A DNA stretch of 64,000 bases from Macrostomum lignano (Eukaryota). Positions within the stretch are counted from its first letter, which is position 1; the number at the start of each line of letters is the position of its first letter. Below, piece after piece: positions 1 to 64,000 of the stretch. A model generated the notes under the pieces. The model ran no database searches. It worked only from the letters and a program-made list of their open reading frames with translations, and had not been told where the DNA came from. The stretch lies in NCBI GenBank assembly GCA_002269645.1, contig NIVC01000393.1:124001-188000 (forward strand). The letters are read 5' to 3'. The translations under genes and the position numbers were made by a program.

Positions 1-3000
1 GAACCTGTAGGTTTGCCGATATGTTGAGTAAATAACTTTCTTGCCAGTTATAGTGAACCTGTAGGTTTGCCGACACGTTGAGTAAATAACTTTCTTGCCA
101 GTTATAGTGAGCCTGTAGGTTTGCCGATATGCTGAGTAAATAACTTTCTTGCCAGTTATAGTGAGCCTGTAGGTTTGCCGACACGTTGAGTAAATAACTT
201 TCTTGCCAGTTATAGTGAGCCTGTAGGTTTGCCGACACGTTGAGTAAATAACTTGCCAGTTATAGTGAACCAAGAAGAGAAATGAGTAGGTTTGCCGATA
301 TGTTGAGTAAATAACTCTCTTGCCAGTTATAATGAGCCTGTAGGTTTGCCGATATGTTGAGTCAATAACTTTCTTGCCAGTTATAGTGAACCTGTAGGTT
401 TGCCGATATGTTGAGTAAATAACTCTCTTGCCAGTTATAGTGAGCCTGTAGGTTTGCCGATATGTTGAGTAAATAACTTTCTTGCCAGTTATAGTGAGCC
501 TGTAGGTTTGCCGATATGTTGAGTAAATAACTTTCTTGCCAGTTATAATGAGCCTGTAGGTTTGCCGATATGTTGAGTAAATAACTCTCTTGCCAGTTAT
601 AGTGAGCCTGTAAGTTTGCCGATATGCTGAGTAAATAACTTTCTTGCCAGTGATAGTGAGCCTGTAGGTTTGCCGATATGTTGAGTAAATAACTTTCTTG
701 CCAGTTATAGTGAGCCTGTAGGTTTGCCGATATGTTGAGTTAATAACTTTCTTGCCAGTTATAATGAGCCTGTAGGTTTGCCGATATGTTGAGTAAATAA
801 CTTTCTTGCCAGTTATAGTGAACCTGTAGGTTTGCCGATATGTTGAGTAAATAACTTTCTTGCCAGTTATAGTGAGCCTGTAGGTTTGCCGACACGTTGA
901 GTAAATAACTTGCCAGTTATAGTGAACCAAGAAGAGAAATGAGTAGGTTTGCCGATATGTTGAGTAAATAACTCTCTTGCCAGTTATAATGAGCCTGTAG
1001 GTTTGCCGATATGTTGAGTAAATAACTTTCTTGCCAGTTATAGTGAGCCTGTAGGTTTGCCGATATGTTGAGTAAATAACTTTCTTGCCAGTTATAGTGA
1101 GCCTGTAGGTTTGCCGATATGTTGAGTAAATAACTTTCTTGCCAGTTATAGTGAGCCTGTAGGTTTGCCGACACGTTGAGTAAATAACTTGCCAGTTATA
1201 GTGAACCAAGAAGAGAAATGAGTAGGTTTGCCGATATGTTGAGTAAATAACTCTCTTGCCAGTTATAATGAGCCTGTAGGTTTGCCGATATGTTGAGTAA
1301 ATAACTTTCTTGCCAGTTATAGTGAGCCTGTAGGTTTGCCGATATGTTGAGTAAATAACTCTCTTGCCAGTTATAATGAGCCTGTAGGTTTGCCGATATG
1401 TTGAGTAAATAACTTTTTTGCCAATTATAGTGAGCCTGTAGGTTTGCCGATATGTTGAGTAAATAACTCTCTTGCCAGTTATAGTGAGCCTGTAGGTTTG
1501 CCGATATGTTGAGTAAATAACTTTCTTGCCAGTTATAGTGAGCCTGTAGGTTTGCCGACACGTTGAGTAAATAACTTGCCAGTTATAGTGAACCAAGAAG
1601 AGAAATGAGTAGGTTTGCCGATATGTTGAGTAAATAACTCTCTTGCCAGTTATAATGAGCCTGTAGGTTTGCCGATATGTTGAGTAAATAACTTTCTTGC
1701 CAGTTATAGTGAGCCTGTAGGTTTGCCGATATGTTGAGTAAATAACTCTCTTGCCAGTTATAGTGAGCCTGTAAGTTTGCCGATATGCTGAGTAAATAAC
1801 TTTCTTGCCAGTTATAGTGAGCCTGTAGGTTTGCCGATATGTTGAGTAAATAACTTTCTTGCCAGTTATAGTGAGCCTGTAGGTTTGCCGATATGTTGAG
1901 TAAATAACTTTCTTGCCAGTTATAATGAGCCTGTAGGTTTGCCGATATGTTGAGTAAATAACTTTCTTGCCAGTTATAGTGAACCTGTAGGTTTGCCGAT
2001 ATGTTGAGTAAATAACTTTCTTGCCAGTTATAGTGAGCCTGTAGGTTTGCCGACACGTTGAGTAAATAACTTGCCAGTTATAGTGAACCAAGAAGAGAAA
2101 TGAGTAGGTTTGCCGATATGTTGAGTAAATAACTCTCTTGCCAGTTATAATGAGCCTGTAGGTTTGCCGATATGTTGAGTAAATAACTTTCTTGCCAGTT
2201 ATAGTGAGCCTGTAGGTTTGCCGATATGTTGAGTAAATAACTTTCTTGCCAGTTATAGTGAGCCTGTAGGTTTGCCGATATGTTGAGTAAATAACTTTCT
2301 TGCCAGTTATAGTGAGCCTGTAGGTTTGCCGACACGTTGAGTAAATAACTTGCCAGTTATAGTGAACCAAGAAGAGAAATGAGTAGGTTTGCCGATATGT
2401 TGAGTAAATAACTCTCTTGCCAGTTATAATGAGCCTGTAGGTTTGCCGATATGTTGAGTAAATAACTTTCTTGCCAGTTATAGTGAGCCTGTAGGTTTGC
2501 CGATATGTTGAGTAAATAACTTTCTTGCCAGTTATAGTGAGCCTGTAGGTTTGCCGATGTGTTGAGTAAATAACTCTCTTGCCAGTTATAGTGAGCCTGT
2601 AGGTTTGCCGACACGTTGAGTAAATAACTTTCTTGCCAGTTATAGTGAACCAAGAAGAGAAATGAGTAGGTTTGCCGATATGTTGAGTAAATAACTCTCT
2701 TGCCAGTTATAATGAGCCTGTAGGTTTGCCGATATGTTGAGTAAATAACTTTCTTGCCAGTTATAGTGAGCCTGTAGGTTTGCCGATATGTTGAGTAAAT
2801 AACTCTCTTGCCAGTTATAGTGAGCCTGTAGGTTTGCCGACACGTTGAGTAAATAACTTTTTTGCCAATTATAGTGAGCCTGTAGGTTTGCCGATATGTT
2901 GAGTAAATAACTCTCTTGCCAGTTATAGTGACCCAGTAGGTTTGCCGATATGTTGAGCAAATAACTTGCCAGTTATAGTGAACCAAGAAGAGAAATGAGT

Positions 3001-3915
3001 AGGTTTGCCGATATGTTGAGTAAATAACTCTCTTGCCAGTTATAATGAGCCTGTAGGTTTGCCGATATGTTGAGTAAATAACTTTCTTGCCAGTTATAGT
3101 GAGCCTGTAGGTTTGCCGATATGTTGAGTAAATAACTTTCTTGCCAGTTATAGTGAGCCTGTAGGTTTGCCGATATGTTGAGTAAATAACTTTCTTGCCA
3201 GTTATAGTGAGCCTGTAGGTTTGCCGACACGTTGAGTAAATAACTTTCTTGCCAGTTATAGTGAGCCAGGTTTGCCGAAGAGAAATGAGTAGGTTTGCCG
3301 ATATGTTGAGTAAATAACTTGCCAGTTATAGTGAACCTGAGTAGGTTTGCCGATATGTTGAGTAAATAACTCTTCTTGCCAGTTATAGTGAGCCTGTAGG
3401 TTTGCCGATATGTTGAGTAAATAACTTTCTTGCCAGTTATAGTGAGCCTGTAGGTTTGCCGATATGTTGAGTAAATAACTTCTTGCCAGTTATAGTGAGC
3501 CTGTAGGTTTGCCGATGTGTGAGTAAATAACTCTCTTGCCAGTTATAGTGAGCCTGTAGGTTTGCCGACACGTTGAGTAAATAACTTCTTGCCAGTTATA
3601 ATGAACCTGAGTAGGTTTGCCGATATGTTGAGTAAATAACTCTCTTGCCAGTTATAATGAGCCTGTAGGTTTGCCGATATGTTGAGTAAATAACTTTCTT
3701 GCCAGTTATAGTGAGCCTGTAGGTTTGCCGATATGTTGAGTAAATAACTCTCTTGCCAGTTATAGTGAGCCTGTAGGTTTGCCGACACGTTGAGTAAATA
3801 ACTTTTTTGCCAATTATAGTGAGCCTGTAGGTTTGCCGATATGTTGAGTAAATAACTCTCTTGCCAGTTATAGTGACCCAGTAGGTTTGCCGATATGTTG
3901 AGCAAATAACTTCTC
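1..3915. repeat. 54-bp tandem satellite (~70 units) with recurring variant unit, runs off the window start
   Basis: Unit gaacctgtaggtttgccgatatgttgagtaaataactttcttgccagttatagt; variant containing aagaagagaaatgag recurs near 271, 929, 1208, 1595, 2090, 2369, 2650, 2985, 3277. Confidence 0.97.
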
Positions 3916-3994
3916 AGACTGGTTAATACTAAATATTAGACAGGTACCTCCTGATGTCGAAGAATTTCCAAAAACGCATCCGAATCTCTCACCA

Positions 3995-4210
3995 AAGCTC
4001 CCGGGTTCGAATCCCGGGTTTAAGGATCAGAAATTAGAGTGCAGACGCACTCTCCTGTCTAGGCGAGTTCTGTCGTCAACCCCTAAAAGCCGCTGCAATC
4101 TGTTAATTAACTAATGGCATTGAACAAGTCAGTGGGCAGCCCAGAGTCCTCAGCCTTGTCACGTTCGCGGGCACAAAAGCTACACAAATATGGATGCTTC
4201 ACTTTCTAAT
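3995..4210 (+). mobile_element. Possible 5'-truncated tRNA-derived SINE
   Basis: B-box GGTTCGAATCC near 4006; 3' end tatggatgcttcactttc resembles an RTE-type tail; no A-box or TSD seen. Confidence 0.3.
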
Positions 4211-4597
4211 TTCTTTAATAAAGGTTTAAAATAATTAACAAAATGCCCAAGAGTCAAGATTATTCATTTGCAGATAACTACATGTAAGTAAAGTTAGGTA
4301 AGTTAATTTAATCATACCTGTATCAATTTGGACACAATACCAGATTATATGCAAGCAGCGAATATTACAAATGTGATGCGCTGAAAAGCTTGCAAAACGA
4401 CCAGTGAACCCCATTTACAAGAAAATGCATTGTGCAGTATAAAACGCACAGGGACATACTAAGGACATGCAAAAATGCACTGCAATTATATAAAAAATAG
4501 GAATTATTCCAAACTGCTCTACTAGTATCAGTAGCAATCAAAGCGCTCAATGCTAAAACGTACAAAATAAAGAAACAAATGAATTGAACAGTTTGGA

Positions 4598-4815
4598 AAC
4601 GCAGAATAAAGTATAAAAAAATGTTTTGACATACGAGTAATTTACGAAACATATCGTCAATTTATGGCTTACAAGGTTACTAACGCAACATATCGTCGAT
4701 TTATGGCTTACGAAGTTAAGAACGCAACATATCGTCAATTTATAGCTTACAAACTTACTAACGCAACATATCGCCGATTTATGGCTTACGAAGTTACTTA
4801 CGCAACATATCGTAC
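4598..4815. repeat. 39-bp minisatellite (~5.5 copies) just downstream of the BAP18 stop
   Basis: Unit aacatatcgtcaatttatggcttacaaggttactaacgc. Confidence 0.9.
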
Positions 4816-4836
4816 AGCTACAGACCAAGCCACAAA

Positions 4837-5562
4837 TTACAGAAGCTCATCAACATCATTGCTTTCAGAGTGAATATCATTAATAGAAGAAACTGTCCCA
4901 GCTTCCTTCTCCATCTCAGCCTGCTCAGTGCAGTCATTCTGCAGCTCTTCCTCTTCCTTCACCGCCAGCTCATTCTCCAGGTCGGCGTCAACGCCAGCCA
5001 GCGGAGGCGGCGGCGGAGCCGGAGTGACGGCGGCGGCCCCAGCCTCGTCTTCATCCGCTGCGTCATCCATTCCTCTCTCAACATCGTCGTCAGCATCGTC
5101 AGCAGCGGCGGCAGCGACATCCGCTTCGCTGCCGTTCTGACGCTCAGCAACATCCACTTCCTCCAGCTTCGGCAGTTTCACGTCCAAAGACGAGTCCTCC
5201 TCATCGACATCGTCAACATCGTCGGTGTTGTTGACGCTGTCATCGGCTCCTCGTTTCAACGACTGCGGCGGCGACTTCAAGCTGGCCGGCTGACGGGGCG
5301 GCAGCAGCTGGGAGCGCCGGATCTGCGCCTTGATCTGGTGCACGGATTTTGTGCGCAGAGTCTCGGCAATGCGGGCCAAGTCGGTGTGGCCGTGCCGGGC
5401 CACGCAGTCGCGCAGCATCTGCAGCTCGGCGCTGGTCCACTTCAGCCGGCCGCTGCTGTCCTCGGCGGTCTGCAGGGCCAGCGTCGTCTGCTCGGCAAGG
5501 CGGCTGAATGCGGCACCGGCGAACAGAAACAGCTCGGAGACTGCGGCCGCGCCGGAGGTCAT
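4837..5562 (-). CDS. BAP18: Chromatin complexes subunit BAP18 (C17orf49)-like SANT/Myb protein, single coding exon, 241 aa
   Basis: MTSGAAAVSELFLFAGAAFSRLAEQ...KWTSAELQMLRDCVARHG..DL..I...TV.QIKA aligns by eye to human BAP18 MTSASTKVGEIFSAAGAAFTKLGEL...KWTETEIEMLRAAVKRFGDDL; acidic C-terminal tail. Confidence 0.88.
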   Translation of the reverse strand: MTSGAAAVSELFLFAGAAFSRLAEQTTLALQTAEDSSGRLKWTSAELQMLRDCVARHGHTDLARIAETLRTKSVHQIKAQIRRSQLLPPRQPASLKSPPQSLKRGADDSVNNTDDVDDVDEEDSSLDVKLPKLEEVDVAERQNGSEADVAAAAADDADDDVERGMDDAADEDEAGAAAVTPAPPPPPLAGVDADLENELAVKEEEELQNDCTEQAEMEKEAGTVSSINDIHSESNDVDELL

Positions 5563-5662
5563 GATGGCGGATGACGGGGCTTGATGGAGCAAACAGGGGG
5601 ATGCTGGGCACTAACTGGATCAGCTGCCGCTGAAACATGCGGGTTCAGGATGGACAGTAAGA

Positions 5663-6085
5663 ATGAATACTTGCTATGCTTCTACTACTACTGATACTGA
5701 TACTACTACTACTATTACAATTACTACTACTACTGATACTACTACTACTACTACTACTACTACTACCGATACTACTACTACTACTACTACCGATACTACT
5801 ACTACTACTACTGCTACTACTACTACTACTACTGCTACTACTGCTACTACTACTACTATTACAACAACTACTACTACTGCTACTACTACTACTATTACAA
5901 CAACTACTACTACTGCTACTACTACTACTATTACAACAACTACTACTACTGCTACTACTACTACTATTACAACTACTACTACTACTGCTACTACTACTAC
6001 TATTACAACTACTACTACTACTGATACTAGTACTACTACTACTGATACTATTACTATTACTACTACTACTACTAATACTCCTACC
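5663..6085. repeat. (ACT)n trinucleotide microsatellite
   Basis: Direct inspection; it generates the poly-T/V/L ORFs. Confidence 0.95.
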
Positions 6086-7096
6086 ATAAAGTAGACTTTT
6101 CCATTAAAATCAGCACCAACTCTAGAAATGGAGCACTGTGGACATAATAATTGCTTTAAAACTCTCTACTTGATTGTCTTTTTTAAACAGAGAGAGAAGA
6201 GCCTTGAACAACTTGGCTTGGCTTGCATTCTTGCAATTTGCGTGGTCGGTCTTTTCCTATTGAATGCATTGAGAGTGGCCTTCTAGGGAATATAAGATCT
6301 ATGCTACTAACACTATGAGTACTGAAAAATATACTACTTATGCTACTGTATACTAGATTACTACAGCACTATAAAGGAGAAAATCAGGGGTAAAGCAGAA
6401 TACCGCAGGTGAAGAGGAGACAATTATATTTATACAATTAGCAAATATGTATTCATGGCATCAGCGTTTTCTTGCACAGAAGTTTTTCAGTAAAATTGTT
6501 ACAAAATCGCGCCTAGTTTTAAGCAAGAATGTTAGAGAATTTGTAGAAGTACAAAAATAGAGAATAGAGACAAGCTACTTTGAGTAATAATAAATGAAAA
6601 CTTACTAATTAAAACAGGAAAATACAGCGGAAAAGTTGGAACGGAAATTACTAAATATATTTCAAAAGCTTTGGAATGAGCATTGAATTAAGAATATTTG
6701 TGCGATAAACTATTCACTGTCAATACACAGCGCATTGCAGAACCAGTCTGCCCCTGTAGTTCAAACAAATTTTTATCAAACTTTTTGTGACTACTTGTTA
6801 GTAGTATGGGCTTTTGCCCATTGCAGCATTATAAAAATAACTAGATGTACTTTTATTATTCGGGCAAATATCGAGTAACTACAAGTTGTTGTTAAATAAT
6901 AAAATACAAAAAAATGAAACAAAAAGAACAGCTAACAATTTTGCTAATGACTACTCGAACTGGTCGAGCAGTAGATAGTGGCGAAACTATGTAGGAAAAT
7001 AAAATAAAACTGCTAATATTGTTATACAAACATTCAATGTTCAAGTTATATCAAGGACGGAATAAAAATTTGCAAATTAGTGAGATGGTTATCAGA

Positions 7097-7667
7097 TTGG
7101 TCAGACCAATCTGGCAATGCTCAGTTATCGATCTATGATCAAATTGGTCAGACCAATCTGGCAATGCTCACTTATCGATCTATGATCTAATAGGTCAGAC
7201 CAATCTGGCAGTTATCGATCTATGATCAAATTGGTCAGACCAATCTGGCAGTTATCGATCTATGATCAAATTGGTCAGACCAATCTGGCAGTTATCGATC
7301 TATGATCAAATTGGTCAGACCAATCTGGCAATGCTCAGTTATCGATCTATGATCAAATTGGTTAGACCAATCTGGCAATGCTCAGTTATCGATCTATGAT
7401 CAAATTGGTCAGACCAATCTGGCAATGCTCAGTTATCGATCTATTATGAAATTGGTCAGACCAATCTGGCAATGCTCAGTTATCGATCTATTATGAAATT
7501 GGTCAGACCAATCTGGCAATGCTCAGTTATCGATCTATTATCAAATTGGTCAGACCAATCTGGCAATGCTCAGTTATCGATCTATTATCAAATTGGTCAG
7601 ACCAATCTGGCAATGCTCAGTTATCGATCTATTATGAAATTGGTCAGACCAATCTGGCAATGCTCAG
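7097..7667. repeat. 47-bp minisatellite with 39-bp deletion variants
   Basis: Unit tcagaccaatctggcaatgctcagttatcgatctatgatcaaattgg. Confidence 0.93.
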
Positions 7668-8244
7668 ATTTCAACCTAATTTCATACCAAATTAATATTT
7701 ATGACTACAATAGATTTGCAAAGCAATAAACCAAGGAATTAGTCAGTCGCTAAGGCATCCTGTTCATTCCTGCTGACTGTGCCGGGCACCTGACGGACTG
7801 TAGGGTCGCTGCTGACGTGGTGTTGGCGAAGTGTTGCTGCAAATATATGAAAAATAAAATTAGTATATTAAACAAACTGTAATTCTGCCGTTGAACAGAC
7901 TGTAAAAGCACAGATATACAGACAATAAATGAAGGCATTAAAGATGTTGTCTAGCTACATAGCCAGTGTCATCATATTGTTGCGGGATTTTAGATTACCG
8001 CGTGCAAACACAATAAATATAAAATGTGATTTGAACAAAGAGTGAATGACGATTCAAATTTTAATAAAGACTGACGTGAACAACAGCCACCTGGATCCAC
8101 CAAGCAGCTTAAAACCTTGTACGGTTGTACGAACGTAAGGGGCAAGTATCACAACTAAAATATCACAGACTAGATACCGATATTCTAGATTATGATCTCT
8201 AATTTAGATGCCAAACATCAAGTGGTTAATCCTTGATCTCATAG

Positions 8245-9410
8245 CCAGATCCCAGATCCCAGATCCTAGATCCTAGATACCAGATCCTAGATCCTAAATC
8301 CTATATCCCAGATCCTAGATCCCAGATACCAGATCCCAGATCCTAGATCCTAGATACCAGATCCTAGATCCTAAATCCTATATCCCAGATCCTAGATCCC
8401 AGATACCAGATCCCAGATCCTAGATCCCAGATACCAGATCCCAGATCCTAGATCCTAGATCCCATATCCTAGATCCCAGATCCTAGATCCTATATCCTAG
8501 ATCCTAGATCCCAGATCCTAGATCCTATATCCCAGATCCCAGATCCTAGATCCCAGATAACAGATCCTAGATCCCAGATCCTAGATCCTATATCCTATAT
8601 CCCAGATCCTAGGTCCCAGATCCCAGATCCTAGATCCTATATCCTATATCCCAGATCCTAGGTCCCAGATCCCAGATCCTAGATCCCAGATCCTAGATCC
8701 CAGATCCCAGATCCTAGAGCCCAGATCCTAGATCCCAGATCCTAGATCCCAGATCCTAGATCCCAGATCCTAGATCCCAGATAACAGATCCCAGATCCTA
8801 GATCCCAGATCCTAGAGCCCATATCCTAGATCCCAGATCCTAGATCCTATATCCTAGATCCTAGATCCCAGATCCTAGATCCTATATCCTAGATCCCAGA
8901 TCCTAGATCCCAGATAACAGATCCTAGATCCCAGATCCTAGATCCTATATCCTATATCCTATATCCCAGATCCTAGGTCCCAGATCCCAGATCCTATATC
9001 CTATATCCCAGATCCTAGGTCCCAGATCCCAGATCCTAGATCCCAGATCCTAGATCCCAGATCCTAGATCCCAGATCCTAGATCCCAGATCCTAGATCCC
9101 AGATAACAGATCCCAGATCCTAGATCCCAGATCCTAGAGCCCAGATCCTAGATTCTAGATCCTAGATCCTAGATCGCAGATCCTAGATCCTAGATCCCAG
9201 ATCCTAGATCCCAGATCCTAGATCCTAGATCCCAGATCCTAGATCCCAGATCCCAGATCCCAGATCCTAGATCCCAGATCCTAGATCCCAGATCCTAGAT
9301 CCCAGATCCTAGATCCCAGATCCTAGATCCCAGATCCTAGGTCCGAGATCCTAGATCCCAGATTCCAGATTCCAGATCCTAGATCCCAAATCCTAGGTCC
9401 CAGATCTGAG
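8245..9410. repeat. 7-bp (AGATCCY)n tandem array
   Basis: agatcct/agatccc units over ~1.15 kb. Confidence 0.95.
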
Positions 9411-9542
9411 ACATTTTGCACAGCGACATGGACAGTGACAATGGCACGGTGACTCAGCAGCACAAGGAATTGAACTACAATAAAGTAGACCTTGCGAAAG
9501 CGGCTTATCGGCCAACCTACAAGAGCTCTAGATAGCAGAGTC

Positions 9543-29981
<20,439 letters not shown>

Positions 29982-30339
29982 GATGGCTGCAGTAGTGATG
30001 GCAGTGATAACACAATTGGATTATTATTGAAATCTGTGCAATAATTGTGCATAATTAGCTGTTTAGAATCTATCAAGACCCTATTTAGAACATTGTTCAA
30101 TAGACATTCTAGAGGTGTGATTAATATTTGGTCAGAGAAAGTCTTCTTGATTATAAGTGTTTAGTATTTTAGCGACTGTGATTAGTTTAATGATGACTGC
30201 AATATCCAGAATTTTTTCTGGCTTTTAAGCAATAGTCATTAGTCTTTATTACAATTATCATTACTCATTGTACTTGCATTTTTATGACTCCACACTTTTA
30301 GAGACACTGTGGCCATGTCTACTATTGTATAGGTTTGTT

Positions 30340-31193
30340 CTTTGCCGATGCCTGCGTGAAGATGATGGCTATGTGCTGGTCTCACGCCGAAGCTCCCGGC
30401 ATCCTGCCGTCTCGCTGCCTGCTCTTGCCTATGCTGATGACATTGCCCTTCTGTGTCGCGATCTGGCTGCTGCCCAACAGGCTCTGTCTAGACTCTACGA
30501 AGAGGGCACTCAAGTTGGCTAGGCTTGGTGATCAATGCATCCAAGACTGAGGTGCTCCACGTGGGCACTGCAACTACCCCTGCACTAGCTCTTCCAAATG
30601 GAGAAGTCGTCAAGGTGTGCGAGGACTTCCGCTACCTCAGCTCCCTTGTCTTGAGCCCCGACACCATTGTTTCTGACAGGACTCAGGCCTGGCATGTGGC
30701 ACACATGCTCAGGAGCGTCTTCAATTCAACCGCTCGCAACAACCTAAAGATGCGCCTTTTCTGCACTGCCATTGAGCCGATTCTTCTATACAGCATGGAG
30801 GCTGTGCCAATGACTTCGACGCAACAGCAAGCCCTGGATGCCCACTACAGGTTGCTGCTCCGCTATGCCCTGGGCATGCACTACCCTGATACTGTGCCAA
30901 CCAGGGACCTGATGACTCGCACTGGTGTTCCCGTGCTCAGCTACACTATCTGTAAATGCTGTCAGATGTTACTTGGCCACTGCCTAAGAAGCCACGGCCG
31001 CGGCGAGCAAAATCCTCTGGTGCTGGCTCTCCTGCATCAGCCTACTGAGCACCTGCACTGTGGCCAAAGCCAAACTGTGAGGCTAAATGATACATTTCTG
31101 ACTGACTTACAGGCCATTGGGCTCAGCCCCCAGTCCATCATGACTTGCCCCTCTCAGTTGTTCTGTGAACGCATCTGCGCAAAGTCTAGCTAG
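30340..31193 (+). pseudogene. 5'-truncated non-LTR retrotransposon RT C-terminal fragment
   Basis: LAYADDIALL, INASKTEVL, FRYLSS, LFCTAIEPILLYSMEA; disrupted near 30520. Confidence 0.85.
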
Positions 31194-33074
31194 ATCTATT
31201 TTTGTCTGTGCTAGCAATTTTATGTCCCTAATAGGGAGTAAGTTATGTACTAGAAAACTTGACTCCACAAAATCCACCCTGTAATCTTTAAGATTTGTGT
31301 TTTTTCTATTGTTAATAAATAAATAAGCTAGTATTGCATTGATTTGTTTGTTTCTATAAATTTAGCTTCTATGGGCCTATTGATTTATTAATCATGAGTG
31401 GATACAAAATTGGTTGGGATAATAGTCAATTTTTTCAAAGATTTAGTTAGGCCTACATACATGTATATGCATTTGTAAAGATTGTTTTACTAAGTTAAAA
31501 CATGTATTGGCATTATGTATAAACTAAATTAATTAGATTCTTGTAGTTGTAGCTGACTTGAACTGAGGGTAAAGCCTATATATTTACTTTTTTAATCTAA
31601 TAAATAACTAGACCTAATTTTTCTCATTTAATTATATTATTTAAGTCTCATTGCTATTTCTTTATTTCCATTATTGCTAGGTTGATAATACAGTAGATCA
31701 CAATATTTACATCATTAATAAATCATATATTATATACCAAAACATAAATAACTAGCTATGTGTATTCCATATAATATTCTATATTAAATTTTAATTATAC
31801 CTATATATAATAAAGCTCTTATTACAAGCTATTTGTCTAATTTATCTTGAAATATACACTCTTACTTAAATAAAATAAGATAAGGAACAATGATAGTATT
31901 ATTGATTGAGGTAGGGCTTAAAATTATTGTATAGAACCTTTACCCAATCAGGAAAGTTCTATATTTTTTGTTTCAAATTTTTTTTTGTTTTAAATTTAAT
32001 TGCTAAATATGTTTAAAATTACTATAGCCAATGATAGGCCTAGTTTATCTCAAAAACTATATAAAGGCCCTAACTAGCTAAGAAATAAACCCTTTTGCTT
32101 GCTTTTGCACTTTTGCTTTTAGCAATCTCATTTTAAGGCCTAAAATTTCTAAGGTTGAGACCTTAAGTAAGCCTGACTTTTGTTAATAATTTAGAGAGTC
32201 ATTGAGGTCATGGATACCTAGAATAGGAATTTGAAATAGGGAATTGCCCTATTGGCATATGACCAAGATGGCCACATACCAAGATGACCACAGATCTAAA
32301 TGTCTAAATTAAAATAAATAATATTAAGTATAGGTCTATATATTTCACTCATTTAGAACCATTTTCCTTTTGGTAATAATTAGGAAGATAGTCGATAGAT
32401 GCTAAAATTGAATTATATTACACTATAATCATTCTCTTTGTTTTTAGGCCTAGCTTTTATTGTAGCTTGACCTATAGATGTTTATTTACTAAATAAAGCA
32501 AGTAGCCAAGCATATAATAAATACCTTGTTGCATATTTATCTCATTTTTGCATAGCATTATTATTAGCAATGGTTTCTTAATAAACTGATAGTGATAGAT
32601 TTGATATATATGGCCTTATGGGAATAAATTGGCACAAATACTAAAAAGATTAAAGTTTTTATATTATGAATAAATCATTTTAAATCTATTATTGTATCAA
32701 TATTTATAAATATGATTGATTAAAACAAAATAATGCATGATAATAAAACAATAGCTATTAATTTGCTAATTATTGTTAGAGAGAAAGCAGTTATAATGGA
32801 GATTTAATGTTGTGGCTGTGGCCATCTTGGTCTTGCACCGTCATAAAGGCTAGAATAGGAACAGAAGCCATAAAGGGCTTAGATATTTAGTGTTAGGATT
32901 AGAAATTAGACTTAACTAATAATTAGACCTACACCTGTGTTAAAAGCTAATGCTAGATATCCTTAGCCCCCAGAAATGTTAACATTTTTTGGACTCAGTT
33001 TAAGTTTTTTTTTTCATTTTTGTTCGAAAAAAAATGATTGCAAACCAAAGCTGGCTATAAGAAAGCCTATCAAA

Positions 33075-33480
33075 TACGAGGGGTATCCAGCAAAATATAG
33101 GACAAGTGCCATATATTTTAAACAAACAATGAAAACAAAACAATAACTATGTCATTTTTCAACATAATCTCCACCCTTTTCAATGCACTATTGGCTATTG
33201 CCATTATTCCAGCTACTTGTTGAAGGCCTCAGTGAATTAGAAAGTAGCCATGGGGTTGGTGACCCCCTCCTATGCACTCTTGACCTCTTGCAAAATGTCA
33301 AACTGGCAACTGGCAATGTAGTTTTTGACATACGGAAATAGCCAAAAGTCTGCAGAGGCCAAATCAGGTAAATAAGGTAGATGCGGCATGCGGCACCACC
33401 GGAATTTTAGGAACTCAACAAATCGGGTCTTCGAGGCCTTTGGCTGTTCTGCACACGCAATTGGAGAGTTTTTAGTCACA
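33075..33480 (-). mobile_element. Mariner transposase remnant with TIR-like end
   Basis: PHLPYLPDLASADFWLFPYVK resembles mariner HPPYSPDLAPSDFWLF; tacgagggg TIR-like start at 33075. Confidence 0.7.
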
Positions 33481-34697
33481 TTTATGGCCAGAAGCTTGCA
33501 TTTATGAATTCCAGTGCTGGGCGTTAACTAGTTAATTGTTTAAAATAATTGTGCAAAAATAATTCCGGGAAATGGAGTTCCCCGGGTTCAAAATCCGTGG
33601 GTTGCAACAGCTTGTATGCCATTAAAAAGTAAAATTAATACATACTTAAAATAACTTCGCCTTTCTAAGCATTATTTAACGCGTCACAAACTATTACATG
33701 CATATTATTTCAGTTACAATTTATAATGAATAGAATATTCCGGAAGATTCTGGAATCTTCAACTATTATCTATTGATATTCTACCCAAGGACTACTAGAA
33801 GTTATCGTTGTATACATGTAATGATTCTGCCTTTCCTGCTGCGCTGCTCCGCGTCGCGCTGCATAGATATTTCCTTGTCGCGTTGCACCATACTGCGCCA
33901 TGTCGCGTTGCCGCGCTACTTCCCGCGCCGCCGCGCGACTTCCCGCGCCGCTGCGCGACCTGGCTGTTGTGTATTGCAAAGGCATGCAATGCGTAGGGAT
34001 AGTTCGGGGACAGGGTTTCTAGAAACTTCTACAGCAGGACTTGTTTACGCATAGTTCCAGAAGTTTCCTCTCCCGGTCTTTCTAAGACTTTCCTTCCCCG
34101 CGTGCATAAATATACGAGCCGCCCTCCTATTGGCCAAGCCCTCTTTTGGTGCCACTGGGCGCCCGGATAATTATCTATCTTGTTTCTGCGTTCGTTAATT
34201 CAACAACAGAACACTTGGCCACAGCCCGCGCGCCGCGCCGACCTGAAATTAAAAAAACACGCAGGACGCATGCCCGGGAAAATGTCACTTTTTCCATTAG
34301 GGAGAAATAGGAATTAACTTTAACTTTTAACTTTTTAGAAGTTAAATTTTTGGCAAAAGTTAAATATTTAACTAGTTACAGTTAATTTTTTTGGAGCAAT
34401 TGAATTAACTTTTGAACTTTTAACGAGTTAAAAAAATTGATTAACCTGCCCATGCAGCACTGATGAATTCTATAATGTCGATCGATCGTAATAGTACATT
34501 TTCTGAAAGGACGTCAAAGATCACAACATCAAACGAGATCACGTCTTAACAAGACTCGTGAAGCCAAGCCACTTTTCTGGAATTTATTCTGATCGAGAAG
34601 AGAATAACCATACATGCACGAGAAAACTTAAATTCAAACGTTTAAAGCACCATGCAATCCGAAGCGAAGTTAAATCATTTCTTGCTCTTGCACAGTT

Positions 34698-37600
34698 TGT
34701 TGCTCGGTCCCGGCGTTAGACCGCTCAAGGCGCGGCTGAGCTGAGCTACGCTCGCTAATAAAAACGATTGTTTATCGACGAGATATAACAACTGGCGACG
34801 AGGATGGCCAGCACCGTTTTTGCCAGCAAGCGAATCGCCGGCAGTTCTATGGAATCGATGGCTCGATGCCTTCGATATATACTGCCAAGCCGTGCATATC
34901 TGGACTCCAAGGCCGAAAGGAGAAGCTCAGAGTCAGGAGGCTATGCGCCTGCAAACGGTTTGCCGAAACATGCTGCTTCGCCTGCTCGGTTTCGAAGGGC
35001 AGCGGATAGCTACGGCTAGAAATGCAATTGCCGATGAGCAGAACTTTTGGCAAACTCGTGATCTGCTGACGACTGTATTCGGCGACCGGCCGAATGTGAT
35101 GCTGGCGCGCCACAGATTCCGGGAAAGACATCAGCTACCTGAAGAGGACCCAGCCACTTTGTCGCAGCACTGCGAGAGCTGTCAGCCACCTGCAACTACG
35201 GTGTCCTGGTGGACGAAATGATTCGTGACCAGCTGGCCCAGAGGACGAGCAGCACCCGGATACGCGAGCTGACGGAGGACGCGGCTACGCTGACTCTGGA
35301 CCGTGCCATCACGATTGCGACGACCATCGAGGACGCAGCAGCAGGAAGCAAGGCGATGGCAGCGACAAGCTCGTCAGGAACATTCCAGGCCGTTCTAGCG
35401 CGGCGCTCTGGCCAGCAAGAGACCCCAGCGCCAAGCCGGAGGGTCCTGTCTGCGATGCGGCCGTAGCCATGACGCGAAAGCGAAATGTCCCGCCCATGGC
35501 AAGAAGTGCAACAACTGCGGCAAGCTCAGTCACTTCAGTCGATGCTGCCGCAGCAAGGCTCTGCAGGTCAGCACAGAGGACACGGTTACGATTTACTCGG
35601 TGCACGGCATTGGCGAGATCAGAGTCGCGTTACAACTGGGTGGCAGTCGGACGATTGTCAGCCTGATGGTCGACTGCGGGGCCAAGGTGTCCCTGCTCTG
35701 CAGCGAAGCCACAGCAAGGACTCTAGACAACTTGGAGCTAAGACCTTCAGCAATGCAGCTAAAGGCTTACGGCGGAAAGCAGATCTCACTGGCTTGGATT
35801 GCAAAGGTTGCCGTCAAGCACGAGAGTCGGGAGCTGCATCACGATTTCTATATCTCGAGGTCGAGCGAAAACATCATTGGCCGTGATCTAATGAAAAAGC
35901 TGGGATTCCGGGTACAACTGCAGCCTCCTGAGGTTGAGAATAGTATCGCCAGTGTAGACATAGCGGAGGAGTTCACAGCGGTTTTCAGTGGCCTAATCGG
36001 ACTCTGCAAAGGGGCGGTGCACAAGCCGAGAGTAAATGCAGATGTGAATTCCACTCGCAAAGCAACAGAAAGTAGGCAATGAACTTGAATCTGCGAATCT
36101 GCACATTCGAATCTGCATCGACGTGCGAGAGCCGAATAAGTCGCTTGTAATCGATCGACATCCGATGCCTCAGCTGGACGAGATTTCGGCAAAGATCAAG
36201 GCAGCAAGTGGCCGCGTATTTTCAAAGATTGGTCTCAAAGCTGGCTACATGCAGATGCAGTTGCATGAGGCATCGCGTGACTTGACAGCATTCATCACGC
36301 ACCAGGGGTTGTATCGGTATTGCAGAGTGCTGTTCGGCTTAGCGTCAGCGCCAGCAGCGTTCCAAAGGATGTTGGACGACTTAGTAGCCGGACTTCACGG
36401 GGTCGAACATATTCTGGACGATTTCATTGTTTTTGGAGCAAACATGACTGAACATGATTCAAGACTGCGAGCGCTGTTAGGGCGTATGAACGACGCTGGC
36501 CTAACGACCAATAAGGACAAATGCCTGCTGCGCAAGACGGAGGTAGAATTTTTCGGCTTAATCTTCTCAGCCGACGGTATGCGACCTTCAGAGTCCCAGA
36601 CCAAGGCATTCAGCCAGTTGCGCTCACCGTCGAACTGTAAGGAGCTGCAGGCGTTCCTAGGAGCTGCAAACTACTTGATGCGCTTCGTGCCCAATTTTGC
36701 TGAAGTCACAGTGCCTCCTGAGGGCCCTACTGAAGGGGGATGCGGAGTTCGAGTGGTCGACGGACTGCGAAAGAGCGTTCCAAGAGCTAAAAGCAGCAAT
36801 CTGTAATCCACCGATCCTGGCGCACTTTGACCCAGAGGCCGAGACGATTGTCACCAGCGACGCCAGTGCGGAGTCTCTCAGTGCACAGCTATCCCAGGTC
36901 CAAGACGGCGTCGAGCGTCCAATCGCCTTTGTCGCCCGAGCCTTGACCGACACCGAGAAGCGATACGCTGCAAATGAGCGGGAGGCATTGGCCAGTCTGT
37001 GGGCCATGGAGAAGTGGCACTACTACCTATATGGGCGTCACTTTGAGCTGCGAACAGACCATCAAGCGCTACGTCAACTACTGTTGGGACCTAGCAGCAC
37101 GGGACATTGGCCGCTGCGCATCTACCGCTGGTGCGACAGGTTTCAACAGTACGATTTCCACGTAAAATATCTGCCAGGCAATCGGAGCTTCGTGGCCGAC
37201 ATGTTGTCAAGGTGGAGCTGTGGGTCGGACATGAATATCGTACAGCTACCGGACACTGTAATGCCTCGAGTCCGAGTAGTAACACCTACCCAGCTAGCGA
37301 CAGCCACGGCCGATGACACGGTTCTGCGCGAGGTGATTCAGCGAGTGACTAGCGGCAACTGGGGCTCAACGAAGGATACAGAATTGCACTCGTTCTTCAA
37401 AGTCAGAGAGTACCTCAGTGTTTGGCAGGATGGCGCCTGCCTGGCTTTCCAAGAGCGAGCAGTCATTCCACATCAGCTGCGGCGTAACCTACTGGAATCG
37501 GCGCACACCGGACATCCGGGTGTGGTTCGCACTAAGCAGCAGCTCCGCGAGTTTGCTTGGTGGCCAAAAATGGACTGCCATTTGTCGTTTGTCAGAGACT

Positions 37601-38850
37601 GCAGTGCCTGCGAGACCGCAGAAAAGAATATCAAATTGCGACCGGCTCCTCTGCAGCCTCTGCGGTGGCCAGATAGGCCGTGGACACAGATCGCCATCGA
37701 CATCGTGGGTGAGCTACAGGCAGCACCAGCATCGTCACGATTCCGTCTGGTCATTACGGATCTGCATAGTAAGTGGCCGGAAGTATTTGCAACGTCAAAT
37801 ATAACCACAGAGACGATCTGCAAAGTGTTACGCAGCCTGTTCGCACGCTGGGGCCTCTGCGAGACGGTGCTCACGGACAACGGACCGCAGTTAGGCAATG
37901 CTCTCACGGGGTTCCTGCGGGAGCGCGGCATCCTGCATCAGAAGACCAGCCCGTACCGTCCGAGCACGAACGATCAGACGGAGAGGCTCAACCGGACTCT
38001 GGTAGACAGCATACGAGCGGCCAGGGCAGAGAATGTCTCAATGCAAGACGCGTTGCTGCAATTCCTTGAGACCTACCACAGTACGCCGCACGCGCTGACT
38101 GGCAAGAGTCCAGCGGAGCTGATGCTAGGAAGACGTTGGCGCACTGCACTGTCTTTACTGGCTCCGTCTAAGGACACCACGGCGACACAACCAGATATCG
38201 CCCAGCGAATTTGGAAGAGACAGCAGCGAACGGCAGCTTATACCCACCGGCGGCTGGGGGGGGGGGCGCGACCACCAACATTGTGCGCCGGTGACTGGGT
38301 TCGAGTGCGTCGTCCAGTGCGAAATGGGAAGCTGGGGACGTGGCTCTCTGGACTACTAAAGATCGTCAAGACAACGAACGCCGTGTTAGACTAACGGACG
38401 GCAGCACCTGGAGTCAGCAGGCGCTTGTACCAACGTCTTTGCGGCCGAATTCTGAGCCACCAGGGCCAAACGAGCTTGACCCCCTCGTGGACATTCCAAG
38501 GCAACAATCTGCACAATGCGGCGGAGAGACAAATGTTCAAATACCAGGACCAGCTTCGGGACCCGCGACTCCACCGCTGCGACGTTCGAACCGTCAGCGT
38601 CGACTGGTGCAACGTTACGGCTGGTGAACCTTTCGGAGAGGGGGAAGATGTTGTGTCCTGATTTAATATTTAAGTACTTTTGTTTCTGAGATAATATATA
38701 AACTACAAACTTATGTCCATGAACCGAACCTTGTTGCAATAATTTGCAATAAAGACAAGGACTCGGTCCCGGCGTTAGACCGCTCAAGACGCGGCTGAGC
38801 TGAGCTACGCTCCCTAATAAAAAACGATTGTTCATCGATGAGATATAACA
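34698..38850 (+). mobile_element. Degenerate Ty3/Gypsy LTR retrotransposon
   Basis: Right LTR 38649-38850 (TG...CA) after PPT ggagagggggaaga; partial left LTR 34703-34790 then PBS-like tggcgacgagg; gag zinc knuckle, protease VDCGAKVS, RT ILDDF, RNase H TSDAS, integrase HHCC and D-D-E; several frameshifts; no TSD found. Confidence 0.93.
34804..38394 (+). pseudogene. Gypsy gag-pol, frameshifted (longest open piece 36697-38394, RNase H plus integrase)
   Basis: ORF track fragments 34804, 35209, 35600, 36123, 36697. Confidence 0.9.
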
Positions 38851-38892
38851 ACTACTTTCAGCAGCATCAAAGCATGCAGCAATGGTATATTC

Positions 38893-39233
38893 TTCTGCAG
38901 TCGGGATGCATGATATCAGAATAACACGACTCGCGACTACCGGCTCGCGTGTTATACCGATAATATATAATCTATATATTTATATATATATAAATAATAT
39001 ATATATATATAATAATATATATATATATATAATAATATAATAATATGTATATATATTAGAATTGTCTCGGTCCCGAGACAAATATTCTGTTATATATTTA
39101 TTATATATAAAAAACATATATAAATAGATTAATATATATCTATATATATAGTATAATAAATATAATTGGAATAACACGACTCGCGCCTACCGGCTCGCGT
39201 GTTATACCGATATCATGCATCCCGACTGCAGAA
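38893..39233. mobile_element. Non-autonomous foldback element with 25-bp TIRs and AT-rich core
   Basis: ttctgcagtcgggatgcatgatatc ... gatatcatgcatcccgactgcagaa; internal direct repeat aataacacgactcgcg.ctaccggctcgcgtgttataccgata twice. Confidence 0.8.
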
Positions 39234-42059
39234 AAGTGCATTGACTAGTGTTTCCACATAGGCTTGTTTATAATTTAAAATTTGGGTCATCTACAGCTGC
39301 AAGTAGACGCCTGTCTTAATTGTCAGTCTTGCTATGCCAGTAGAACTCCCACAGATGTGGAGACACGATACAGCCAAATCGAGCTAGAAGCATTGGCAAT
39401 AAAATAGGGTTGCGAAAAATTTTCTCACTTTCTTTAAGGATCAGCCGAATTCAGGATAATAATGGATCATAAACCTCTACTCGGATGTTTTGCATCAAAC
39501 TCAAAACCAGCAACCAAGAATTGATCGTTGGGCAATGTGGAATTGTCGTGTGGCGGCTGACCTCCGACTTTTGCTTTGTCAGCGGTGTCGCTCTCGCCTG
39601 CTCAATTTTTGCGCGATGCCCGCTGCTGAGCCAGTACGTTGTGCTACGTTGACAATAATCCAGCTGTCTGTATTTTCATCAAGACTGCTTCTAGCTAAGG
39701 ACTCTGAACAGGTGCGTTGGCTTCAGACCGTCGGTCCCTTCTGCTCCACAAACAAAGTGGTGTTAATTTTTTTTCATGTGTCGGGCTGGTTTCAGACCCT
39801 ATTTCGCGTCTTCACTGTCGGAGTGGCCTCATTAACTATTGCATGAGTTTTAATGGGACTGTGCAATTTCGCCCGCTTGAATTTTTCCCACGTGCTGGCA
39901 TCTGCTGCCTCTCATTTTCTGCTTTTACAGCTCCTGGCCCTGCGAGGGCGGGCGGCTCGTTTGATTGAGTTGTCTCTGGCGGAGTCGACATAGCTGACTT
40001 ACGAATCTGTCTGGCGAGCCTGGTGTTGTTTCTGTCAAATGCTCAACGAACAACCTGAGCAGCCCAAGGTGGAGCTTCTCGAAGAGTCTCGTACGAGTAC
40101 TCTACCTCTCCTATATCTCGCTTCGTCTGCTTTCGCTCGTCGAATTAGCAAAAATTAGCGTCTTCGACCAATCCGGCTCATCAGTTTCATGCACATTTTG
40201 GGACACTTCGTCTGACCAAGTAAAAACCTGGTCGGTGGGAGACATCGGTGTGTGACGACGTCGTTAGCATCTTAAATTTTTTGTTTCTATCTGAGTTTTT
40301 ATTACTTAAAATTATTGTAGTTGATTAATTTGCCGGTTCCCCAGCTATTTATTTAATGTAATTTGTAATCTGTATTTAGAAAAAATACACTTCAAGTTTT
40401 ATTTATTTAAGTCCAAGTTATTATTACTTTTTTTGATAGACATCTTAGGTTTAAATGAATCGGATTTCCCCGCCAATTTAAATGTTGCCTCGCGCTCGTT
40501 TTTGTGCTCTCCTCAACGCGGCGTTTTGTCTCGTACCCTGCGTGTCAACACTACTAATAATTGAACTAGCTAACTAATAAAAAAATAACTAATAATTAAT
40601 TAATCGCTAACTACATCTCGAACTCGCTACGTCAACGTCACAGGTGGGTCAGTCCAGGAATATCGGGAAGCCATTAATCTGAACTGCAGCCAAGCAGACG
40701 TGCGGCAGTTCCCAGAGGACACGAATGCCTCTGCTCTGGTGGAATGGTTTGGGGATCCTGTGCACAGCCAAAAGAGTTTAAAGCCAGTGCGCGCGACTCA
40801 GTTGTCTCGAAACGGCAGCCAGGTAGTACCAGAGAACAAAGTCGTAGTGCACCATCGCACACAGGTGTTGGCAGCGTTCAACGGAGTGCAGAAAATCCGA
40901 ATGCGCTTCGGAGACAAAGAATTAGGTTTCATTAAGTTTAATACAGTTGAATGGAAATGGAGTAACTCTTAGAGCTGAAAGTGAGAAATATCTAAATTTA
41001 ACATAACTGTACTACACTAACTCAAATTCTCAGATAACATTTTCCCGCGACTGGCACCAGCCAATGAGAAGTTCGACTCCAATTCGAGTACATATGTGAC
41101 TAAGAGGCGGATGCATGTGACTTGTATGGTCTCTTCGTTTAACTGGTCGTTTCGTTATTGCTTATTTGCAAGAGTTGCAAAAACCATCTGTATAGCTAAC
41201 GAAGAGTTCCCTCTCAGGTACAGCCAATGAGAAGTTCGACTCCGATTTGAGGAATTAACAAATAACAAAAAAAATTGTTTGTCCATTATGTAGAAGATAA
41301 AGCACGCTTTCGGCTCGAGGGCGCTAAGTAAATAGTGTCCGGAAAATAGCGTGCTTTATCTCATAAAGAGCATGTATATATATCCCATAGACAAACGGTT
41401 GAAAAATAAAGCCCTCAACTTGACTAACTGCTTGGAATAGCGGGCAATATAAGGCTCACACAAGGAATTCTACTGGTAAATCCTACTAGAATGGAGGAAT
41501 CTAGCACGCTGACGAGTTTGACCGGTTCCCCGTTAAACACTGCGAAAACTATATGCTTTATGCCCACAGTTAGTCTTGAACCATAGACAAAATATGCGCG
41601 AGCTAGTCTGAACATTCTTATTTGAGCCAGCGTGCGGGAATGAAGGCAGTCGTGCAGGAATTAAATAATCTATGGCCAAATCTCCACTGTTTTACACTTG
41701 GACATCGTGCAGGAATGACACTCTCCGTTCCTGCACGCAAATAATTTATTTAAAATTGTACGCAAATGTATTGGGAGGAGAGAGAATGTAGACAGAGAGT
41801 GTGGAGGGAGGAAAGAGAGAGGGGGTTAAAAATAAATCGATTTTTGTGCTTTTTTATACTGTCCGTCAAAAGTTCCGGAACCCTTGCTACGATGTCTTCT
41901 AGCGGACATAATTTCAGTCCGTTTCAATTGTAACTTGATTCAAATGAAAGCTGCGGATCTCAGCTCCATGATGTGGTCAAGAAAAAGTTTATTCGAAGGA
42001 GCGCGTGTGAACAGGCCAGTGTTATGTACATAAAGGTTAGAGAAAAAAAGTGAGGAAAA

Positions 42060-42770
42060 GACACCAAGGGCACCAAGGGCACGGATGTGCGCTCGAGAAC
42101 GAACAGCCAGGAGAACATTGAGGCTCGGCGAGAGTACGTGCTGAATTTGGACCCTGCAGTACGGTTGGTGTTTCTCGATGAAACGGGATTCAATTTGTGA
42201 ACCAGACGATCACAGGGTCGCAGCCTGAAAGGTGAAGAGGTCAGGCGAAGGGTCACAACGCAGCGCGGACCAAATGTGACTGTTTGCATGGCGATAGTCG
42301 CTGAGTTTGGCCTCGTGCACTCGTCGGTGTTCCGAGGAGGCCAGACGAACGCCAGATTTCAGATCTTCATCGACGAACTGAGCGAGGAATGCCACCGTCT
42401 TGATGCTGCGGCATGGTGGATTGTCGTGATGGACGGTCCGCATTTCCATCGAGCAGCGCGCATTCCGCAACATCTGCAGCACGCTGTGTCCATCCGCATT
42501 CTTCCCGGATATTCACCTTTTCTGAACCCTTCGGAATTCGCCAACAGTTGTCTCAAGGCCAAGATCAAAAGCAGACTGGCGCAGCCTGACATCGTTGAGG
42601 AAGAGGCAGTTGCCCCAGAAGGCGTGAACCAGGAAGAGTGGCGTTACATGCTGCTGGAGAGAGTGGCGCGTGAGTCATTGCCTGAAGCCGTGACTCCGGA
42701 CAAGGCAGCTGCGTGGGAATTGCGCTGCTTCCGTCAGCTTGGACGCTGCCTTGCTGGGCAGGAGCTCTGA
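42060..42770 (+). pseudogene. IS630/Tc1-like transposase catalytic half
   Basis: VFLDETGFNL*..., VVMDG...ILPGYSPFLNPSE (33 residues between D2 and E); internal TGA near 42198. Confidence 0.85.
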
Positions 42771-43074
42771 ACCTATGCTGCTGGACTGCTGTGTTTCCAT
42801 CATTTTTCTGACTGTGTTGCCATTTCTGTTGTCAATTTCTCGTTTCTATTGTTAAAATTTCATTCAAATAAACGCGCACACTGCTCCCGTTGCCATTTTG
42901 ATTGTCCAATTCTCATTTCGATCGTCAAAAAGTCTATGGCCTAAGCCGCAGCTGCTGCGAAGCTGAGCTGAGCTGCTGCATGCAGATCTACGGCTGTTTT
43001 CATTTTGATTGTCCATTTTCTCATATTGATTGTCAAAACCAATAATATGCCAGAGTGACTTTCCTGAAGCCAAG

Positions 43075-43270
43075 TCTTTGCGTCCTCTGCAGAAGCTTAG
43101 CGTCCTCTGCAGAAGCTTAGCGTCCTCTGCAGAAGCTTTGCGTCCTCTGCAGAAGCTTAGCGTCCTCTGCAGAAGCTTAGCGCCCTCTGCAGAAGCTTAG
43201 CGTCCTCTGCAGAAGCTTAGCGCCCTCTGCAGAAGCTTTGCGTCCTCTGCAGAAGCTTAGCGTCCTCTGC
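43075..43270. repeat. 20-bp minisatellite (~10 copies)
   Basis: Unit gcgtcctctgcagaagctta. Confidence 0.92.
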
Positions 43271-43620
43271 ATGTCAAATAAATGCGCCGTTTTTTGCTGC
43301 AAGTCTGGCAGCGAGTCGGCAACGGCACGGTCAGCGAGGATTTCATTCCACAAGTTTCCGAATCGAGACGATCTGCTCGAAAAATGGTTAAAGAGCATTT
43401 CCCGAGAAGCAACTTTCAAGCCATCGAAGTACAATCGAATTTGCTCCCTTCACTTCACGGAATCAGATTTTATTACTGAGAATCAGGACAGCGATGCATA
43501 TCGGAAAAAAACAACACGAAGAAGGTGCCAATCTTGTAAAAAGAAGATTAAGAGAAGATGCAGTTCCCACCCAATACAGCACGATAAAGATGTCCAAGAT
43601 GCTAACAAAGCAGATCAAAA
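43271..43620 (+). pseudogene. THAP (C2CH) domain fragment, frameshifted
   Basis: MSNKCAVFCC...FHKFP...W...RICSLHF, with RRLREDAVPT in the shifted frame. Confidence 0.85.
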
Positions 43621-44651
43621 AGCCGAGACAAACAAAATTAAAGAGAAATTTGACGAAACTGCAAAAGTCACAGGTGGCCGGGAAGCATTGATTTTGATGC
43701 GTGGTGCCCCCTTACAATTTTGCGTAACTGCCCTGGCGGCAAAAGTGAGATTCATTAGTTTTATTGCTGTATTCTTTCTTTGCTTGCCAGACATTTCTGA
43801 ATTGTGCTTACAGTTTTCGTTTCTTTTTGTTTGCTCTTTGTTACAGTTTCTCAATACAGTTTATAAGCCATGATCTATTCTTGCTTTGCTTGCTTGACAT
43901 ACTCCTGTGCCTACTCGTGTTACATCTAGAAATTGATATAATTTCAACGTCTTCTTATGTCGCGTTTCATTTCTATGCTATTATATTATATCTGCTATTA
44001 TATTTGCCTTTCATGTACTTTGCTAGCAGTCTGAGCGAAATGTTTTATTTAATGTTTGTGGACTCTATTATACTATGAACGTCGGTCATTATGTTTATAT
44101 TCTGTGCTCTCCGGAGGGGGGCTGATTGGCTTAGTACTTTTGCATAAACAATTGTTGTAAGTTCGTGGTACCTGCAGGGGATCAACTTGTCCACAACCCC
44201 CGAAGGGGGTCTAACTGGCTAGTGATAACCTAAACCACAGATACTAAATATCCTTGATGGTTTACTCAGCACTATCTTTATGTGTCAGTTTTGATGTAGA
44301 GACTATTAGTAGTAATATACGGTACAAAATTGCCAGCAAACCGTTCTCATAATTCAAAGAGAATTAACCCTTTATCAGTTTGAAATGACTCGTTTTCCCT
44401 TCATTATCGCTCGTCTTCACTTCGCTCAACTCGCTTCGCTCATCCTCGCTTCATTTCGGTCAATCTCCTCATTTCACACTTACAACGATTAATTCTCTTT
44501 GAATTATGAGAATTCGCTCTCGTCGTTCGCTTCGGTTTGCTGGCAATTTTGTACCGCACCCAACACTTCTAACACTTCCAATTCTCTATAACCCCTCGCA
44601 CGCGCCGCAGGCGCTAAGGGTCTTTTTCTGTTACTAAAAATAGAACAAAAA

Positions 44652-45050
44652 ATGACACACGTTACACATATGCAAAATCTGAACGAATTGCAGGTAGGAG
44701 ACCCAATTGAATACCGAGGTGAGGGGCTTTTTGATGTGGTTGGTACAGCAGCGAATTTCGTTAAAGACAATATGGGTCTTATAGGCCAAGCAGGCTCCGC
44801 AGCAGGTTCTATAACAAATGCTGTAAAAGGAGGAATTGAAGCAGCTAGAGCGGCAGAAGAACTAAAGAAATTGAGAGATTTTAACGACACCCTCTCACAA
44901 ATAAATGCAATAAAAGATTTAAAGCTGGCACAAGCCGCACAACCAACAGAAACCCCCCACGAAAAGCACACCAATAAGTAATAAAGATATTCAAGATTTT
45001 AATAAAATGTTAACCACAATTAAAGGCGGAAAAGGATTAAAAAAATTTTA
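44652..45050 (+). CDS. Small Maverick core-like protein; annotated ORF ends 44981, but a 1-nt shift in the C6 run near 44955 extends it to ...IKGGKGLKKF*
   Basis: YRGEGLFD motif; alternate frame PISNKDIQDFNKMLTTIKGGKGLKKF. Confidence 0.6.
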
Positions 45051-45061
45051 ATAATATAAAA

Positions 45062-46048
45062 ATGGACACGGATAATGAACGGCTATATTTTATAGGAGAA
45101 ATTGTAGACACTTTAGATTTGGATGATAACAAACATAGCCACACAATGTTAAAAAGATTGGATCGTTTAGGTAAAAAACTTGACTACGATATCGATACAT
45201 TTAAACTTGCTGCAAAATATGCACAAGAAGGAAGGCCAATATCCTTTAAGAATCATGGTAGAAATTATAGGTTGACAGACTCTGATGTAAAATTTTTATT
45301 GGAGACTCACACTAAAAAGGACGGCGGATTGCTACCCATTTTACCAATTCTTTTAGGCCTCGGAGCAGCCGGAGCAGCCGGTTTAGCTGGCAAAAGAATT
45401 CATGATAACCGAAAACAGTTAGCAGAATTAAAAGCAAAACAAGGGGGGATATTGCCACTAGCAACTTTATTACCAATAATTTTTGCAGGAATAGGAGCAG
45501 CTGGTGGAATAGCAGGTGGCGCAGCGGGAATCACAAAAGCAGTAAATGATAAAAAAGCTGGGGATGAAAAAGCTAAACGAGATGCAGAATTTCAAAGACA
45601 GCAAATAACACAGGACGCACAATTCAAACAGAAACTTATTGATACCATTAATAGTAGTTCAGCAACAGCAGAGCAAAAAAGAAATGCAGAAGCTAGGTTA
45701 GCAGCCGGAAAAGGTTTACTCTTGCAAGGAACAAATCACGGGAATGGTTTAATATTAAAAGGAACAACCCAAGGAAGTGGAGTTGTAGCAGATAAACTAC
45801 ATGAATTTGGTCAAACTTTAGAAAAAACGGGAGAGAAAGCTAAAGGATTTTTTGACAATATTGGAGCTAATTTTAGACCAGCAGTTCAGAAGATTTTTAA
45901 TAAATTAGGAAAAGATTTTAACATCATTGAAAAACATGATGGAAGCGGATTATATCTCGAAATGCGACCAAAAGCAGGTTCAGGAATTTTCTTAAATTCA
46001 AACGTTATGGGCAATGGATTACTGTTACCAAAAGCAGATCTCGAATAG
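45062..46048 (+). CDS. Adenovirus pX-like / adintovirus core precursor protein, 328 aa
   Basis: Two motifs GGLLPILPILLGLGAAG and GGILPLATLLPIIFAGIGAAGGIAG (adenovirus pX GGILPLLIPLIAAAIGA); six GxG(L/V/I) repeats. Confidence 0.72.
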   Translation: MDTDNERLYFIGEIVDTLDLDDNKHSHTMLKRLDRLGKKLDYDIDTFKLAAKYAQEGRPISFKNHGRNYRLTDSDVKFLLETHTKKDGGLLPILPILLGLGAAGAAGLAGKRIHDNRKQLAELKAKQGGILPLATLLPIIFAGIGAAGGIAGGAAGITKAVNDKKAGDEKAKRDAEFQRQQITQDAQFKQKLIDTINSSSATAEQKRNAEARLAAGKGLLLQGTNHGNGLILKGTTQGSGVVADKLHEFGQTLEKTGEKAKGFFDNIGANFRPAVQKIFNKLGKDFNIIEKHDGSGLYLEMRPKAGSGIFLNSNVMGNGLLLPKADLE

Positions 46049-46132
46049 GCTCCTGGGGGGAGGGTCTGGACACCAAAAACACAAAATTAAAAAATCAATA
46101 ATTCAAACATTATATAAATTTTATTCTATAAA

Positions 46133-46288
46133 ATGGAACAAAGAATGACCCCAGATCAGATTCGACAACTTCTTGCAAATGAGCGCCAACAGTTCAATCG
46201 CATGCGCATGGTGGCAATGCGCAGCCAAGCTCCTAAGTCTAAGACCGATAAGGAGAAGGTTCAGAGAGCAGACGGAGGTGGGCGGTAA
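46133..46288 (+). CDS. Short hypothetical ORF, 51 aa (MEQRMTPDQIRQLL...)
   Basis: tataaaATG context as in the neighbouring genes; no recognisable homology. Confidence 0.35.
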   Translation: MEQRMTPDQIRQLLANERQQFNRMRMVAMRSQAPKSKTDKEKVQRADGGGR

Positions 46289-46332
46289 TTTATCCGCTTA
46301 AGGTGTGCTCCAGCCTATTTCGAAAGATTTAG

Positions 46333-47490
46333 GGCAAACTACCCGGCACTCGCTTAGATTTGAGATTAAATCCTGATGACACACCAAAAGCTGATTCAAT
46401 TCCCATTAACGGCATTGATTGGTTAGCATATTATCATGACTTAGCATACAGAGATGCTGATAAGAACACACCCGAGGAAGCATTAAGATTAAAACATGAA
46501 GCCGATAGAAAGATGATTCAAGGATTAGATAACTTGCAAGGATTATCGGTAAGCCAAAGATTAACTCGGTGGATGGTTAAAAAGATTCTGCAATCTAAAG
46601 TTAAATTTGGTTTAGGAATTAATTACAACCAACATGGAAATAATTGTGTTGAGTGTTTATTATTAAGTGGTAGTGGGTTAAGTTCTGATGAGGCAAAAGT
46701 TCTTCATAAAGAATATCGAAAACCTAAATTTTATAGAAAAATCATGAACTTCAAAAAGAACGAAATTTGGTATGCTGATTTAATGTCATTGCCGAGCGAC
46801 AGAGGATATAAATATATTTTAACCATATTAGATGGTTTTACTCGATACGCGTGGGCAGTTCCTTTAAAATCCAAAAAAGGAGAGGAGGTTGCTGATGCTT
46901 TTAGAAATCTTGGAGAAAAAAGCGAACGGTTGTGTGTTGATGAAGGAAAAGAATTTTACAATCCTCATATGTATAAATTATATCATTTTGAAAAAGGACA
47001 AGAAAGGAAAAAAGACGCGAATGGGGAGTATATTAATAAAATTTATTCTATTTATGGAGAAAGTAAAAACGCATTAATAGAAAGATTTAATCGAACTTTG
47101 GGGAAGAAATTGTGGTTTCAGTTTAGTCTTAATGGAAACCAAAAGTGGGTAAAAATATTACCAGACGTCGTGAAAGATTATAATAATTCATATCATTCAG
47201 CAATAAAGATGACTCCTCAACAAGCTTATAACAATCCTGAAAACGTTAAAGTTACTTTTGGAGAATTTGAAAAAAATAAAAAGAAACCTTTTAAGGTTGG
47301 TGATTCTGTTTATATATATAAATGGAAAGATAAGTTTGAAAAGGGAAGAAAAGGATATTGGAAGATAAGTGAGAAATTTACCATCAGTAAGGTTTTAAAT
47401 ACAAATCCTACAACCTATATAATTGCTGATAAGGATGGTGAAGAAATATTGGGTTCGTTTTATGAGAATCAGATAATATCTGCGAACTAA
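46333..47490 (+). CDS. Parvovirus-type PLA2 fused to Maverick rve integrase; true 5' end frameshifted or missing
   Basis: PGTRLDLRL...INGIDWLAYYHDLAY (PLA2 HD motif), then YADL..., ILDGFTRYAW, VDEGKEF, IERFNRTL (D-D-E) and C-terminal FKVGD...W...F.I...TY...GSFYE. Confidence 0.9.
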   Translation, partial: GKLPGTRLDLRLNPDDTPKADSIPINGIDWLAYYHDLAYRDADKNTPEEALRLKHEADRKMIQGLDNLQGLSVSQRLTRWMVKKILQSKVKFGLGINYNQHGNNCVECLLLSGSGLSSDEAKVLHKEYRKPKFYRKIMNFKKNEIWYADLMSLPSDRGYKYILTILDGFTRYAWAVPLKSKKGEEVADAFRNLGEKSERLCVDEGKEFYNPHMYKLYHFEKGQERKKDANGEYINKIYSIYGESKNALIERFNRTLGKKLWFQFSLNGNQKWVKILPDVVKDYNNSYHSAIKMTPQQAYNNPENVKVTFGEFEKNKKKPFKVGDSVYIYKWKDKFEKGRKGYWKISEKFTISKVLNTNPTTYIIADKDGEEILGSFYENQIISAN

Positions 47491-47500
47491 GTTCGAACAA

Positions 47501-47725
47501 TTACTTAAGGCAACAGGGTAGTAAATTTTTTATAACAAACAAAAACAATATTATTACTATTATTGTTACTAATATTATTATTGACATTTGTTCAACAGTG
47601 ATTAGACTTAAATTTTCATTAAGTTCATTAATCGGCACATTTTCGATGTAGGAGTAGTTTACCTTCATTTTTTTATATATATTTTTCACAATAAATGTCG
47701 TTTCTGTTATAGAATAATAGTTCAT
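47501..47725 (-). CDS. Hypothetical 74-aa membrane protein inside the Maverick
   Basis: C-terminal hydrophobic stretch IIILVTIIVIILFLFVI followed by KNLLPCC; aaaaaATG context. Confidence 0.55.
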   Translation of the reverse strand: MNYYSITETTFIVKNIYKKMKVNYSYIENVPINELNENLSLITVEQMSIIILVTIIVIILFLFVIKNLLPCCLK

Positions 47726-47742
47726 TTTTTAAATATTTTTTT

Positions 47743-48057
47743 TCACATAAAAATTTCAATTTCATTCTCAGAATCACTAGTTTCATATGAGCTATTTGTT
47801 GAGTTGGAATCATCTGAACGAACCTCCCAATCATCCGAATTTAAATAATCTCCAAGTTGAAATATTAACTCACCCTCTTGTTCTAAATCATACATCTCAT
47901 CCAACTCTAATGGATAAAGTTTTAGGTCATGCTTGTCGTCATACTTTAAATAAACTTCATCAATTATTCCATTCAAAATATGTTGTTTTATTATCTCTGC
48001 ATTTTTAGCAACAGTCTCAAAAGTATCACTAACAGAAAAGGTGTAAACTCGGGTCAT
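47743..48057 (-). CDS. Hypothetical acidic 104-aa protein inside the Maverick
   Basis: The A of ATG is the last base of the right TIR; acidic composition. Confidence 0.6.
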   Translation of the reverse strand: MTRVYTFSVSDTFETVAKNAEIIKQHILNGIIDEVYLKYDDKHDLKLYPLELDEMYDLEQEGELIFQLGDYLNSDDWEVRSDDSNSTNSSYETSDSENEIEIFM

Positions 48058-48719
48058 TTTAGTAACAGAAAAAGACCCTTAGCGCCTGCGGCGCGTGCGA
48101 GGGGTTATAGAGAATTGGAAGTGTTAGAAGTGTTGGGTGCGGTACAAAATTGCCAGCAAACCGAAGCGAACGACGAGAGCGAATTCTCATAATTCAAAGA
48201 GAATTAATCGTTGTAAGTGTGAAATGAGGAGATTGACCGAAATGAAGCGAGGATGAGCGAAGCGAGTTGAGCGAAGTGAAGACGAGCGATAATGAAGGGA
48301 AAACGAGTCATTTCAAACTGATAAAGGGTTAATTCTCTTTGAATTATGAGAACGGTTTGCTGGCAATTTTGTACCGTATATTACTACTACTATTGATTGA
48401 CTGAGATATCTATGGTATAAGCTTTTACGATATACGTATGCTATCGTTCAGTGCGCGGCATCGCTTTTATTTCAATTAAATATATAGACACAATCGAGCG
48501 CCTCTTAAGCGCCTCCAACTCGGCCTTCGCTAACATGGCGTCCCATAGCAGCGATTAACTGCCCAACGCTTTCGTGACAGCTACTTTGCGACCATGATGG
48601 CGCCAACTAAAGCCCCACAGCAGTCACCAACCAAGGCACCACCATCGGCACAACAAAAGCTACTCCAACGGAGAGGCTAACACCCGAGTTGAATCAGCGC
48701 GGGGAATTTCACTTCCGGG

Positions 48720-48925
48720 TCTACAGATCCCTCGCTTAGACCTATCCACAGACACGCTGGATGAGTTCGACGCGTGGCGTGCAACACTTGAGGCCTACTT
48801 CGAGGCTATGGACATTAACAAACTCGCAAGTGACAGCCAGGCTATTGTAGGTCAGAAAAAAGCGTTGTAGAGCTTGCATGCTCAACGCATTCTCAGCAGC
48901 CACGTTCTGCAAATACCTGAACCTT
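48720..48925 (+). pseudogene. Gypsy-like gag remnant, 5' piece (continues at 53735)
   Basis: IPRLDLSTDTLDEFDAWRATLEAYF...MLNAFSAATFCKYLNL; possible PBS tggcgtccc near 48537. Confidence 0.65.
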
Positions 48926-49019
48926 ACTTACTTACTTACTTACTACTGACGGGGGGCGCAGGCGCCGCGAATAGGCCGCGAGGCCCCTATCGCAACCCCA
49001 AGGTAAAAGAGCACAAGGA

Positions 49020-53948
<4,929 letters not shown>

Positions 53949-55980
53949 GGGGGTGTTTTACGAACTGCGTCTTAAGACTGACTCCTAAGTTCCAACTTAG
54001 GCTCGAACTTAAGACTGAGCCGTAAATGCGTTTTACAAACACTTAGGAGTCACTTCTAACCTCGATCTACGCTAAGGTCGAGCTTTGGTTGTGGACGAGA
54101 AAGTTTAAGATAGGGTTGACCAAAGACTAATTCCGTGTGGCGTCAAACTTTAGCCGTTTTATAATTGCCTTGTTTTAGCCAGCAGAGACACGGTCCCAGC
54201 TTATAGTATTTCTTGTTCATTGAGTTTATTTTGCATTGCAAATCACAATCGAATGGCTGATAAAAGAAGACCTAATTTTAGTCAGAAAGAGATTGAGATC
54301 CTGCTGGAGATGGCAAGAGAGAAGCCGATGCTGAGAGCGAAGCACAGGGATGCAGGCACGAACCACCAGAAGAAGAAATTGCTCGAGGAAATCGCGCTAT
54401 CCGTGTCCGCTGCTGGTGTCGCAAGGCGCTCCGCTGACGAATGCAGAAAGAAGCTTGCCTCATTGTGCAGAGACACCAAGGCTAAGGCTCCAACCGCGTT
54501 CAATGAACAGGTCCGAAGGTGTGGCGGTGTATCTGCAGCCCAACCGTTGACGGACGTCGACAAGACGGTTCTTTCATTTCTTCCGGACATAGCCTACAAA
54601 GACGTGTCGAATGGCTTTGATTCGTCGGTGGTTGGCACGCCATTGCGCGGTGACATATGTCTGTCAAGCTAACCTGTCAGCTCTATCGACGGTGCCAACA
54701 ACCGGGACACTAACGAGGCTGCCAATGTGCCTTCGACAAAGAAGAAAAACACTGAGACTGCCTCTTGCAACGGTCGCAAGCGCCGCGCAGCCGATGATGA
54801 GGACGTCTCTGAAGCCCTGTGGATGCAATCTGAGATGGTGCAGCTGCAGCGCGAAACACTGACCGAGCTGAAGGAGATTCGGATTGCGCTGTGTGATCAG
54901 CTAAGCGTTCTGTGCGGGCAGCACAGATCGTAATTTGACACGGTGTGTCGAGATGTCGAGATGTGTTGTTGACTGTGTTCATCTGGCTGGCTGGTTGTCG
55001 TTTCATCGTTACCATAATTTTGTTGTTAGTATTGCTGTTTGTTAGTTTTACAGTCCATGTCTGCGTCTGTACTTGTGCACATTAGGGCATGGTGAAACTA
55101 CAAAAAATTACGCGCATTGAATTCAGCATTCTGTGAGTATGAGTTTTAGTTTGTCGAGAAAAGTGACAGTAACTGACAGAAATATGAACGTACAGTATTA
55201 CACACCAAGGTAACTGAATTGTTCATAGTAATAAAACAGGATGGACAATGAGGAATAACCGGGCTGGGGTAAGTTAGCTTGATCCTATGAAAGTCAGATA
55301 AGCATGCTAGCTAGAAGTAGTAGCTGGTCACCCTGTCCCGAGCAGCGCTTCCAGCAGTGTCCGCTTCGTGCCCTTCAAAGCCGTCGTCAATGACATATTC
55401 AACCTCCATCTCTGCTACGTCAGGCACACGATAACGACGGGCCCTATTGTGCAAACAAATACAGGCGACAATGACCCGAGTAGCAACAGTCGGATGAAAA
55501 GGCAGAGGCCCAGTCACCTTGTGTGACAAACAGAGGAACCGTGACTTCAGAATTCCGAAAGTCCTTTCTACTGCAACACGAGTCCTTCGTAATGAACGGT
55601 TGTAAGCTTGCTCGTTAGCAGAACGCGGGAACAGATATGGAGTAAGCAGGAATGGCTTCAGTGCGTAGCCGCTGTCCCCAAGGAGCCATTTGTCACCAAA
55701 CTCGCCGGCAACGATCCCGTGCTTCAGGGCAGACTGATTGAAAATGAACTAATCGTTCGCAGAGCCTGGGAAGCGCACTACCGCATCCAAAATTTTAAAG
55801 TCAGAATCACACACACATTGCACGTTGATGGAATGATACCCTTTGCGATTCACGTACACGTTCTCGTCGTCAATTGGCGACTTGATGGCAATGTGCGTCC
55901 CATCGATGCAACCAAGCACATTAGGAAGGCCGGCAATGGCAGCAAATTGCACAGCAATTGTCTCCCTCTGCATCTCGGAC
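53949..55980. mobile_element. Truncated PIF/Harbinger: Myb-like gene (+, from 54253) and transposase C-half (-, 55311-55973)
   Basis: MADKRRPNFSQKEIEILL trihelix/Myb; GCIDGTHIAI, GDSGY, VERTFGILKSRF; only one end (ggggtgttttac) seen; internal stop. Confidence 0.88.
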
Positions 55981-56303
55981 TACATCATGAAATAAATAAA
56001 TTAGACCATTAGTCTATGGTCAAAGCATATTGAACGTGTGACAATCAGAAGCATTGCCAGTAGGCTTTGTCTATGTGACAATATAATAGATATATCTATG
56101 CTTCCTCGGGCCGAGACGGCACAATCCTCAGGCTGCTGCGCAGCCCTCGTATTTGTTAAGTTTGACATATTTCTATTGTGTCTTACTTCGCGGGCCGCAT
56201 CACTTCATTTCGGCACGCTCCTAGATGCTGGGCTAAGCAAAGTATGCAGTTTTCGATATACCATCTTTACCATAGACTATAATCCCGGGATGGAGCATAG
56301 TAA

Positions 56304-56883
56304 ACCATCACCGAGAGGGACTGGACTGACGGCAAACAGATCCGTCTTTTCGCAACCGACGATAACAGATGCCCTGTCGCGGCCGTGGAGAAGTACCTGT
56401 CTAAGATTCCGAAGCAGGTCAGTGTGCTTTTTCCGAAACCTATGAATTTTAAGCCTGGGGCAGCTAATTGGTATTCCTCAACCTGTGTTCTTGGAAAAAA
56501 CACGCTTAACGATATGATGAAAAAGGTATCTGAACGTGCTGGACTCAGTCGTGTCTATACTAATCATTGCGTAAGAGCTACGACCGTGACGAACTTGGCT
56601 GACAGCGGACACTCTATGGATGAAATCAAGGCTGTAACAGGTCAGTGTTCAGTTGTTTTTGTAGTGTGCTAAGTTATAGATAATTATAGCATCACTCTAA
56701 AGAAACCGATTTTTTGTAGGTCATCGCCGCAATGAATCCGTCAATCGATACACCAAGCGCATCTCTGAGAAGAGAAAGATCCAGTCTCACGGTTGCACTC
56801 AGTGTCGAAGGTGTCGAATGTGGTTTCAAGTTAGCACCGCCAGACGGAGTACAATGAGCCTGGCCTGTCGCGCAACCCAATAG
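56304..56883 (+). pseudogene. Crypton tyrosine recombinase C-terminal part with a spliceosomal intron at 56641-56719
   Basis: CPVAAVEKYL...LGKNTL...YTNHCVRAT...VTG|HRRNESVNRY gives H-x-x-R, H and Y after splicing a GT-AG intron. Confidence 0.85.
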
Positions 56884-57410
56884 GATGGAACTAAAATTAG
56901 CTTCTTCTTGTAAAAGAGGCAAGCGGTGAATGGAAGCAAGATGTGAACCTGTAACGCACAATGAATTTTGCTAGCAATGTTTGTGACAATTACATTTGAT
57001 GGTTTTTTTTACAACTTTTAAGTATACGTTAATTACGAGTACATATGTTATACTCAATCGTTCTGGCAAAAGTTTGGCCATAGACTAGCCTCACATATCC
57101 TCATTTCGGCCCGCGATGTGGCCTGTGAAATCTAGACACAATAGGCCGTATGAATAAACTGAGCAAATGCTCAAACTCAAGCAAATGCTCAGGTCAATAA
57201 GAATAAGTTGAGCTTTTGCTCATGAGCAAATGCTCATGAGTAAATGCTCGTGAGCATTTGCTCCGACTCATGAGAAAATTCTCAGCTGCAGAGCAATTAC
57301 TCCAGTCAGTAAGAATAAAAACATGGCCATAGACAAAAGATCGGAGCAATTGCTCACAAAATGTTGAGACAGCTACCTAGCTGACTCAACTGGCAAGCAA
57401 CTGCAGTTGA

Positions 57411-58464
57411 ATGGCGGAATTTATGCCTGAAATCGCTCCTGCAAGGCGCAAGCTCTACCTTGAAAGGCTTTCGTCTGATGTCCTTCGAGATTGCGAGTAC
57501 CAGCGGCTGTTCAGATTCTCCCGCGACAGCGTTGACCTGCTCACGGCAAGCTTCCTTGACAACAGTCAGGAATCACGAGGGGGTGCTCTGTCACCTAAGG
57601 TGCGCATGGAAGTTGCTCTACGATACCTGGCGAATCCTGGCTTTCAAACCGGCATCGCAAACGAGTTCAACATCCATCAGACAACCGTATCGAAAACTGC
57701 TTGGCATGTTGTGCAACGAATTTGTGCTCAAACGATGGATCAAATGGCCGACACAATCTGAGCACCAGCTGCATGAAGCCAAGCAGAACTGGTTCCAAAA
57801 GTTCCGGTACCCGTCAGCAATCGGGGCAATCGATTGCACACATGTACGGATCGAGAAGCCTGGAGGTGCGGTGGGGAACGAGTATGTCAACCGCAAGGGC
57901 TTTGCATCCATCAATGTTCAAGCCACTTGCGACGAGAGTTTCAAATTCACGAGCGTAGATGCATCGTGGCCTGGCTCGGTGCACGACAACCGGATCTTCA
58001 AGAATTCTGAAATCTACGGCGATCTCTCCAACCGCCAGGGCGTCGTGTTGCTAGGAGACGAGGGCTACGGCATAGCCCCTTTCATTTTGAAGCCGTTCAA
58101 GGAGCCGAACCAGCCGCAGGAGATTCTGTTCAATCGGGTGTACTCAAACGCTAGAGTAGTTATCAAAAATGCCTTCGGTCAGTTGAAGCGGCGCTTCCCC
58201 ATCCTCAAATACATGATCAGAGTGAGGCTAGAGCGCGTCCCAACCTACATCATTGCTTGCTGTGTTCTGCACAATGTGGCGAGAGAGCTGAACGACAGAG
58301 CAGTCGATGATGAGGCCATCGAGGAGGAGATGACACATGTGGCAGACGTGCCCCACACGCTCGATGCAGGCGACGCGCAGAGGCGCGCTGCGGGCACGCA
58401 GCGTCGATTGGAAATCGCTGACATCATTTTTCGCCGTCGGCATAGCAACCACCACGCGCCATGA
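57411..58464 (+). pseudogene. Harbinger DDE transposase, frameshift near 57730, catalytic E appears as K
   Basis: GAIDCTHV, GSVHDNRIF, GDEGY, VIKNAFGQLKRRF. Confidence 0.9.
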
Positions 58465-58806
58465 ACTTCACCAGTGACTCACTCAAGTGTTATGCGCAGA
58501 ACTGCTCGGTTCCCTAACTGCTACGCTGTTTGTTGAGTTGCCTGCTAAGTTTACTGTATTGCCTGTCCATTTACCTGTTCCACGCTGTGCTGCTGTGCTG
58601 CTAGTGTAATTTGAATAAACCTCAATAAAATAGTTGAAATGATAAAGTTCTAACTTTAAAATTTTAAGGTTCAAAACGCACCAGTCGATGCAACAATGTA
58701 ATTATCAGTTGATTTTGTTTAACCGGCACTCTGCCTCAAATTTTAAACAGACGAAACAGGTCTCAGTTTACGCTCAAAGCTGCTCAAAGCACGTATCAGT
58801 GTCAGT

Positions 58807-59520
58807 TCACAGCCAAAAAAACTGCGGCTCCGGAGCGCGCTCGCAGGAATCGCTTGATCGCGCTGCCTGCGGCTGCTCAATTGGGCTGCTGTGTGGTGTC
58901 CACCTGCGATAAGCCTCAGACTCCAGCAGGCGCCGGCTCTTCAGTCGGAAATACTTCAGCTGCTCGAGTAGCACAAGCCGCTGCAGCTCGGCATTGCTGA
59001 GCCCAGATGTTTCCTGGCTCTCATTGCTGCTCCTGCGGGGAGCGAGGCGAGCGGACGATGGCTTGTTGGCAGTGGCAGTGGCAGCGCTGCTGAGCAGAGG
59101 GGCACGATCTGCAGCATCTCCATCGGCTTGCATAGACCCGGCTGTGTCCAATGGCTGCGACGCTTCCGCATTACATGCTACTCCGCTCGACTGGCAGCCT
59201 GGCACCTTGCTGAATACAGGGTTTTCTGTTGCCTGCAGGAAGTATAGCATCGCCTCCTCCCATTTCTTCAGTTGGATCTTCCTGTTGCCGGTCCTGTTGA
59301 TGTCTGCCTTAGCTTTCAGTCTTGCCTTCATATTGGCCAGCTTTTTGTTATTTTTTTTTTAATCCGTGCTCTTGCCACTAAGCTCCAACTCGCTCTGGAT
59401 AGATAGCAATGCTGCCTTTTTCTTCTCCGCGATACTAGGCGTCTTTGCTTTGTCAGCAAGACACGGATGGCGTATTACGATATTCACAAACTGCTCGTCG
59501 CTGGCATCATCAGTATCCAT
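58807..59520 (-). pseudogene. Harbinger Myb/SANT-like partner protein, break in the T-run near 59350
   Basis: MDTDDASDEQFVNIV...KKLANMKARLKAKADINRTGNRKIQLKKWE. Confidence 0.8.
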
Positions 59521-59969
59521 TTCAGATCAGTGCTTGCTAAGCTGTGTTTGCTATGCTGAGCTATGCGGCTATGCAACACTATACTTAGCTTCGATCGTTA
59601 GTGAGTGCTGCCGCTTCTCTTGCTGCTGCTGCAGCTCTGCCTGTCTATGGCTTTAAGCAGCCAGGCTGCTGCTCAAGCGGTTGAGCAATTACTCTGAGTC
59701 TGAGTTTTTTGTTTATTCATACTGAATTGTTGCATTTGCTCTGACTCAGAGTGCGAGCATTTGCTCAAGAGCATTTGCTGATTTTATTCATACGGCCTAA
59801 TATACCTTTTCAAACTCGACTTTGGCAAAAGTGACTTCAATTTTGGCAGCCCATAGAAAAAGCATACGCCTGCCAGCAACATGTCTATGGTCAACTGTGG
59901 TAGAATCGGTTAAAGCGTGCATTCAACTTTGGCAAAAGTGAGCGAATTTTGGCAACTCAACCGAACAAG

Positions 59970-60255
59970 ATGCCGAACGCACGTATATCGCTGCAGGATC
60001 GAGAACGGCTGGTGCGCAGCTACCAAGAAGGAAGAGACTGGAGACGACTGGCGAAGGACCTCGACATAAAGAGAACCACGGCCGACACAATTATCCACAG
60101 GTTTGTCACTGAAAATCGCGTTGCCCTGAAGCAACGAGGAGGAGCCGTGAGGCCAAAATTTACACTACCAATGTTAAATGCTGTGACTCGGTTTGTTGAA
60201 GAGAAGCCCACCATAACGTTGAGGGAGATGAAGGAGAAGATGGAAGCCGAACTTC
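59970..60255 (+). pseudogene. IS630/Tc1-like transposase N-terminal HTH fragment ending in a 21-bp repeat (60255-60328)
   Basis: ISLQDRERLV...LAKDLDIKRTTADTII...RGG...PTITLREMK. Confidence 0.75.
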
Positions 60256-60710
60256 CAGGCTTCCATCCAGGCTCTCCAGGCTTCCATCCAGGCTCTCCAG
60301 GCTTCCATCCAGGCTCTCCAGGCTTCCAGAGAGTAGTTTTTCTAAATATAGTCGAGTAAACCATCTAGGGTATTTATTATCTACGCTCTAAACTAAGTTT
60401 ACAGACTTTACTGTGTTGTATTTTGGCAGTTATTTTGTCGTTCTGTTGTCAATAGTTTATTTTAGTTCCAGTTATGCATCTTTGGCACCAAATTGATTTT
60501 ATCGTGCGCATCCGTAACTAGCTATATCCTATATCTATAAAAATTTGGACGCCTTTGCGAAAAAAGCTTCCATATATTAGAGATAGCAGAATCGGTCAGA
60601 AATCGAACTTACTTTAATTAACTTATCTGGGCATCGCACCGTCCAATCTGCAAGCTGGCTTCTGTTAAGCTGGGTCTATAATTAGCTCGTATGTAAGAAC
60701 TTTCGATTTT

Positions 60711-61447
60711 TGCAGTCAATTTTCCACTCGGGGCTTTCAAAAGGGGACACGGAGACTGTGGCTTCGCCTAGTCAAAGTAGTCTATGGCCCGAACCAAACC
60801 GGCTAGAAGGCGCGATCAGTTTTCCACACCCTGTGAGCAGAGGGCTCCATGGAAAAAAGCGAGATTTTGTCTATGGCCGTTGGCCAAGCGCTATACTGAG
60901 ACTGATATATTCCTGCACGGTAACGAGTGCGGGAATGACATCTGCACGAGTGCGCGCTAGCGCACGAGTGCACGATGTCCTTCACGCACGAGTGAACGTG
61001 AAGGAATTCCATTGTCGGATGATTCATCGTGCAGGAATGCACAAAACCGTGCAGGAATGCATTTCTGCGCCTAATGCTTTTTCAGTGAGATTTTACCATA
61101 GACATCCATTTCTGTCTAAAATCTAGACATCAAATTTTTATCCGAAATTGTCCTTGCCGACAATTTGCCGACAAATTGTCCGACAATTTGACGAAATTGT
61201 CGGATGATTTTCCTTGCAGGAATGGCATTCTTGCACTTTTTGCGTGCAGAAATGGATGTCTATGGTAAAATCTCACTGAAAAAGCATTAGGCGCAGAAAT
61301 GCATTCCTGCACGATGAATCATCCGATAATGAGATTCCTTCACGTTCACTCGTGCGTGAAGGACATCGTGCACTCGTGCCGTACCCGTGCAGGAATCATT
61401 CAGTCTCCGTGTCCACTTTTGAAAGCCCCGAGAGGAAAATTGTCTGC
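60711..61447. mobile_element. Long foldback (palindromic) element
   Basis: 60711-60757 pairs with 61401-61447; ~60960-61113 pairs with ~61251-61380. Confidence 0.82.
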
Positions 61448-61699
61448 TAAAAGCGATATTTAGTTGATAAACAAGTCAGTGTCACGATGGGCTGATACCA
61501 ATCTATGGCCTGAATACTGTCACGTGATGCATCGTGCAAGCGCTACTGTTGGGTGAGCTACTGCTAACTGCTAGTTGCTTAGCTTTTGTGAAATCGGCCC
61601 CTGGCTAGGGCGTTCTCATTTCAGATCGACAGATTTAACCATAGACAAAAGTTGTTTGAGTCGTTGAGTCGTTAGGCGACTGAACAAAGCAAGGCATTT

Positions 61700-61812
61700 A
61701 TGTAGAGATGACGCACTGCTTTCGAGTGCAGCAACGACCATATAACTCGTGCGCTCCGCGCATTCGTGTCTAGGTCGTTACTGCACTCGAAAGCAGTGCG
61801 TCATCTCTACAT
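61700..61812. repeat. 113-bp hairpin element with 40-bp arms (1 mismatch)
   Basis: atgtagagatgacgcactgctttcgagtgcagcaacgacc and its reverse complement. Confidence 0.88.
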
Positions 61813-61849
61813 TAATGGTGTCAGTGTCACTATATCGACATCATTGGCT

Positions 61850-62170
61850 AACGATTTTGTTTTTACCATAGAAGAGTGCGGCAACGTACCGTTTTGCGTT
61901 CGGCAATGCCCCATTGTTTAGCAATTTGACGATCATTATTCACATTTTTAATGCAGAACAATCCACTACTACAAACAATGCATTGTCTGTAGGATCGTCA
62001 AACAGAAAAACAATGCAAAGAATCAGCGGTCGCAGCACGTGACAACGATTTGCCTATGGCTCGCGCCTACCGGCGCTCGCCAGACAATCGTTATCACGCA
62101 CTGGGACCGCTGATTATTTATCCATTGCGTTGCCGCGCGCTTCTATGGTAAAAACAAAAGCGAAATCGTT
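61850..62170. mobile_element. MITE-like element with imperfect TIRs
   Basis: aacgattttgtttttaccatagaag..gcggcaacg / cgttgccgc..cttctatggtaaaacaaaagcgaaatcgtt. Confidence 0.7.
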
Positions 62171-62207
62171 TGACAATTAATAAAACCATATATTGGGTTT
62201 AAACCAT

Positions 62208-62445
62208 AGACAGTGTCACTATATCGATGTCAGTATCACTATATCGGTGTCAGTATCACTATATCGGTGTCAGTATCACTATATCGGTGTCAGTGTCACT
62301 ATATCGGGTCTGTATCACTATATCGGGTCTGTATCACTATATCGGGTCAGTGTCACTATATCGGTGTCAGTGTCACTATATCGGGTCAGTATCACTATAT
62401 CGGGTCAGTGTCACTATATCGGGTCAGTGTCACTATATCGGTGTC
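62208..62445. repeat. 19-20-bp minisatellite
   Basis: Unit gtgtcagtgtcactatatcg. Confidence 0.9.
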
Positions 62446-62797
62446 AGCATCAATATCTGTATCGCTGTCGATGTTGTCCTCTTTATTCATGTTTACGAGT
62501 TATAATATCAATCGTTCAGTTCTTTGAGGGCCTTTCTGCTTCAAAAGACGTCACTACATATACATGTCAGAAAAAAACACCCAATAAAGAGAAAAAAAGT
62601 TGGTCGGATAGTTTAGAATGTTTCGCTAAATCGATATTTCTTAACAATTTAGCTCTTTCAGGCTGATTTTAATTGGTTGACAGTTCACATTGAAATCGAG
62701 AGTTTCAAAGCAGGCCTAAAGGAGTTTGATCAGAAGACTCAATCTCTTCGTCAAGTTCCGATTGAATTCAAAAGTACATCTGTCTTCAGCTCGACCC

Positions 62798-63621
62798 TCA
62801 GGACAGGCATAGCGGCGCGGTGGACGATCCGACCTGCTCCACGGTCGCTCGACCGTTCGAGTCCAAGTTCGCTCCACTTGTCTTCACGATGTTCTTCGCC
62901 TCTGCCGCCACAAAGCTGCCACCGCCGCCGCCGCCGCCACCCTTCTTGCCTCCACCGCCGCCGCCTCCAGAGTAGCCGCCGCCTCCACCGCCGCCAGATT
63001 TCTTTTTGCCGCCTCCGCCTCCACCGCCGCCGTAGCCGCCAAACGAGAAGTCTTCGTCACCGTTGCCCCCGCTCCAACCTTTGCCAAAACTCTCTCCGCC
63101 GAAACCACTATCTTTACCGGACCCGTCTTGGCCTGCCGACTTCCAGCCGGCGCCGGCACCGCCGTTTTCTTTTCCGGAAGTGCTCGCATGGCCGCCGTGG
63201 CCGCCTGCGCCGCCGGCACCGGCATCATCGCCGCCGCCGCTGGTCCCGGCCTCGGCGCTGCTCCCGTCAATTCCATTGCAGACGTCTTTGGATTCGCTGC
63301 CGCCACCTCCGCCCCCGCCGGCCGCCACCAGAGGCAGCGCCGTCGATGTGTCGATGCCGTTGACATAGATGAAGGTGCCGCCACCGCCACCAGCTGAGTC
63401 ATCGTCCTCTGGTGCGTCGCCGCCTGCTTTGCCAACGATAATCGCCAGGGTGATGCCTGCGGTCAGCTTGAAGTGTCCGGATACGTGGGCGCCCCTACCG
63501 CCAGGTTTGCCGCCGTCGACATTGCCGCCTCGGGCGCCCCAGGCGCTGATCTTGTAGCAGCCGGTTGTGACGATGGCGTGGGTCAAGATAGTGCCAACCT
63601 GATTGCTTCCAATAAGCGGGG
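62798..63621 (-). CDS. Exon encoding an ALK/LTK-type glycine-rich extracellular domain
   Basis: TGCYKISAWGARGG...GGRGAHVSGHFKLTAGITLAIIVGKAG...AGGGGGTFIY...PLVAAGGGGG...FGGYGGGGG...GGGGSF; phase-1 CAG acceptor at 63622-63623. Confidence 0.82.
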
Positions 63622-63701
63622 CTGCAATGAATTCGTTAAGTACATTTTTTTCAAAAAGCATATTACGAGGTTTTGATTGAAACAAATAGATGAAGACTCA
63701 C

Positions 63702-64000
63702 CGGTCAAAGCCTGTTTGGGAGCAGTCGTAGTTGTACTCGTTGTTGTTGTTGTTTTTGGGGTCGTAGTGGTCGTCGTTGGAGTCGTGGTTGTTGTTGGAG
63801 TCGTGGTTGTTGTTGTTGGAGTCGTGGTTGTTGTTGGAGTCGTGGTCGTTGTTGTTGGAGTCGTGGTTGTTGTTGTTGGAGTCGTGGTTGTTGTTGTTGG
63901 AGTCGTGGTTGTTGTTGTTGGAGTCGTGGTTGTTGTTGTTGGAGTCGTGGTTGTTGTTGTTGGAGTCGTGGTTGTTGTTGTTGGAGTCGTAGTGGTCGTC
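63702..64000 (-). CDS. Upstream exon with a mucin-like (TTTTTTP)n stalk (18/21-bp coding repeat), runs off the window
   Basis: GTGAGT donor at 63701, phase 1, joins ...TTTAPKQALT-A-PLIGSNQ. Confidence 0.7.

Follow-up and report, generated by a model that had tools for sequence, protein, structure and literature searches.

The window analysed here is a 64,000-nucleotide stretch of Macrostomum lignano DNA (contig NIVC01000393.1) that holds a 4.1-kb element with the ends of a Maverick and neither a polymerase nor a capsid gene. The question raised by this locus is whether so short an element moves as a unit of its own, as a helper-dependent satellite or an integrase-only transposon, or whether it is what remains of a larger one. 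We consider it, with a probability of roughly 0.8, a single-copy internal deletion of a resident 16-18-kb Maverick, likely the result of end joining. It can likely produce neither integrase nor PLA2 itself; in the full-length copies an intron is predicted to be spliced from the PLA2-integrase mRNA. Taken alone, the mini element is no more than ordinary decay. The notable feature of the locus is a group I intron, the remnant of which went unnoticed in the preliminary description.

Boundaries and gene content of the element

The termini AGTAGT/ACTACT and the 6-bp target site duplication (TSD) ACTATT on both sides were confirmed, and the terminal inverted repeats (TIRs), judged alike by eye before, were identical over all 332 bp. 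Both ends are thus real, but the span first given, 44302-48394, takes in the two TSDs; the element proper is 44308-48388 (4,081 bp), and with the two TSDs it lies at C393:168302-172394 on the contig. The left TIR is internally palindromic, with arms of 24 and 29 nt and a z-score of -10.2 for the single-strand DNA fold. An empty or homeologous site for the left flank was found in none of the best 40 of 46 candidates.

Features of the window copy
Feature	Position	Strand	Basis or remark
Left TSD ACTATT	44302..44307		sequence comparison
Left TIR, 332 bp	44308..44639	+	
ORF1, 109 aa	44652..44981	+	comparison with full-length copy
328-aa ORF, weak adenovirus pX-like stretch	45062..46048	+	PF05829
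pPolB stub, start codon and ~23 codons, severed by deletion	46133..46200	+	
6-bp filler CATGCG at deletion joint	46201..46206		in neither parental side
Group I intron, 3' 135 nt	46207..46341	+	3' strands of P5 and P4, P6, P7, 3' strand of P3, P8, P9, P9.0; last base A
Exon 2 of PLA2-integrase fusion gene, open frame	46342..47490	+	
74-aa ORF, hydrophobic C-terminus	47501..47725	-	open in 5/6 relatives read too
104-aa acidic ORF	47743..48057	-	kept in full-length copies
Right TIR, 332 bp, identical to left	48057..48388	-	
Right TSD ACTATT	48389..48394		sequence comparison

Six ATG-initiated ORFs were counted, as reported earlier (109, 328, 51 and 325 aa on the forward strand, 74 and 104 aa on the reverse), but the 51-aa ORF is a product of the deletion junction and the PLA2 has no start codon. 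The former starts with ~23 codons of pPolB and continues through the filler into intron sequence, with its stop at 46288. Up to residue 102 ORF1 is 98% identical to a 132-aa ORF of a full-length copy and then runs out of frame; its counterpart measures 132-136 aa in 11 of the 14 other copies read. Based on a match to Adeno_PX (PF05829; 22.1 bits, E=1.4e-4, under the Pfam cut-off of 25), the 328-aa ORF is likely a virion core or membrane-active protein; the accessible text of PMC8502044 assigns pX-like domains to adintoviruses. The 104-aa acidic ORF had no family match in Pfam or PHROG.

Exon 2 encodes PLA2 from P-G-T onward, followed by an rve integrase with D, D and E motifs. The integrase scored 31.6 bits against the Pfam cut-off of 32.6, and PLA2 was matched in the stop-to-stop frame only (Pfam, E=0.026). 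The first in-frame ATG of the exon is at 46513, from which a 325-aa frame retains the D, D and E motifs, and the catalytic YYHD of PLA2 sits upstream of it. The element had been described as keeping its own integrase and PLA2; the PLA2, without start codon and N-terminal exon, is not working, and the integrase has lost its first exon and half of the intervening intron. Since that exon and the intron's 5' half went with the deletion, neither protein is likely to be made by this copy.

The parent family and the deletion

A full-length parent sharing the TIR was sought and was found in the same genome. Two blocks of the element, q1-1893 and q1900-4081, match G000:C3469:55700-57579 and 69480-71660 at 95.6%, and this C3469 copy is 15,961 bp long with its own TSD. 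The window copy keeps 1,893 bp from the left side and 2,182 bp from the right side of a 16-18-kb Maverick family and lacks the 11,900 bp that run from about codon 23 of pPolB to mid-intron. This 11.9-kb deletion took out the genes for pPolB, ATPase and major capsid protein and the putative genes for protease and minor capsid protein, save the ~23 pPolB codons. With these genes and the first exon of PLA2-integrase gone, the window copy is likely dead.

Homologs of the typical Maverick genes were identified in the full-length copies. A 1,156-aa ORF matches pPolB (PF03175, E=8e-20) and another gene an A32-like ATPase (PF04665, E=6e-7). A double-jelly-roll major capsid protein (MCP) is predicted for the parent family from a low-confidence structural model (pLDDT 50; Foldseek E=2e-12), whose fold matches the MCPs of iridovirus, Sputnik and mavirus; a single-sequence fold of the capsid protein had a pLDDT of 30. 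The cysteine protease and the minor capsid protein had no Pfam or PHROG match in the full-length copy; both genes are putative, placed by position, size and an H-D-Q-C motif, which we take to mark a 155-aa ORF as the cysteine protease. The context AAAATG precedes 11 of the 12 genes of a full-length copy. No relatives were found in a viral-contig collection, and a metagenome scan gave two related loci, the better of which is intron-less.

Private codon changes in the window copy are few (2 of 382 integrase codons and 3 of 328 core-like codons), so its open frames reflect youth; the copy is young. The earlier view that the element is a young and defective descendant of a Maverick, lacking polymerase and capsid, is upheld. 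The breakpoints show no repeat or microhomology, and the filler together with the joined ends forms a direct repeat and a palindrome. Joining of the polymerase-theta type leaves templated insertions, and the filler may be one. The break could have preceded or followed integration, both orders being compatible with the structure.

A satellite or defective-interfering genome would have lost its middle while the linear genome replicated, and would be spreading with a full-length helper that copies and packages it. The perfect TIRs and TSD and the few private changes are consistent with this; full-length relatives that could act in trans are many, and integration of a molecule already deleted would look the same as a later chromosomal deletion. 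Yet the junction occurs once in the 764-Mb assembly, even when two mismatches or any filler of up to 30 nt are allowed, and all 39 other right-arm matches begin at q1900 (best 40 of 457 candidates). Among 14 same-type termini on 10 contigs, none of the nine other contigs carries a 4-kb element, one of them (C271) being judged from a 31.9-kb span alone. The window copy has no divergence of its own, and a second deletion copy with intact ends (C3209; 11,301 bp, TSD AACGCA) has unrelated breakpoints. The satellite reading therefore fails and is improbable, and what was found, a one-off deletion of a full Maverick, is the outcome named beforehand as speaking against it. Since its TIRs are perfect, the copy could still be mobilised in trans, and minis with other breakpoints may exist outside the 40 candidates scored.

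A chimeric or collapsed long read that dropped the middle of a full-length copy would also give a junction occurring singly, and base errors or decay do occur in this copy, as the ORF1 frameshift shows. Such an artefact is even less probable, given breakpoints without repeat or microhomology, a patterned filler in neither parental side and naturally deleted copies in the same family. The mini junction was not among the loose ends listed from public runs aligned to another, full-length copy. The other proposal made earlier, an integrase-only cut-and-paste transposon, draws on the internal ATG at 46513, from which an integrase core with all three motifs could be translated. It fails on the single occurrence of the element as a one-off deletion of a resident family; moreover this ATG lacks the AAAATG context and the pPolB start upstream yields the 51-aa peptide, which makes such a transposon very hard to credit. 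An internal deletion of a resident Maverick remains the preferred explanation.

The group I intron

The remnant in the window copy has lost P1, P2, P5abc and the 5' strands of P3-P5, and gave no Rfam match at its locus. In the full-length copies the intron is 299-337 nt long and has the full group I core (P3-P7 pseudoknot, P4-P6 domain, P8, P9); the helices P2, P2.1 and a P5abc extension with an A-rich bulge are present and paired, and the subgroup may be IC1. The score for RF00028 was 59.1 bits in family 1 (cut-off 50) and 72.7-91 bits in 28 of 28 scored genome matches. The insertion is in phase 0 between the codons N-F-T/A-G and P-G-T, within the PLA2 calcium-loop codons. Most copies contain the intron, among them all 29 nearest ones, and at least one copy (C3967) lacks it; this naturally occurring intron-less allele, in which a 424-aa ORF runs uninterrupted, fixes the borders of the intron. 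The motif xxxG-PGT is uninterrupted in 49 of the 58 database homologues having it. In total, 119 intron ends were located in the assembly, across two Maverick families.

The U-G pair at the 5' splice site (P1) was seen in 17 of 17 rows, and the G-binding G-C pair of P7 was constant in 28 of 28. Over 58 pairs, 99.5% of cells are paired. Two-sided changes were noted in nine pairs, three of them in P7, a pair count that 62 of 500 shuffles reach; eight of the nine follow one split between two families. Removal of the intron from the PLA2-integrase mRNA would follow the two transesterification steps typical of such introns, possibly assisted by the host. Intron-skipping joints were seen in none of four public runs (one DNA, three of 12 guessed RNA), a count uninformative either way, the contigs being fragmented and the DNA run having also missed the known intron-less allele. 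A first guess placed the 5' splice site where a 223-aa gene ends, with the HNH-like ORF inside the intron; it was rejected because exon 1 lies 3' of that ORF. A programmed frameshift and a short spliceosomal intron before PLA2 were both dropped, the region being explained by the Rfam match and the intron-less allele.

The terminal base differs between the families. Among the 100 ends listed of the 119, counted by eye, family 2 has a terminal G in 22 of 22 and family 1 an A in 59 of 78 and a G in 19; the window remnant ends in A. The A-ending family-1 introns and the remnant are filed as a variant working like a group I intron rather than as a canonical member. It is conceivable, though unlikely, that splicing of the A-ending introns uses a G located nine bases further upstream, which keeps the frame and lengthens the PLA2 loop by three residues, or that these introns are not spliced at all, the integrase then arising by internal initiation. 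The Rfam alignment stops at precisely that G, and the G-binding pair of P7 is unchanged in every row. This G, however, lies within the P9 stem, which has a two-sided change inside family 1, and the P9.0 pair indicates the downstream base. None of the 58 homologues has such an insertion after N-F-T-G, and the coral intron ND5-717, which lacks a terminal G, gives exact ligated exons in vivo (accessible text of PMC6545197). On balance we lean towards an animal Maverick whose PLA2-integrase gene carries a functional and mobile group I intron. This intron would splice from a viral mRNA although A replaces G at the end of most copies in one family, would spread by homing between co-resident elements with an endonuclease both beside and inside it, and would occupy the same site in distant Maverick families of other assemblies.

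Endonuclease-like genes

In family 2 a putative restriction-like endonuclease ORF lies inside the intron, scoring 25.2 for RE_Eco47II against a cut-off of 25.9 and having its Atlas neighbours in the restriction-enzyme clan. In family 1 a 61%-identical restriction-like ORF is found upstream of exon 1 in 6 of 39 rows, and an alternative, HNH-like ORF (PHROG endonuclease VII, E=1e-10; HNH, E=1e-6) lies directly upstream. The intron-less C3967 copy still has the HNH-like ORF upstream, for which reason this protein is disfavoured as the homing enzyme. The intron may spread between co-resident Mavericks by homing via a putative PD-(D/E)XK-like endonuclease, which would be encoded next to the intron in part of the family-1 copies and within it in family 2.

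Comparison with known systems

The parent family resembles animal Mavericks/Polintons (adintoviruses) in its TIRs, 6-bp TSD, rve integrase, pPolB, A32-like ATPase, predicted double-jelly-roll MCP, PLA2 domain and pX-like protein (available parts of PMC8502044 and PMC6431247), whereas the window copy has no replication or capsid genes. The adintovirus PLA2X joins PLA2 to pX, while here PLA2 is joined to the integrase and split by a group I intron; the accessible text of PMC8502044 mentions introns once, in another context. The intact ends and lost internal genes recall non-autonomous Polintons, but the window copy is single and belongs to no amplified family. Internally deleted Polintons with intact ends were described in papers of the Repbase era.

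Literature searches for group I introns in Polinton-like elements found only the protist PLV cases. The introns of Rhodomonas, Paulinella and Desmodesmus likewise match RF00028, are 309-376 bp long and lie in a protein-coding gene of an integrated PLV; the accessible text of PMC12220804 knows PLV introns from protists only. The introns described here differ in their animal host, the PLA2-integrase gene, borders set by an intron-less allele, many A ends and an endonuclease-like ORF. According to reviews, in the text available of PMC3679873, group I introns in the nucleus are confined to the rRNA genes of microbial eukaryotes, and a 2025 database (PMC11835236, accessible part) has animal group I introns in placozoans, corals and sponges only, mostly mitochondrial. 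In the searchable papers such introns are reported in animals almost only from mitochondria; here some 120 copies lie in a protein-coding viral gene integrated in animal chromosomes. If they splice, a ribozyme would gate the production of integrase and PLA2 in an animal cell.

The restriction-like ORF upstream in family 1 and within the intron in family 2 recalls collaborative homing (PMC3984707, available part), with the difference that this is a eukaryotic virus in an animal nucleus and that cleavage is putative. With the ORF beside the intron in one family and inside it in the other, the collaborative-homing route to mobile introns becomes testable in a eukaryotic virus. The hexacoral mitochondrial ND5-717 is likewise a group I intron without terminal G (PMC6545197, accessible text), but it is mitochondrial and fixed, while the introns described here are nuclear-integrated, viral and A/G polymorphic in one genome. 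Natural A- and G-ending alleles occur on one scaffold, and the choice of 3' splice site is directly testable with them.

Structure and surroundings of the mini element

The Maverick derivative in the window (the mini element) is 4,081 bp long, and the ends and reading frames given in the preliminary description were borne out: the 332-bp TIRs are exactly identical, the TSD ACTATT is found on both sides and six ATG ORFs are present. Pfam matches to rve (31.6 bits) and Adeno_PX (22.1 bits) fell slightly below the cut-off, and a weak PLA2 match was seen only in the stop-to-stop frame. ORF1 is out of frame beyond residue 102, perhaps by decay, perhaps by a base error. Wnt genes in the assembly, one of them on the contig carrying the window, show that the host is an animal. 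A 20-bp unit forms a tandem array (43036-43311) immediately left of the insertion. A glycine-rich ORF on the minus strand (62798-63697) matched weakly to the ALK/LTK glycine-rich domain (E=3e-4).

Features of the window and of related Maverick copies (window coordinates unless a contig, C, or inspected locus, L, is named)
Feature	Location	Remarks
Mini element	44308-48388	
Intron remnant in mini element	46207-46341	final 135 nt
Host gene exons, long coiled-coil	~12000-30020	minus strand; possibly CEP135/TSGA10-like
Gypsy-like LTR element	34745-38394	other mobile DNA
DDE_3 transposase	42201-42770	other mobile DNA
THAP domain	43181-43873	other mobile DNA
Non-LTR element with RNase H	49020-53944	other mobile DNA
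Harbinger-type DDE	57385-58464	other mobile DNA
Full-size family-1 copy	C3109	17,496 bp; own TSD
Full-size family-1 copy	C734	17,950 bp; own TSD
Full-size family-1 copy	C3225	17,884 bp; own TSD
Deletion copy, ends intact	C3209:45130-56430	11,301 bp; TSD AACGCA
ORFs upstream of PLA2 exon 1, family 1	L002:628-1227, L006:691-1206, L103:5235-5696	examples
Family 2	C67:348665-366913 (L122, L123), C1830	18 more inspected (L061-L065, L088-L102)

Origin from a resident Maverick family

Searched against the host assembly, the whole mini element matched 39 other places at 92-96%, every one from query base 1900 (best 40 of 457 candidates), and its left arm matched 39 others at 90-97% (best 40 of 179 candidates). 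A full-length relative, of the kind that the preliminary description had proposed to look for, was found on contig C3469, where a single 15,961-bp element with the TSD ATCATC has ends matching both arms at 95.6%. The 11,900 bp between these arms are absent from the window copy. They encode pPolB (PF03175, E=8e-20), an A32-like ATPase, a 490-aa protein whose model, of low confidence, matched double-jelly-roll capsids, and ORFs which, from position and motifs, we take to be the protease and minor capsid. The mini element is a deletion derivative of a Maverick family resident in the same genome (family 1). No TSD match was found at the chosen ends of the C506 and C2506 copies. In numerous family-1 copies the TIR agrees with that of the window copy over no more than its inner 60-85 bp, the outer part being different, which suggests swapped end modules. 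An AT-rich AAAATG context occurs at the start of 11 of the 12 genes in C3469:55700-71660; it resembles poxvirus-type late promoters, and also a plain AT-rich initiation context.

The mini element had been considered a recent helper-dependent satellite or defective element. A young, deleted derivative it is; a satellite is not supported, since the junction is unique in the assembly and other contigs with the same terminus lack a 4-kb element. Counting copies showed the 4.08-kb structure to be single: the junction pattern matched once with two mismatches permitted, and once with any 0-30-nt filler. Ten contigs carry the terminus, with 14 occurrences in all; no second 4-kb copy was found on the nine others, of which the eight fetched all run beyond the breakpoints, while for the ninth the span is 31.9 kb. 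In the assembly the mini element is thus a one-off deletion of the resident family. The C3209 deletion copy, without pPolB and the core-like gene, has other breakpoints.

Private changes in the window copy amount to one synonymous and one non-synonymous in the integrase exon (against 27 other distinct copies) and two synonymous and one non-synonymous in the core-like gene (against 15 copies). Because these are few despite 3-10% divergence from any single copy, the window copy is a young insertion out of a recombining pool, and its open frames are therefore no sign of selection. The deletion joint contains a 6-bp filler, absent from either parental side; together with the ends that it joins, this filler makes up a direct repeat and also a palindrome. 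It is presumably a product of templated end-joining and is compatible with a break before as well as after integration.

A group I intron in the PLA2-integrase gene

The right breakpoint falls within a group I intron. All of the 29 nearest copies have an insertion of 299-333 nt (337 nt in C3209) between the N-F-T/A-G and P-G-T codons, and in none of them does an in-frame ATG directly precede the PLA2 domain. The Rfam model RF00028 (cut-off 50 bits) scored 59.1 bits at this site in the C3469 copy and 45.1 bits in a second copy, and was not found in a third or in the window's locus. The uninterrupted-site pattern gave two places in the assembly vs one in a reversed control. One of the two is a family-1 member, the intron-less copy on C3967; it differs by the absence of just that block and has an open 424-aa PLA2-integrase ORF exceeding the Pfam PLA2 cut-off. 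Among database homologues P-G-T occurs early in 58 of 120, with xxxG-PGT in 49 of the 58. The U-G pair of P1 at the 5' site was present in 17/17 rows. On C1549 (L103, ~5950-6280) the sequence after exon 1 is neither intron start nor exon 2, possibly through another insertion or deletion at this very site.

Because just the 3' end of the intron is kept, the window copy is without exon 1, without the 5' splice site and without half of the core. Its PLA2 lacks a start codon, and the predicted integrase could be made only from an internal ATG at 46513. The earlier statement that the element keeps its own integrase and PLA2 thus fails for a working PLA2 and could hold for the integrase only in this reduced form.

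When the whole genome was searched with RF00028, each of the 28 places scored lay above the cut-off (72.7-91 bits); the 20 inspected all precede PLA2-integrase exon 2 of a second family. Family 2 is ~18 kb with ~580-bp TIRs, a gene order unlike family 1, a different pPolB, a helicase-like ORF and an integrase ~60% identical to the window's. Its intron sits at the position used in family 1, has a canonical P7, ends in G and carries an endonuclease-like ORF within the P2.1 loop. A 3'-end pattern for both families gave 119 matches and none in the control. By eye, among 100 listed matches, which may include assembly duplicates, the end was G in 22/22 family-2 introns, and A in 59 and G in 19 of 78 family-1 introns.

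A hand-set structure of 58 pairs was applied to 28 distinct rows (identical rows dropped, four family-2 loci left out as the anchor was not matched), and 99.5% of cells were paired vs 36-52% in slid controls. The G-binding G-C pair did not vary. Two-sided changes occurred in nine pairs, three of them in P7; because eight of the nine track the family split and 62 of 500 shuffles reached the same count, covariation is supportive but not strong by itself. By descent and structure this is a genuine group I intron, with a probability of about 95%.

Translated intron core motifs, directly before P-G-T, begin the database proteins P0129, P0003 and P0046 and their clusters; 23 of 158 database proteins had such motifs or no G before the motif, several for other reasons. 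The P0129 cluster, whose representative is 47% identical to the window's protein, includes an uninterrupted member (P0130). These three likely represent the same intron in Maverick families of other assemblies, known from protein sequences alone.

In the portions available, the literature places RF00028 introns of PLVs in protists only (PMC12220804; supplementary tables S11-S12 may name further hosts), gives microbial rRNA genes as the sole location of nuclear group I introns (PMC3679873) and names placozoans, corals and sponges as the only animals with group I introns, mostly mitochondrial (PMC11835236). None in an animal Maverick is described in the accessible text of PMC8502044, PMC11296320, PMC10748475, PMC3671162, PMC3014272, PMC6431247 and bioRxiv 10.64898/2026.10.13.758929; subscription journals or Repbase may hold an earlier mention. 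Group I introns themselves are known; the mini element leads to one in animal Mavericks, with an A/G terminal polymorphism and a candidate endonuclease in two positions, which is new relative to the searchable literature.

Probable splicing and possible mobility of the intron

The intron is probably spliced in vivo, with higher odds for the G-ending forms. Very few integrase genes of either family lack it, and there are nonetheless copies whose TSDs are fresh and whose TIRs are almost identical; exon 1 is open in most copies, and exon 2 showed no private stop codon in any of the 28 distinct rows. This backs splicing indirectly. The terminal A of most family-1 introns counts against it, although an intron without terminal G has a precedent in coral ND5-717, according to the part of PMC6545197 consulted. 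The A-ending introns might instead use, as their 3' site, a G that lies nine bases further upstream and in frame.

Collaborative homing is one route to mobile introns (PMC3984707, in part), and the candidate endonuclease ORFs, beside the intron in family 1 and inside it in family 2, would be analogous. In family 2 a 228-aa ORF inside the P2.1 loop reads on into the core; its resemblance is to restriction enzymes of type II (RE_Eco47II, at 25.2 bits slightly under the cut-off of 25.9). Six of the 39 family-1 rows, each with the intron, have an ORF 61% identical to it immediately 5' of exon 1. That slot holds an HNH/endonuclease-VII-like ORF in 32 rows and an acidic 153-aa ORF of no assigned family in one. 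The HNH-like ORF is unlikely to be a homing enzyme for the intron site, because the intron-less C3967 copy retains it. Three unrelated ORFs thus share one gene position.
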